A stretch of DNA of 64,000 nt from Chryseobacterium sp. (GCF_041914225.1 NZ_JAYSDT010000005.1:21511-85510); one strand, 5' to 3'. Shown: positions 1-64,000, counted from the stretch's first letter. The notes: generated by a model not told the origin, from the letters alone. Made by a program: numbers and translations.

Positions 1-333
1 AATACTGCAGACTTTTTGTTTATCAAAGCCGAACGCAGGTTTTACAAAATTAATTTTTCAGATATTAAATTTATAGAAGGACTTAAAGATTATGTTGTTA
101 TCCATACTCAGCAGCAGAAGCTGATCACTGCTATGAACCTGAAAACCATCCATCAGAAAATTTCAGGTGAAACCTTCATCAGGGTAAGTAAATCTTACGT
201 TGTCAATATGAACTATATTGATTCATTTGATAATCATAATATCTACATTGAAGACTCTGAAATCCCGCTTGGGGAAGTATACAGATCAGAATTCTTTACA
301 AGATTTGCCGGCGGACTTCTCAACTCAGACTGA
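1..333 (+). CDS. LytTR-family response regulator, C-terminal part (5' end outside window)
   Basis: LytTR DNA-binding motifs FIKAERRFYKINFSDIKFIEGLKDYV and FIRVSKSYVVN; frame open to the window edge. Confidence 0.9.
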   Translation, partial: NTADFLFIKAERRFYKINFSDIKFIEGLKDYVVIHTQQQKLITAMNLKTIHQKISGETFIRVSKSYVVNMNYIDSFDNHNIYIEDSEIPLGEVYRSEFFTRFAGGLLNSD

Positions 334-335
334 TG

Positions 336-500
336 AATGAGTAATAAGTAATAAGCAATCAGTAATTTAATGATCGGGGTATGATAAAAATATGCATATT
401 CATCCGTGTAAATCTGTGTAATCTGCGGTTAAAAATTATACAATAGAAACGGATTTTAGCCCGTCAAATAATTCTTCAACGGCTTTAGCCAAAACTTAAA
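336..500. repeat. Intergenic cluster of short repeats (heptamer T/C-AAT-A/G/C-AG tandem plus short palindromic elements)
   Basis: gaatgag-taataag-taataag-caatcag-taat at 336-366; the same heptamer family recurs as an inverted pair at ~21262-21320. Confidence 0.5.
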
Positions 501-511
501 ATAGTTGCTTA

Positions 512-1246
512 TCAATAAAGCTTCTGATCCTTTTCACAAAAGAAGCTCCTTCTTTTTCCGGCACCTGTCTGTTTTTTGACCAGCTTCTGTCCGCAAACAG
601 GACATACAGATTTGGTATGTACCAGCCAGTGTTTCTTCAAAACAAACTCCCTTTTCCATTTCAGGAAATCAAAACTGTAATTTCTGGCTTCAGCAATAAG
701 CTCTTTCCTTTTTTTAGCCGGGAGATTGCCCAACAGACTTTCAGGTTGCACTCCGATTCTGAAAAGGACTTCATTTTTAATGATATTCCCTACACCTGAA
801 AAAATATCCTGGTTCATTAAGGCATCACACACCATCATTTTCGGATTCGATTTTAGCTTTTCTTCAGCTTTTTTCGGATTCCACTGATCGCTCATAACAT
901 CAGCTTCCCAGTCAATGGTGGAGAGAAATTCCAGATCTACGGGCTTTACCGAGCAGGTGTAAAAATAGATGCTGCCGGTTGGGAAAAACAAAGCCAGGCG
1001 CAGGCTTTTATCCGGCTTGGTCTGCTCATCAATACCGTAAGAGCCAAACATCAATAAATGGATTCGGATGGCTGCTTTCTCAAAAACAAGGTAAGTCTGC
1101 TTTCCAAAAGTACGGATTTCGAGAAGGGTCTGCCCGATAAAAGAGTCTTTTTCAAATTTGGCATTCCCTGAAACTTCTGTCACTTGCTGGCCTGCAAATG
1201 GCTGCAGGCTTTCTTTCATTAATATGATGGATGGACCTTCAGGCAT
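512..1246 (-). CDS. Fpg/Nei-family DNA glycosylase/AP lyase
   Basis: N-terminal MPEG catalytic motif, HLLMFG, H2TH motif GVGNIIKNEVLF, C-terminal zinc-finger-like CPVC...FC. Confidence 0.9.
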   Translation of the reverse strand: MPEGPSIILMKESLQPFAGQQVTEVSGNAKFEKDSFIGQTLLEIRTFGKQTYLVFEKAAIRIHLLMFGSYGIDEQTKPDKSLRLALFFPTGSIYFYTCSVKPVDLEFLSTIDWEADVMSDQWNPKKAEEKLKSNPKMMVCDALMNQDIFSGVGNIIKNEVLFRIGVQPESLLGNLPAKKRKELIAEARNYSFDFLKWKREFVLKKHWLVHTKSVCPVCGQKLVKKQTGAGKRRSFFCEKDQKLY

Positions 1247-1330
1247 AAGTTTGTTTTGAGATAAAGATTCAAATAGTATTCCATTATCTGAATCTCCATC
1301 CTAAAACAAATCTATGTAAGCATTACAGGA

Positions 1331-1960
1331 TCAGTTATGCTTTTGCCCTACAAAACGGATAACAGAACCTGTTCCGTTATGAAACAAGCCTTCCCTGAGC
1401 TCGATTTCTGTTTCTTTTAATTCTATAATATCATAATCTGGAAAATCAGCTTTGATCTCATCAATAGAAAATAAGGATTCAATATCTTTGGGTCCGCCTA
1501 CCTTCTCATTCCTGGCGATATATTCAAGATGGTTTTTACTGAAAGCCTCGAAAATAATAAATCCGCCTTTACGGAGATATTGATTCAGCATTTGATGGAT
1601 AGAAGATTTAACAGCAGCCGGAAAATGAGCGTAGATAAGTGCAATGGCATCAAACTGCTCTTTTTGGTAATTCAGATCAGAAAGTTCTCCAACCTGATAA
1701 TCAATAGCGGTTCCCAGTTGATGCGCAAGCTGCAATGCTTTATTTCTGCCATTGGCACTGATGTCAAAAGCTGAAACCTGCCAACCCTGTGTCGCTGCAA
1801 AAACAGCATTTCGACCTTCCCCTTCTGCAGGGAAAAGTATAGTGCCGGGCTTTAATTGACTAAGTTGCTCCCTCAGGTAATTATTCGGTTCGGTTCCATA
1901 CGCAAACTCTTCGCTGCTGTACCTTTCATCCCATCTGTTGAGCCATGTGTTGTCCTTCAT
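1331..1960 (-). CDS. Class I SAM-dependent methyltransferase
   Basis: WDERYS...YGTEPN N-terminus and motif [10 protein letters not shown]; start placed at ATG 1960. Confidence 0.88.
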
Positions 1961-2159
1961 TGTAAAAGAATTTAAAATTTGCATGAAGAAGAATCAAAAG
2001 TATTCTTCAGTTATATTAGTTGCACCAAATGTAAAATATTTCTTCAAGCTTCCGGCCTCTAAAAAACGTTTATCATAATAGATTTTTTGAATGAGAGATC
2101 TGTTCAATAAAAATCTAAATACTATTCCGTACAATCAAAATTTGAAGTAATTTTGAAAA

Positions 2160-3518
2160 ATGATGAATTTAAACCACATTTTCACCAATCAACGTACAGG
2201 AAATAATCCGCAGACTAAAGCTTCAAGAACTGATTTTCAAAGGGATTTCGATAGAATTATCTTCTCTTCTGCCTTCAGGAGACTGCAGAATAAAACCCAG
2301 GTTTTTCCTCTTCCCGGCAGTGTTTTTGTACACAACAGACTTACACACTCGCTGGAAGTTTCGTCTGTAGGAAGAAGTTTAGGAAGTATTGTAGGTGAAT
2401 TTATTGCTGAAGATTTTAAAAATGAACTGGCGGAGGATTCAAAGAATTTTTATCTCCACAATTTAGGAAATGTAATAGCTGCAGCATGTTTATGCCATGA
2501 TGTGGGAAATCCTGCTTTCGGACATTCCGGGGAAGATGCCATTGCGAGCTATTTTGAAAGAAATGAAAAAGATCTGAAATCTAAGTTCAATGAAAAAGAG
2601 TGGGCAGATCTGGTTAATTTTGAAGGTAATGCCAACGCGATCAGAGTGCTGGCACAGCAGCAGCAGGGGAAAGATGCCGGAGGTATTCAGCTTACTTTCT
2701 CAACGCTGGCAAGCATAGCAAAATATCCGTGTGAGGCTGTAGCAAAGAAAAAAGGAATCATTCACAGGAAGAAATTCGGGTTTTTCCAGAATGAAAAGGA
2801 TATATTCCTGGAAATCGCGAAAGGAACCCGGCTTATTGCTGAAAGTGAAGAACCTTATATTTTCAAAAGACATCCTTTCGTATGGCTGGTAGAAGCAGCA
2901 GATGATATCTGCTACAATATCATTGATATGGAAGATGCCCATAGACTGGGAATTGTATCAACAGCAGACTGTAAAAACTTATTTTTCGAGCTGGTAAAGT
3001 CTGAAACCGATGATGTTCAGAGAATTGAGACAAAACTAAGCTCTATCTCCAATGAAAATGAGCAGATTTCTTATTTAAGAGCAAAAGTGATCAATGCCTT
3101 AATCAATAAATCAATTGAGATGTATAAGTATAACTTTGAAACCATTCTTGAAGGAAATCTTGGCAACGGTTTACTGGACATCTATAAAAAAGAAAATAAG
3201 GCACTTCAGGATATTGAAAGTTTTTCAGTAGAAAAAATTTATAATCATAAAGCGGTTGTCGAAATTGAAAATGCAGGATATAATGTGATGTATGAATTAC
3301 TGGATCACTTTATTCCTTCCATTCTGAAGTCTGATGAAAAAAGAAAATCTTATGACGTAAAAGCTTTGAAATTAATTCCAAAGCAATTTATTTACAATGA
3401 CGGAACCGATTACCAGAAAGTTCTCGGGGTCATTGATTTCGTCTCGGGCATGACTGATAATTATGCTACCGATCTGTATCGAAAAATTAAAGGAATAGAC
3501 ATTGGAATGACCGTGTAA
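2160..3518 (+). CDS. dgt: Deoxyguanosinetriphosphate triphosphohydrolase (dGTPase, HD superfamily)
   Basis: RTDFQRDFDRIIFSSAFRRLQNKTQVF, HNRLTHSLEV, HDVGNPAFGHSGE, EAADDICY, DFVSGMTD motifs. Confidence 0.95.
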   Translation: MMNLNHIFTNQRTGNNPQTKASRTDFQRDFDRIIFSSAFRRLQNKTQVFPLPGSVFVHNRLTHSLEVSSVGRSLGSIVGEFIAEDFKNELAEDSKNFYLHNLGNVIAAACLCHDVGNPAFGHSGEDAIASYFERNEKDLKSKFNEKEWADLVNFEGNANAIRVLAQQQQGKDAGGIQLTFSTLASIAKYPCEAVAKKKGIIHRKKFGFFQNEKDIFLEIAKGTRLIAESEEPYIFKRHPFVWLVEAADDICYNIIDMEDAHRLGIVSTADCKNLFFELVKSETDDVQRIETKLSSISNENEQISYLRAKVINALINKSIEMYKYNFETILEGNLGNGLLDIYKKENKALQDIESFSVEKIYNHKAVVEIENAGYNVMYELLDHFIPSILKSDEKRKSYDVKALKLIPKQFIYNDGTDYQKVLGVIDFVSGMTDNYATDLYRKIKGIDIGMTV

Positions 3519-3542
3519 ATTCTATTTATTGTAATAATTCAG

Positions 3543-3585
3543 AAGCCTCTTCGATTAATGATTTCATTAAAGTGGAGGCTTTTTT
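3543..3585 (+). terminator. Rho-independent terminator after dgt
   Basis: AAGCCTC...GAGGCTT stem followed by T-run. Confidence 0.6.
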
Positions 3586-3740
3586 GTGCTTTAAAATCAG
3601 AACGGATTATTTCTTTACATAAATTGACCGGCAGGTATCAGTGAAGGCTTAAATTTATTTTTCCTATATTTAAAACAGCACACATAAAAATTCTTTTAAC
3701 AAAACAGGATTTATAACGACATATTAAAAAATTAAAAACT

Positions 3741-4679
3741 ATGGGTATATACTTAGCGCCCGTTATTTTCTTCGGGCTTATCATTTTGTTCGCTTCGTTT
3801 TTTGTGGTTAAACAGGAAACAGCAGCAATTATTGAACGCTTCGGGAAATTTCAGGCTGTAAAACATTCCGGTCTTCATCTTAAACTGCCGATTATAGATC
3901 AGATCGCCAAAAGACTGAACCTGAGAATCCAGCAGCTGGATGTAATGATTGATACCAAAACATTGGATAATGTTTTTATCAAAATGAAAATTTCCGTTCA
4001 GTATCAGGTGATCAGAAATCAGGTGGGAGATGCTTATTACCGTTTGGAAAATCCTGAAAACCAGATTACCTCATTCGTATTCGACGTAGTGCGTGCAGAG
4101 GTTCCGAAACTGAAACTGGATGATGTTTTTGTAAGAAAAGATGATATTGCAGTAGCTGTAAAGAGCGAGCTTCAGGAAGCTATGAACAGTTATGGTTATG
4201 ATATTATCAAGGCTTTGGTAACAGATATTGATCCGGATGAGCAGGTAAAACATGCGATGAACAGAATTAACGCTGCAGAAAGAGAAAAAACCGCTGCAGA
4301 ATATGAATCTGAAGCCCAAAGAATCCGTATCGTAGCCGTTGCCAAAGCAGAGGCAGAATCTAAAAAACTTCAGGGGCAGGGGATTGCCGACCAAAGACGG
4401 GAAATTGCAAAAGGGCTTGAAGAATCTGTTAGAATGCTGAATAATGTGGATATCAACTCTCACGAAGCATCAGCACTTATTGTGGTAACACAGCACTATG
4501 ATACTTTACATTCCGTAGGGGCAAGCAACAGAAGTAATCTTGTACTTCTTCCCAATTCGCCCACTGCAGCCAGCGAAATGCTGAATGATCTTGTGGTAGC
4601 AATGACAACAGCCAATACAGTAGGAGAAGCTACAAAAGGGAAGTACCCTGAGCCTGCCCAAAAAGAATCAGGCTTTTAA
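3741..4679 (+). CDS. SPFH/band 7 domain membrane protein
   Basis: N-terminal TM helix, ERFGKF, TKTLDNV, AEREK-rich coiled coil. Confidence 0.93.
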   Translation: MGIYLAPVIFFGLIILFASFFVVKQETAAIIERFGKFQAVKHSGLHLKLPIIDQIAKRLNLRIQQLDVMIDTKTLDNVFIKMKISVQYQVIRNQVGDAYYRLENPENQITSFVFDVVRAEVPKLKLDDVFVRKDDIAVAVKSELQEAMNSYGYDIIKALVTDIDPDEQVKHAMNRINAAEREKTAAEYESEAQRIRIVAVAKAEAESKKLQGQGIADQRREIAKGLEESVRMLNNVDINSHEASALIVVTQHYDTLHSVGASNRSNLVLLPNSPTAASEMLNDLVVAMTTANTVGEATKGKYPEPAQKESGF

Positions 4680-4781
4680 GATAAAAAGAAGCGGAAATGG
4701 AACTGAAAAAATGATTTAATGGAAAATTTTCCGTGATTGTCAGAAATAACTTCAGGCTTCATTCTTCAAGCTTCCCGCAAT

Positions 4782-4816
4782 AAAAAACGCTTCTGAATTT
4801 TTCAGAAGCGTTTTTT
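4782..4816. terminator. Bidirectional terminator
   Basis: AAAAAACGCTTCTGAA-TTT-TTCAGAAGCGTTTTTT inverted repeat between convergent genes. Confidence 0.85.
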
Positions 4817-4824
4817 ATTTATTA

Positions 4825-5439
4825 TTATTTCTTCGTTTTGGAAACCTGTTCTGTCAGTGTGTATCTGATTGAAGAAGCATCCGCCGGTGGATTTTCAATT
4901 TTTTCAGTTTTCACTTTTAAAACATATTCGTATCCCGGTTCATAGGTGAAACCTTCAATATTACTATAGAAGTTCGTCCAGTTTTCAGATGCTTTCTCTT
5001 TTACCTGCAGACATTTCATACGGCCTGCTCCTGCAGAACAATCTACGGTCTGGGGTCCTACAATAATTATTTTTTCGCTGGCAGCCGTTCCTGCTTTTTT
5101 CGTTTTTGAAACCTGTTTTACCAATGTATATTTTATGGATGATCCATCAGCTGGCGGATTTTCAATTTTTTCAGTTTTTACTTTTAAAACATATTCATAG
5201 CCCGGTTCATAAGTAAATCCTTCGATATTGCTGTAAAAATTAGTCCAGTTTCCGGAAGCGTTTTCTTTTACCTGCAGACATTTCATAGGAGCTACACCTG
5301 TACAGTCTGCTGTCTGTGGTCCTACGATGAATGTTTTTTCATCACCTGCGGATGCATTGGCTGTGGTTGTACATTGCGTCATTGCGAATAATGCTAATGC
5401 GGGTGCTGCCCCTTTTAGAATTGTTGCTATACTTTTCAT
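4825..5439 (-). CDS. Lipoprotein with two tandem DUF4377-like domains
   Basis: Lipobox-like LFAMTQC; two near-identical repeats VGPQT.DC...MKCLQVKE...WTNFYSNIEGFTYEPGYEYVLKV...PPAD.SSI.YTL. Confidence 0.85.
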   Translation of the reverse strand: MKSIATILKGAAPALALFAMTQCTTTANASAGDEKTFIVGPQTADCTGVAPMKCLQVKENASGNWTNFYSNIEGFTYEPGYEYVLKVKTEKIENPPADGSSIKYTLVKQVSKTKKAGTAASEKIIIVGPQTVDCSAGAGRMKCLQVKEKASENWTNFYSNIEGFTYEPGYEYVLKVKTEKIENPPADASSIRYTLTEQVSKTKK

Positions 5440-5587
5440 AAACATTGATTTTTTCCCCATACCTCGCAATTACCATGCCGAAATCGGCTTTCCTGAATTT
5501 GTAGTACTTCTGCTATTGTTTTTTATTTTTTTAATTGTTTAATTTGAATTTCTTAAACACTAACCAAAATATAATTCTTATAATAAT

Positions 5588-7609
5588 ATGGATAATCAAG
5601 TGCAAGTTGAAAATTACAGGATTCAAAAACCTGAAATGTGGGCAGGAAATGTCGGAGATGAGGAAATTATAAGCCGGATCAAAGATTCAGAATTTGCCAG
5701 AAAACAAATTGATGAGGGCAGGGATTACTGCTACTTTTTAGATAAAAAATACTATACAAGCAATAAGGAGAACAGTGAATATGTCTGCATGGCCTATACT
5801 CTGAATGAACCCGGGAATCTGGAAAGAGCCTATGTTTCTGATGTTATTGTGGAAGAAAACGAGGTGTACCAGATCCACCGGATCAGCGTTCTGAGAGATG
5901 GTGTTCTGATTGATAAGATTCCGGATACGAAAATCAAAGTCCTTGACAGTGAAAACCAAAGCAGTGGAGGTGTTCTGAGCAGTAATAAAAAGATCAATAT
6001 TACCATTAAGGATCTGAGACTGTATGATATACTTATTTTAGAAGACTCAAGAATTAAAGAATTTACTGATCGTGATTTCCTGAGAAAGGAATTCTCCAAA
6101 TACGTTTGGGTAAGTCCTGATAATTACTGGGCTTACGGGAGTTTTAAATTTACATTCATTAATGAACGTGAACAGACGATTGCTTACAAAAAAACGTTTT
6201 TCAGAGATGAGCCGGGGAATGTTCTTGAACCGCAGGTAAACCATCTGAAAAAAGGAGAACGATTCGTTATCGAAGAACAGAATTATATCAATCCTGTAGA
6301 TTCAGGACGTGAGATTTTCCCTTATGTGGATTTTGCTACAGAAAGCAATTGGAAAGACCTGTCTAATTATATTGTCCCTTTTTATGAGGAAATATTCAAT
6401 AAAGCTTCCTTAAAGGATTTTGCCCCGAATCTCGTTGAAAAACTGGATGCCATTACCGATCAGGATGAAAAACTTCAGTTTGCCATAGAATATGTTCAGA
6501 ATCATATTTATTATATCTTCAATGCTGATGAAATGAACGGACATAAGCCACAGGAACCGTCGGTAACTTATGAAAACAAGCAGGGGGATTGTAAGGCAAA
6601 ATCGGTTTTATTGAAAGTTATTCTTGATTATATCGGAGTAGAAGCTTCCGTTGTATTGGTGAATTTCAACACGGATTATTATATCAAATATTATCTTCCA
6701 TCGTTATTAAGCTTTAATCATGTGGTGGTAAAAGTGAACTACAAAGGACAGGAATATTTTATTGATGCCACCATCCGTGATGAATTCGGATTGATAGAAA
6801 ACCGTGGATTCATATATTTTATGCATTATCTGGAAGTGAAAAAAGATCAGGAGCTGCAGGTAAGAAAGCCTTATAAATTCCCTTATTTCTGTATTGACGA
6901 AAAAGTAGACTTCAGCGCACAGGGCAATACCGGAAAGCTTACTTTGTCAACGACTTACAAAGGAAACAGAGCCAATGCTATGAGAAGGTATTTTAAGAGT
7001 ACGAATAAAAGGGAAATTATTGACAGCTGGAACAGCTTCCTTTTTTATGCGCTTAACTATTCAGGAGACAGGAACGGAACGGATGTAAGAGACGTGTTTA
7101 AAGATGCAGCCATTGATGTGGTAAGTGATGACAAGAGATTGAATGAAGTCAGAATTCAATATTCCGCTGTTATTGAGAATCCTTATTTTGTAGATCCGCA
7201 GAAGAACCGTTTCCTGATGTATTTTGACAGGAATGTAGTGAAGGCAAGTGCCAGGGATTTCATGCATAAAGATCTACCATTCTGGCATAATTTTGACAGT
7301 GAGAAATACGAGATCAACCTACATACAGATCATAAAATTGATACTGAAGAAAAATATACAATTCAGGAAAGTACGATTACCAATCCGTATTTTGATTATA
7401 AAAGCCGTAAAAAAGTACATAAGAACGGGGCCAGTGTATACATAGAATATAGTCCTCTGATCAATATTGAAATTCCTCAGAATGAGTTTGAACAGTTCAG
7501 AACAGATCATCATACCATTGCCGACAGTAATTACGGGCTGGGAATTGATATTATCGAACCGGGACTCATGAACAGGCTTAAATTCAGCTTTAAGAAAAAA
7601 TTCAAATAG
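5588..7609 (+). CDS. DUF3857/transglutaminase-domain protein
   Basis: GDCKAKS...FNHVV...FIDAT Cys-His-Asp triad; no obvious signal peptide. Confidence 0.8.
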   Translation: MDNQVQVENYRIQKPEMWAGNVGDEEIISRIKDSEFARKQIDEGRDYCYFLDKKYYTSNKENSEYVCMAYTLNEPGNLERAYVSDVIVEENEVYQIHRISVLRDGVLIDKIPDTKIKVLDSENQSSGGVLSSNKKINITIKDLRLYDILILEDSRIKEFTDRDFLRKEFSKYVWVSPDNYWAYGSFKFTFINEREQTIAYKKTFFRDEPGNVLEPQVNHLKKGERFVIEEQNYINPVDSGREIFPYVDFATESNWKDLSNYIVPFYEEIFNKASLKDFAPNLVEKLDAITDQDEKLQFAIEYVQNHIYYIFNADEMNGHKPQEPSVTYENKQGDCKAKSVLLKVILDYIGVEASVVLVNFNTDYYIKYYLPSLLSFNHVVVKVNYKGQEYFIDATIRDEFGLIENRGFIYFMHYLEVKKDQELQVRKPYKFPYFCIDEKVDFSAQGNTGKLTLSTTYKGNRANAMRRYFKSTNKREIIDSWNSFLFYALNYSGDRNGTDVRDVFKDAAIDVVSDDKRLNEVRIQYSAVIENPYFVDPQKNRFLMYFDRNVVKASARDFMHKDLPFWHNFDSEKYEINLHTDHKIDTEEKYTIQESTITNPYFDYKSRKKVHKNGASVYIEYSPLINIEIPQNEFEQFRTDHHTIADSNYGLGIDIIEPGLMNRLKFSFKKKFK

Positions 7610-7647
7610 AATTTTGTACATTCAAAGTTCAAGGTTCAAGGTTTAGA

Positions 7648-7680
7648 ATTTCCGCGGGCGGCGACGCCGCCCGCGGAAAT
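7648..7680. repeat. Perfect GC-rich palindrome (REP-like hairpin or terminator)
   Basis: ATTTCCGCGGGCGGCG-A-CGCCGCCCGCGGAAAT, 16-bp arms; preceded by heptamer tandem TTCAAAG/TTCAAGG/TTCAAGG. Confidence 0.75.
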
Positions 7681-7728
7681 CTTTTATATTATTTTTATTC
7701 AAATCATTAAAAAAACACAGATTTATTT

Positions 7729-8187
7729 ATGTTTAAGATATTTTATCTTGCTTCTTTTCTTGCAGTCTCATCTCTGATCAATGCACAAAAAATAACCAAA
7801 GAAAATGTTACAGGATTCTGGAAGCTGAAGGAAGCCGGATTTTATGAAGGGAAAGAGAAAGTGATAAAAGAATTCGATAACTGCCGTCTGATGAGAAACT
7901 ATGCCATCAGGGAAGATGGTTTTGCTGTTTATAATTATATAGAAGGAAGTGTAGGGAACTGCAGCCCGTCTGAACCCAGACTATCTTTCTGGAGAATCGT
8001 AGACAACAGGATCCAGTTTTATGTAGATGACCAGAATATCCTTGAAGAAGTAGTGGTAACAATGAATAAAGATAAAACAATGACTTTTTCAAGTTATATT
8101 CCTGAACAAAAAAAAGCAGATGGCGACGCTCTTGCTGAAAAAATAGTGAATACCGTTCACTACGACATACTTGAAAAACAATATTGA
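7729..8187 (+). CDS. Secreted lipocalin-like domain protein
   Basis: Signal peptide ending INAQ; VTGFWKL (GxW) motif. Confidence 0.65.
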   Translation: MFKIFYLASFLAVSSLINAQKITKENVTGFWKLKEAGFYEGKEKVIKEFDNCRLMRNYAIREDGFAVYNYIEGSVGNCSPSEPRLSFWRIVDNRIQFYVDDQNILEEVVVTMNKDKTMTFSSYIPEQKKADGDALAEKIVNTVHYDILEKQY

Positions 8188-8211
8188 TAATAAAAAAATA
8201 AACCCTGATTT

Positions 8212-8661
8212 ATGAATTATGTAACAGTGATTTATCTCCTGAATCTGGTATTGTATGCCATGTATTTCTTTGGAAGAATCGGAAGCGAGGTGCCCATATC
8301 CGGCCTCGATTTTACCGTTTCCGGAATATTATCCCTTTTGCTCATCTTTGCAGGATATCTGAACGCAAAAAAAGGAATGATCTACAGAACTGTTTTATGG
8401 GTGTTTTTTGTGAATGTTTTCTTATTCACTTGTTCCGGGGTGTTTGATCAGTTTGGAAGTAATTTTAATATCCTTTCTACTGGTAACAGCGACACTTTCC
8501 TTTTTTCACTGGCTCTTCTTGTTTATAATGGATATCTTTTTCCTTTGACTGTTGTTCTTGATGGTTCCGGTCTGGCATTAATAATTCCTGTTGTATTGTC
8601 ATTTATTCTGCCTTCATTGGGATATATGATAGGGAAGAAGCTTTATCAAAATGCCCGGTAA
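8212..8661 (+). CDS. Hypothetical multi-pass membrane protein
   Basis: 149-aa hydrophobic ORF with 4-5 TM-like segments, co-oriented with the upstream gene. Confidence 0.65.
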   Translation: MNYVTVIYLLNLVLYAMYFFGRIGSEVPISGLDFTVSGILSLLLIFAGYLNAKKGMIYRTVLWVFFVNVFLFTCSGVFDQFGSNFNILSTGNSDTFLFSLALLVYNGYLFPLTVVLDGSGLALIIPVVLSFILPSLGYMIGKKLYQNAR

Positions 8662-8667
8662 ATTATA

Positions 8668-8826
8668 GTCATTGCGAACCGAAGGTGAAGCAATCTCAAC
8701 ATTATTCATAAGCAAAAAGTTGGAAAACGCAAAGTCGCTAAGATTTTTACAGTAAGACGCAAGGATTTTATCTTCGATAAAATTTTCAACGGTACTTTTG
8801 TCATTCCGAGCAAAGCAAGAAATCTC
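8668..8826. repeat. Pair of REP-like GTCATT.CGA...AATCTC elements
   Basis: gtcattgcgaaccgaaggtgaagcaatctc (8668-8697) and gtcattccgagcaaagcaagaaatctc (8800-8826). Confidence 0.55.
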
Positions 8827-8859
8827 AATTATTCAAATAAGGGTTTTAATTTTAAACCT

Positions 8860-9195
8860 TTATGGATTCTGGGGTTTATTATTAGGCATTATGAATTTCT
8901 GCTTCCCAATCAAAAGTTCAAAAAACAGCCTGAAGTCTGAGATTAAAGACCATAAAGGATATTTAAAAGTAGCCGGCTTGTTTCTTTCAATCACGGCATG
9001 GCTGAACCAGGCAAATCCGTAGCCTACAATAGGAATGTACCATAAAAATCTTTCTTTTCCTGAACTGATAACATATCCTATAACGAAAAATACAAGAAAG
9101 GTCCCAATAAAATGAAAAATGCGGGTTCCTGTTTTACTGTGTTCAGTAAGGTAAAACTGATAAAATTCTCTGTATGTTTTGATTCTTTCAGCCAT
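8860..9195 (-). CDS. DUF962/Mpo1-like membrane protein
   Basis: FYQFYLTEHS...RIFHFIGT, GYGFAWFSHAVIERNKPATFKYPLWSL; start placed at ATG 9195. Confidence 0.88.
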   Translation of the reverse strand: MAERIKTYREFYQFYLTEHSKTGTRIFHFIGTFLVFFVIGYVISSGKERFLWYIPIVGYGFAWFSHAVIERNKPATFKYPLWSLISDFRLFFELLIGKQKFIMPNNKPQNP

Positions 9196-9351
9196 GGTGG
9201 TTAGTTTACGGGTTCTTATAAAGCTAAAGCAATAATTCTGCCGATTTTTATCTGAAGTTAAAAAATAAAAAAGGCAAAATCGCAAATTAGTTTCTCCATT
9301 GGGTTTAACCTTTCTGCCATTTTGCCTTTTCGCAATTTTGCCAATTATGAT

Positions 9352-11034
9352 TTAGCTATTTTTTAATTCTTTTCCCAGCTTACTGTTTTTGTATCCGTAG
9401 CAGAAATAAATAACCATTCCGATCAGGAACCACATCCCGAACCAGAACCAGTTCTCGTGACTCATTCCTGTAAGAAGATACAGACATGAGCTTAATCCGA
9501 CCAATGGAATCAATGATAAATTCTTTATAAATGCTACAACACATAAAATCAGGTTGATGATAATAAAGAAGAAAATAGAAGCTCTGAATTCTCCTTCATT
9601 GGGGTCTGACCAGTTCATCAGGCTGTCAAAAAATTCCGGCTGCCATTGATAGAAAGCAATTAATCCACCAATAAAAACAACGGGGAAAATGATTTTACCA
9701 TTTACATAAGGAAGATGAAATCTGCCTTTTATTTTTTCTTTGGCGGGAAGAAGAAGTACTCCGGCACATACCAGTACGAAGGCAAAAATAGTTCCGATAC
9801 TCGTAAAGTCAAGGATGAAAGTTTTGTCTGTAAACAGGATAGGAATCCCCACTACAATCCCGGTAACGATAGTTGCATATGATGGTGTTTTATATTTAGG
9901 GTGTATCTTTTGAAATCTTGCAGGCATCAGTCCGTCACGGCTCATAGCATACCAGATTCTCGGCTGTCCCATCTGGAATACTAATAATACTGTAGTAATG
10001 GCTACGATGGCTACGAAAGAAACCACCAGTTCCATCCATGCTACATTGGCGTTTGTTTTTTCGAATATAAATGAAAGCGGATCTCCCACACCATCAAATT
10101 TCTTGTAATCCACCATTCCCGTTAATACCAGTGTTAAAGCAATATAAATTACCGTACATAGTACAAGGGAAATGATCATTCCTTTGGGTAAGGTTTTCTG
10201 CGGATCTTTGGTCTCTTCGGAAAGTACACTTAAAGCATCAAATCCTATGTAAGCGAAGAATACACCGGATACGGCACTCATTACTCCTGCAAAGCCATTC
10301 GGCATGAAGGAAGGTGTTCCTGTTGCCGGACTTACAGGAGTCCAGTTTTCAGTGTTGATGTAAGCAAAACCAACCAGAATAACCAGTAGAATAACCCCCA
10401 GTTTTAAAATCACCAGAGAGTTGTTGAAATTTTTACTTTCTTTAACTCCTACATAACAAAGCCATGTAATCAATCCATTGATAACCAATGCAGGAATATC
10501 AACAATGAACTTCAAACTTCCGATTAACGGTGCTGTTTTCCATGCATTTAATAATTCTTTATTTTCTGAACCATACTGAAAAGCCTTTCTGGCTTCGGTA
10601 TAGCTGCAGGTCAGGTAATCAGGAATATGCATTCCGAGACGGCCTAAAAAACTGGTGAAATAATCTGACCAGGAAAAGGCTACATAAATATTTCCGAAAG
10701 AATATTCCATAATCAAAGCCCAGCCGATGATCCAGGCAATTAATTCCCCAAAACTGGCATAGGCATACGTGTAGGCAGACCCGGCCGTAGGAATTCTGCT
10801 GGCAAATTCAGCATAGCATAACGCAGTAAAGCCACAGGCAAAACCACAAATCAAATATAGAAGGATAACACCGGGACCCCCTCTGAAAACGGCTTCTCCC
10901 AAACTGCTGAAACTCCCAGCTCCAATAATGGCCGCAATACCAAAAAATACAATGTCCCACACACCTAAGACCCTTAAAAGCCCCGTTGAAGTATCTGTAT
11001 CTGAATAGATTTTTCTTCTAAAAAGTTGACTCAT
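9352..11034 (-). CDS. APC-family amino acid permease
   Basis: GIAAIIGAG, CYAEFASRIPTAGSAYTY, FFAYIGFD, AMSRDGL; many TM segments. Confidence 0.93.
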   Translation of the reverse strand: MSQLFRRKIYSDTDTSTGLLRVLGVWDIVFFGIAAIIGAGSFSSLGEAVFRGGPGVILLYLICGFACGFTALCYAEFASRIPTAGSAYTYAYASFGELIAWIIGWALIMEYSFGNIYVAFSWSDYFTSFLGRLGMHIPDYLTCSYTEARKAFQYGSENKELLNAWKTAPLIGSLKFIVDIPALVINGLITWLCYVGVKESKNFNNSLVILKLGVILLVILVGFAYINTENWTPVSPATGTPSFMPNGFAGVMSAVSGVFFAYIGFDALSVLSEETKDPQKTLPKGMIISLVLCTVIYIALTLVLTGMVDYKKFDGVGDPLSFIFEKTNANVAWMELVVSFVAIVAITTVLLVFQMGQPRIWYAMSRDGLMPARFQKIHPKYKTPSYATIVTGIVVGIPILFTDKTFILDFTSIGTIFAFVLVCAGVLLLPAKEKIKGRFHLPYVNGKIIFPVVFIGGLIAFYQWQPEFFDSLMNWSDPNEGEFRASIFFFIIINLILCVVAFIKNLSLIPLVGLSSCLYLLTGMSHENWFWFGMWFLIGMVIYFCYGYKNSKLGKELKNS

Positions 11035-11138
11035 TCAATAACTATATTTGATTTGAAAAAAAGCAAATGTAATGATTTTTTATTTTGATGTTAACAGTCG
11101 TTAACAACATTTAAGCAAAAATGCTCAAACAAAAGAAT

Positions 11139-13403
11139 TTACTCTTTATAAATGGGAATTTCCACATAACTGTCGTTGTACCATTTTATTTCCAAAGGCT
11201 CACCTGCATCTTTTATAGTTTCATCACTAACATTTTTTCCTGTGCCATAATTGACCTGCCAGTTCTTATTTTTATTAACCCCTACCAATAAGACCAGTTT
11301 GCTTCCTTTTTCTATTTTTTTGCTGATAAAAAATGAGTTTTTGATTGGGATCTTCTCCTTTTTGCCAGGTTTAAGCAGATGACGTTTGGAATTGTTTTTT
11401 GCATAGCTGGCTCGGGTAAGATGTGTAGACAGTAAAAATACCTTACCATCCGGCTGTACCTGATATAATAAGGTTTTGGGATCAAAATCCTTCTTGTTGA
11501 TGGAAACGTTGAATATCCCGGATAAATTTCCGCTTACAATAATATCTTTGTCCAGAATTTCACTTTCAAAATAAACAGAATTGGTTACATATACACTGTC
11601 CTGTTTGCTTACTGTATGATAAAGATATTTCGGATTTCTGTCTTTAAAGTCAATGGTCTGTTTGGTAAATTGTTCAATTCCGGGTTTCTCAAAAACTGAA
11701 GAACCGTTTTTACGATCCTGAAGATAAAATTTAAGAGAAGACGAGTGCATTTTATCAAGTGTAGGAACATGTTTCCATGTATTACTGTTCATGATCTGAA
11801 AATTGACTTTATCTTTCAGAAGTTCCGGTTTTTTGCCATCCTTCAGAATATAATCGAACCATGAAAAAGCAAGCTGATCAATACTTATTCTGGCTACGGG
11901 ATCTATGAGTAGATTCCCATAACCGAAAACATAAACATAATTGTTTCCATAACTTTGAGCTGCTGCATGATCATAAGGTCCTATCACTAAATAGTGGTTA
12001 GGGTTTTTGTTGTATTTGTGATGTTCTTTATAATAATACAGTGCTCCGATCTGATCAGCATCATAATAACCTGTAGTCGTTAAAACAGGAATGTTTATTT
12101 TGGCAAAATCTTTTTTGTAAGGAACCATGTTCTGCCAGTATTTATCATAACCGGGATGATCCAGCCATCTTTGGAATATTTTATTGGGTTTCCCGCTTAA
12201 AGAATCCAGGGCTCTGAATGATCTGCCGCTTTTGTACCATGCTGTATTGATAGAGTCCCATTTTGTATCATTATTAAAGCTTGCTTCATCAGTCAGCTTA
12301 TTATTGGTGACGTAGTGGATCCACTGGAGCATATAGCCCTTGAAGACATTATTTTGAGAAGGATAATCTATTCCGATCCCTACCGAAACCTGAGGTACAA
12401 TAGTTTTCAAAGCCGGGTGCAGTTTTTTGGCAGCTGCCCATTGGCTGAATCCTAAATAACTTCCGCCTATCATTCCTACTTTACCATTGCTCCATGGTTG
12501 TTTGCTTACCCAGTCTATGACCTCATAAAGATCCTGAGCTTCATCTTCAAACGGATTATTGGGGTCATTGCTGTCTCTTTTTCCACGGGTATTAACCACG
12601 GCTCCTACGTAATTGTAAACTGCTGCTCTTTTCCCTATTCCTGCATCTACATATTCTCCGGCATAAATATTATTGGTAAGTATAACGGGAAGAGGAGAGG
12701 TGTTTTCTTTTTTCCGTACAATCGTAATGGTGAGTTTTGTACCATTTTTTAAAGTAAGGATTTTGGATTCGATGATGAATTTTTCCTGCTCCTTTACTTT
12801 AAGCAGCTGCATAATCTGGGGCTTGATGCTTGAGTAGGTCTTATAATTGACATAGTTTTTACATAAAGTCAGAGCGGAAGCATAGTCTATACTATCCTTA
12901 TCTTTTTGCTTGTCAAGTGATGCTTTCAGCTTTTTTTTATGATCCTTTACATCTGAATCAATATCCAGAGTAGGCCCTACTTTAGCAGTCAGCGTCTCAG
13001 GTAAACTCTCATATTTTGTAGTAAAGGCCGCTTGAAGAGCATCAGGAAACGAAATTTTTTTATCCTTTTCCATCAGCCTGGCCATGCTATAGATTTCAAA
13101 AGCAAGATATTTGTTCCCTGCCATGTTATGATCTGCATACTCCTTACGGTAATCGGTTAAACTTGCAATAGAATTTTTGTAATCCTCCGCAGCAAGCTGT
13201 AAACGAAACAGGTTATCTAAAAACGTGAGTGTATACTTTGGTTTGTTTTTAGGAGATTGATATTCAGTAATCACCTTTAAAGCGAGTTCCGGGATTTGTT
13301 TTTCCAAAATGACAGAATCTGTTGCCGCTGTCCTCGGAAAGTAAAATTTCTGGGCCTGCATTAGATTGACAAAAAATAATGCTAAAAGTATCTTAAATTT
13401 CAT
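11139..13403 (-). CDS. Secreted CocE/NonD-family serine hydrolase (paralog 1)
   Basis: Signal peptide, NTRGK, QPWSNGKVGMIGGSYLG nucleophile elbow, GYYD, GPYDH; start placed at ATG 13403. Confidence 0.92.
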   Translation of the reverse strand: MKFKILLALFFVNLMQAQKFYFPRTAATDSVILEKQIPELALKVITEYQSPKNKPKYTLTFLDNLFRLQLAAEDYKNSIASLTDYRKEYADHNMAGNKYLAFEIYSMARLMEKDKKISFPDALQAAFTTKYESLPETLTAKVGPTLDIDSDVKDHKKKLKASLDKQKDKDSIDYASALTLCKNYVNYKTYSSIKPQIMQLLKVKEQEKFIIESKILTLKNGTKLTITIVRKKENTSPLPVILTNNIYAGEYVDAGIGKRAAVYNYVGAVVNTRGKRDSNDPNNPFEDEAQDLYEVIDWVSKQPWSNGKVGMIGGSYLGFSQWAAAKKLHPALKTIVPQVSVGIGIDYPSQNNVFKGYMLQWIHYVTNNKLTDEASFNNDTKWDSINTAWYKSGRSFRALDSLSGKPNKIFQRWLDHPGYDKYWQNMVPYKKDFAKINIPVLTTTGYYDADQIGALYYYKEHHKYNKNPNHYLVIGPYDHAAAQSYGNNYVYVFGYGNLLIDPVARISIDQLAFSWFDYILKDGKKPELLKDKVNFQIMNSNTWKHVPTLDKMHSSSLKFYLQDRKNGSSVFEKPGIEQFTKQTIDFKDRNPKYLYHTVSKQDSVYVTNSVYFESEILDKDIIVSGNLSGIFNVSINKKDFDPKTLLYQVQPDGKVFLLSTHLTRASYAKNNSKRHLLKPGKKEKIPIKNSFFISKKIEKGSKLVLLVGVNKNKNWQVNYGTGKNVSDETIKDAGEPLEIKWYNDSYVEIPIYKE

Positions 13404-13499
13404 TAATGGTATGTTTTGAGCCACTGAAAAAGTATCACATCAAAATGCCCTGATCATTGAGTGCTCATTGGTTATTTTTTGCCGGCTAAATTAAGGATT

Positions 13500-15737
13500 T
13501 TAATCTTTATAGACAGGGATTTCCACATAGCTGTCATTGTACCATTTTATCTCCAGCGGCTCTCCGGAATCTTTTATCGTTTCATCACTTACATCATTGC
13601 CTGAACCGTAATTAATCTGCCAGTTAGGGTTCTTGTTAACGCCGACCAATAAAAGTAATTTGCTTCCCTTTTCTATCTTTTTACTCATAACGTAGGAGTT
13701 ATTGATTGGGATCTGCTCCGCTTTATTTGGTTTAAGAAGCTGTCGTTTTTCATTATCCTTAGCGTAGCTGGCTCTTACGATATGGGTTGATAGTAAATAG
13801 GATTTTCCATCCGGAGAAATCTGGTACAGATAAGTATCAGTGTCAAAATCTTTTTTATTGACCGAAACATTGAAAACTCCTGAGAAGTTTCCGCTCATGA
13901 TGATATCTCTGTCAAGTACTTCACTTTCAAAAGCAACAGAATTCGTCGTTTTTATACTGTCTTTTTTGCTGACTTTATAATAGGTGTCTTTCTGATCCCT
14001 GTTTTTTAAATCAACGGTTTGCCTGGTGAAGCTCTGGCTTTCCGGTTTGCTGAATACTGAAGAAGTATTTTTTTTGTCCTGAAGGTAAAATTTCAAGGAA
14101 GAATTGTGCATTTTGTTAAGATCAGCAACATGTTTCCATGTATTCGTATTCATGACCTGAAAATTGATCCTGTCTTTTAAGATTTCCGGTTTTTTACCTC
14201 CTTTAAGAATATAATCAAACCAGGAAAAAGCAAGATCATCAATACTGATTCTGGCTACCGGATCAATAGGATTTCCATTCACATACGTAAACCCGAAATT
14301 TTGTGCCCCTCCATGATTATAAGGACCAATTACCAGATAATGATCAGCATTTTTATTGTACAGATGATGTTGCTTAAAATAATACAGCGCGCCAATCTGA
14401 TCGTCATCATAATATCCTGTAGTGGTCAGGATCGGAATATTGATTTTAGAAAAATCTTCTTTGTAAGGAACCATTTTCTGCCAGTACTCATCATATCCCG
14501 GATGATCCAGCCATCGCTGGAATATTTTGCTGGGTTTCCCGCTTATTTTATCTAACGATCTGAATGATTTCCCGCTTTTGTACCATTTACTAAAAATAGA
14601 ATCCCATTTTACAGCATTGGTAAAATCTGCCTCATCGGTAAATTTATTGTTGGTTACATACTGAATCCACTGCAGCATATAGCTCATGAAGACATTATTC
14701 TGAGCAGGATAATCTATTCCGATGCCTACTGCTACCTGAGGAACTATCGTTTTCAATGCAGGATGAAGCTTTTTTACCGCAGCCCACTGACTAAAGCCTA
14801 AATAACTTCCTCCTACCATTCCCACTGTTCCATTGGACCACGGCTGTTTGCTTACCCAGTCTATCACTTCATAAATATCTTCCGATTCATGCTCAAAAGG
14901 ATTGTTGGCATCATTGCTGTTTCTCTTACCCCTGGTATTGACTACAGCTCCCACATAATTATAGGTAGCAGCTCTCTTTCCAAGGAAATTATCAATGGGA
15001 CCTGCATAGATATTATTGGTTAAAATAACAGGAAGCGGGGAAGTGTTTTCCTTTTTGCGGACAATAGTGATCGTTAACGTATTCCCGTTGATCTTAAGGT
15101 CTTTCGTTTCGGTAATGAATTTTTCCTTGTCTTTTGAAGCCAGCAGCTGCATGACCTGAGGTTTGATGCTGGAGTAGGTTTTATAGCTCAGATAACTTTT
15201 ACATAAAGCCAGCGCTGTTCTGTAATCGATACTGTCCTTGCCTTTTTGCTTATCCAGCAGGTTCTTTAACAATTTTCTGGATTCTTTCACATCTCCGTTA
15301 AGAGCGAGCTCCAGTCTTGGAATCAAATTTTCCGGAAGACTTTCATATTTTTGGTTGAATACTTTTTGGAGCGCACTGGAAAAAGAAATATTGTTTTCTT
15401 TTTGTTCCGTCTTTGCAAGGGTGTACAGCTCAAATCCAATATATCTGTATCCACCCATATTGTTATCGGCAAACAGATTACGGTTTTCAGAAAGAGAAGC
15501 CAACGAGTTTTTGTAATCCTGGGCAACCATCTGCAATCGGAAAAGATTATCCATAAGGTCAACGGTATTTTCCGGTTTATACTTTGCAGACTGAAGGTGA
15601 GGAATCACTTGCTGTGCAAGTCCCGGCATCTGTTTTTCCAATATAACAGAGTCAGTTACAGCTGTTTTTGGAAAGTAAAATTTTTGTGCCTGTATAAGGT
15701 TGACAAAAATTAATGCTAAAAGTATCTTAAATTTCAT
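13500..15737 (-). CDS. Secreted CocE/NonD-family serine hydrolase (paralog 2)
   Basis: Same motifs (GGSYLG, GYYD, GPYNH); collinear with the downstream paralog. Confidence 0.92.
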   Translation of the reverse strand: MKFKILLALIFVNLIQAQKFYFPKTAVTDSVILEKQMPGLAQQVIPHLQSAKYKPENTVDLMDNLFRLQMVAQDYKNSLASLSENRNLFADNNMGGYRYIGFELYTLAKTEQKENNISFSSALQKVFNQKYESLPENLIPRLELALNGDVKESRKLLKNLLDKQKGKDSIDYRTALALCKSYLSYKTYSSIKPQVMQLLASKDKEKFITETKDLKINGNTLTITIVRKKENTSPLPVILTNNIYAGPIDNFLGKRAATYNYVGAVVNTRGKRNSNDANNPFEHESEDIYEVIDWVSKQPWSNGTVGMVGGSYLGFSQWAAVKKLHPALKTIVPQVAVGIGIDYPAQNNVFMSYMLQWIQYVTNNKFTDEADFTNAVKWDSIFSKWYKSGKSFRSLDKISGKPSKIFQRWLDHPGYDEYWQKMVPYKEDFSKINIPILTTTGYYDDDQIGALYYFKQHHLYNKNADHYLVIGPYNHGGAQNFGFTYVNGNPIDPVARISIDDLAFSWFDYILKGGKKPEILKDRINFQVMNTNTWKHVADLNKMHNSSLKFYLQDKKNTSSVFSKPESQSFTRQTVDLKNRDQKDTYYKVSKKDSIKTTNSVAFESEVLDRDIIMSGNFSGVFNVSVNKKDFDTDTYLYQISPDGKSYLLSTHIVRASYAKDNEKRQLLKPNKAEQIPINNSYVMSKKIEKGSKLLLLVGVNKNPNWQINYGSGNDVSDETIKDSGEPLEIKWYNDSYVEIPVYKD

Positions 15738-15993
15738 GTATTGGTGTGTTTATGGTATGTTTTTAGCTGCTGTTGAAAAAGTATCAAATTAAAATAAGTT
15801 TTTGATAACTGTTTATTAAAATTGTTTACATTTTATCAGACGAAAGTAGTAAATTTTATCATTAGGCAGTGAGAAATTTTCATTGTTATAAAATTGTTAT
15901 TTACAACCATTAAATCTGTTAAAACTTGCTTAAACAATAAGTTTTTAATATTTTCGTTAACTTATTTAGACTAATTTTCTTATATCAAGAAGA

Positions 15994-18957
15994 ATGAAAT
16001 CAAAAAAAATACTTTTAGCGGCTGCGGTCATTTATTTCGGAATCTCCGATGCTCAACAGTCCCAATATTTTACCCAGAAAGAAAATTACAGGTTCAATCT
16101 AGCCGAAAATCTTTATCAGACCAAAATATACAACGCCTCCCAATACGAATATGCAAGACAATATTTCTACAATCAGAATTTGTCCCGTTCTAAGAAGGAA
16201 GGCGCACAGTTTTTTGATAATGTGATTGGCGTTATTCTTCAGAAAAATCATGCTGAAGAGGGATTAACCGCTTTCATGAAAGAATATCCTAATTCTGCTT
16301 ATTTTGCACAGGCGAATCTTCCGCTTGCGGATTATTATTTGGCAAAAAAAGATTTTGACAAAGCGCTGGAAACACTTAAAAAAGTAAATCAGTATCAGCT
16401 TTCGAAAGAGGAAAATACACAGTATATTCTTAAGCTTGGGTATGCAAAATTTATGACAGGTGATTCTAAAGGAGCTATTGATGCTCTGGAAGAAGCTTAT
16501 AAAACAGCAGATCAGTCTCAGAAGGGAGATATTGCTTATATGCTTGGGCACTTATATTACAGCAACAGGCAAAATGATAAAGCTTTCCAGTATTTTGATT
16601 CCGTTAAAGATCAGGATAAATTCTCAAAGCTTGTACGTCCTTATTATGTGCAGATGTATTATAATGATAAGAACTACGATCAGGCCATTACAGAGGGAAA
16701 TGCCCTGTTGAACGAAAATATTTCAGATTCTTATAAAGCGGAGGTTCACAAGATCATCGGGGAGAGTTATTTCATGAAGAATGATTATAATTCTGCTTAT
16801 CCCCATTTAAAAGACTACCTGAGCGTACAGCAGAATCCATCTGAAAACGATTTGTATGAGATGGGTTTTGTGGCAGCACAGCTGAAAAAGTATGATGAAG
16901 CGGTTTCTTATTACAACCAGCTTCTGAACAGCAATTCTGCATTGGCGCAGAATGCTTACTATCAGTTAGGAAATGCCTATCTGGCAGTAGATAAAAAGCA
17001 GGAGGCACTTTCTGCATTCCGTTCTTCTTACCAGATGGATTATGATGCAAAAGTGAAAAAACTGGCTCATGAGCAGTACGCCAAATTAAGTTACGATATC
17101 GGTAACCCGTTTGAAAGTCCTTCTGCGGTTATCCAAAGCTATATCAACGAGAATCAGGATGGAGCCAATGCTTCTGAAATGAGATCATTATTGGTGAAAT
17201 CATACCTGTATTCCGGAAACTATAAAGAAACCCTGAACGCGATCGACAGATTACAGAGTTCAACTCCTGAGATCAACAAAGTAGATCAGGAAGTTTCTTA
17301 TCTGTTGGGAACTGAAGAATTCAACAAAGGAAATTATGATGACGCTGAGAAGTATTTCTTAAGAAGTCTTGGTTTCAATATCAATAAAGAATTTAACAGC
17401 AGAGCTTTATACTGGCTGGCACAGGTGTATTACCAGAAAGGAAATTATCCGTCTGCCATTGTTCGTTACGAAAAGCTTCTTAACGAAAATTTCCCTGAGA
17501 AGCAGCAGCTTCCTTATGATTTGGGATATGCCTATTTCAAATCCAAAAAATTTGATCAGGCTGCAACTTACTTCAAGCAGTATCTTGCCAATCCTAAACC
17601 GGAATTTAAAAATGATGCAGAACTTCGTCTTGCAGATATTCATTATGCCAATAATGACCTGAACGAAGCGATTGCCATTTATGATAAAAATGAAGATGCC
17701 ACGGATTATACTTTGTACCAGAAAGCAATGGCTTTAGGATTTAAAGGTGATACGCAGGCAAAAATTAACAACCTTAAAAACCTTTTATCAAAATATCCGG
17801 ATTCCGAATATTACGATGATGCTCAGTACGAAATAGGAACGGCATACGCTGCTCAGGATGATTTTGCGAACTCCAATGATTATTTCGGAAAAGTAATTAA
17901 GGGCTCTTCCGACAAAGATCTGATCGCCAATGCATCTATCTACAGAGCACAGAATTATATTGACCAAAACCAGAATGACAAAGCACTTTCTGAGTTGAAG
18001 TCTTTGGGTGAGCAGTATAAAAATACAGCTTATGCCCAAAAAGTTGTTCAGGCTGCTAAACCTATCTTTACGAAAAACGGAGATGTTTCCGGATATGAAA
18101 CCTTCGCAAGAAATATTGGGGTAAATGTAGATGCTGCTGAAATTGATGAGATCAACTTGTCAACAGGTAAACAGCTGTTCGCGAAGAAAGATTATAAGAA
18201 CGCCATTTCGTACTACGAAAAGTATCTGACACAGAATCCAACAGGGGAAGGATTGTACCAGGCGAAGTATGAATTGGGAGAAAGTTATTACCAGACCAAT
18301 AATTCAACTAAAGCTTTACTTGTTCTTCAGGAAGTGGCTGGAATTCAGAATGATTACCAGGATGATGCACAAACTCGTTTAGCTCAGATCTTCCTTGCAC
18401 AAGGGAATACAGCGGAAGCTAAAAAGTACCTTGAAGGCATTAAAAATTCTTCCAATGTCAGCATTAAAAATTATGCAAACGTAGAATTGATGAAACTGTA
18501 TGCAGAAGAAAATAATTTCTCAGAAGCTGAAAAATTAGCCAATGCAGTAATCGCCAATTCTAAAAACTCAGCAGCCGTTATTGAAACTGCGAAAGTGATC
18601 AAAGCAAGAAGTCTGATGAATTCAGGAAAAGATAAAGATGCACAGACGGCTTATTCTTCTCTTGAAAAATCATCAAATACTTCGGTAGCTGCAGAAGCTT
18701 TATATGCCAAAGCCTATTATCAGAACAAAGGGAAAGCGTTTAAGTCTTCTAATGAAACAATCTTTAAGCTTGCCAACAACTATGCTTCAGAGGAATTCTG
18801 GGGAGCGAAAGCATTAGTACTGATGGCGAAAAACTATATCGGCCTGAAGGATAACTACCAGGCAAGTTATACGTGTGATCAGATCATTGCTAACTATAAG
18901 GATTTCCCTGAAATTGTTGCAGAAGCAAAAGAAGTTAAAAAACAGATTAAGAAATAG
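15994..18957 (+). CDS. Large exported tetratricopeptide-repeat protein
   Basis: Signal peptide; many TPR units (AYYQLGNAYL, ALYWLAQVYY, AKYELGESYY). Confidence 0.9.
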   Translation: MKSKKILLAAAVIYFGISDAQQSQYFTQKENYRFNLAENLYQTKIYNASQYEYARQYFYNQNLSRSKKEGAQFFDNVIGVILQKNHAEEGLTAFMKEYPNSAYFAQANLPLADYYLAKKDFDKALETLKKVNQYQLSKEENTQYILKLGYAKFMTGDSKGAIDALEEAYKTADQSQKGDIAYMLGHLYYSNRQNDKAFQYFDSVKDQDKFSKLVRPYYVQMYYNDKNYDQAITEGNALLNENISDSYKAEVHKIIGESYFMKNDYNSAYPHLKDYLSVQQNPSENDLYEMGFVAAQLKKYDEAVSYYNQLLNSNSALAQNAYYQLGNAYLAVDKKQEALSAFRSSYQMDYDAKVKKLAHEQYAKLSYDIGNPFESPSAVIQSYINENQDGANASEMRSLLVKSYLYSGNYKETLNAIDRLQSSTPEINKVDQEVSYLLGTEEFNKGNYDDAEKYFLRSLGFNINKEFNSRALYWLAQVYYQKGNYPSAIVRYEKLLNENFPEKQQLPYDLGYAYFKSKKFDQAATYFKQYLANPKPEFKNDAELRLADIHYANNDLNEAIAIYDKNEDATDYTLYQKAMALGFKGDTQAKINNLKNLLSKYPDSEYYDDAQYEIGTAYAAQDDFANSNDYFGKVIKGSSDKDLIANASIYRAQNYIDQNQNDKALSELKSLGEQYKNTAYAQKVVQAAKPIFTKNGDVSGYETFARNIGVNVDAAEIDEINLSTGKQLFAKKDYKNAISYYEKYLTQNPTGEGLYQAKYELGESYYQTNNSTKALLVLQEVAGIQNDYQDDAQTRLAQIFLAQGNTAEAKKYLEGIKNSSNVSIKNYANVELMKLYAEENNFSEAEKLANAVIANSKNSAAVIETAKVIKARSLMNSGKDKDAQTAYSSLEKSSNTSVAAEALYAKAYYQNKGKAFKSSNETIFKLANNYASEEFWGAKALVLMAKNYIGLKDNYQASYTCDQIIANYKDFPEIVAEAKEVKKQIKK

Positions 18958-18960
18958 GAG

Positions 18961-19452
18961 ATGAAGGGTTTTAAAATTGCTGTTTATTCTTTCTTAGTTT
19001 CGGCTTCACTCTGGAGCTGCATTCCATCGTACAGTGCATATCCTAAAGAGTATAACCATGTAAAAGCTGATTTCAAAAAGCAAAAAGCTTTTGTAGTGAA
19101 TAAAGATCTTGAGAAAGAATTTAAAATTTTAAAACATTCCGATATTTACGAAATTGTAGAAGACAGTACCCATGCAGCGAAGATCACCCTGCATCCGATG
19201 AAGACCTATACTCCTCCTTGCGGAAACCCAATGATTGGAAGTATGATCACAGTCGGATTGCTGCCTTCAGGATTTCCATATGATATTGTTTACAGTTATG
19301 ATGTAGCTGAGAACAGTGCAACAAAAAATTATCAATACAAATTACAAGTTTATCAAAGCCTTTGGCTGTTTAATATATTCAGACTGGGGAGAACTTTTTC
19401 AAAACAGTCAGGGAAAGCTTTATTAGGCAGTTATATTGCTTCCAATAAATAA
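18961..19452 (+). CDS. Hypothetical lipoprotein
   Basis: Lipobox LWSC; starts 3 bp after the TPR gene stop. Confidence 0.7.
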   Translation: MKGFKIAVYSFLVSASLWSCIPSYSAYPKEYNHVKADFKKQKAFVVNKDLEKEFKILKHSDIYEIVEDSTHAAKITLHPMKTYTPPCGNPMIGSMITVGLLPSGFPYDIVYSYDVAENSATKNYQYKLQVYQSLWLFNIFRLGRTFSKQSGKALLGSYIASNK

Positions 19453-19487
19453 AAGCCCGTTATATATTTTTTTCAAATAAAGAAAAT

Positions 19488-21251
19488 ATGAACAAGAAAA
19501 TTCAAATATTATCCATATTATTTTTAGGGGTTTCGTCGGTGGCGTTTTCCCAGATCAAGGAGGAAAAACTGGTTCTTAACAAAAAGAGGGAACCGGAAGT
19601 GAAGAAGATCGAGAAGAAGAAAACTTCAGTGGAAACCATTAAAAACTATCCGCCGGAAGAGAAATCGCAGAATCCCATGAAATATACCATCACGGACGTT
19701 CCTGCTGTTTCAGATTTCAAAACTTCAACCATTCAGGGGGAGGACGTAGCTCCGAAATTTGACGGAACCGCTCAGAATAATTATTTCCAGTTCGGAATGG
19801 GTAACTACGGGAAAGTTCTGGTAGACGGAAACGTTTCAAAAACCCTTGAAAATAAGCTTGAAGTAGGAGCAGATGTTCATGTTCTTTCTACGAATGGTCT
19901 TAAAAAAGATTATGACTGGAAATCCGGGCAGACATCAGCCAATATCGGTGCTTTCTTAAATTCTTACGGTGAAAAGGGAAAATTCAACCTTAATGCTGAA
20001 TATGGTCTGGACAGCTATAATTATTATGGAATTTATGCCATGCAGCCAACTGGTGAACTTGACCTGAAACAAAAGGTCAATCAGTTTAAAGTAAATGGTT
20101 ATTATGATTTTTATTCCAATGAAATCTTAAATGATGTGAGAGTGAAATCATCCTTCCTGAAAGATCATTTTGATGCACAGGAAAATCAGGTGTCCATTCT
20201 TGCCAATTTCTCAAAACATGCTGTTGAATTAGGAAAGTCAGGAATTAACCTGAATGCTGATCTGGGAGTGGGATTAGATGCTGTGAAGACAGATTTTGCC
20301 ATCAGGGATAAAAACTCAGCTAACTTTTTCAATACCAGCCTGGCTCCTAAAGTAACCTTCAGAAAAGGGGATTCTTATTTGATGTTAGGATCTTCATTCT
20401 CTTTCCTGAATGCTAAGAATTCCAATGACCAGCTGGAACAGCAAAAAAATAATAAGACTTACTGGTTCCCGCAGGCAGAGTTCCAGTTTGCTGCTGCTAA
20501 TGAATTTAAATTCTACGGAGGGGTAGACGGTGGTCTGAAACTGAATACTTACGGAGATATGCTGCAGACGAATCCATTCATCCTTTCTGACCAGTTTTTA
20601 AAGCCTACAGAGACGAAATATCATTTTTATGTAGGATTGAGAGGAGATATCGATGAAACACTGAAATACGACTTCTCTGCAGGTTACGGAAAGATGAGGG
20701 ATATTATGTTCTTTAAGGCCAATGATCTTTTTGATAACAACTCTGTTAACCGCTCTGCATACAACTTTGCCAATACATTCTCTGCAATATATGATGACGG
20801 AAATGTAAGTGATATCAAAGGAAGTGTACAGTATTTCCCGTTGGCAAATCTTATTTTAGACGGAGAGTTAAGATTTACGAAGTACAACCTTAAGAATTAT
20901 GATAATATTTATAACGTTCCTTTGTTCAATGCAAGTATCGGTGCAAAATATACCATGCTTGACAAAAAGTTATTGTTAGGATTTAAAGGGATATTTGCAA
21001 GTGACAGAACTACAAACTCTTATGCAATTGAAGCAGTAGGTGCACCGAATGTAATTTATCAGTCTACGGAGAATACAAATGATAAAGTTGGCGGGTATGC
21101 TGATTTAAATCTTTCCGCAGAGTATAAAATTCACAAAAATTTCAGTATTTTCGCACTCGGAAATAATCTTCTGAGCTCAAAATACCAGACGTACAAAGGA
21201 TATAAAGTCCTGGGTGCACAGATTCTGGGAGGTGTGAAGATTACCTTCTAA
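19488..21251 (+). CDS. TonB-dependent receptor-like outer-membrane beta-barrel
   Basis: Signal peptide, alternating beta-strand pattern, GNNLL..KY...GAQILGGVKITF terminal Phe. Confidence 0.85.
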   Translation: MNKKIQILSILFLGVSSVAFSQIKEEKLVLNKKREPEVKKIEKKKTSVETIKNYPPEEKSQNPMKYTITDVPAVSDFKTSTIQGEDVAPKFDGTAQNNYFQFGMGNYGKVLVDGNVSKTLENKLEVGADVHVLSTNGLKKDYDWKSGQTSANIGAFLNSYGEKGKFNLNAEYGLDSYNYYGIYAMQPTGELDLKQKVNQFKVNGYYDFYSNEILNDVRVKSSFLKDHFDAQENQVSILANFSKHAVELGKSGINLNADLGVGLDAVKTDFAIRDKNSANFFNTSLAPKVTFRKGDSYLMLGSSFSFLNAKNSNDQLEQQKNNKTYWFPQAEFQFAAANEFKFYGGVDGGLKLNTYGDMLQTNPFILSDQFLKPTETKYHFYVGLRGDIDETLKYDFSAGYGKMRDIMFFKANDLFDNNSVNRSAYNFANTFSAIYDDGNVSDIKGSVQYFPLANLILDGELRFTKYNLKNYDNIYNVPLFNASIGAKYTMLDKKLLLGFKGIFASDRTTNSYAIEAVGAPNVIYQSTENTNDKVGGYADLNLSAEYKIHKNFSIFALGNNLLSSKYQTYKGYKVLGAQILGGVKITF

Positions 21252-21326
21252 AATATAAGTGATAAGCAATGAGTAATCAGTAATCATTGTATGATATATT
21301 ATGAGTTACTCATTACTTATGAATAC

Positions 21327-21398
21327 GGCTGCATAGTTTAATGGATAGAACTTCGGATTTCGGCTCCGACAGTGAGGGTTCGAATCCTTCTGCGGTCA
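21327..21398 (+). tRNA. tRNA-Arg (anticodon TCG)
   Basis: Cloverleaf: GGCTGCA/TGCGGTC acceptor stem, GTTT/GAAC D-stem, TCGGA-TTTCGGC-TCCGA anticodon arm, GAGGG-TTCGAAT-CCTTC T-arm. Confidence 0.95.
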
Positions 21399-21400
21399 CT
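21387..21400 (+). repeat. att core, left copy (CTTCTGCGGTCACT)
   Basis: 13/14 identity with 31916-31929; overlaps the tRNA 3' end. Confidence 0.88.
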
Positions 21401-21468
21401 AATTGAATGAAAAGAGAATTTGTAAATTATTGAAAATTAAATAATTGCATTTTCTCTTTTTTGTTTTT

Positions 21469-21490
21469 GTGCCCAAAATCGTGCCCAAAA
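21469..21490 (+). promoter_or_regulatory. Putative integrase arm-type sites, left (GTGCCCAAA x2, 12-bp period)
   Basis: gtgcccaaaa-tc-gtgcccaaaa; the same paired motif occurs at 31779-31802. Confidence 0.75.
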
Positions 21491-21595
21491 TTCAAAAATA
21501 TTCTTTTTTTAATCTGCTTGAATTTGATTAAACCTATCTGAATACTAAAACAGATAAATTATTATATCTGTGATACAAATGTACTGAATAATCAT

Positions 21596-22126
21596 TTAAG
21601 ATCGGAAATAGTGCCCTGAACTCTCAAAATGGTCATACATAATGTTGTGTGCTGTCGCCTGCCAATCAATGCAAACAAAATGCGGGAGGTTGAAAGGTAT
21701 ATCATTTTCATAGAACTCTTGAACAAACTCAATATCATTTGCAAACTCACCGCAGTAGAAATTGTTTGCATACTCATAAGCACTTTGAAAATCCATATCC
21801 AAAAAGTTATCTAAAACCGCTTCAAATACTTCTATATCATGCCCAGAATCATTTATTTGCTCGGCTATTTCGTAGACATCTTTGGATATATGGTACTCAC
21901 TAATCAATCCTAATTTTTCAAATAGTGAACATCCCTCATAATCGGAAAGTAAAAATTCGGGGTCTTGTTCGTCACAGTGAAGTTCATACATTGCTGTAAG
22001 TAGTTCATCATAATCGGAATAATCAGAAAGATTCAGCCATTTCCCAAATAATGAGCAGTTGTTGTACTTTGCGTACGTTGATACATAGATACTAGCAGTA
22101 TCAAGACAATTTCGTAAATTTGTCAT
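21596..22126 (-). CDS. ardA: Antirestriction protein ArdA (acidic DNA mimic)
   Basis: IYVSTYAKYNNCSLFGKWLNL...PEFLLSDYE N-terminus, very acidic composition, IDW...GHYFR C-terminus. Confidence 0.88.
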   Translation of the reverse strand: MTNLRNCLDTASIYVSTYAKYNNCSLFGKWLNLSDYSDYDELLTAMYELHCDEQDPEFLLSDYEGCSLFEKLGLISEYHISKDVYEIAEQINDSGHDIEVFEAVLDNFLDMDFQSAYEYANNFYCGEFANDIEFVQEFYENDIPFNLPHFVCIDWQATAHNIMYDHFESSGHYFRS

Positions 22127-22677
22127 GTCAGTAATTTTAAGTTAGAGTTAAAATTTATTGATGTTGCCTATCGTGTTCGAAGCACTTTAGGCATTTTTTA
22201 TGTATATATTTTAGTAGTAAGTTGCCCAAAAAAGCAGTATAAATATACGACAAAAAGCCCATAAATACAAGGGTTTACAACACTTTTTAACTAAAATATC
22301 AACAGGTTAAAAACTTTTTAACCACTCCGAGCGCGCGGGAAAGGTAAAAAAACTGAGAAAAGCAAAATCCGAGCATAGGGGACGCAACGAAAAAACCTCG
22401 CTGATGGGGTGCGAAATCCGTATAGTAGGTTGTCTCCCGACACATCTACAAAAATTCTGAGATACGACATAAGGGGTATGTTTTTTATACCAAATTTAGG
22501 GTATGGGGTAAATGGGACTGTATATATTAGCAAAATTCCTTTGATTTCAATTCAATAATTTTCCATATCCGAAAAATCTGAAAGGTAGTTTACAGCACAG
22601 AAAATCTCTGAATCTGAAAAATTTCATATCTTAGTGGCTGAATTTTTAATGAAAAAATAAAGCGTTAGCTTTTATTC

Positions 22678-22820
22678 TGTACAAGGAAATCTGGTAAATT
22701 TCAAATACAGCACAGAATAAACAGTTGATGCCCTCGCTTATGGCGTGGGCTATACTTGTTTGTGCTGTATGGTTTACCAGAACCTCCTTGAACAAATTAA
22801 GTTATAGTTCCACGCTTTCT
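22678..22820 (+). ncRNA. Candidate structured cis-regulatory leader RNA upstream of the cargo operon
   Basis: Nested complementary blocks CAAGGA/TCCTTG, CTGGTAAA/TTTACCAG, TACAGCACA/TGTGCTGTA, GCCC.CGC/GCG.GGGC; alternative pairing of 22743-22754 with 22803-22815. Confidence 0.6.
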
Positions 22821-22868
22821 GCATTAATAACCTTTCACTTTGGGACTGGGTGATACAATAAATCACTT

Positions 22869-23633
22869 ATGAAAAAAATATTTTTTTCCGTACTGTTATT
22901 ATCATGTAGTCTTTGCTTTTCTCAAACAGCAACCAAAAAGTATAATTCATTTCAGAACCGATATGAATACTTTGATTCAAACGGAAATATGATGGGTTAT
23001 GAAAAGTACAACAGTTTCTCAAAACAGTGGGAATATTATACAACAGGCAATACCTCGCAATCTCGACAGCCGACACAGTACAGTGATCCGCAACAATTAG
23101 ATATTTCTGCTTTAGGTAATGCAATGGCAACAAAACAGAATAATTATAATTACAACGTTCAACAATTACAAAACGCTGTAAATACAATCTCTAATCAAAT
23201 CAATGATTTAGACCTTACTGATGAACAAAAACGAATTATACACAACAATTTTCAACAACAGTGTATCAATGAATTGAACCGAACTAGAATCAATTACTCT
23301 TCAGCAAATGAAACTAATCGTGTAATACAATGGTTGTATGATTCATTGAATATAATTATTAAAAATACAACTTCAACATCGGATTATAACTCACAACAAT
23401 ATTCAACCAACAATATTTCAAATCAGCAATTAAGTGCCAAAATTTTAGAACGTTATTCATCTCAGATAGTTGATTTAGATCTTAAAATGATGCGCAACGG
23501 ATCAAATAATGATGAATATCAAACATACAGAAAGCAGTTTTCATTATTAGCTCAAAATGGTGAGCTAAATGAAACTAATTCAAAAGAATTATTTCAAAAA
23601 ATGTCTGATATTGCAGCTAAATTATCCAACTAA
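22869..23633 (+). CDS. Secreted hypothetical protein (element cargo)
   Basis: Sec signal peptide ending CFSQ; duplicated KYNSF...(Y/W)EY(F/Y) motif; Q/N-rich helical remainder. Confidence 0.75.
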   Translation: MKKIFFSVLLLSCSLCFSQTATKKYNSFQNRYEYFDSNGNMMGYEKYNSFSKQWEYYTTGNTSQSRQPTQYSDPQQLDISALGNAMATKQNNYNYNVQQLQNAVNTISNQINDLDLTDEQKRIIHNNFQQQCINELNRTRINYSSANETNRVIQWLYDSLNIIIKNTTSTSDYNSQQYSTNNISNQQLSAKILERYSSQIVDLDLKMMRNGSNNDEYQTYRKQFSLLAQNGELNETNSKELFQKMSDIAAKLSN

Positions 23634-23789
23634 ACCTTATACTTTTAGTAGTAAAATAAAAACACGTCAAGTTTTGTCATTATACCGAAATACATTTGTA
23701 AAAAAACTTATCTAGATTATGATTTTCACCAGTCATAGAAAAAGTGTAAATTGCGGAAAACACAAATTCAAGTCAAAAAATTAATATTC

Positions 23790-25268
23790 ATGATGAAAAA
23801 ACTACAGGTTTTTCCCGTATTATGCTTAAGTATTGTAAGTTTCGGTCAAATCCCGAACTTACCCAATATTCAAGCCCCTACCCCAAGCGGATTAGGCAAT
23901 TATTCTAATCCGAATTATGGTAGTCCGATGAATAGTAGAAGCCCTCAAAGGAATTATGCTCCGTCAATGCCAAGCTCTTATCAAAAAAACTCAAACTCGG
24001 TTCAGCAACATAACATGTACGAATCACAATCAAGGTCAAGAAATGATGCTTTGATGCGTGAGATAGATCGGGATATTGCAGAAGTACAGCAAATGCAATT
24101 CCGTAGTTGGGTAGAAAACGGTAGAAATATGCCATATGACCTACCGTCATTATCAGGAAAAGCAGGAACGAAAGCATATTACGATGCTTTTAATAAACTT
24201 TCTGGAATAGATTCCGAAAACTACTCATTGGCAGATGTCAATTTCACCGTTGAAAATGCTTTTTATGACAACAAACAGGATGTAACCAAATTCAAAGCAG
24301 GAATCCAAAAAACGGCAAAACAGTTGTTGCAGAAAATGAAAGAACGGAAACAGGACACAGAAAGTAATGTTTCTAAAAACCTGATGCTGTTTGAGTATTT
24401 TTCTAAAGATATGAAGCTCGGAGGAACGACCCACAAAGCCTTTGAGTATGATTTTGAAGACTATTTAGGTCAAAAGGACTATTCCAAAATGTTTGTTTCC
24501 AAATTACTAAAGACGGGAGCAGGTCAATGTCACTCTATGCCCTTACTCTACCTGATCTTAGCAGAAGCAATGGGAACGGAAGCCTATCTGTCATTAGCTC
24601 CCAATCATTCCTTTATTCGCTTTGTGGATGATGAAGGGAAATTAAGGAATATTGAGTTAACCAGTGGAATGTTTACAGCAGATAATTCTTTGTTGGAATC
24701 TGGCTATATCAAATCCGAAGCATTACAGAATAAAATTTACTTGGAAAACCTTTCTAAAAAGGAGTTACTAGCAATGTCATACTTTGATTTGGCAAGAGGA
24801 TATGCTCAGAAATTCGGATATGATGAGTTTGTAGGTAAAGTTATCGATAAGGCATTAGAGCTGTATCCTAATGGCGTTGCCCCTAATATGGAAAAAGGAA
24901 ATGTCGACCAGGAACGGCTACGATCAGCACTGAAACGTTTAGGAATTAACCCTGATGATAGACGGGATTTACAAAGAGCAGGATATTTCCCAAAAGCTAA
25001 TGAACTTCTTAAAGAACTCAATGAACAGTTCGATAAAGTAGATGAACTCGGCTATGCTGAAATGCCCTCCTATGCTTATGAATCATGGCTCAAAAGTCTG
25101 AAAACTGAAAAGAACAAACAGGAAAGTGAAGCACTGGCTCAAAAAATACTGTTATATCAACTCCAAAAGCAGAAAGAAAAGCAGGAAGCCGTAAAACAAA
25201 AGAAAAAGGAATCTGAGAAATCAAAAGAGAAAGTCCAGTATTTTCCGATTGATCCAAAACATCTGTAA
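23790..25268 (+). CDS. Secreted transglutaminase-like (SirB1-like) Cys-His protein A
   Basis: Signal peptide; LLKTGAGQCHSMPLLYLILAE...APNHSFIR...NIELTSG; C-terminal helical/TPR-like region; start placed at ATG 23790. Confidence 0.75.
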   Translation: MMKKLQVFPVLCLSIVSFGQIPNLPNIQAPTPSGLGNYSNPNYGSPMNSRSPQRNYAPSMPSSYQKNSNSVQQHNMYESQSRSRNDALMREIDRDIAEVQQMQFRSWVENGRNMPYDLPSLSGKAGTKAYYDAFNKLSGIDSENYSLADVNFTVENAFYDNKQDVTKFKAGIQKTAKQLLQKMKERKQDTESNVSKNLMLFEYFSKDMKLGGTTHKAFEYDFEDYLGQKDYSKMFVSKLLKTGAGQCHSMPLLYLILAEAMGTEAYLSLAPNHSFIRFVDDEGKLRNIELTSGMFTADNSLLESGYIKSEALQNKIYLENLSKKELLAMSYFDLARGYAQKFGYDEFVGKVIDKALELYPNGVAPNMEKGNVDQERLRSALKRLGINPDDRRDLQRAGYFPKANELLKELNEQFDKVDELGYAEMPSYAYESWLKSLKTEKNKQESEALAQKILLYQLQKQKEKQEAVKQKKKESEKSKEKVQYFPIDPKHL

Positions 25269-25320
25269 ATTAAGAAAAAATCAAAGTGAAAAATAATACA
25301 TTTAATAATAAAACATAACT

Positions 25321-26499
25321 ATGAAGAAAATTTTATTGCTTATTTTCGTAATATTGGTAGGGTTTACACATGCCCAAATTAAAAAGAAAACCCAAACCAT
25401 ACAAAAGCCTAAAACGGAAAAGAAATGGGTAAATCCTGTCAAGCTGACAAAGGAAGAGAGAAGCCGTCCGTATATGGATGAAGTGCTAAAAACTAGAGAT
25501 TCATTAACACCGCAGGAAGCGGAAAGGAGGAGAAAGAATATTGCTATCGGAAATCCGTTTGCTAAATATGGGGTATATCCGAAGATTGCAACGCTCAGCA
25601 GAGGCAAATATTTAGAATTTCATGATACGGACAGTATTGTAGTCATTGGTTCGGTAAGGTTCAATACCAAAAGAAACAATATCATTGAAGTTCGAGAAAT
25701 TGATTTATCTGATCCTGATGCACAGCCTATTGGTGATACTCATGGACGTTGGATGTCCCCAGACCCTTTGAGTGAGGAGTTTCCTGATTGGTCACCTTAT
25801 AATTATGCCTTGAATAATCCTCTTAAATATATTGATCCGACAGGGTTAGCACCAGAGCATGTTGATCCAAGTGCAATTTTTGATAAAAATAAAGACGGTT
25901 CATATAAAAATCCTAAACTTGTTCAAGCATGGAATCAGTTTGCTACTTCAAAAGAAGGAATATCTTTTCTTTCTGATTATGCAAGTGCAGGACAAACCAT
26001 TGCAGGAGTGAAATACGATAAAGCAGGAAAATATGATAAAGCAGGAATTGATTTAAGTTTTGATTCAGGACAAGCACTAAAAGAATACAATAAAGGTAAT
26101 TTACAACCTGCCGTTGGAATTACAGATAATACCTCTGAAAAAGGAAGAGTTAATTTCAAAGTTAGTATTCAGGATAGACCATATATAGACCAAACACTTG
26201 AAACTCTTACTCATGAATTAGGTATCCATGTAAAATTAGGCTCTATGGACTATTTCGATAATAAGAAATTTGATTTTTCAAAAGGTTATGAATCAATAGC
26301 CAAAGACGGTTATACCCCATCTTATTTAAATAAATATTATGGTGAGAATTCAGGAAGAAGTAATAATGTTCCAGATCACATGGTTGATAAGAAAACAAAT
26401 CAGGCTTATAACTTAGGATCACCTATTTTAAAATCATTTTACCAAAAACTAAATATTAAAAGAACCGATGCACAAATTAAAAATTTATATAGTAAGTAG
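25321..26499 (+). CDS. Signal-peptide-bearing mini-Rhs protein: Rhs-associated core plus C-terminal putative toxin
   Basis: GRWMSPDPL...SPYNYALNNPLKYIDPTGL core (D172-L176), no YD repeats; C-terminal domain with THELGIH (HExxxH). Confidence 0.85.
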   Translation: MKKILLLIFVILVGFTHAQIKKKTQTIQKPKTEKKWVNPVKLTKEERSRPYMDEVLKTRDSLTPQEAERRRKNIAIGNPFAKYGVYPKIATLSRGKYLEFHDTDSIVVIGSVRFNTKRNNIIEVREIDLSDPDAQPIGDTHGRWMSPDPLSEEFPDWSPYNYALNNPLKYIDPTGLAPEHVDPSAIFDKNKDGSYKNPKLVQAWNQFATSKEGISFLSDYASAGQTIAGVKYDKAGKYDKAGIDLSFDSGQALKEYNKGNLQPAVGITDNTSEKGRVNFKVSIQDRPYIDQTLETLTHELGIHVKLGSMDYFDNKKFDFSKGYESIAKDGYTPSYLNKYYGENSGRSNNVPDHMVDKKTNQAYNLGSPILKSFYQKLNIKRTDAQIKNLYSK

Positions 26500-27196
26500 T
26501 ATCTGTATTTTATCATTGATAGCTTGTAAAGATAAATCTAAAGAACTACCGTCAACAGGTATTTTTTTAGGAAACATAAGCAATGATAAAGCCCAATATG
26601 CCATTGTAAAGAATAGCAGATTATTATATCCATCTGAGAGTGAAAGCAAATTTAAAATCCAAAAGGATGAGATTTTTTTAGATAATAATAAATACACGAA
26701 ATTAAATACTAATAATGTTTCTAAAAATTTTGATAGCATCGAAATTTCATACAATACGGATAATTATGAATCATTAGGTATAAAAGAGTTTGATGCTAAA
26801 ATTTATCAAAGCTCAATAGTTTTTTATGATGTTGAAAATAATGTTACGAAAGAAGTAAAATTAGATTATGATTTCAAAAAATGGTTAAACTTTTCCCTAA
26901 ATAAGAGAAAAATGGATTTAAAAAACATTGATAAAAATAATAAATTTATTGTGTGTGCTATTATTTATAATGGAAAACAAGCAAAAACAATCTACACTAA
27001 TGCATTAAATGGTAACAATAATGATTTAAGCCTTTTTATGACAATTCTCCACACATATCTTTCAATAAATAAAAACCAAGGAATTGAAGTAAGTAAAAAA
27101 AATATTTTTAAAAGTCAAGATTCTTTAAATGTATTTATTGATAAGAATAATATAGGTATCAAAAGAGTTCCTTTACCACCTCTAGAGAGCAAGTAA
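26468..27196 (+). CDS. Lipoprotein, putative cognate immunity protein
   Basis: Lipobox LIAC; overlaps the toxin stop by 32 bp; very AT-rich. Confidence 0.7.
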   Translation: MHKLKIYIVSSICILSLIACKDKSKELPSTGIFLGNISNDKAQYAIVKNSRLLYPSESESKFKIQKDEIFLDNNKYTKLNTNNVSKNFDSIEISYNTDNYESLGIKEFDAKIYQSSIVFYDVENNVTKEVKLDYDFKKWLNFSLNKRKMDLKNIDKNNKFIVCAIIYNGKQAKTIYTNALNGNNNDLSLFMTILHTYLSINKNQGIEVSKKNIFKSQDSLNVFIDKNNIGIKRVPLPPLESK

Positions 27197-27231
27197 AATG
27201 TAAATTCATTTCATAATTGAATATAATCAAA

Positions 27232-28290
27232 ATGACAAAAATATTTTCATCATTGTTATTATGTATAAGTCTCATTATAAATGCCCAAAACAACCAGTTT
27301 TATGATGATTCCTACCAAACCATTGACAATATGCTCAATGATAAGCAACAATACAGTTTTAAAGAAGCTGTATTTAGTGTAGAAAATGCCTATTATCAAG
27401 GAAAACTAGATGTTGAAAGTTTAAACTATAAAGTTGGTTTCCTAGCTGATTTTTGCAAACGACTAGTTAGTAATAGAAAACTGAATTATACAGAAAAAGA
27501 TCAGGCAAAAGTAAGCAAATATGCTGCTGTTTATACGGTAATGTGTCAAACAACCCCTGTCATTGTGAAAAACGACACTGTAAAATACAAACCCTTCACC
27601 TATGATTTTGAAGATGTATTCGGACATAAAGAACTAGCTAATTTGTTTGTATCAAAATTATTAGATACTCAGAAGGGCAACTGTAATTCAATGCCCTATC
27701 TATACAAAATCTTAGCAGAAGAAATTGGAGCAGATGCAAATCTGGCGTTAGCACCAAACCACGTTTATATTAAGCATAATATTAAATCAATCGGTTGGTT
27801 CAATACAGAGCTTACAAGTGGTATATTTCCGATCGATGCCTGGCTATCAGCTTCAGGGTTCATTCATTTAGATGCCATTAAAAACGGTGTGTTTATGAAA
27901 GCCCTGAACAATAAGGAAAGTCTTGCACTGCTATTAGTAGATTTAGCTAATGCTTACAATAGAAGTTTCCCAGATAATGACGGAAGTTTCCCGTTGAAAT
28001 GCGCAGAAAGAGCAATCCAAATTCACCCATATTTGGCAAATGCCTTATTATTACAGGCTGAAACCCATACGAAGCAGTTTCAAAAATTAATGAAAGAACA
28101 GAATACAAAAGATATTCAGGCTACATTAAGCAATCCAAAAGCTAAAGAATTGTTTGATCTGATGAATAAGGAATATGCTCATATTCACAAAATAGGCTAT
28201 CGTAGTATGCCTGAAGAAATGTATTTGGATTGGTTGGTATCTTTAAAAACTGAACGATCAAAATATGAGGATACAAGATTGCAGAAATAA
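27232..28290 (+). CDS. Secreted transglutaminase-like (SirB1-like) Cys-His protein B
   Basis: Signal peptide ending INAQ; LLDTQKGNCNSMPYLYKILAE...APNHVYIK...NTELTSG; paralog of 23790-25268. Confidence 0.75.
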   Translation: MTKIFSSLLLCISLIINAQNNQFYDDSYQTIDNMLNDKQQYSFKEAVFSVENAYYQGKLDVESLNYKVGFLADFCKRLVSNRKLNYTEKDQAKVSKYAAVYTVMCQTTPVIVKNDTVKYKPFTYDFEDVFGHKELANLFVSKLLDTQKGNCNSMPYLYKILAEEIGADANLALAPNHVYIKHNIKSIGWFNTELTSGIFPIDAWLSASGFIHLDAIKNGVFMKALNNKESLALLLVDLANAYNRSFPDNDGSFPLKCAERAIQIHPYLANALLLQAETHTKQFQKLMKEQNTKDIQATLSNPKAKELFDLMNKEYAHIHKIGYRSMPEEMYLDWLVSLKTERSKYEDTRLQK

Positions 28291-28296
28291 ATAATT

Positions 28297-28331
28297 TAGC
28301 CTTGACCACGGACGGTCAAGGTTATTTTTTT
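28297..28331 (+). terminator. Terminator closing the cargo operon
   Basis: TAGCCTTGACC-ACGGAC-GGTCAAGGTTA followed by T-run. Confidence 0.8.
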
Positions 28332-28418
28332 CTTACCGTACAAATTACTCTTAATATATAAACCGACTTTGTCCATTTTTACCTCCCCCAAAACAACCCA
28401 CAACCAAACACCCCAAAC

Positions 28419-29327
28419 TCAACAGCAAGACTCATCCCCAATCAAAGTCCGAAACTTCTCCACAAGCAAATCCCGTAACTCTAATTTTATGGTATCTAGG
28501 TTATACTTTCTTAGTAGGTTATTATACTTTGCTCTTAGGTCATAATAGTAGCTAGATGATTTACTGTTTTTTATTTCCCGCCAAAAATGAGGGCTTTTGC
28601 CTAGTTCAAAAAACTTTTTTTCTTCCCCGCGGATTTCCTGAGTAGCCAAACTGTCGATGATATTTATTTCATCAAAACACGCCAAAAGCCATTTAAACAG
28701 CAATTCTAGCCGACTTTTTTCAAAAATATCCCGAACTATATGGATTCCAAATCTTTTTTTCAGCAACTTACTGTCGGTTATCTTTATTTCCACCCGCAAC
28801 AGGCTGTAAGGTAGCTTAAATTGCAACCCTTTGTCGTACATCTTTACATAATATTCGTTGCGGTTATACTGTTTGTATGATCCTTTGTTTTTAAAGGTAT
28901 CGTGTTGGTTAAATTCATCAAAATTGAACATTAAAAAGTTATTTTCAAGCATTTGCTTAGGACTTAGAGAGGTTCGGATGTTTAAGCCAAATTCCAGATT
29001 AGTTACTTTGTAATCTGAAATATCTTCATTCAGATCTTCCTGAAGCAGTTGAAAGGCGGTCAAAATATCAGAGTAGAAAAAATCTGTATAATTACCTTCA
29101 GCAAGACCATTTTTAAGGTTAAAATAGGTATGTATAGAGTTTTTGACAAATGCCGATTTTTCAGTAATTCTAACTTCAATATTTTCAAAACGTCTCCAAC
29201 AGGGATATACTGCATCTTCGTTGTGATAATCATACGAACATCTGGTTTCGCTATCAGGAAAATCATTCTTAATTCTATTTTCCAGAGTTTCTTTTGTGGT
29301 TGTGTATATTTTTATAAAGTCGATCAT
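28419..29327 (-). CDS. Putative rolling-circle replication initiator (Rep_trans / phage gene II-X-like)
   Basis: MID N-terminus, NSIH, VTNLEFGLNI, KMYDKG, LLRVEIK motifs; position downstream of xis. Confidence 0.7.
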   Translation of the reverse strand: MIDFIKIYTTTKETLENRIKNDFPDSETRCSYDYHNEDAVYPCWRRFENIEVRITEKSAFVKNSIHTYFNLKNGLAEGNYTDFFYSDILTAFQLLQEDLNEDISDYKVTNLEFGLNIRTSLSPKQMLENNFLMFNFDEFNQHDTFKNKGSYKQYNRNEYYVKMYDKGLQFKLPYSLLRVEIKITDSKLLKKRFGIHIVRDIFEKSRLELLFKWLLACFDEINIIDSLATQEIRGEEKKFFELGKSPHFWREIKNSKSSSYYYDLRAKYNNLLRKYNLDTIKLELRDLLVEKFRTLIGDESCC

Positions 29328-29525
29328 GATTCAGTATTTTTAATTTAAGACACAGAAAGAGCCATCACGGCAGTTTTACTATGCGTTATGTAGGTTTGTT
29401 AATAAAAAGATTTTGAGATGATTTTTAACGTGTTTGCGGAGCTTTTACACGCGCGCATGGTTTGTGCGGAGTAGTAGTAAAAAGATTCAGCCCACCCGCA
29501 GAGAATACAGGCTAAACCTGATAAT

Positions 29526-29816
29526 TTAAGGATTTAATCGAGCTAAAACCTCATTTTTAGAGTAATAAACTCTTTTACCGATTTTTATATTTTTCAATGT
29601 CCCGTCATTGTTCCAGTGAAAGAGCGTTGTTAAGCTAACATCTAATAATTTAGCTGTTTCTTCACGAGTGTAAAACTCTTTTTCGTTTTTTGATACTTGA
29701 TTGAGTTGCATTTTTTCCAGTACTTTAAAAACAACCTGCTCAAAGTCTTGCATAAGTTCTTCTTTAGTGATTTGGAATAATAGTGTGTTATTATTGTTAT
29801 TATTTGTAGTATTCAT
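29526..29816 (-). CDS. Excisionase-like HTH_17 DNA-binding protein
   Basis: FYTREETAKLLDVSLTTLFHW...KIGKRVYY. Confidence 0.88.
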   Translation of the reverse strand: MNTTNNNNNNTLLFQITKEELMQDFEQVVFKVLEKMQLNQVSKNEKEFYTREETAKLLDVSLTTLFHWNNDGTLKNIKIGKRVYYSKNEVLARLNP

Positions 29817-29842
29817 ATTGTAGATTTTTAATTATTAGACAT

Positions 29843-29868
29843 AAAAAAGGAACCCTTTTGAGGTTCCC
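29843..29868 (-). terminator. Intrinsic terminator 2 upstream of xis
   Basis: Minus strand GGAACCTC-AAA-AGGGTTCC followed by T-run. Confidence 0.75.
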
Positions 29869-29894
29869 TGATTGTTTCGCCCAATTTCGGGCAT

Positions 29895-29924
29895 AAAAAA
29901 GACCCAACTTAAAAAGTTAGGTCT
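29895..29924 (-). terminator. Intrinsic terminator 1 upstream of xis
   Basis: Minus strand AGACCTAACT-TTTTA-AGTTGGGTCT followed by T-run. Confidence 0.75.
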
Positions 29925-29940
29925 GTATATTGTTGTTTGA

Positions 29941-30204
29941 TTTAATTCGTTGATGTTTGGATATAATTATCCTATAGTATTTAATTCGTTCGCTGTTTTT
30001 AATGGTTTGGACTCCATCTATCAAAATTGTATTTGTTATGAAGACATAATTATCCTAAGAAAAATAATCCGTCATTTGGTGAGGTTGAGGTTCCGAGGTC
30101 TTCAAAATGTATCCAAGACATAATCCACCTATCTAACATAGTAATTCGCCGTTTGGTAGGTTTGGACTCCTGTCTTCAAAATTTGGCACTTCTTACACAG
30201 ACAC
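29941..30204 (-). repeat. Array of three degenerate 74-83-bp repeats (plus a partial copy) in the int-xis intergenic region
   Basis: Unit marks at 29959, 30042, 30116, 30199; shared blocks ATAATTATCCTA, TAAT(T/C)CG, GGTTTGGACTCC, GTCTTCAAAAT. Confidence 0.75.
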
Positions 30205-30416
30205 TATACAGATAATCATTTTCTGCATATTTTACAATCCGCGCTCTTATTTTAATTTCGGAGGCTCCCGAAATCATCAAAAAAGTGATAATACAATTTT
30301 GGCATCACTGTTATCATTTCATTACTGAAATGAACAGCTACTTATATGAATTGTTAAGGATACCTTTGCTGAATGCGAAAATTGAATATGATTACTATAT
30401 ATCTTCGATTCGATTG

Positions 30417-30447
30417 CAAATATATTAGATTTTTATTAAACAACAAA
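30417..30447 (-). promoter_or_regulatory. Bacteroidota primary-sigma promoter driving the array-xis-rep transcript
   Basis: Minus strand TTTG (30444-30447), 19-bp spacer, TATATTTG (30417-30424); matches the -33/-7 consensus. Confidence 0.7.
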
Positions 30448-30471
30448 ATTTTAACTAATTTTAACAGTTGG

Positions 30472-31740
30472 TTAAAAACCAATTTTTGCAAAGCTGTTTG
30501 CAGTCCGTACAGCCATTTCTTTTTCTGTTTTGCCAATATAGACTAAGAATTGCTTTTCAGTCGAATGCCCTGTCATATACATAACATCTGCCGTTGGTAT
30601 CAGGGTATGAAAATTAGTCGCAAAACTTCTTCTTCCAATATGACTTGCAACAAGTTCATATTTTGGGTAATATCCCAAAACTCCTCTTTTGGTTTTATCT
30701 TCCAAGACCTGAGATTTAAGACCGTAAACAACTTCTGATATTTTAGCATTTTCACATACTTTTTTTATATACTTGTTAAATTTGACATCAGAGATTTTTC
30801 TCGGAAACTCACCATTTCTTTTGTCAAGTATTTTTTGTACTTCTTTGAGTATTGGAATTTGCATTAACCGTCCTGTTTTTTCCTGTTTGAATTCAATATA
30901 TCTCATATTTTTATCGTCGACAATCATGGATTTTTCAAATCTCAAAAAATCACTTACTCTTTGACCTGTAAAACAGGCTATTATCAACCAATCTCTTGCA
31001 TTATCAAGGTAATCATGTGGTTGAATGGATTTTTTAATATTTTCTAATTCCTCAAAATTCAAATAAATATGTTTGGGTTTATCTTTCTTGAATTTACTTA
31101 AACCCAGTTTCCAATCTTTTGTATGCGGATGTGTTTCAATATCGTAATTACTTGCAGATTTTGAAATAACCTTAATATCACGCAACTTGCTATATATAGT
31201 TTCGTGCTTATAATTGATGTTCAAACAGTACTTCTCAAAATCATCCTTGAAATAATTATCCAAGTTTTTAAATTCGATTATCGGAACTCTTTTATGATAA
31301 GTACAATAATCAATCAACATTGTTTTAAGAACTTTGATTTTGTAATTTGTTCTTTTTGCGATTGTATTTTTATTGATTTCCAAGTAGGTATCTATAAATT
31401 CAATTATATTTGATGAGTATACACTTTTTACTTTTGGTTTAAATATTTCATCGAGGCAGGACTGTAACCATACTTTATAATTTAGAATACTGTTTTGCGC
31501 GGAATATCTTTGTAATACGTGCGATTCAATTTTAGAAAGTTTTGTATTAATTGATTCAGCATCTGTATCAAACATTTTTTTTGAAGCGATTTTACATTTT
31601 CCATTTTTCCATTCATCAGGAAGACATTTTAATTCTGATAATGCAAGTCTGACATCAAGATCCTTATCTCTAAGCCTTATGCAGATATTGCTGGGTTTAT
31701 CCTTAACTGTACTTCTAAGGATAAATGATACTTTAGCCAT
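30472..31740 (-). CDS. Tyrosine recombinase / phage integrase
   Basis: Catalytic set intact: TGQRVSD, QEKTG, SHIGRRSFAT, TGHS, FLVYI; N-terminal arm-binding and SAM-like regions. Confidence 0.95.
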   Translation of the reverse strand: MAKVSFILRSTVKDKPSNICIRLRDKDLDVRLALSELKCLPDEWKNGKCKIASKKMFDTDAESINTKLSKIESHVLQRYSAQNSILNYKVWLQSCLDEIFKPKVKSVYSSNIIEFIDTYLEINKNTIAKRTNYKIKVLKTMLIDYCTYHKRVPIIEFKNLDNYFKDDFEKYCLNINYKHETIYSKLRDIKVISKSASNYDIETHPHTKDWKLGLSKFKKDKPKHIYLNFEELENIKKSIQPHDYLDNARDWLIIACFTGQRVSDFLRFEKSMIVDDKNMRYIEFKQEKTGRLMQIPILKEVQKILDKRNGEFPRKISDVKFNKYIKKVCENAKISEVVYGLKSQVLEDKTKRGVLGYYPKYELVASHIGRRSFATNFHTLIPTADVMYMTGHSTEKQFLVYIGKTEKEMAVRTANSFAKIGF

Positions 31741-31778
31741 AAACGATAATTTTTCTATTGTTGCAATTTACTAAAAAA

Positions 31779-31802
31779 TGTGCCCAAATTTGTGCCCAAA
31801 TT
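31779..31802 (+). promoter_or_regulatory. Putative integrase arm-type sites, right (TGTGCCCAAATT x2)
   Basis: Perfect 12-bp tandem repeat sharing GTGCCCAAA with the left-end pair. Confidence 0.75.
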
Positions 31803-31915
31803 TTGAAAGCTATTTTAATTAACTTAAATTTAAAATAATTAAAACCTCCACAAAAAAAGCATTCATAGAGGTTTTTAAGATTTAAGAAATTGAAGTAGAT
31901 TAATTGAAAGTAGTT

Positions 31916-31929
31916 CTTCTGCGGCCACT
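31916..31929 (+). repeat. att core, right copy (CTTCTGCGGCCACT; displaced tRNA 3' end)
   Basis: 13/14 identity with 21387-21400. Confidence 0.88.
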
Positions 31930-31932
31930 TGT

Positions 31933-31972
31933 TGGGACAAATCTGCAAAAGCTAGGTTTGTCCCATTTTTTT
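31933..31972 (+). terminator. Terminator immediately after the right att copy (likely the tRNA terminator before insertion)
   Basis: TGGGACAAATCT...AGGTTTGTCCCA followed by T-run. Confidence 0.75.
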
Positions 31973-32330
31973 CGCCCTTTAATTTATTGATATTCTGATA
32001 GATAAGATGAATGGCAGAATTTAACCTTGGTGTTCGATCTATTTTCTAATTGTTCAATTTTCACAGTACAATCATTTATTTTTTCCCATCTTCAAATAAT
32101 TTTTTTTCAAAAAGAAATAGAATATTGAAAGAGAGTTTTGCATGTATATTGAGCGATATGGAATTTTTGAAGACAAGAAAAAGAAATTAAAGGTAATCAA
32201 TACGGGATTCGAACCTATATTCTTTAACCAGTATGCTATCCAAACAAACTATCACATTGGTACAAACTCAAAATTCGTTTCATTTAAAGTGTAAGGTATA
32301 AAGTAGTAGAAATAAAGGATTATTATAGTA

Positions 32331-33146
32331 TCATCTGGTCTTAAGCTGCCATGTCTGCTGAACATTACCTTTACTTCTCAAAGCCTCCAGCTGTTGGGGA
32401 GATGCTGAATTCAATAAATTGGGCAGGCTACTGAATTTTTCAAATTCAGGTTCATATTTATTTACAATAATAAATCCATTGTCATAAAAGAATTGTTCTG
32501 CCTGGTCAAAGGAATCAAAATAATTTTCCATGACATTATTTGATTTAAAGAAGCGTTCCCATTTTTTATCCTTATCGCTACCAACGGAACCGGTTTCATG
32601 TTTGAGATAAATATCAGCTGTTACCCAGGTCCCTCCATTTTCTTGCAAAACCGAATGTATATTTTTAAGGATTTGAGACTGCTTTTCTCTATCAAAATAC
32701 ATGAGCAGACCTTCATTAATAATAAGAAGGTCCTGATCTTTAGCCAGAATACTGCCGGAGTTCAAAACGTCAAATTCCTGAAGCTTAAGGTTGCTGGGGA
32801 CAGAAATATCAAGACGCTTTAACATCTCCATTTTTTCATTCATTACTGTCCTGAGATCAGTATCAAAATAGATCTTGTCAGGATTTTTACTGGTGTATTC
32901 CAACCCACGCAGTGAATATCCGGCTGACAATTCAAGTACCGCCGAAGAAATACTCTTTTCAAGGAAAAAGTCAAGGGAAAGGTAGCGCATTTCAAAATGG
33001 AGCACACTTGCCCAGAACCCAAAATCTGAATTCAGTGGATTATCAATACTGAAATACTTCGCAATTTCTTTTGCATAGGGTATAGTCGTAGTTGCAGCTT
33101 TAAAGGTAATAAGCTCTTTTGCTGTGTCAGTTACTTTGTTTAACAT
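32331..33146 (-). CDS. SAM-dependent methyltransferase (leucine carboxyl methyltransferase-like)
   Basis: FEMRY, VLELSAGYSLRG, YFDTDL, INEGLLMYF motifs. Confidence 0.8.
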   Translation of the reverse strand: MLNKVTDTAKELITFKAATTTIPYAKEIAKYFSIDNPLNSDFGFWASVLHFEMRYLSLDFFLEKSISSAVLELSAGYSLRGLEYTSKNPDKIYFDTDLRTVMNEKMEMLKRLDISVPSNLKLQEFDVLNSGSILAKDQDLLIINEGLLMYFDREKQSQILKNIHSVLQENGGTWVTADIYLKHETGSVGSDKDKKWERFFKSNNVMENYFDSFDQAEQFFYDNGFIIVNKYEPEFEKFSSLPNLLNSASPQQLEALRSKGNVQQTWQLKTR

Positions 33147-33213
33147 ATTGTGCTGTTTTTTTCTGCAAAGTAACAGTACATATGTAGTTTGTAATAGGAA
33201 AAAATAGACCTGT

Positions 33214-34008
33214 TTATTTTTTAATAAACTCGTTTCCCAGTTTATTGTTTTTTTTCAGAAATACATTAGGTTGTAATGTTAAGACTTTACGGAAGCTCTG
33301 CAAAAAATGGGATTCATCATAAAAAAAGTCATACAGTTCACTTTTATTCTCTGATTTTTTATTTCTTATGTAACGATTAAATATCTCCTGAAAACGTACT
33401 ATTGAAGCATATTCCTTGGGGGTAATTCCGGTTTGCAATTTAAAAAGTTTGTTAAGGTGGCGTTGCGAAGTATTAATACCTGCAAAAAGATCTTTAATTA
33501 GGATATTACCTTTGTGAGCATTTATTTGTTCCATAATATGGACAACACGGCTATCTGGTTCAAACCTTATCCTTTCTGTAAGCAGTTCAGTAAGCTGAGT
33601 TACTGAATCCTGAAGGTTTCCTGAAAAATCTGTCAAAACTTCGGAGCCGTCAAGCTTTCTTTTTGAGATGGAAACCACTTTGTTGAGATAATTGGAAAGA
33701 TCGCTCCCTGCTATTGAGTAATAACCGTATGGCTTGAAACTGATACCGATGGAATGTACGGGAACATTACCTTTGAGCACAATTTTAGTATGGTGCTGTC
33801 CTACCAAATGAAGATCAAATATCGAATGATGAAAAGATTGATTTTGAATAACATGTTCATATTCCCCACTATAATTCCATATGACGATCCAACGGCCTGA
33901 CGGAATAATAGCAGCTTGTTCATCAGCTTCCATCTGCTCCGGGCTTTCAAATGACCAGATTGATTCCACATAATTCATTAAAGCTTCTGGTATTGGATAA
34001 TATTTCAT
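33214..34008 (-). CDS. AraC-family transcriptional regulator
   Basis: YVESIW N-terminus, SQRHLNKLFK...GITPKEY, FYDESHF. Confidence 0.88.
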   Translation of the reverse strand: MKYYPIPEALMNYVESIWSFESPEQMEADEQAAIIPSGRWIVIWNYSGEYEHVIQNQSFHHSIFDLHLVGQHHTKIVLKGNVPVHSIGISFKPYGYYSIAGSDLSNYLNKVVSISKRKLDGSEVLTDFSGNLQDSVTQLTELLTERIRFEPDSRVVHIMEQINAHKGNILIKDLFAGINTSQRHLNKLFKLQTGITPKEYASIVRFQEIFNRYIRNKKSENKSELYDFFYDESHFLQSFRKVLTLQPNVFLKKNNKLGNEFIKK

Positions 34009-34165
34009 TTTAATTGGTTTAAATTAATTATTGAAGATGTTTATCATAAATGCATCATCAGCTAAATGGATGATATTTTATTACTTCAAAAAAGAATAGA
34101 CAAAAAGAAAAAATCAAAAATCTATAAGATAAAGTGTTTGGACTGTGCTTAAGCCAAATGAAATG

Positions 34166-35062
34166 CTAATTTAAATTTCTAAACTCATTCGGAGTCATAC
34201 CCACTTTTTGTTTAAAAAGTCTGCTAAAATGTTGCTGGTATTTGAAGCCAAGTTCGTCTGCAATTTCATTGATAGGTTTATTTGGGATAAATATTTTTTC
34301 CTTCGCCTCTTCAATCAGTTTAGTCTGAATATAATCAAGTGCGGTATTTCCCGTTTCCTTTTTTATAAGGTCTCCGAAATAGTTAGGAGAAAGATTTAAC
34401 TGCTCTGCACAGTAGGTAACTGTTGGCAAACCAATAACCTGCGACTTTCCGGATGTGAAATAATCAGAAAGGAGACGTTCAAACCGTACCAATATATCCG
34501 TGTTAATATGGGTTCTGGTAATAAACTGTCTATCATAAAAACGCATACAGTAGTTTAAAAAAAGTTCAATGTTTGAAACAATAAGCGTTTTACTGTGCTT
34601 ATCCAAATTCAGATCAATCTCATTTTCAATTTTATCAAAACAGTCATTGATAATAGCACGCTCCTTTTTTGATAAATGAAGTGCCTCATTGACATCATAG
34701 GAAAAAAAAGTATAGTCCTTAATCCTTTTTCTCAATTGGGTGCCCATAATCATGTCCGGATGAAAAACCAAAGCTCTGCCTGATGGTTTGATTATTTTTC
34801 CGCTACTATCAATTCCATAAACCTGACCAGGAGCAATAAAAACAAGCGTTCCATCCTCGTAATCATAAGGCTGACAGCCATAACGTATATCTCCGCATTT
34901 TATATTTTTCAGAAAAACGCAATAAAGTCCCATATATCTGCGGAATTGCATGTATGTAGGGATTTCGTCGAAGTTGACAATGCTAATCAATGGGTGTTTT
35001 GTATCAACTCCCATCTCATCATTATACTGTCTGACAGTTTCGATTTTTCGGACATCTTCCAT
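34166..35062 (-). CDS. AraC-family transcriptional regulator
   Basis: YDYEDGTLVFIAPGQV, LSPNYFGDLIKKETG, LGFKYQQHFSRLFK; start placed at ATG 35062. Confidence 0.92.
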   Translation of the reverse strand: MEDVRKIETVRQYNDEMGVDTKHPLISIVNFDEIPTYMQFRRYMGLYCVFLKNIKCGDIRYGCQPYDYEDGTLVFIAPGQVYGIDSSGKIIKPSGRALVFHPDMIMGTQLRKRIKDYTFFSYDVNEALHLSKKERAIINDCFDKIENEIDLNLDKHSKTLIVSNIELFLNYCMRFYDRQFITRTHINTDILVRFERLLSDYFTSGKSQVIGLPTVTYCAEQLNLSPNYFGDLIKKETGNTALDYIQTKLIEEAKEKIFIPNKPINEIADELGFKYQQHFSRLFKQKVGMTPNEFRNLN

Positions 35063-35222
35063 AATATTCTGCTTATTTCTATACAAATTTAGAAAACCTT
35101 TCCTTTAGCTGTATGTCATTAGGCCCAAAACCGTAAAAGTGGTAAATATATCTGTATCCTATATAAAAAAGTTGAGATGATTATTGCAGAACTTTGTTTA
35201 TAAGTTAATTGGCAATGGTTGA

Positions 35223-36410
<1,188 letters not shown>

Positions 36411-36497
36411 AGCAATAAAAACTATCCCTTATGTTTTTCAGCATCAATGGTAGCAAGGAAAATCTCATTTGTAGAATTCCAACAAATTCCCAAAAAA

Positions 36498-36614
36498 ATG
36501 AATATAACGATTATTGTGAATGGCAAAGTTGCCCGGGCTGTTCTTTATGACAGTAAGGTCAGCAGAAGTTTTGCTGCCCAATTTCCTATGACAGTTGAGC
36601 AACATTTGAACTGA
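36498..36614 (+). pseudogene. N-terminal fragment of a cyclophilin-like-fold protein
   Basis: MNITIIVNGKVARAVLYDSKVSRSFAAQFPMTV resembles the family N-terminus, then stops after 38 aa. Confidence 0.5.
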
Positions 36615-36628
36615 AGCAATAACTCAAA

Positions 36629-37126
36629 ATGAAACAAATAAAAATAAATTATAGATTATTTGTTGCAATATCAGCTATTGTGATGTCTTGCAACAAACCT
36701 AATAAAAATGTAAGCATGGAAAATATAAATTCATCAATATTTCCTGTAGGAAATAAGGTAGATAATAAAAATTTTGTCGGAAACGCTTATCTGCAGGTCT
36801 TAACAGAAAGAGACAAAAACAATGATTATGTGATCGGTAGCGTAACTTTTGATCCTGGGGCAAGAAATAATTGGCATAGCCATCCAAAGGGACAGGTATT
36901 ATTGGTTACTGAAGGAGAGGGAATTTATCAGGAAAGGGGAAAGCCAGCCAGGCGTATAAAGAAAGGTAACATCGTTAAAATACCGGAAAATACCGAACAT
37001 TGGCACGGTGCTACAATGGAAAATAAGCTGGTACATATTGCGGTCACCAGCTATGAAGGGGATTCAAACAGCTCATGGTTTGAACCGGTAAATGAGAATG
37101 ATTATAAACAAGCAAATGAACTTTAG
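36629..37126 (+). CDS. Cupin-domain lipoprotein
   Basis: Lipobox VMSC; VTFDPGARNNWHSHPKGQ and EHWHGA cupin motifs. Confidence 0.88.
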   Translation: MKQIKINYRLFVAISAIVMSCNKPNKNVSMENINSSIFPVGNKVDNKNFVGNAYLQVLTERDKNNDYVIGSVTFDPGARNNWHSHPKGQVLLVTEGEGIYQERGKPARRIKKGNIVKIPENTEHWHGATMENKLVHIAVTSYEGDSNSSWFEPVNENDYKQANEL

Positions 37127-37136
37127 ACCCAAGAAT

Positions 37137-37499
37137 ATGAGATCTGGCATAAAACAATTAATCATACTCTTTTTGTTCACAGTAACTATAAATAATACAA
37201 TGAAAGCACAGGAAAATAAACCAGCAAAAGAAGCACTTAACGCTCATCAACAAACACTCGCAGCCATTGCAGCCCTTACGGCAACCGGCGATCAAGATGC
37301 ATTAAAAACAGCATTGAACAAAGGACTGGATGCAGGACTTGCAGTCAATGAAATAAAGGAAGCATTGGTACAATTGTATGCTTATTGTGGATTTCCGCGG
37401 AGCCTTAATGCTGTTGGGACATTTAAACTCGTTTTGGAGGAGCGCACATCGAAAGGCATAAAAGATAAAGAAGGGAAGTCCATTGCTGGAAACCCATGA
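37137..37499 (+). pseudogene. Carboxymuconolactone decarboxylase-family gene, 3'-truncated
   Basis: EIKEALVQLYAYCGFPRSLN motif; ends abruptly at a junction with an unrelated dps tail. Confidence 0.75.
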
Positions 37500-37536
37500 G
37501 AAAATGGCCTGGATGCTCCGTTCACATTTAAAATAA
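37483..37536 (+). pseudogene. 3' remnant of a dps gene
   Basis: Translates LLETHEKMAWMLRSHLK*, matching the intact Dps C-terminus LMETHEEMAWMIRSYFR* at 52334-52807. Confidence 0.8.
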
Positions 37537-37540
37537 AAAA

Positions 37541-38206
37541 ATGGAAGTAAAACATAATATCGGTTTTGTCACCTTATTGTTAACCATGATTGCCGGATAT
37601 TGCGATACCGTGACTTTTGTATCAGCAGATGCCCTTTTTTCGGCCCATGTTACGGGAAACTTTATTGTCTTTGCCTATCAGTTTGTGAAAGGATCGGATA
37701 TTCATGCCTGGGTAAAGCTGCTTACGTTTCCGGTATTTATTCTTGCGGTGATGGCAGGAGGAAGAATCGCCGGGAAAGTCATCAACCATTACACCTTGTT
37801 ATTCTGGGAAGGAGTATTGCTTTTGTCGGCCGGAATTATTGTTGCCGTTTTCAGTTACTATGGAACATTTTCAGAAGTTATGATGTACACTGTAGCTATG
37901 ATTACCGTTTTTGCAATGGGACTTCAGAATGCTTTCGGAAAACTTTATGCAAAAGAAACCCATGGCCCGACGACCATGATGACAGGAAATGTAACCCAGG
38001 CTTCCCTGGATTTCGGAACACTTCTGTCAAGCGGCTTTCACCACCCTGAAGCATGGGCAAGCCTGAAGAAACAGCTGGTTACCATTCTTGGATTTCTGGT
38101 TGGTTGTTTTTTAGGGGCTTATGCAGGAAAACAATATGGGCTGGTAACACTGATTTTACCCGGACTGGCAATGATTATCTGCTATTTTTACCACCGCAAA
38201 AACTAG
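37541..38206 (+). CDS. YoaK/DUF1275-family membrane protein
   Basis: AGYCD, FSAHVTGN, AMGLQN, TTMMTGN motifs. Confidence 0.9.
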   Translation: MEVKHNIGFVTLLLTMIAGYCDTVTFVSADALFSAHVTGNFIVFAYQFVKGSDIHAWVKLLTFPVFILAVMAGGRIAGKVINHYTLLFWEGVLLLSAGIIVAVFSYYGTFSEVMMYTVAMITVFAMGLQNAFGKLYAKETHGPTTMMTGNVTQASLDFGTLLSSGFHHPEAWASLKKQLVTILGFLVGCFLGAYAGKQYGLVTLILPGLAMIICYFYHRKN

Positions 38207-38251
38207 CATAGGACTATGGCAGATTACAGGATAATAGATTACCTTTAAAAA

Positions 38252-40519
38252 ATGAATTTCAGTCTTTATTTTTTATCTAAAAATCTACTAAAGATAGTAT
38301 GTTTTTCATTGATTTTGATGTTTTCATGCAATACAAAAGCACAGATCAAAGAAAATCCTGCACTGTTGAGAAAACAGATTTCCTCTTCCACCAATACGAC
38401 TCAGAAAATCGCTTTATTGCTGCGCCTGAGTAACTATTACATTACTAAAAAAGGAGAGTTGAAAACTGATCTCGACAGTGCCGCCATTCTGAACAGACAG
38501 GCAAAAGCACTGAATATGAAATCCGGAGATCCGATGTCTGCCGGAAAAATCATCTATCTGGATGCCAAAATAGATAAAGAAAGAGGCCGTAAAAATATTG
38601 CTTTTTCCAGAATGAAAGAGGCGCTTTCTTATTTTGAAAACCATCATTTTAAGGAACAGGCCGGAGAAGCATATAATGAATTATCATATATGTATGACAA
38701 TAAACCTGAATACTTTGATACTAAAATCAAACTGAAAGAAAAAGCGTTGGAACTTTTTAAAAATTCGGGATCAAAACTGAATCAGGCAGGCGTTTTAAAA
38801 GATCTTGTTGAGCTTTATTACATCAAGGAAAATCCGGATAAGGCCCTGAATTTGCTCAAAGAATCGCTGTCTGTTTACCAGTCGGCGAAATTCAGAGAAT
38901 TACAGAGTGTGTACAATCTTATCTCCCAGGTTGAAATTCAGAAGGCGGATTATGAGGAAGCGCTCCGCTATGGTCTTTTAGCAGAAAAAACAGCCGAAAG
39001 TGTGAATGATTACTCTTTGCAGATGTGCTCTATTTACAGCAATATCGGAATGGTGTATTATTATCTCCGTAAGAATGATGATGCCATGAAGTATTGGGAA
39101 AAATCACTGGCCACGGCAAAGAAAAACAAAGATAACAGCTACATCAGAACGGTGGCGAATAATATTTCTACCATGCTGATCAGACAGAAAAAGTTTAAGC
39201 AGGCCATTACCATGATTCAGGAGTACAGAGAAAAGTATCCCATTGTAGACAAGGATTTTGAAATGTCAGAAAACTATATTCTGTTCAGTACCTACACTAT
39301 TTTAAAGCAGTTTAAAGAAGCGGAAGCCTATTACAAAAAACTGGTGGCCTATTACGGTGAAAATGCGGAAAAAAACAACCAGCAGGCCTCATTGCTGCGA
39401 AGCTTTGTTTTCTATCATTATCAGACCCGGAACTTTGATAAAATGTACCGTGAAGCCAGACTTTTCGATTCGATAGCCAAAAATAACGGGAATGATATGC
39501 TTCGTTCAGAAAATCATTTGATGTGGTTCAAAGCAGATTCCATACAGGGAAAATACCTTGATGCCATACAGCATTATCAGCTGTATAAAAAACTTTCCGA
39601 TTCTGTTTTTAACGGTGAAAAAAGCAAGCAGATCAACAGCCTTAAAATTCAGTTTGAGACGGAGCAAAAGGATAAAAACATTCAGCTGCTGACCCAGAAA
39701 GCAAAACTGCAGGATATTAAAATTGCCAATGATACCTTTATCAGATATGTCTTCATCGGAAGTATTCTGGCGCTGATCCTTTTTGCGGCTTTGCTGTATA
39801 ACCGCTCAAGATTAAAAAGCAATGCCAATAAAAACCTTGAACTGAAGCGTAAGCAGATTGATGAACAGAACGAACAGCTGAGAAAATTACTTTCCGAGAA
39901 AGAATGGCTCTTAAAGGAAATCCATCACAGGGTTAAAAATAACCTGCAGATTGTAATCAGCCTGCTGAATACGCAGTCGGCTTATCTGGACAATGAAGAT
40001 GCTTTGATGGCCATTCAGAACAGCCAGCACAGAATGCATGCCATGTCTCTGATTCATCAGAAGCTTTATCAGTCTGACAATCTTTCAATGATTGACATGT
40101 CGTGGTATATTTATGAACTGATTACCTATATCAAAGAATGTTATTCATCCGAAAGGAAAATCAACTTTACGGTGGATACTGATAAAGTGTTTCTTGATGT
40201 TGCACAAGCCGTTCCTATGGGACTGATCGTCAATGAAGCGGTCAATAATACCGTAAAATATGCGTTTCCGGATGACCGGAAAGGGGAAGTTTCCGTTTCG
40301 TTTAAAAATACATGTGAAGACCTTTGTGAACTGAAGATCTCAGATAATGGAGTAGGGCTTCCGGAAGATTTTAATATTGAAGAAACAGAATCTTTGGGGA
40401 TGAATCTGATGCGCGGGCTTACCGACCAGTTGGACGGAACTTTCCATCTCGAAAACAAAGGGGGCTTAAAAGTCACGATTACCTTCAGAAAAAATACAGA
40501 AATAACTCCTTCAAATTAA
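38252..40519 (+). CDS. TPR-sensor histidine kinase (HisKA_2 type)
   Basis: Periplasmic TPRs, TM helix, EIHHRVKNNLQ H-box, ISDNGVG, SLGM. Confidence 0.93.
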   Translation: MNFSLYFLSKNLLKIVCFSLILMFSCNTKAQIKENPALLRKQISSSTNTTQKIALLLRLSNYYITKKGELKTDLDSAAILNRQAKALNMKSGDPMSAGKIIYLDAKIDKERGRKNIAFSRMKEALSYFENHHFKEQAGEAYNELSYMYDNKPEYFDTKIKLKEKALELFKNSGSKLNQAGVLKDLVELYYIKENPDKALNLLKESLSVYQSAKFRELQSVYNLISQVEIQKADYEEALRYGLLAEKTAESVNDYSLQMCSIYSNIGMVYYYLRKNDDAMKYWEKSLATAKKNKDNSYIRTVANNISTMLIRQKKFKQAITMIQEYREKYPIVDKDFEMSENYILFSTYTILKQFKEAEAYYKKLVAYYGENAEKNNQQASLLRSFVFYHYQTRNFDKMYREARLFDSIAKNNGNDMLRSENHLMWFKADSIQGKYLDAIQHYQLYKKLSDSVFNGEKSKQINSLKIQFETEQKDKNIQLLTQKAKLQDIKIANDTFIRYVFIGSILALILFAALLYNRSRLKSNANKNLELKRKQIDEQNEQLRKLLSEKEWLLKEIHHRVKNNLQIVISLLNTQSAYLDNEDALMAIQNSQHRMHAMSLIHQKLYQSDNLSMIDMSWYIYELITYIKECYSSERKINFTVDTDKVFLDVAQAVPMGLIVNEAVNNTVKYAFPDDRKGEVSVSFKNTCEDLCELKISDNGVGLPEDFNIEETESLGMNLMRGLTDQLDGTFHLENKGGLKVTITFRKNTEITPSN

Positions 40520-40531
40520 AGGCTGATTATT

Positions 40532-41894
40532 ATGAAAGAAAAAATATTAATTGTAGAAGATGAATTTATTGTAGCCAATGATCTGAAACTGATGCTGATG
40601 AAAGCCGGTTACCAGGTTACGGGCATTGCATCTTCAGTAGTTCAGGCCAGAAAACTGATTGCAGATAATAAGCCGGATTGGGTACTTCTTGATATCATTT
40701 TAAAAGGTGACCTCACAGGAATCGATCTCGCATGGGAACTGCGCGAAATGAATCTTCCTTTTCTTTATATTTCAGCCAATACCAACCAGTCTACCCTGGA
40801 AGCAGTGAAGGAGACACAGCCCTACGGGTTTATGGTAAAGCCCTTCCGGGAGCGTGATATGATTGTTATGCTTGATATTGCCAGATACCGCTATGACATG
40901 GAAAGAGGCTGTGAATTGTGTACTGATACCCAAAATAATGAAGTCATTGAAGGGATTATCGGGAAAAGTAAAGTGCTTCAGGATGTCGTTGAAAAAATAA
41001 GAATAGTCGCTCCTACAGATACCTCTGTTCTGGTGGTTGGGGAAAGCGGAACGGGTAAGGAAAAAGTAGCCCACTCCGTTCATGAGCTTTCAGAGCGTAA
41101 AGCTCACCCTATAGTTGTGGCGAACTGTGCTGCACTGCCGCATGCGCTTATCGAATCCGAGCTTTTCGGGCATGAAAAAGGAAGCTTTACCGGAGCCAAT
41201 ACATTGAGGATCGGAAAGTTTGAACAGGCTAATGGAGGAACGGTCTTCCTGGATGAAATAGGAGAGCTGCCATTGGATTCGCAGGTTAAACTGCTGAGGG
41301 TTTTACAGGAAAAAGAAATTGAACGGCTGGGAGGAAATAATACGATTAAAGTAAACGTAAGAATCGTAGCTGCGACCAACCGTTCCCTGGAAAAAGAAGT
41401 GGCAGAAGGAAGATTCAGGCTGGATCTGTATTACCGTTTGAATGTATTTCCTATTGAGCTGCCTCCGTTGAGAGAACGAAAGGAAGATATCGTATTGCTG
41501 GCCCATTTTTTCCTGAATAAATATGCAGCTGCCTCAAGAAGAAATATCACATCCATCAGTGAAAAAGCGCTGGAACAGCTGCTGAATTATCACTGGCCGG
41601 GAAATATCCGCGAACTGGAACATCTTATTGAAAGAAGTGTTCTTCTGGCTAAAACTGCGGAAATAGAAAACTTTGATCTGCCTCAGATTATTGAAAAACC
41701 TATAGAAACACAGAGCCCGCTGAAATCACTGGAAGATATGGAAAGAGATCATATTATGAATGCGCTTCAGACTTCCAACGGAAAAGTTTCCGGACCGGGT
41801 GGTGCCGGGTGGTGCCGCGGAGCTGCTGAAAATACAAGCTCAGACTTTATATTCCAAAATGAAAAAACTGGGAATTGACAAAAGCTATAAATAA
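40532..41894 (+). pseudogene. Sigma-54-dependent response regulator with frameshifted Fis-type HTH
   Basis: Receiver domain, [31 protein letters not shown]; 10-bp duplication at 41795-41814 shifts the frame (current stop 41878, ancestral stop 41894). Confidence 0.85.
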
Positions 41895-42010
41895 TCCCGG
41901 ACAAAGCTAGCCGGAAACCATATTTCCTTTCAATTTTTTAATCATAATTCTTCAAATAATTTGAGAACAAAATCATTATGTCTTTACAATCATAAATCAA
42001 TCAGGTAATT

Positions 42011-42652
42011 ATGGAAAAAGAAACGCTCAGAATAGAAGGATTCAGCGATGGTGTTTTTGCAATAGCCGTTACGCTTTTGGTGCTGGATCTTCACTTCCCT
42101 GAAGAGAACTCAATACAAAACGGTAATGATCTGCTGGTCTTTCTGAAGAATCAATGGCCGGCATTTCTGGCATTTATCCTTTCATTTTTCAGCATTTTTA
42201 TCATGTGGGTGAACCATCATAAGATCTTCAAACAGATCTACAGCCGGAATTCAGCGATTATGTTCGCCAATGGACTGATCCTTTTTCTGGTTTCTGCAGT
42301 TTCATATCCTACTGCTTTGCTGGCAAGGTATTTTGACGGTGAAGCTTCTTCTGCTGTAGTAGCACTTTATACCGGTATTTTTGTCCTGATCAATCTTGCT
42401 TACAATTTACTATGGTTTCTGGCCACCCGTAACAAAAAGCTTTTGCGCCCAGGTATTACCGATGCGGCTATAAAAAAAATCCGTAATAATTACCTGTACG
42501 GGCTTCCTATTTATGTGATTGCGTTAATCCTGTCGTTCTGGATACCGGCAGTTTCCCTGATGATCATTTTAGGACTTTGGATTTTCTGGGCATTATCATC
42601 CGGGAAAATAGAAATGACGATTGATAAGCATTATTCGGATTCCCTGAAATAA
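42011..42652 (+). CDS. TMEM175-family potassium channel
   Basis: [19 protein letters not shown] and WVNHH motifs. Confidence 0.92.
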
Positions 42653-44190
42653 TGCTTTTTCTCTATTCCAAGTTTCTGCATTTTGGAAATCAATGTGGTT
42701 GGCGGTAATCCAAGTAGCTTTGCAGTCCCTGTTTCCCCGAAAATACGGCCGTTACATTTTTTGATTATTTTTAAAATATATTCCTTTTCAAATTCCTGCA
42801 GTGTTTTAACCTGAAAATCCTGATCCGTATTTTGAGAGTTGATAATTGTTGGAAAATCCATTTCCCTGATCATATCTCCTTTTGCCGTCAGCATACTTCT
42901 TTCAACCATATTTTCCAGTTCACGGATATTACCCAACCATGGATTAGCAATCATCATTTTTACCACGTTCTGAGAAAAACCATTAATTTTTTTGCCTGTT
43001 TTCAGGTATAATTTCTCAAGGAAATAATCTGCCAGTAAAGGAATATCCTCTTTTCTTTCCCGCAAGGCAGGAAGATGGATAGGAAAAACATTCAGCCTGT
43101 AAAAAAGATCACTTCTGAACCGTCCTTCCGCCACTTCTTTTTCAAGATTCCTGTTGGTGGCCGTAATGATCCGCACATTCACCTTAATCCTTTTGTTTCC
43201 CCCGATTCTTTCAATTTCTTTTTCCTGAAGAACTCTCAGAAGCCTGGCTTGTAATTCCAGAGGGAGTTCGCCAATTTCATCGAGGAAAATGGTGCTGTTG
43301 TGGGCTTGTTCAAACTTTCCTTTTCTTTGTTCTGTAGCTCCGGTAAAACTTCCTTTTTCATGCCCGAACAATTCGGATTCTATTAAGTTGGCAGGAATAG
43401 CCGCACAGTTTATCCTGATCATTTTCTTTCCCGAAAATTCCGAAAGTTCATGAACCGCCTGTGCTATAAGTTCTTTTCCTGTACCCGTTTCTCCATAGAT
43501 AATCACATTGGATTGTGAAGGTGCTACCTGTGAGATCTGTTCAAAAATGAGCTGCATCGCTTCACTTTGCCCCACAATTCCCTGAAAGCCGGGTACGCTT
43601 TTCTTGTCTTCTTCAATTTCTTTAGGAAAGTCCTGGATATTTCCCTGAAATGTTTTCAACTGTTCCTGAATATCAATATTATGAAGGGTAATGGAAAGCT
43701 GGGCAGAAATGCCGTTTAAAATTCTTTCCGGAATAGTATCTCTTGAAATAAAGCTTCTGTAGAAAAGAAAAAGTACATTTTTACTTTCACTGACAGCCGG
43801 CAGTCCCAATCCGACAGACATCCGCATTTCTGAATTTTTAGCTTCGGTAAAACAAGAAGGAAGAGATGACAGTTCTTTCAGATCAAAAAGCTGGGGTTCT
43901 GCGGAATCAAGACAGTTTTTTAAATACCTGTCAAGCTGTTGATCCGGGGCGTAGTTCTGGTTTTCAATCCGGCTGCTGAGTATTTCAATATTTCCTTTTA
44001 CATCCCAGATGATCATGCAATCATTGAATCCCAGTTCAGTTTTGAAAGATTTATGGATAACAAACTGAAGCTGTTTCTTATCTAAAATGGTAGAAAACTC
44101 TTTGGTTAAACGGGAAATCATAAGCTGTTCTTTCTGCATGTCCTGCAGGCGTTTCATCATTTCTGCATTGGGATCAGAAGGCTTACTCAT
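42631..44190 (-). CDS. Sigma-54 enhancer-binding protein with GAF-like N-terminus (FhlA-like)
   Basis: [31 protein letters not shown], intact C-terminal HTH ([20 protein letters not shown]). Confidence 0.9.
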
Positions 44191-44430
44191 AGAAATTCTT
44201 ACTTGAAAGTTTAAAGATAGGAAAAATTGAAAAAGATTTACATGGGAGCAGTTATAATACCTGAAATAAAAAATTTAAACTTTTATTTTGATATTAAGAA
44301 TATTAAGGCCATCTCTAATCATAACAAACCGAAGGTTTGAAACTTAAGTGGACTTCCTGACGCATTTTTTTACTTACAATAACTAAAGTGTCTGAACTTT
44401 TGTGCCTCTTGTGGCTGAAATGATTGAAAT

Positions 44431-44459
44431 AAAAAAGATGAACTTTAAAGGTTCATCTT
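44431..44459 (-). terminator. Terminator after the alpha/beta hydrolase
   Basis: AAGATGAAC...GTTCATCTT stem with an A-run on the left. Confidence 0.65.
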
Positions 44460-44482
44460 CAGTATTGAAAAAAGCTGGGTTT

Positions 44483-45304
44483 TTAAGATCGGATAAATTC
44501 CAAAAGGTCTTTATTGATTGTCTCATGCTCTGTAGTCGGCATCCCGTGAGGAAAGCCAGGATAGGTGATCAGTTTTCCGTTCTTTAATAATTTAATGGAC
44601 TTTAATGCCGCATTGGCAATGGGAACAATCTGGTCATCTTCACCGTGCATCACCAAAACAGGAATGTCCACAGCTTTTAAATCTTCAGTTAAATCTGTTT
44701 CTGAAAAAGCTTTGATTCCATCATAATGAGCTACGATTCCGCCCATCAGCCCCTGTCTCCACCAGTTTCTCTGTACTCCGTCCTTTACATCAGCACCTTC
44801 TCTGTTGTAGCCATAGAAAGGGAACGTAAGATCGTAATAAAACAGGTTTCTGTTGTTCATCGTCTGTTCTCTGATGTTGTCGAAAACTTCCATAGGAACG
44901 CCGTCGGGATTGTTTTCACTCTTCACCATTACCGGTGGAATGGCACTGATCAGCACTGCTTTCTTAGCTCTTCCATTGGAATATTTATTCACATACCGGA
45001 TTACTTCTCCACCACCTGTTGAATGTCCGATGTGTATAACATCTTTCAGATCTAAAAATTCAACCAGTTCTGCGGCATCAGAAGCGTATTGTTCAATAGT
45101 ATGATTATAAATATTCTGGCTGGAACGCCCGTGGCCTCTTCTGTCGTGGGTAACCACTCTGTAGCCTTTCTGTAAAAAGAAAATCACCTGCGCATCCCAG
45201 TCATCAGATGATAAAGGCCATCCGTGGTGAAACATTAATACAGGTCCTTCTCCCTGATCTTTGTAAAAAATTTCTGTTCCGTCTTTTAATGTTAATGTGC
45301 TCAT
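44483..45304 (-). CDS. Non-heme haloperoxidase-like alpha/beta hydrolase
   Basis: HHGWPLS, HDRRGHGRS, GHSTGG, HGEDDQIVP, PHG. Confidence 0.93.
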   Translation of the reverse strand: MSTLTLKDGTEIFYKDQGEGPVLMFHHGWPLSSDDWDAQVIFFLQKGYRVVTHDRRGHGRSSQNIYNHTIEQYASDAAELVEFLDLKDVIHIGHSTGGGEVIRYVNKYSNGRAKKAVLISAIPPVMVKSENNPDGVPMEVFDNIREQTMNNRNLFYYDLTFPFYGYNREGADVKDGVQRNWWRQGLMGGIVAHYDGIKAFSETDLTEDLKAVDIPVLVMHGEDDQIVPIANAALKSIKLLKNGKLITYPGFPHGMPTTEHETINKDLLEFIRS

Positions 45305-45355
45305 TGTTGTTTATTTTTAATGTTATGAATTGATTTTGTTTAAATGTTTTTTTGA

Positions 45356-45874
45356 TTAATAGGCAGTATTTTCACGTACCAGCTGAAAAAGGTCTTCAGC
45401 ACCGCCATTGAATTTATTTCCGTTAATGAAAAAAGAAGGCGTTCCGTTTACGCCGCTGATGATGCCGCTTTCAAAGTCTGTATCTACTTTTTCTGCCAGT
45501 TCCTGCTTATGGATATCCGCTTTGAACTGAGGAATGTTTAAACCGAGTTTTTCTGCAAGTTTTAACGGGAGACCGTCATTCAGGAACTCCTGATTTTCAT
45601 AAATGGCATCATGCATTTCCCAGAATTTTCCCTGCAAAGCTGCTGCTTCTGCCGCCAGTGCTGCCGTTCTTGCATACTGATGCATTTCTGAAAGCGGAAA
45701 ATTTCTGAATACAAATCTGATCTGATCTCCGAATTCTTTCATTAACTCTTTAAGAACCGGATAGGCTGCTCCGCAGTAAGGACACTGATAATCCCCGTAT
45801 TCTACTATGACTAAGCTGGCATCTGGGTTGCCCTGAATGTGGTCAGCATTGCTGACTGATGGTTTAAGTGACAT
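45356..45874 (-). CDS. DsbA-family thioredoxin-fold protein
   Basis: EYGDYQCPYC, FRNFPL, GVNGTPSF. Confidence 0.92.
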   Translation of the reverse strand: MSLKPSVSNADHIQGNPDASLVIVEYGDYQCPYCGAAYPVLKELMKEFGDQIRFVFRNFPLSEMHQYARTAALAAEAAALQGKFWEMHDAIYENQEFLNDGLPLKLAEKLGLNIPQFKADIHKQELAEKVDTDFESGIISGVNGTPSFFINGNKFNGGAEDLFQLVRENTAY

Positions 45875-45876
45875 AA

Positions 45877-46338
45877 TTATTTTGTGTTAAGGTTTTCTAA
45901 TGCTTCTAAAATTCCGTCTGCGCCAGGATTGATGGCGGTGGGAGAGAGATAGCTCCATTCGATGATGCCGTCTTTATTGATGACAAAAAGGGCTCTGTTG
46001 CATTCTCCTTCTTCGTCATTGTAAACACCATATTTCCTGGCTGTATCTCCTTTGGCTTCAAAATCTGCAAGCAGCGGAAAGTGCAGGTTTCTGGATTGTG
46101 AAAATGCCAGGTGGCACCATTTGCTGTCTACGGAAATTCCGAAAATCTCCGCATCATATTTTTTGAAATACTTAAGCATCTCGTTGTATAATGCCATCTG
46201 GTCACTACACACCGGGCTCCAGTCTGCCGGGTAAAATGCAAGGATAACATTTCGTCCTCTGAATTCGGATAAGGTAATTTTCTGGTCCGGGGTTGCAAAT
46301 AATGTAAAATCAGGGGCAACCGTATTTTTTTCTAGCAT
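45877..46338 (-). CDS. AhpC/TSA-family peroxiredoxin
   Basis: APDF, FYPADWSPVC, GISVDS. Confidence 0.9.
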   Translation of the reverse strand: MLEKNTVAPDFTLFATPDQKITLSEFRGRNVILAFYPADWSPVCSDQMALYNEMLKYFKKYDAEIFGISVDSKWCHLAFSQSRNLHFPLLADFEAKGDTARKYGVYNDEEGECNRALFVINKDGIIEWSYLSPTAINPGADGILEALENLNTK

Positions 46339-46373
46339 AGGATTAGTTTTTAATGGTTGGAATTGGTTTTGAA

Positions 46374-47420
46374 TTATTTTCCAGGTTTAATGAATACTTT
46401 CTTTTGTGGAAGCTTATCTATTTCTCCTTTTTTCAGTCCAAAATTGGTGATGACCACATCTTTCGGGTTTCCTGCCAGCCATTCGCTTAGGTCTATAGAT
46501 TCGTAAGTGCCGCTATTAAATCCGATTAAGACTTTACAGATCGTATCTCCGGTATTTTTGATATAATGCCCGGCTCCCATAGGCACATAGCCTATATCAC
46601 CTGCATTGAACTGCTCCGTCACAGAAACTCCTTCTGCAAGGAACACCGACATTTCTGCTTGTCCCGAAATAAAATACTGCCACTCATCCGCATTGGGATG
46701 CCAGTGCATTTCTCTTAAAGCACCGGGCTGCAGTTCCAATATAGAACCCGCCATTGTGGTGCTGATCGGAAATTCTTTACTTGTAACCAATCTTTGGAGA
46801 CCACCACCGGGAATAATTCTTGGCTGCTGGGAATGCAGAGGATAGCGGTGCAGGCTTGTCAGTTTAATATCTGATTCCTCAGGACGGGGTGTGGCATTCA
46901 CGGAGAGTTCATCCGGAACAACCCCTGCTGCGAAATACACCTCTTTCTGTGGAAGTTCTGATACTTCTTCAAGGCTCAATCCTAAATTCTGTGCAACGAT
47001 TTCAGGAGGCATACTTGAAACAAAATCTGTAACGCTGAAAGTATGGTCTTCCGAAAAATTACCGTTGTCAAAAATCAGGATAAAATGACATTCCTCTGTT
47101 CCTGTAGCCTGGATGGAATGTCCGTAACCTTTCGGGAAATACCATACGTCGCCGGGTTCAAAATTATCGGTATAACTGTGTCCGTCAGGATGGATAATCG
47201 TTGTACGCACCGTTCCTGAAATCACATACGCCCATTCTGCGGCGTTGGCATGCCAGTGAAGTTCTCTCATGCTTCCGGGTTGCAATCTCATGGAAACTCC
47301 GGCAATGCCTACAGAAGCAGGGAATTCTTTTACAGAAGCGCCTCTCGTTGTACCACCATCATTGGAGCGGGGTTCTTTTTTTTCTAATTCGTATCTGAAA
47401 CTTAATGATGAAGGATTCAT
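46374..47420 (-). CDS. Oxalate decarboxylase-family bicupin
   Basis: Two cupin motifs RELHWHANAAEW and REMHWHPNADEW. Confidence 0.88.
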   Translation of the reverse strand: MNPSSLSFRYELEKKEPRSNDGGTTRGASVKEFPASVGIAGVSMRLQPGSMRELHWHANAAEWAYVISGTVRTTIIHPDGHSYTDNFEPGDVWYFPKGYGHSIQATGTEECHFILIFDNGNFSEDHTFSVTDFVSSMPPEIVAQNLGLSLEEVSELPQKEVYFAAGVVPDELSVNATPRPEESDIKLTSLHRYPLHSQQPRIIPGGGLQRLVTSKEFPISTTMAGSILELQPGALREMHWHPNADEWQYFISGQAEMSVFLAEGVSVTEQFNAGDIGYVPMGAGHYIKNTGDTICKVLIGFNSGTYESIDLSEWLAGNPKDVVITNFGLKKGEIDKLPQKKVFIKPGK

Positions 47421-47494
47421 AGTATTATTTTTTGTGATTAATTCTTTTTGCTATTGTAAAGCTACTCCGGAATTTTACTTTTTCTTGATGTTAT

Positions 47495-47523
47495 TCGGTC
47501 AACAGGCGAAAACGATCGTTGAA
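47495..47523 (-). promoter_or_regulatory. Putative LytTR-type direct-repeat operator upstream of the bicupin operon
   Basis: TCGGTCAA/TCGTTGAA with 21-bp period; same layout upstream of dps. Confidence 0.6.
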
Positions 47524-47567
47524 TAGGCTGATGTTCAAATGGTAAAGAGATGGAACATTATGAAAAC

Positions 47568-47596
47568 AAAAAAAATCACTGTAGGTTACAGTGATT
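47568..47596 (-). terminator. Terminator after the monooxygenase gene
   Basis: AATCACTGTA-GGT-TACAGTGATT with an A-run on the left. Confidence 0.75.
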
Positions 47597-47621
47597 GGTC
47601 GTATGTAGTATACAGAAAATC

Positions 47622-48173
47622 TTATTTATACAGCCATTTTTTGATCAGCCTGGTATAATAGGGCATTACGGCAAACACCATCAGAAAAACAATGATTCCG
47701 GAATTGATGAATCCGTCAGAATAATGATTGTCCGGAATATGTAAAAACCGTAAAACAGGAATCGTCAAAACAGGAATAAGGACAGACAGCGGATAAATAG
47801 CTGACCAGGTTGCCAGAAACTGTTTCCACCGTACCGGAACTTTATTGCCTTCATTTTCTGCAGTAAAAAGAAAATCAAGTCCGGATCTGATCTGGTAGTG
47901 GTCATTTTTTCTGAACAGCGGACTGGCTTTCTCAATGAGTTGTTTCCGGTTCTCCGATTCCATCCAGCTTTTAAGATGGTTAATTGTATCAAAACGGATA
48001 ATGACGGTGTATACAAAAGTCAGATCAGGAATCGGACGAACGATCTGAAGATCAATAAAACCTTCAGAATGTCTGGTAACAGGAACAATTTCGTCCAGCC
48101 ATTTTTCATACTGTGATTGTTTTCCATCCAGAATATGATGGGTGATCACTACGGAGGCACCTTGATTTTCCAT
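47622..48173 (-). CDS. Antibiotic biosynthesis monooxygenase-domain membrane protein
   Basis: YTVIIRFDT...WMESENR, SGLDF, PVRWKQ plus two TM helices. Confidence 0.82.
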   Translation of the reverse strand: MENQGASVVITHHILDGKQSQYEKWLDEIVPVTRHSEGFIDLQIVRPIPDLTFVYTVIIRFDTINHLKSWMESENRKQLIEKASPLFRKNDHYQIRSGLDFLFTAENEGNKVPVRWKQFLATWSAIYPLSVLIPVLTIPVLRFLHIPDNHYSDGFINSGIIVFLMVFAVMPYYTRLIKKWLYK

Positions 48174-48196
48174 AACTGATTTTTTTAAGATTTTAT

Positions 48197-49255
48197 TTAA
48201 TACGCTCTTTTATATTGCCAGGGAATTTCTGTTTCAGCACCTAATGCTTTAGCAGAATGGATGGCAAAATAAGGATTTCTAAGATGCTCCCGGGCGATGA
48301 TCACCAGGTCAGCATCTCCGTTGACAATAATATCATTGGCCTGTTCTGCTTCTGTAATCATTCCAACGGCTCCTGTCAGAACTCCGGTCTGTTCTTTAAT
48401 GGCTTTTGCAAAAGGAACCTGATATCCCGGAAACACTTTATCCTTGCTTACATTGGTAAATCCACCGCCGGATGCTGTAATGAAATCTACGCCATTTTCT
48501 TTAAGGATTTCCGAAAGTCTGATACTGTCTTCCAAAGTCCATGCTTCATCCGATTCTATATAGTCAACGGCAGAAATTCTTACAAAAAGAGGCATTTCAG
48601 CAGGAATAACTTTCCTGATTTCCTGAACGGTTTCTACAAGAAAACGGATCCTGTTCTCAAAGCTTCCGCCATATTCATCCTGTCTTTTATTGATTACTGC
48701 GGAATAAAACTGATGGAATAAGTAACCATGGCCTGCATGAAGCTCAATGGTATCGAAACCTGCTTCAATGGCACGAAGGGCTGCCTTAACAAATTTCGTC
48801 TTCAGTTCCTGTATCTCATCAATTGTGAACGCTTCGGCAAAAACGCCGTTGAACTCGTGAGCTGAGGAGGATTTCACCATCCAGCCTCCTTCTTCCGGAG
48901 TAAGCGGTTTCATTCTTTCATTGGGATGCTTCAGACTTCCTTTTCCTCCGGCGTGCCAGAGTTGAATACCTATTTTTGAATCCTGTTCATGCACAAAATT
49001 TACGATGTTTTTCCAGGCGCTTTTCTGTTCATCATTCCAGATTCCTACATCAGATAATGTAGCCAGGCCTTCTTCTGAAACGGCTGTGCATTCGGTGAGA
49101 ATCAATCCCGCGCCGCCAACAGCACGGCTTCCAAGATGGACGAGGTGCCAGTTACCGGGAATTCCGTTTTGAGCACTGTATTGCTGCATAGGAGATAATG
49201 CAATTCTGTTCTTTAGAGTCAGGCTGCGAATGTGTATCGGTGAAAATAAATTCAT
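48197..49255 (-). CDS. NADH:flavin oxidoreductase (old yellow enzyme, NamA-like)
   Basis: LKNRIALSPMQQYS, QLWHAG, ELHAGHGYL, DEYGGSFENR. Confidence 0.93.
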   Translation of the reverse strand: MNLFSPIHIRSLTLKNRIALSPMQQYSAQNGIPGNWHLVHLGSRAVGGAGLILTECTAVSEEGLATLSDVGIWNDEQKSAWKNIVNFVHEQDSKIGIQLWHAGGKGSLKHPNERMKPLTPEEGGWMVKSSSAHEFNGVFAEAFTIDEIQELKTKFVKAALRAIEAGFDTIELHAGHGYLFHQFYSAVINKRQDEYGGSFENRIRFLVETVQEIRKVIPAEMPLFVRISAVDYIESDEAWTLEDSIRLSEILKENGVDFITASGGGFTNVSKDKVFPGYQVPFAKAIKEQTGVLTGAVGMITEAEQANDIIVNGDADLVIIAREHLRNPYFAIHSAKALGAETEIPWQYKRAY

Positions 49256-49267
49256 TTTTTTTCTTTT

Positions 49268-51475
49268 TTAAATTGTTTTTGAAAATGCTTCAGCTTCGGA
49301 AACCGCTTCTGACAGAACTTTCTGTACTTCTTCCAGTATCTTTTGCAGATCAGAGCTTTCTGCTGAAGCTGTTTCAAGAATATCGAGTTTTTCCTTTAAA
49401 ACAGGATGTAATCCCATGATGGCAATGCTGGATTTCAGATCGTGAGCCCACAGTTTCACATCCTGAAAATCTTTGTTTTCGTAAGCCGTTGTCAGTTTCT
49501 GTAAATGATTGGGAATGTTCTCAATAAACTGCTGCGTGACCATTTGTTCGAAACTTTTGTCGCCGCCGCTTACCGTCTGCATATAGGAGAGATCAATGTA
49601 ATGATAATCAGATGAAGGTTTTTCGTTTTTCTCTTCCTGGCTGGTCTTTTCTTTCAACCCGAATTTTGAGATCAGGGTAAAAAGTTCTTCTTCATTAACA
49701 GGTTTGGAAATATATTCGTTCATCCCGCGGCTCAGGCATCTTTCTCTTTCCCCTGCCAACGCATGGGCGGTCATTGCGATGACTGGAATTTCCAGTCTGA
49801 GTTCTTCCCGGATCTTCTGGGTGGCTGCATATCCGTCCATCTGCGGCATCTGTATATCCATTAAAACCAGGTCGCATGCACGGCTTTTGAGATAGTTTAC
49901 TGCTTCAAGACCGTTCGATGCCATATGAAAATCAATATTCCATTGTGAAAGCAGGTGTTTCATCAGGCTCTGATTAATCACATTATCATCAACCACCAGA
50001 ACTTTCAGAGGTGTATTGGACTTATCTTTAAAGTAATGCGGATCAGCAGCCGGCAGTACAGTAAGCTGTTCTTCAGCAATTCCGTAAGGGATATAAAAAT
50101 GAAAGGTAGTTCCTTTCCCTTGTTCACTGCTTACTTCTATATTTCCGTTCTGCAGGAGAATTAAGCTTTTCACGATGGATAAGCCCAATCCTGTTCCGCC
50201 ATAATTTCTTGTCGTCGAATCTTCTCCCTGATTGAATCTTTCGAAGATTTCAGTAAGCTTTTCTTTGTCGATTCCAATTCCCGTATCCGAAATTTTAAAT
50301 CCGAGAACCGCTTCTTTCTCCGTCTGCTGTTTACAGTAGATTTCAACAGCAATATTTCCCTGGTGGGTAAATTTTATGGCGTTTCCGATGAGGTTTACTA
50401 AAATCTGCGTCAGTCTAGTGGCATCTCCCACCAAAGTGTCAGGAATGGAAGGATCAATGGTACTTGAGAGAGCAAGTCCTTTCTCTCTGGCCCGTTCTTT
50501 AAAAAATGTTTCTACGGAATTGACCAGTCCGTTGATGCTGAAAATTCCGGGGGTAATGCGCATCATTCCTGCTTCTATTTTGGATAAATCAAGAATATCA
50601 TTGATGATGGCCATCAGGTTTTCCCCGGAACGCTGTATGGAAGAGACAAATTCTGCTGAGGTTTCATCCAAAGGACGTTTTTGCAGCAAATTGGTAAACC
50701 CGAGAATTCCGCTTAAAGGAGTCCTGATTTCATGGCTCATATTGGCAAGGAAATTTTCTTTGGTCTGTGCTGCTACCAATGCTTTTTTCTCGGCAATATC
50801 AAGTTCGCTTATAAGTAATCTCTGACGTTTAAACTGACGAAGAATGTGATATCCTACGACAGAACCGCTCAAAATCAGTAAGACCAATATTGAAATATCA
50901 TAAAATCTTGCTTTTTGTCCCATTTCTTCACTTTTCTGGCTGAGTTCAACCATATTCAGTTTTCTGCTTTCATATATTTTAGCCGTGATTCTGGTGATTT
51001 CATTGGAAATATTCCTTGCACGCGGATTGGCAATGGAAGTATTGTCGTCCATATTTCCCAAAGTAATATAGCGATGCAACAGCTTGTCTTTGGTCGTCTT
51101 CTTTTCCATGGCAAGAACACTTAACCGGTGGATCAGCTTTTCTTCTTCAGCATTTACATTGTCTTTGGACAGAGAATCCAGGAAATTTTCGATCTGACTG
51201 ATTTTTTGATCAATGCCTTCGAGGTGCGTGGTGTCATTCGTTGCAATAGAAGCTCTGATTCTGCTTTCCACCCCAAGAATATCACGGTCAATCTCCCTTA
51301 AATGATTGCTGGAACGTAATTCGCTCAGCAAAGTATTGTTATTCTGAATCAGCGCTTTGGTATTTCCTGCAGAATTGAGCTGAACAGCTATCAACAGGAG
51401 TGAGCCTGCAATAAATGTCAGGATAATAAAATAGCTGAATCGCTTGTTATCCATTACTGAAGATATATTTTTCAT
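49268..51475 (-). CDS. Hybrid sensor histidine kinase (HisKA-HATPase-REC-Hpt)
   Basis: FLANMSHEIRTP, NLIGNAIKFT, GGTGLGL, LMDIQMP, AHDLKSS. Confidence 0.94.
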   Translation of the reverse strand: MKNISSVMDNKRFSYFIILTFIAGSLLLIAVQLNSAGNTKALIQNNNTLLSELRSSNHLREIDRDILGVESRIRASIATNDTTHLEGIDQKISQIENFLDSLSKDNVNAEEEKLIHRLSVLAMEKKTTKDKLLHRYITLGNMDDNTSIANPRARNISNEITRITAKIYESRKLNMVELSQKSEEMGQKARFYDISILVLLILSGSVVGYHILRQFKRQRLLISELDIAEKKALVAAQTKENFLANMSHEIRTPLSGILGFTNLLQKRPLDETSAEFVSSIQRSGENLMAIINDILDLSKIEAGMMRITPGIFSINGLVNSVETFFKERAREKGLALSSTIDPSIPDTLVGDATRLTQILVNLIGNAIKFTHQGNIAVEIYCKQQTEKEAVLGFKISDTGIGIDKEKLTEIFERFNQGEDSTTRNYGGTGLGLSIVKSLILLQNGNIEVSSEQGKGTTFHFYIPYGIAEEQLTVLPAADPHYFKDKSNTPLKVLVVDDNVINQSLMKHLLSQWNIDFHMASNGLEAVNYLKSRACDLVLMDIQMPQMDGYAATQKIREELRLEIPVIAMTAHALAGERERCLSRGMNEYISKPVNEEELFTLISKFGLKEKTSQEEKNEKPSSDYHYIDLSYMQTVSGGDKSFEQMVTQQFIENIPNHLQKLTTAYENKDFQDVKLWAHDLKSSIAIMGLHPVLKEKLDILETASAESSDLQKILEEVQKVLSEAVSEAEAFSKTI

Positions 51476-51583
51476 AATAACGGTCTGATTTTAAATAAAA
51501 TACCGGTAAAAGTTGATTAACCCTAAACTGTTCAGGGATTGAAATCAAAAAGTAAAAACAAATTTTCTGATGGCCAGTAACGT

Positions 51584-52279
51584 CTAAAAGACATTCATTC
51601 GTGTATTGAGTGCTTTCCTGTAGGCATCTGCCACGGGAATGAATTTACCGTTGATCATAATACCGCCGTCCTGAAGAGTATCAATTTTGCCGACAGAAAC
51701 AATATAGGAACGGTGTACTCTTATAAAATGATCCTTGGGAAGACGTTCTTCTGCCGTTTTCATTTTACCGTGAATGGCAAACATCTTTTCTTTGGTGTAA
51801 AATTTTACATAATCACCCATGGCTTCCGCATAGAAAATATCATCCAGCTTTAAGCGCCTTGTAATATTGGAATCCCTCACGAAGAGGAATTCATCCCTTG
51901 TGATTTCCACATTTTCTTTTTTACTTTCAAGAATCGTCTGTGCCTTACTGACTGCCTGAAGAAACCTTACCGGCATAATGGGCTTCAGAAGATAATCTGC
52001 AATATTAAGCTCAAACGCTTCCAGCGCATATTCTTTTTTTGAGGTCGTGAAAATGATGATAGTTTCTTTACCGGAAAGGGTTTTCATGAGCTCAATCCCT
52101 GTCATTTCTGGCATTTCTATATCGAGAAATATCAGATCGACGGGATGGGACTGAAGATAATGGTAAGCTTCTATAGCATTGGAAAACTCGCTGACAATGG
52201 AAAGATCCGGAACCTGTTTCGCGAGGTGGGCTAATGTTGTTCTTGCAATATCATTATCATCCACGATTAAGGCTTTCAT
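51584..52279 (-). CDS. LytTR-family response regulator
   Basis: IVDD, FLDIEMP, DYLLKP, FIRVHRSYIV. Confidence 0.94.
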   Translation of the reverse strand: MKALIVDDNDIARTTLAHLAKQVPDLSIVSEFSNAIEAYHYLQSHPVDLIFLDIEMPEMTGIELMKTLSGKETIIIFTTSKKEYALEAFELNIADYLLKPIMPVRFLQAVSKAQTILESKKENVEITRDEFLFVRDSNITRRLKLDDIFYAEAMGDYVKFYTKEKMFAIHGKMKTAEERLPKDHFIRVHRSYIVSVGKIDTLQDGGIMINGKFIPVADAYRKALNTRMNVF

Positions 52280-52333
52280 AGGTATAGTTGTTTATGATTT
52301 ACACAAATATAATTATAACTTTTTTATTTTGTG

Positions 52334-52807
52334 TTATCTGAAATAGGAACGGATCATCCATGCCATTTCTTCATGGGTTTCCATCAGGCCTGTAATAAAA
52401 TCGCTGGTACCATAATCTTTATAAGTCTCAGCAAATGGAGTGATATTTCCGCGGAGAAATTCGATGATGCTTTCATGATCGCTTAACAGATCTTTCATGT
52501 ATCCGAGACCGTCATTTGTTCTTTCGCTGTATTCCGTTAAATGGGTCAGTTCCAGGTAGATTTTCATAGTTGCCGGTGCATAATGCCCGATTTTACGCAT
52601 TCTTTCTGCAACGCTGTCCATCAGTTCATCCAGCTGTTTGTACTGTTCTTCAAAGAAAATGTGATTGGCGTGGAAGTTATCTCCGGTTACGTTCCAGTGG
52701 GCATTTCTTGTTTTAATGTAAAGCAGTGTTTCATCTGCCAGTAATTTTGCTAATTGTTCTGCAACGGCTTCCGTGTTTTTCTCTGTGATTCCGATTTTTG
52801 TTTTCAT
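52334..52807 (-). CDS. dps: Dps DNA-protecting ferritin-like protein
   Basis: KTRNAHWNVTG, H..FEEQY, DSVAERMR, HEEMAWM. Confidence 0.95.
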   Translation of the reverse strand: MKTKIGITEKNTEAVAEQLAKLLADETLLYIKTRNAHWNVTGDNFHANHIFFEEQYKQLDELMDSVAERMRKIGHYAPATMKIYLELTHLTEYSERTNDGLGYMKDLLSDHESIIEFLRGNITPFAETYKDYGTSDFITGLMETHEEMAWMIRSYFR

Positions 52808-52887
52808 AATAATAAGATTTTAGTTGAACATTATTGCCTTTTTCTGATGTAAAGGTCAGTCATAATCCTGGAAAACAATCGGTATTT

Positions 52888-52916
52888 TCGGTGAATGGGC
52901 AGAATCAATCGGTGGA
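52888..52916 (-). promoter_or_regulatory. Putative LytTR-type direct-repeat operator upstream of dps
   Basis: TCGGTGAA/TCGGTGGA with 21-bp period. Confidence 0.6.
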
Positions 52917-52971
52917 AAGCGGACAATTTCCGCTTTCCATAAGTTTCAGAATAATATAACAGATAATTTTA

Positions 52972-53817
52972 TCAGTTGTATAGATGCTTCCTTAAAAAAG
53001 CAAGGCTTCCTTCAGCAAGTTCCTGGGTATCATAAGGTGATTTCTGCCATAAAGAAACCTGCTCCTGCATTCCGGGAATGGAGGAGCTGAAATTTTCAAG
53101 GACCAGATTCCCTTCAAAATTGATTTTTTTCAATGCCGAGAAAAATTCTTCCCAATTGATGGTCCCTTCTCCCAACATACCCCGGTGAGATTCTGTCACA
53201 TGAATGTGCTTCAGCATTTTTCCGGAACTGATAATCGGGTCATAAAAATTATTTTCCTCGATATTCATATGAAAGGTATCAAGGTGAAGGAAGAGATTAT
53301 TTCTGCCCGTTTTCTTAATAAGCTCCAGGACATTTTCTGCAGTATTGCAGACATAGGATTCATAACGGTTAATCGGCTCTATGGCAATATCTATACTTTT
53401 GGTTTGGGCGTAATCCGCCACATTGTACCATACTTCAGTAATGATTTCTTTTTCGTTTTCTGTGAGTGGTTTTCCGGTAAAAACACCGATTCCGCTGTGT
53501 AAAACTCCTGCCAGCAGGTTGGTTTCCAGTTCATCAACTTTATCAATTGCTTTTTTGATAAGCTTTTCCGCTGCTTCAGGATAAAACGTAATGTGAGCAT
53601 CTTTGGGAAGGTTCAGCGAGCATACCGCTTCAAGATGGTTGTCTTTCAGCTGTTTTTTTACAGTGTTTGCATCAAAATCCATTGATGCGGGTAACAGTAT
53701 TTCGATCAGATCAAACCCGGCCTGTGCAGTTTTTTCTATCGCATATTTTCCTGATTCTGCATTCCATAGCGGAGTGATCCACGAGAGTAGGGAAGCCCCT
53801 AATTTTATATTCATCAT
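52972..53817 (-). CDS. Ketose 3-epimerase family (D-psicose/D-tagatose 3-epimerase-like)
   Basis: EPINRYE, LDTFHMNIEE, HIHVTESHRG..GEG, LE.F metal-binding motifs. Confidence 0.85.
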   Translation of the reverse strand: MMNIKLGASLLSWITPLWNAESGKYAIEKTAQAGFDLIEILLPASMDFDANTVKKQLKDNHLEAVCSLNLPKDAHITFYPEAAEKLIKKAIDKVDELETNLLAGVLHSGIGVFTGKPLTENEKEIITEVWYNVADYAQTKSIDIAIEPINRYESYVCNTAENVLELIKKTGRNNLFLHLDTFHMNIEENNFYDPIISSGKMLKHIHVTESHRGMLGEGTINWEEFFSALKKINFEGNLVLENFSSSIPGMQEQVSLWQKSPYDTQELAEGSLAFLRKHLYN

Positions 53818-53833
53818 ATTTTCTTTATTTAAT

Positions 53834-55243
53834 TTAAAAAATCCACCATTCTGTCCGTACTCCGAAATAGGTCCCGAATCTTTTGGCCCCTGACTGCTGT
53901 AAAAAGGGTGAGTAAAGACTGTTCATAGCCTCATCATTATACCTTGATACTTCTGCAATAAAACGGATGTGAGGTCTTGCCCAGACACTTCGTTCCGCTG
54001 TAGGAACGATGGTGGGAGCCAGAACAAGTTTCATCATCGATGCTGCATCCTGTGTTCCGTTTTTACGGGTTGCATAATGGAATTCAGAGAGTATATGAAA
54101 CCAGTTGTTAAAATAATAAGTGGCTCTGATTCCTGTATTAAATTCTGTTTTTCTGTTGAAAATTTCACGGTTGTAATAGGCCGGAGCTTTATCAGTGCTG
54201 GTTGATCCTCCTTTACTTTTGGTAAAAACGGCATAAGGATTAAGTGACCACCGGTTGGAAATATTCCAGAGAAAATGCTCAACAATCGTAAAAGAGTAAG
54301 CTCCTTTATATGTTTTTGTAGTTTCATCAGGAGCTCCGTAGGTGCGCCAGGTCTGTGTATTTCCATTATCGCCTCCATTGGCAATTCCGGTCCCGTACCT
54401 TACGGAAAACTGATTGAATGAACCCGGAATTGCTGTTGCCATATCTGTATTTAATTTAGCCCCCAAAACCCACCCATGATCCGACGGGTATTGCTCTACG
54501 GAATTTTCCCCTGATTTTTCTACATGATGAAATTCTGCCAGTAATTTGAGCTTGTGTTTTGTATTTTTAAATGGCAGCGTCTGCTCCAGGACAAAAACTT
54601 CCCTTTGCCTGTAGATAAGGTTTTTTGACCCGCTGATCACATTGGTGTAAGAATAGGGTGTAGAGTTGCTGGCTGCGGTATCAATCGCTGCCGGAAAGAA
54701 CATTAAAAATCGCGTGTTTTTGTGCCTTACACCCCAACCGGTTGCCGAATGGTCATCAAAATAAAAGTAATCGGCAATGTGAATGTCATCATATCTCAGC
54801 CATCTTGATCCTGCCCAGACATCCCAGTCACTTCCCATAATATTTCTGGCCTCAACAAAGGCTTCAGGCAAGGCAATAATCATCCCCTGATTGGATTTTG
54901 AATCTACATTTCCCAGAAAAGTTCCACCTGAATAAAAACTAAGTCTTGCCTGCATATCGATCTTTGTACTTTTTGTACAGTCACCGTTTACCACCGGACT
55001 AAAATGGAAAGCAGGTAAAAAATCTACATAATCTCCCTGATCCATTCTGCCTCCTAAAGATCCCTGATTATTCAGATTCAGTTGTCTTCCTGTCTTACCA
55101 TCAGCATTCGGGGAATAACCAGCCCCGATTCTCCCGGTTGTGCCAAAGGAAAATTTCTTGTTGGTTATTACGATCTGGGCATTAATTCCCCTGCCAGCGC
55201 ATATAAATACAATGCACCAGGCTAATAAAAGCTTTGTTTTCAT
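53834..55243 (-). CDS. LamB/maltoporin-family carbohydrate porin
   Basis: Signal peptide, WAGSRW.R.DDIHIADYFY, RPHIR, FGVRTEWW C-terminus. Confidence 0.8.
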   Translation of the reverse strand: MKTKLLLAWCIVFICAGRGINAQIVITNKKFSFGTTGRIGAGYSPNADGKTGRQLNLNNQGSLGGRMDQGDYVDFLPAFHFSPVVNGDCTKSTKIDMQARLSFYSGGTFLGNVDSKSNQGMIIALPEAFVEARNIMGSDWDVWAGSRWLRYDDIHIADYFYFDDHSATGWGVRHKNTRFLMFFPAAIDTAASNSTPYSYTNVISGSKNLIYRQREVFVLEQTLPFKNTKHKLKLLAEFHHVEKSGENSVEQYPSDHGWVLGAKLNTDMATAIPGSFNQFSVRYGTGIANGGDNGNTQTWRTYGAPDETTKTYKGAYSFTIVEHFLWNISNRWSLNPYAVFTKSKGGSTSTDKAPAYYNREIFNRKTEFNTGIRATYYFNNWFHILSEFHYATRKNGTQDAASMMKLVLAPTIVPTAERSVWARPHIRFIAEVSRYNDEAMNSLYSPFLQQSGAKRFGTYFGVRTEWWIF

Positions 55244-55248
55244 AGGGA

Positions 55249-56493
55249 TTATTTAAGTGTTTTGGGCTTGTAGAATTTTAATGCAAATAATAAAATAACA
55301 ACATAGCAGACAATAGGAAGGAGGTAGGCATGGGCAATATCTTTTTCTGCAATTCTACCCATGATCGGAGGAAAAACAGCACCCCCAAACATCGCCATAA
55401 CCAGGAATGATGAAGCTTGCTGAACCTTTGATCCTAATCTTTTAAGCCCAAGACTGAAAATAGTAGGATACATCACACTCAGGAACAGGTTGAGCAAAAT
55501 AAGGCTGATAAATGATACCCATCCGAAACTTTGGGAAATAATAAGGCACAGAATGATATTACAGGCTGTAAAGATAGCCAGCAGTTTGTTGGGAGCAATG
55601 AATCTCATCAGGAAAGTTCCGATAAATCTTCCGATCATCATCATCGCCATACTTAAAGAAAAATAATAGGAAGCCTGTATCTCAGGAAGGTGCATTTTTT
55701 CGACACCGTAATTGATAAAATAAGCCCATGTTCCACCCTGTGCGGCAATATTAAAAAACTGGGCAATGACTGCAAATATAAAATGCCTCTGCTTATAAAG
55801 CGGAGCATGTGGATCTGATACACTAAGGTCTTCTCCTTTTTCATTTTCTGAAATGATGATATCTTCTGCGTGAGGATCTTTAAGGTCTGGTACTCTGATA
55901 AAGCTGAAAATAATGGTAATCGCCAGAATGACAATCCCAATCCATGTATAAAGATTTTTTACTGAATCCAGGGATCCAGATCCGGAATCTGGCGTTCCGA
56001 AAATGAAATATCCTCCCAGCAAAGGACCGATAATGGCCCCCAATCCATTAAAAGACTGGGCGAAATTAACTCTCTGATCACTCGTTCTTTCATCCCCCAA
56101 AGCGGCAATAAAAGGGTGGGCTACCGTTTCAAGGGTTGCCATTCCCATCGCAAGAACAAAAAGAGCCAACCTGAAAAAATCAAATGAAGAAGTATTGGCT
56201 GCTGGGATAAACAAAAAAGATCCCAATGCGAATAGTGACAGCCCTAAAATAACCCCCAACTTATACCCGAATTTTTTCATAAATAATCCTGCCGGAATGC
56301 CCATCAATGCATAAGCCCCAAAAATGGAAAGCTGCACCAACCCTGATTTGGACTTCGAAATGTGAAGCACATTCTGGAAATGTTTGTTCAGAACATCACC
56401 CATGGTAAGCGCAATGGCCCAGAAAAAGAATAGAGAGGTTACAAAAGAAAGGATGATATAGTATTTCTTATCTGTAAATTTTGGAGTATTCAT
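55249..56493 (-). CDS. FucP-like MFS sugar:H+ symporter
   Basis: LETVAHP, RVNFAQSFNGLG, MYPTIFSLG. Confidence 0.9.
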   Translation of the reverse strand: MNTPKFTDKKYYIILSFVTSLFFFWAIALTMGDVLNKHFQNVLHISKSKSGLVQLSIFGAYALMGIPAGLFMKKFGYKLGVILGLSLFALGSFLFIPAANTSSFDFFRLALFVLAMGMATLETVAHPFIAALGDERTSDQRVNFAQSFNGLGAIIGPLLGGYFIFGTPDSGSGSLDSVKNLYTWIGIVILAITIIFSFIRVPDLKDPHAEDIIISENEKGEDLSVSDPHAPLYKQRHFIFAVIAQFFNIAAQGGTWAYFINYGVEKMHLPEIQASYYFSLSMAMMMIGRFIGTFLMRFIAPNKLLAIFTACNIILCLIISQSFGWVSFISLILLNLFLSVMYPTIFSLGLKRLGSKVQQASSFLVMAMFGGAVFPPIMGRIAEKDIAHAYLLPIVCYVVILLFALKFYKPKTLK

Positions 56494-56504
56494 ATCGTTC
56501 GTTT

Positions 56505-57419
56505 TTAAGAGGTTTTACAGCTGTTTTTTTCTCTGAATGCCTTGAATTCTTCATAAGTATAATCAGGGCATGCTCCCGATTTTGAAGTGATAAAAGCTCC
56601 TAATGAAGTTGCCTGTTTCATGATCTCTTCCGGGGATCTCCCCTGAATTCTTTTAGACAGGAACCCGGCCAGAAAAGAATCTCCGCTGCCTACGGTATCG
56701 GCAATTTCAATATGAACCGCCGGAAAATTATAAGCAGTATCCCCCACAAAGTATCTGGCACCTTTACTTCCTTTGGTAAGGACAATTTCATTGAGGTCAA
56801 AATAGTTCTGAAGGTGTCTGATGCTGGTGTCTTCATCAATATAATCTTCGCCGAGATATTCAAGGATGATTCTGAGTTCTGCTTTATTCATTTTAACAAG
56901 GTCAGCTTTATGCAATAATTTTTTAATGAATTCAAAATCAATAAAAGGAGGACGGAAATTAACATCAAATACTTTGAATTTTGAATATTCCAAAAGCTCG
57001 AGCAGGGTATTTTGAGAAACCAGGCTTCTTGTGATCAGACTGCCAAAAACAAATGCTTCAGAATTTTGTATCAGTTCCTTATGCTCCGGCAAAGGCTGGA
57101 TATAATCCCAGGCAACATCCTGCACAATGTCATATGCAGCCTCGCCGTGCTCATCAAAATCGGCAATGACAGTTCCTGTGGCCTTTTCCTGATCTATCTG
57201 TATGAAATCTGTTGTTATTCCCCAATCCTGAATCTGATGAAGAAGGCGGTGTCCTAATTCATCATTTCCTATACGGCTCATCATTTTGGTATCAATTCCC
57301 ATTTTGAAAAGGTTATAGGCAACGTTGAATGGAGCTCCGCCAGCTCTGGATCCGGTGGGGAAGATGTCCCACAGAACCTCTCCAAAGCAAACGACATGGT
57401 TGAATTTATTTGTTGTCAT
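56505..57419 (-). CDS. PfkB-family sugar kinase (fructokinase-like)
   Basis: FGEVLWD, GGAPFNVA, FDVNFR, DTVGSGDSF. Confidence 0.93.
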   Translation of the reverse strand: MTTNKFNHVVCFGEVLWDIFPTGSRAGGAPFNVAYNLFKMGIDTKMMSRIGNDELGHRLLHQIQDWGITTDFIQIDQEKATGTVIADFDEHGEAAYDIVQDVAWDYIQPLPEHKELIQNSEAFVFGSLITRSLVSQNTLLELLEYSKFKVFDVNFRPPFIDFEFIKKLLHKADLVKMNKAELRIILEYLGEDYIDEDTSIRHLQNYFDLNEIVLTKGSKGARYFVGDTAYNFPAVHIEIADTVGSGDSFLAGFLSKRIQGRSPEEIMKQATSLGAFITSKSGACPDYTYEEFKAFREKNSCKTS

Positions 57420-57425
57420 ATTAAG

Positions 57426-57437
57426 TTAAACGTTTAA
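57426..57437. promoter_or_regulatory. Putative LacI-family operator TTAAACGTTTAA
   Basis: Perfect palindrome with central CG just upstream of the kinase start; second copy at 58683-58694. Confidence 0.7.
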
Positions 57438-57473
57438 GTTATTGTTTAAAAAAAATGTTTTATATCAAATTAA

Positions 57474-58481
57474 TTATTTTAAAGATGCTTTTACAACCAG
57501 TTTTGCGGATAATGTTATTCTTTTTCCGGTTGCCGTATAATCATTGATTTGTCCGTCCAATAGTTTGATAGCCTCTTCTGCCATTTCTTCAATCGGCTGC
57601 TGGATGTAGGTAATCTCCGTAGGGAAGAGGTCATAAGCATCGGTTTCATCAAATGCGATTACAGATACCTGCTCCGGAACTTTAATGTTGTTTTTAACGA
57701 GATAGGAAAGTCCTGCTACCGCAAGTTTATTGCTGGAAAAATAGAGTGCTGTATTTTCAGTTTTTTCTCCCAGGCTTTTTTCAAGCTTCACATGTACTTC
57801 CTGTGCAATATTTTCCAACCCTACCAGGAGATATTGTATTTCAGCTGATTTTTTGGAAGAGCTTACCGCTTTTTCAAAACCATACTGGCGGTCAAGAAGA
57901 TGCGGGAGTTCAGTTTCATAGCCCACATAGATCATTTTGTCAAAATCCTTATTAAGAAGTAGGCTGGCTGTACGCTCTGCGATCTCCTGATTATCAATGG
58001 TAATTCCCGGAACAGAAACACCTTTAAGGTACCTGTCAATCGTTACAACAGGGTATTTAAGCTGAATAAGGTTTTCAAGTGTTTTTTCTGATCCTGCTAC
58101 AGGCGCAACGATCATTCCATCCACCTGCTGCTGTGAAAAGAGCTCAGTAAGCTTTTCAAATTTTTCTGCATTTTCATCAGAACTGCCGATGATCAGGGTA
58201 TAGCCCAACTTTAAAGCTTTATCTTCCAGATTCCTTGCCATATGGGAGTAGAAGTCGTTGGAAATATCCGCAACGATCAATCCAAGAAGCTTTGTCTTAT
58301 TGGTTTTAAGGCTTTTTGCGATCTTATTGGGAGTATAGTTAATCGTTTCAGCAATTTCAAAAATTTTTTTCCGGGTGTCTTCACTAATGCGCTGTCCCTC
58401 CTTTCTGTTGAGAACATAAGATACAGTGGCTACGGAAACTCCTGCCAGCTTAGCTATATCTTTTATGGAAGACCTTTTCAT
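57474..58481 (-). CDS. LacI-family transcriptional regulator
   Basis: SIKDIAKLAGVSVATVSYVLN HTH, YTPN..A.SL hinge; start placed at ATG 58481. Confidence 0.95.
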   Translation of the reverse strand: MKRSSIKDIAKLAGVSVATVSYVLNRKEGQRISEDTRKKIFEIAETINYTPNKIAKSLKTNKTKLLGLIVADISNDFYSHMARNLEDKALKLGYTLIIGSSDENAEKFEKLTELFSQQQVDGMIVAPVAGSEKTLENLIQLKYPVVTIDRYLKGVSVPGITIDNQEIAERTASLLLNKDFDKMIYVGYETELPHLLDRQYGFEKAVSSSKKSAEIQYLLVGLENIAQEVHVKLEKSLGEKTENTALYFSSNKLAVAGLSYLVKNNIKVPEQVSVIAFDETDAYDLFPTEITYIQQPIEEMAEEAIKLLDGQINDYTATGKRITLSAKLVVKASLK

Positions 58482-58682
58482 TTTAATTTTTAATGCACAA
58501 AAATATTTCAGAAAATAGTAAAAAAACAATAGCTGAGTTTTTTTGGTGGTTTCAGAAAAAAGTGTAATTTAGCGCAATTTTTAAAAATGATTTAATTGTT
58601 TGTTTATCAGATTGTTATGTATTTTAAGTTGTTTTTAATGTGAACAGATTGTTAACTGATTCATTCAGGTTGATTAAATTTG

Positions 58683-58694
58683 GTTAAACGTTTA
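58683..58694. promoter_or_regulatory. Second putative LacI operator (GTTAAACGTTTA) upstream of the regulator gene
   Basis: 12-bp identity with 57425-57436. Confidence 0.55.
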
Positions 58695-58862
58695 TCTTTA
58701 AAATTTTATATTAATTGATAAATTGTTAAATGTGTAAAATTTTCAACCGGATTTCGCTACGGTTTTTGATTTTAGCTGTCAACATATTTTTTAGGCAGTC
58801 TTCTGAATTTAAAATGCAGAAACAGGAGAACAGCCTCCTGTAAATTAATCTTAATGATCCAT

Positions 58863-59348
58863 TTATTTCTTTGCTTTTAAAGTCAGATTATCCATATAAA
58901 CGGCCTGATGTACTCCATTCAGTAAAACTTTCAGCCCCAGATGGGAATCTTTTTTTAATGAAATGGTATATGTTTTTTTCTCTCCGGTTATTTTTGAAGG
59001 TTTGGTGATTGAAACATATGACCTGGCATCTGAAGGACTGCCTACTGAAAAAAGCTCCAATGTTGTGTCCCCGCCATTATCCGAAAGGTCAAGAGTAAGG
59101 GTATAGCTACCGGTCTTAATTTCCGGGGTTACCAGATACATATTTTCTCCGGGATTGTTCATGGAATAAAATATAATCCTTTTATCACTTGCGTACAGCA
59201 TAGCCTTCCCGGACTGTGCAGTCCAGCATTTATTGATATCTTTCCAGGTATCAAAATTTTCTGTAAGATCAGACGCCGGTTTGCATTGTGCGTTTGCCGT
59301 CAGAAATCCTCCGGCAACAGCTATTCCCGTTAGTACGATTTTTTTCAT
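58863..59348 (-). CDS. Secreted hypothetical protein
   Basis: Signal peptide ending ANAQ; ENFD...YLVTP...VYMDNL beta-sandwich-like pattern. Confidence 0.7.
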   Translation of the reverse strand: MKKIVLTGIAVAGGFLTANAQCKPASDLTENFDTWKDINKCWTAQSGKAMLYASDKRIIFYSMNNPGENMYLVTPEIKTGSYTLTLDLSDNGGDTTLELFSVGSPSDARSYVSITKPSKITGEKKTYTISLKKDSHLGLKVLLNGVHQAVYMDNLTLKAKK

Positions 59349-59931
59349 GTATTATTTTTATTTATAATGAGTAAAAATAAAGAAAAAAGGGGATACAGAA
59401 TGATGATATTTTTATGATTTAAATTAGCTGCTGAAGATGATTAATAAATAAAGATTAACTGATTTTGGTTAAGAAAAAAGTTGTTTAAACTTTACAAAAC
59501 CATAAAAGTCACAAAAGGTTTCATCGTAAAACACTTGAGTTCGCTTAAGTAAGTTTAAAATGATACCGCAGAAAAGTCCACACAAGATGAATATCAAAGA
59601 TTTTCACAAACTTAACCGCACTTATTATGCATAAAGCTTGGCTCTAAAAAACTTAAAGGTTTAAAAATTTTGTGGTTAAAAATAACGAATATAAAAACTT
59701 AAACAGCTCCAAGAATAAAATAAGCTTCCCGTTAAAGAAAGCTTATCTGATTTCAAGTAAGATGTAATTATAAACAAGACTCAAAAATAAGATAAATAGA
59801 ACCAGATCATTATGAGCGTGATCATATTCTGTAATGATCGGTGAAATTGTATGGTAGTATTATTTTCAGTGCCTTTAATTGATAAAAATCAGAATAAGAA
59901 TCTTAACTTAGATTTAAATCTTAAAATAAAC

Positions 59932-60351
59932 ATGAAAGAAATGAAAAAAATACTACTATTTTTTATCATCACAATAACAAGCATAGTCTTTACGAAAGGA
60001 CAAACTATTGAATCAGGCAGCAGAAGTACCATCGGATATATTAGAAGTGACGGAACAATCGAAAATAGCAGTCATGCGACCACAGGTTATATTAAAAACG
60101 ACGGAACCATTGAAAACAGCAGCCATTCAACGATTGGCTATATCAGAAATGATGAGACCATTGAAAACAGCAGTCGTTCTACAGTTGGTTATGTAAGAGA
60201 AGATGGGACCGTAGAAAACAGCAGCCGGTCTACATTGGGATATATTAAAAATGACGGAACAGTTGAGAATGCAAGCCGGACTACCATAGGATATGCCCGT
60301 GGGATAAAAAAAGAATGGGTGGCTGTAGTCTATTTCTTTTTTAAGCTCTAG
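59932..60351 (+). CDS. Secreted protein with 17-aa tandem repeats (beta-flower-like)
   Basis: Signal peptide; repeated T(I/V)ENSS.ST(I/V)GY(I/V)..DG units. Confidence 0.75.
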   Translation: MKEMKKILLFFIITITSIVFTKGQTIESGSRSTIGYIRSDGTIENSSHATTGYIKNDGTIENSSHSTIGYIRNDETIENSSRSTVGYVREDGTVENSSRSTLGYIKNDGTVENASRTTIGYARGIKKEWVAVVYFFFKL

Positions 60352-60471
60352 AAGAAAATTTTATTGCCGGACAGCTTATTCTTTCGGATAATTTTTTTTG
60401 ATTTTATATGCTTTAAGCCTTTTGTTGGCTTGTAAATTGATACTACAAACTGTATTGAATTTTGATGACTA

Positions 60472-62271
60472 ATGGCTAGAACGACTGTAACTCTGATTTT
60501 CCTTTTAAGTGGTTTTTTCTTTTTGAATGCACAGGAGAAGAAAGACTCGCTTTATTATAAAATAGAAAAATTTTCGGACAAAAGAAAGGTTACCAAATTC
60601 ATTCACCGGTTTATATTTCGTAGGGAACCGGATTCCACTTCTGTGAAGTCCAGTACTGAAAAGCTTTCGCAGAAGTCTTATGACAAAAAAATTATCAGAA
60701 ATATCAGGATAGAAACCATTGACCCTTTCGGTTACAATTCGAAGGACAGTAAAGAAGCAGGCAGATGGTATGATTGGATAAAGGATCATCTTCATTCCAG
60801 CACAAGAAGATCAACGGTTAATAATTTTTTGCTTTTTGAAGAAGGAGAAGAGTATAATGCCCAAAAGCTTTATGAATCTGAACGTTTGCTGAGAGCAATG
60901 CCTTTTATAAACAGGGTTAATATCAGTGTTTCCGACAGTACTTCCAGTAAAGATTCTATCGATGTTGTTGTAAAAGTGCTTGATTCCTGGAGTCTGAAGC
61001 CGAGAATCAGTTATTCCGGAAGCAAAATAGGTCTGGGGGTTACGGAAGAAAATGTGCTGGGACTGGGACACACCCTGGACTTCCTTTACAGAAACGATTC
61101 CAAAGAAAAGCAGGACTATCTTTTAGGAAGCTATACCACCCATAATCTTTTTGGTACCTATATTAATGGCCAGATTCTTGGAGAACGTGATTTTTCGAAA
61201 AATGAAAGAATCAATTTCAGCCTCAGAAGAGATTTTTTCTCTCCATTGACGAAGTGGGCAGGAGGTTTTACATTTGAATATTTTATGCGGAAGGTTTTAC
61301 TTCCAACAGATACAGCTAACACTTTTCCCGAGGTTCAAATTAAAGTATACAGCCAGGATTTATGGGGAGGCTACCAGATTCCGGTTTCGGCTGAACCGCG
61401 TGAAAAAGTATCCAGTAATATTGCTATTATAGGAAGATTTCAGAATTATCAATATAAAGACAGCCCGGGAATAGACCGGTACAAATATTTCAGCTCTTAC
61501 AACAGTTTTCTGATGTCTGTAGGATTTATTCAGAGAAACTTCTCGGTCCAGAAAAATATTTTCCAGTATGATTTGCCGGAGGATATTGCTTATGGTAATT
61601 CTGTGAACATCATTGCCGGTGGCTTATCCCGAAATAAAGAAGTGAATCCGTATGTGGGAGTTTCTGCATCTTACGGCCGTTTTACGAAGTTGGGATATTT
61701 CACAGTGAAAGCACAGTTTGGAAGATTCTTTAATGAAGACAGCCAGAACAGGGAATCTTTCCGTTTTGACGGAACGTATTTCACTAATCTTATGGACTGG
61801 AAATTTGCCAAAGCAAGACATTTCTTTTCCCCGACTTTAGCACTGGGAAATCCACAGCATAATTACTCTTATAAGGATAGAATAAATCTTTCATCCCCGG
61901 ACGAATTTCCGGTTTACAATTCAGATTATATCGGGACTAAAAAACTGGTTTTAAGATATCAGCTCCAGCTGTTTATAAATAAAACCTGGAAGAATTTCCA
62001 TTTCAGTCCTTATTTAACAACAGCGGTGGGATGGCTGGGAATGCCCGATGATAAGCTGTTTAAAACAAAAGCCAATGCAAAAATCGGAATCGGTGTTTTA
62101 ATTAATAATCCGTACCTGGTGTTCAACAGGATTCAGATTTCTTTCATGTATTATCCACGGGTTCCGTTTGATAATAACTCTGTTTTTGATTTTAACAGTA
62201 ACAGAAATAACCTGTTACCAATGAACAGTTTTGCAACGGATATTCCACATTTTGTGAATTTTGGAAATTAA
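60472..62271 (+). CDS. POTRA-containing Omp85/TamA-like outer-membrane protein
   Basis: Signal peptide, ESERLLR, VKVLDSWS, ENVLGLGH, beta-strand-rich C-terminus. Confidence 0.78.
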   Translation: MARTTVTLIFLLSGFFFLNAQEKKDSLYYKIEKFSDKRKVTKFIHRFIFRREPDSTSVKSSTEKLSQKSYDKKIIRNIRIETIDPFGYNSKDSKEAGRWYDWIKDHLHSSTRRSTVNNFLLFEEGEEYNAQKLYESERLLRAMPFINRVNISVSDSTSSKDSIDVVVKVLDSWSLKPRISYSGSKIGLGVTEENVLGLGHTLDFLYRNDSKEKQDYLLGSYTTHNLFGTYINGQILGERDFSKNERINFSLRRDFFSPLTKWAGGFTFEYFMRKVLLPTDTANTFPEVQIKVYSQDLWGGYQIPVSAEPREKVSSNIAIIGRFQNYQYKDSPGIDRYKYFSSYNSFLMSVGFIQRNFSVQKNIFQYDLPEDIAYGNSVNIIAGGLSRNKEVNPYVGVSASYGRFTKLGYFTVKAQFGRFFNEDSQNRESFRFDGTYFTNLMDWKFAKARHFFSPTLALGNPQHNYSYKDRINLSSPDEFPVYNSDYIGTKKLVLRYQLQLFINKTWKNFHFSPYLTTAVGWLGMPDDKLFKTKANAKIGIGVLINNPYLVFNRIQISFMYYPRVPFDNNSVFDFNSNRNNLLPMNSFATDIPHFVNFGN

Positions 62272-62279
62272 TCAAAGCT

Positions 62280-62313
62280 AAAACTTCCTTACCCAAAGCA
62301 AGGAAGTTTTTTT
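62280..62313. terminator. Bidirectional terminator
   Basis: AAAACTTCCTT...AAGGAAGTTTT between convergent genes. Confidence 0.8.
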
Positions 62314-62339
62314 AAATGTCATAAGAACATTCTGACAAA

Positions 62340-62798
62340 TTATACAACCACATCTATTTTTACATTGATATTGCCTCTTGTCGCTTTGGAATAAGGACAT
62401 GTTGCGTGGGCTGTTTCCACCATTTTTCTGGCTTCATCTACCGGCAGACCTGGCAAAACGACCTGTAAATGAGCCTGCAGGAAAAATCCGTCATCATTGG
62501 CTGCAAGATCTATTGAAGTGTTGACAGACAAATCTGGAGGAAGATTAGTCCCAATTTTAACAGCTCCCAAATGCATAGCTCCGATAAAGCATGCGGACCA
62601 ACCGGCTGCCAATAACTGTTCCGGATTGGTTCCGTTCCCTTTTGAACCTGGAGACGTCAGTTCAAGATCTAACTTTCCATCGCTGCTTTTTGCACGTCCG
62701 TTGCGGCCTCCTGTTACGATAACATTACCGGAATACAGGACTTTGCTGATGTTTACTACGGTTGTATTTTCTACTTCCTGAATGGTATTTAATTCCAT
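62340..62798 (-). CDS. ohr: Organic hydroperoxide resistance protein (Ohr/OsmC family)
   Basis: GGRNG, TNPEQLLAAGWSACF, AHATCPYSKATRGN. Confidence 0.93.
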   Translation of the reverse strand: MELNTIQEVENTTVVNISKVLYSGNVIVTGGRNGRAKSSDGKLDLELTSPGSKGNGTNPEQLLAAGWSACFIGAMHLGAVKIGTNLPPDLSVNTSIDLAANDDGFFLQAHLQVVLPGLPVDEARKMVETAHATCPYSKATRGNINVKIDVVV

Positions 62799-62843
62799 AT
62801 TTTTATTATTTAGATTAAACGAAATTGTTGATTGATATTTCTA

Positions 62844-64000
62844 TTAAAGTTTTTTTTTTAGATTTTTGAAAGCCGCTCTAAGCTCTTCCGTAAAGATCTG
62901 TGGCTGCTCCCACGCTGCAAAATGCCCTCCTTTCGGTGTTTTATGGTAATAATATAAAGTCGGGTAGGCACTTTTTGACCAGCTTTCCGGTGCCTGATAG
63001 ATCTCATGAGGAAATACCGAAATGGCCACGGGAACCTTAATGTCTTTTGTTTTCTGTGCTTCAGCGCTGAAATTGTTTTTATTGTTTTCCCAATAGAAAC
63101 GGGAAGAAGATGCTCCTGTATTGGTAAGCCAGTAAAGGGTAATATCATCCAGTATTGCATCGCGGCCTATTACATTTTCAGGATGAAGATCACTTTCGCT
63201 CCATTCAACAATCTTCTCATAAAGGAATGCTGCTAAAGCAACCGGGGAATCAGAAAGTAAATACCCTGTTGTCTGCGGACGTGTCACCATCATTCCTCCA
63301 TAGGCTGCATTTCTTCCAAAAAAAGTACTCATTGCATTATAGGCTTTTGCTTCCGAAGCAGAAAGCCCTGATGGAACAGGATCACCTGCATTGATAGGTT
63401 TTACAAGCTCAGCAGGAATGGTAGCCGGCATTGTCAGGTGAATTCCCAAAAGACCTGAAGGAGCCTGTTTGGCCAATGCATCAGATATTACTGAGCCGTG
63501 GTCACCGCCTTCGGAAACATATTTTTTGTACTCAAGACGCTTCATCAGCACATCCCACGCACGGGCAACGCGATCAGGGTTCCAGCCCGGTTCAGTAGGT
63601 ATTTTTGAAAAACCATATCCCGGAATAGCCGGAATGATTACATCAAATGCATCGCTTGCCTTTCCTCCGTATTTTACAGGATCGGTCAGAGGGCCTATCG
63701 CATTAATAAACTCCAACGGAGAACCTGGCCAGCCATGGGTAAGAATCACAGGCATTGCATTGGACTCTTTAGAACGGACATGGATAAACTGGATATCAAG
63801 ACCGTCAATTGTGGTTACAAACTGTGGAAGTGCATTCAGTTTATTTTCCACCTTTCTCCAGTCGTATTCATTACCCCAGTACGTGATCAGCTCTTTTAGC
63901 TGTTCAAGCTGAATTCCCTGGGAAGCATCTTTCACGGTTTCTTTATCCGGAAAACGGGCTTCAGCGATACGCTTTTTAAGATCATCCAATTGGGATTGCG
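62844..64000 (-). CDS. Epoxide hydrolase (5' end outside window)
   Basis: YDWR, HGWPGS, PGYGFS, GGDHG, GGHFAAWEQP. Confidence 0.92.
   Translation of the reverse strand, partial: QSQLDDLKKRIAEARFPDKETVKDASQGIQLEQLKELITYWGNEYDWRKVENKLNALPQFVTTIDGLDIQFIHVRSKESNAMPVILTHGWPGSPLEFINAIGPLTDPVKYGGKASDAFDVIIPAIPGYGFSKIPTEPGWNPDRVARAWDVLMKRLEYKKYVSEGGDHGSVISDALAKQAPSGLLGIHLTMPATIPAELVKPINAGDPVPSGLSASEAKAYNAMSTFFGRNAAYGGMMVTRPQTTGYLLSDSPVALAAFLYEKIVEWSESDLHPENVIGRDAILDDITLYWLTNTGASSSRFYWENNKNNFSAEAQKTKDIKVPVAISVFPHEIYQAPESWSKSAYPTLYYYHKTPKGGHFAAWEQPQIFTEELRAAFKNLKKKL

What the first reader, a model, noticed from the sequence alone, without database searches (positions are those of the whole stretch)
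23790..28290. Mini-Rhs toxin/immunity pair sandwiched between two secreted transglutaminase-like paralogs: candidate undescribed polymorphic toxin system
Seen: one tightly packed, co-oriented cassette, TGase-like A - mini-Rhs - lipoprotein - TGase-like B, every member with an export signal. A and B share F.VENA.Y, YDFED..G, FVSKLL.T..G.C.SMP.LY.ILAE, LAPNH..I, N.ELTSG.F and GY..MP...Y..WL.SLK, suggesting a Cys-His-Glu triad. Established: canonical Rhs toxins enclose their toxin in a large YD-repeat shell and depend on T6SS adaptors, WapA-type export or other dedicated pathways. Here there is no shell, no VgrG/PAAR and no secretion machine on the element. Inference: the TGase-like pair may replace the shell as chaperone, processing protease, cross-linker or carrier, with a variable toxin/immunity module between constant flanks. 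An envelope-located defence or addiction role is an alternative.
Basis: partly seen in the sequence, partly recalled or inferred. Interest (0 to 1): 0.88.

Follow-up and report, generated by a model that had tools for sequence, protein, structure and literature searches.

The report
Enzyme-paired shell-less Rhs toxin system
A mobile gene cassette in Bacteroidota, with relatives in rhizobia, pairs a short exported protein carrying a swappable toxin tip with one or two cysteine enzymes of a family of unknown function, which likely cut that protein and load it onto a separately made toxin container, a way of arming bacterial toxins that appears undescribed.

Summary
All 33 GTDB loci with a full-length B gene also carry A and a short Rhs-core gene. 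In metagenomes, 52 of 53 mini-Rhs genes with enough upstream sequence follow a transglutaminase-like (TG) gene. Tips after DPxG fall into 20 families among 35 proteins, change with the next gene, and include JAB, REase, AHH and metallopeptidase toxins. The window's tip is 79% identical to that of a long Rhs. The TG Cys-His-Glu triad is conserved, the predicted fold is TG plus TPR (best match menin), and 26 natural TG-core-toxin fusions exist. The sandwich order is not conserved. Rhizobial plasmids show a split Rhs: an intact shell gene lacking the core, then TG, then a mini gene starting where the shell stops. All 13 Bacteroidota cassette genomes also hold canonical Rhs cores (background 158 of 401). 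Most likely TG cuts at the conserved G/S-R-W/F junction and loads the core-toxin onto a shell (0.45); a shell-free carrier role is the main rival (0.33). No binding or activity was shown. Ten literature searches found no description.

The parts
23751..25268 (+). TG-like protein A: signal peptide, low-complexity linker, transglutaminase-like domain, TPR-like helices; putative triad Cys260 (24528), His286 (24606), Glu302 (24654)
   Evidence: the three residues are invariant in 24 of 24 A sequences; A forms one clade, SH-aLRT 99
25321..26499 (+). mini-Rhs toxin: signal peptide, conserved pre-core, Rhs core, variable tip
25510..25731 (+). pre-core module (residues 64-137), predicted helix plus three-strand meander; follows the TG domain directly in natural fusions; inferred TG docking region
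   Evidence: N-terminal part co-diverges with B, Mantel rho 0.90
25744..25845 (+). Rhs core half, from the G142-R143-W144 junction to DPTG (172-175); both core aspartates (Asp148, Asp172) kept
   Evidence: TIGR03696; G or S at the junction in 138 of 138, W in 138 of 138, both Asp in 138 of 138
25846..26499 (+). variable toxin tip, low GC, with an HExxxH motif at 26212-26229; likely zinc metallopeptidase (lead only)
   Evidence: 79% identical to the tip of a 1166-aa DUF6443 Rhs
26468..27196 (+). lipoprotein, predicted cognate immunity protein
   Evidence: lipobox in sequence; changes together with the tip, same pair in L012
27217..28290 (+). TG-like protein B; putative triad Cys156 (27682), His182 (27760), Glu198 (27808); the paralog type found fused to the toxin
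21327..21399 (+). tRNA-Arg, insertion site of the element
21596..22126 (-). ArdA antirestriction gene of the element
28419..29327 (-). replication-like gene of the element (label inferred from position; no family hit); a paralog flanks the second cassette on contig C11
29526..29816 (-). excisionase-type HTH protein
30472..31740 (-). tyrosine integrase
21475..31803 (.). approximate extent of the element, bounded by GTGCCCAAA repeats (21475-21492; 31774-31803); right end not proven

Best explanation
The cassette encodes a short exported Rhs protein with a swappable toxin tip, its predicted immunity protein and dedicated cysteine enzymes that likely cut at the start of the Rhs core and likely load the core-plus-toxin piece onto a separately made Rhs shell. 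Shown: fixed linkage and fusion of TG with the mini-Rhs, tip/immunity polymorphism, conserved triad and junction, and the split shell-TG-mini layout in rhizobia. Predicted: TG plus TPR fold. Inferred steps: (1) all parts cross the inner membrane by signal peptides; (2) B binds the pre-core and presents the G/S-R-W/F bond; (3) TG cuts there through a cysteine acyl intermediate; (4) the freed core becomes the C-terminal plug of a YD shell, either by transpeptidation or by non-covalent insertion, the shell being encoded next door in rhizobia and borrowed from the host's long Rhs in Bacteroidota; (5) the shell's own route exports the particle and the core aspartates release the tip after DPxG; (6) the next gene protects kin. 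The role of A as distinct from B is unresolved.
For: Linkage: 33 of 33 full-length B loci carry A and an Rhs-core gene; 52 of 53 metagenome mini-Rhs genes with at least 1.5 kb upstream follow a TG gene; in 401 phylum genomes all 10 pre-core hits lie in TG cassettes and all 13 TG-positive genomes have a short core gene or fusion next to TG. 26 natural TG-core-toxin fusions with 24 unrelated tip groups, and one A+B fusion; fusions are scattered among B, at least 3 changes forced. Cys and His are invariant in 43 of 43, Glu in at least 90%. Best fold match menin, Z 13.7, rmsd 4.1, 252 aligned, then transglutaminases. Rhizobia: core-less shells of 1855 and 1832 aa, 49% identical with saturated third positions yet both intact, each overlapping the TG start by 4 bases, stop just after the G-R-F motif; the mini gene's predicted mature start is that same R/K-F; intact relatives read straight through it. 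One such locus sits beside a full type II secretion cluster. 13 of 13 cassette genomes hold canonical Rhs cores against 158 of 401 (hypergeometric 4e-6, overstated because kin are not independent). No transporter recurs near the cassette in 133 loci.
Against: No core-less shell was found in 12 Bacteroidota cassette genomes. G041 (99% complete) has three TG-mini cassettes and no long Rhs was detected, only short core remnants. The split layout rests on 2 intact loci, one IS-broken locus and one decayed locus without TG; a fifth has a transposase where the shell would be. Close intact shells lack TG on their plasmids, so the split could be a recombination scar. The junction motif is conserved in ordinary Rhs proteins too, so its conservation does not show a cut site. 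In the fusion model the core stays below pLDDT 50. Co-occurrence with long Rhs could reflect a shared tip pool or lifestyle.
Confidence: 0.45

Rival explanations
1. Shell-free carrier (closest to the first reader): the TG-TPR proteins themselves hold, protect and activate the core-toxin, and the complex leaves by vesicles, lysis or a general export route with no YD shell.
For: G041 has three cassettes and no long Rhs detected. 26 TG-toxin fusions. The conserved N-terminal part of the mini-Rhs models poorly alone, mean pLDDT 58. Menin-like fold with TPR helices. B and the mini-Rhs N-terminal part co-diverge, rho 0.90.
Against: Rhizobial loci keep both a shell and TG. 13 of 13 cassette genomes hold canonical Rhs cores. 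The core is not ordered next to TG in the fusion model. Nuclease tips need a route into target cells, and none is encoded nearby.
Confidence: 0.33
2. Anchoring enzyme: TG cross-links the mini-Rhs to the cell surface, cell wall or vesicle proteins for contact delivery, without cutting at the core junction.
For: Intact triad and transglutaminase fold. Zhang et al. 2012 suggest surface anchoring for inactive TG domains fused to long Rhs.
Against: Does not explain why rhizobial shells end and mini genes start at the same motif. No conserved anchor partner near the cassette.
Confidence: 0.1
3. Self-acting module: an envelope defence or addiction system of the mobile element that poisons its own host on phage attack or on loss of the element.
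For: The cassette rides small integrative elements, often with integrase, ArdA and defence-like neighbours.
Against: No PADLOC match for A, B or the mini-Rhs. Tips are shared with long Rhs. Tandem mini-Rhs/immunity arrays and spare immunity genes occur. Exported nuclease tips mostly have a next gene without signal peptide, exported peptidase/JAB tips mostly a lipoprotein (crude classification), as expected for attack on neighbours.
Confidence: 0.07
4. Silent reservoir: the mini-Rhs is an orphan tip donor for recombination into long Rhs genes and the TG genes only hitch-hike.
For: Tip exchange with long Rhs. A B fragment follows a long Rhs array on contig C16.
Against: Own signal peptide and a pre-core conserved across 131 clusters at 50% identity, 140 of the best 150 being 250-450 aa. 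Repeated in-frame fusions to TG. Near-total linkage across families and into rhizobia.
Confidence: 0.05

Closest known systems
Canonical Rhs/YD polymorphic toxins (Photorhabdus Rhs1, Jurenas et al. 2021, PMC8636562; T6SS Rhs, bioRxiv 10.1101/2024.02.26.582050; DUF6443 long Rhs of Bacteroidota)
   Same: Core with two DP motifs and DPxG, variable tip, adjacent immunity gene, shared tip pool.
   Different: No YD shell in the toxin chain, only the last half of the core, own signal peptide, no PAAR/VgrG; T6SS TssC in only 3 of 13 cassette genomes; a dedicated TG partner.
Tc/ABC toxin B and C subunits
   Same: Shell split over two genes, with the C part carrying the core and tip (for homology to Rhs; the two-gene split is recalled). 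Rhizobial shells hit TcdB_toxin_midN.
   Different: TcC keeps its own half of the shell (recalled); here the split falls at the very start of the core plug, each part has a signal peptide, an enzyme gene lies between, and an immunity-like gene follows. No TcA-like gene was annotated beside these loci.
Inactive transglutaminase domains of polymorphic toxins (Zhang et al. 2012, PMC3482391)
   Same: Transglutaminase fold linked to signal-peptide Rhs toxins.
   Different: Those have lost triad residues and are fused ahead of a long RHS array; here the triad is intact, TG is mostly a separate gene, and no RHS array follows.
Transglut_core2 / SirB1 family (PF13369) and menin
   Same: Rhizobial TG is above the Pfam cut-off; 2 of 43 hit SirB1 weakly; top structural match menin.
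   Different: The function of PF13369 is stated to be unknown and human menin lacks the catalytic cysteine (PMC10318531); this branch is exported and tied to Rhs cores.
Sortase-type transpeptidases (recalled, not tested)
   Same: Proposed chemistry only: cysteine acyl intermediate, leaving group resembling the incoming N-terminus.
   Different: Unrelated fold and motif; ligation is a hypothesis here.

Membership tests
Polymorphic toxin system | Conserved N-terminal part with a variable C-terminal tip | tested here: met
   20 tip clusters among 35 proteins; 34 of 39 pairs with at least 88% N-terminal identity have tips under 30% identical
Polymorphic toxin system | Tips belong to known toxin families | tested here: met
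   Of 138 scanned: JAB1 13, MPTase2 4, M91 3, URI2 2, one each of Colicin D, REase-9, REase-7, AHH, MPTase3, Ntox24, Tlde1; most members, including the window's, have no family hit
Polymorphic toxin system | Adjacent immunity gene that changes with the tip | tested here: met
   22 next-gene clusters track 20 tip clusters; Imm33-like, Imm44, DUF4304, DUF2314 in 4 of 23 scanned
Polymorphic toxin system | Demonstrated killing and immunity | not testable with these tools
   needs bench work
Canonical Rhs protein | Rhs core with DPxG and catalytic aspartate | tested here: met
   TIGR03696 above cut-off; both Asp in 138 of 138; catalytic role of the second Asp from PMC8636562
Canonical Rhs protein | YD-repeat shell in the same chain | tested here: not met
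   only 141 residues precede the core; no RHS repeat hit in 138 of 138
T6SS-delivered Rhs | PAAR/VgrG/adaptor linkage and a T6SS in the host | tested here: not met
   none on the element; TssC in 3 of 13 cassette genomes
T9SS cargo | C-terminal sorting domain | tested here: not met
   no such NCBIfam hit in A, B or mini-Rhs; SprA in 13 of 13 but background 312 of 401; piggy-back export not excluded
Inactive-transglutaminase Rhs toxins of Zhang et al. 2012 | Lost triad; fused ahead of an RHS array | tested here: not met
   Cys and His invariant in 43 of 43; fusions go TG, pre-core, core with no array
Transglut_core2 (PF13369) | Score above the Pfam cut-off | tested here: inconclusive
   window A 20.6 and B 15 bits, below 23.5; rhizobial homolog 47.3 bits, above
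Transglutaminase-like cysteine enzymes | Fold and Cys-His-acid triad | tested here: met
   predicted model matches menin, TglA, LapG; residues conserved; triad geometry not inspected
Transglutaminase-like cysteine enzymes | Measured protease or ligase activity | not testable with these tools
   needs bench work
Known anti-phage defence system | Match to PADLOC models | tested here: not met
   no hit for A, B or mini-Rhs; one weak hit (E 0.003) for the lipoprotein

The most novel reading that the evidence does not exclude
The TG enzyme is a transpeptidase that splices toxin cassettes onto Rhs shells at the protein level: it cuts a shell at G-R-F/W and joins it to the matching N-terminus of the mini-Rhs, rebuilding a seamless full-length Rhs. 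In Bacteroidota a small mobile element would thereby hijack the host's long Rhs proteins to deliver its own toxin, so toxin swapping would occur after translation as well as by recombination. This would also give a first function to the bacterial SirB1/menin-like family.
Probability: 0.22. Interest if true: 0.95.

Novelty: new variant of a known kind. Interest (0 to 1): 0.82.

Why it matters
It defines a widespread, apparently undescribed subtype of polymorphic toxin system with its own enzyme, and ties a family whose bacterial function is stated to be unknown (PF13369, PMC10318531) to a specific candidate substrate and bond. It makes an open question directly testable: how signal-peptide Rhs toxins outside type VI secretion are packaged and armed. 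If ligation is real, toxin polymorphism works at the protein level and the enzyme is a new sequence-specific protein ligase. The conserved pre-core and TG genes are also a handle for finding new toxin tips: most of 138 tips match no Pfam family.

Tried and rejected
Complex prediction of B with the mini-Rhs N-terminal part was not available, so binding was not tested. Fold search with the mini-Rhs model gave nothing above Z 2.8 and the model is low-confidence. Foldseek on the fusion model gave no match at E 0.001 or better; menin ranked first at 0.002. Sequence search of the PDB with the TG profile found only TPR repeats; the core matched solved Rhs-type cores only weakly, E 0.09-0.5. T9SS dependence: uninformative, SprA is nearly universal in the sample. 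Search for core-less shells in Bacteroidota cassette genomes: none found with four queries. Rhizobial TG in viral contigs and phages: no match; a wider Proteobacteria survey was not possible. A metagenome scan with the broad TG alignment had no usable pattern. Sequencing runs: no RNA holder listed. Earlier scan findings: nothing relevant. Atlas: only unnamed or transglutaminase-named Bacteroidota clusters for a B homolog. Rejected: chance arrangement, decayed Rhs remnant, and the sandwich order as a defining feature.
Full report
Observation. The four genes are as described: A (23751-25268), mini-Rhs (25321-26499), lipoprotein (26468-27196) and B (27217-28290), all on the + strand. A and B are 34% identical over 320 residues and hit Pfam Transglut_core2 below cut-off. 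The mini-Rhs hits only the Rhs core model TIGR03696, at residues 141-176. GC drops after DPTG (0.383 to 0.304; lipoprotein 0.239; genome 0.371). The cassette lies on an element with ArdA, excisionase and integrase next to tRNA-Arg; in 3 of 3 congeners synteny ends at the tRNA. The same genome holds a second cassette on contig C11 in the order A-B-mini. Signal peptides were judged by eye.

Linkage. A scan of GTDB with B returned 36 loci; 3 hold only B fragments and were set aside. All 33 others carry A (split in one) and a short Rhs-core gene (split in one): 18 read A-mini-immunity-B and 15 read A-B-mini. In the other direction, 78 metagenome loci were fetched by the pre-core alone (the best 80 of 143 matches were kept); 53 have at least 1.5 kb upstream of the first mini-Rhs and 52 of these have a TG gene immediately upstream. 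In 401 genomes drawn across the phylum, the pre-core was found in 7 (10 places, all within TG cassettes) and the TG in 13. The 6 genomes with TG but no pre-core hit all have a short signal-peptide core gene directly after the TG, or a TG-core fusion; one split TG copy in another genome has none. The minimal form is signal peptide, core, tip in 220-290 residues. No transporter family recurs among neighbours of 133 loci; recurring neighbours are mainly integrases and spare immunity-like genes.

Polymorphism. Among 35 mini-Rhs proteins the tips form 20 clusters and the next genes 22, changing together. Across 31 loci median identities are A 0.50, B 0.66, mini-Rhs N-terminal part 0.74, tip 0.21; B and the N-terminal part co-diverge (rho 0.90) while the tip does not (rho 0.04-0.11). 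A search of 1.84 billion representatives found 131 clusters at E below 1e-30; 140 of the best 150 are 250-450 residues, so the short form is stable. Tips include JAB1, MPTase, REase, AHH, URI, Colicin D, Ntox24 and Tlde1 domains, though most match nothing. Next genes include Imm33-like and Imm44. The window's tip has an HExxxH motif, resembles zinc peptidases at lead level only, and is 79% identical to the tip of a 1166-residue DUF6443 Rhs; 3 of 528 long candidates matched.

The enzyme. Cys, His and Glu are invariant in 24 A and 24 B sequences; in a broad set of 43, Cys and His are invariant and Glu is at least 90%. A search with one B-type fusion returned 26 natural TG-pre-core-core-tip fusions among 114 proteins examined, with only two related tip pairs, plus one A+B fusion; the query biases this towards B. 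In a quick tree of 48 sequences A is one clade (99), fusions are scattered among B, single-TG loci branch outside, and rhizobial TGs group with the minimal single-TG loci (the careful search did not finish). A model of one fusion has a confident TG and helical region (pLDDT mostly above 90), a confident pre-core hairpin (81-91) and an unresolved core. Its best structural match is menin (Z 13.7, rmsd 4.1, 252 aligned), then TglA, another TGase and LapG; the profile also matches TPR repeats. The mini-Rhs alone models poorly despite 138 sequences.

The rhizobial clue. A plasmid search found 5 records with this TG, all rhizobial; 4 were examined. In all 4 the TG is followed by a signal-peptide core gene (broken in one) and a small gene. 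In two, the gene upstream is a 1855- or 1832-residue TcdB/YD shell with a hydrophobic N-terminus that stops just after the G-R-F motif, without DPxG or tip, and overlaps the TG start by 4 bases. The two shells are 49% identical with 46% third-position identity, yet both are intact. A third locus has the same shell end behind an IS, the fourth a transposase. In three of the four the mini gene's predicted mature N-terminus, after an A-N-A site, is R/K-F; in the fourth a short segment precedes it. Intact relatives, 63-87% identical at the shell end and with no TG on their plasmids, read straight through this point to DPxG and a tip. One split locus lies beside a complete type II secretion cluster. 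Split shells do not group together against intact ones, and one decayed split locus lacks TG.

Mechanism. In the Bacteroidota mini-Rhs the equivalent junction is G or S in 138 of 138, R in 126 and W in 138; both core aspartates are invariant. In long Rhs proteins this core is a plug buried in the shell and acts as an aspartyl autoprotease (PMC8636562, passages), with cleavage at DPxG (bioRxiv 10.1101/2024.02.26.582050, passages). A plug with no shell, an active enzyme always beside it, and a natural split at one bond are most simply explained if TG cuts at that bond and loads the plug onto a shell. For Bacteroidota the shell would come in trans: all 13 cassette genomes hold canonical Rhs cores, against 158 of 401. 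Against this, no dedicated core-less shell was found in 12 of them, G041 shows three cassettes and no long Rhs, the motif is conserved in ordinary Rhs anyway, and the split layout rests on two intact loci. I give loading 0.45 (of which covalent ligation about half) and the shell-free carrier 0.33. T6SS is not required (TssC in 3 of 13); T9SS cannot be judged.

Literature. Ten full-text searches (listings and abstract starts) found no description. Zhang et al. 2012 (PMC3482391, passages) describe only inactive TG domains fused ahead of long RHS arrays; its held supplement is one short file without hits, so its full gene-neighbourhood tables, which could list such loci, were not seen. PMC12419801 (passages) does not mention transglutaminases. 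PMC10318531 (passages) states that the function of PF13369 is unknown; PMC3495828 (passages) notes the menin TG-like domain. The library lacks most subscription papers, so absence from print is not proven. The two-gene TcB/TcC shell and sortase chemistry are recalled, not from a call.

Verdict. Real, widespread and apparently undescribed: a new variant of polymorphic toxin system with a dedicated enzyme. Interest 0.82; 0.95 if protein-level ligation is shown.

Noticed in passing
G000 contig C11:3188-7458: Second cassette in the same genome, order A-B-mini-lipoprotein, on another integrase/replication-like element, with an unrelated tip.
   Followed up: yes
G000 contig C16:6418-12228; L033, L035:6525-8333, L036: The 3' part of B survives alone, 88-95% identical to the window's B, in four places; on C16 it follows a DUF6443 long Rhs array and precedes the same genes that follow the cassette in L001; in L035 it is fused to an unrelated gene.
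   Followed up: partly
window 22869-23633: 254-aa protein with a hydrophobic N-terminus and no family hit just upstream of A; a relative (73%) sits at the same place only in L004.
   Followed up: partly
window 21475-21492 and 31774-31803: Tandem GTGCCCAAA repeats at both ends of the element; no long duplication of the tRNA end was found, so these may be integrase binding or attachment sites.
   Followed up: partly
L084:6752-10576: Seven near-equal ORFs of about 150 aa in tandem between a broken and an intact mini-Rhs, probably amplified immunity genes.
   Followed up: no
L180:1-9017, L191:1-1096, L194:19535-20143: Rhizobial TcdB/YD Rhs genes, split or intact, recur beside type II secretion genes, suggesting that route for their export.
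   Followed up: partly
P0285, P0303, P0309, P0322 and similar: Longer TG homologs of 470-585 aa with inserts or extra N-terminal domains (one with a CarboxypepD_reg-like domain); their gene context was not checked.
   Followed up: no
model md69e27304c22: This bacterial branch looks like an active-site-intact structural counterpart of menin; no paper on bacterial menin-like proteins turned up.
   Followed up: partly
L185:7673-8332 and L187:8146-9024: Short Rhs-core genes without an adjacent TG gene in cassette-bearing genomes; L187's has a signal-peptide-like start and could be served in trans.
   Followed up: no
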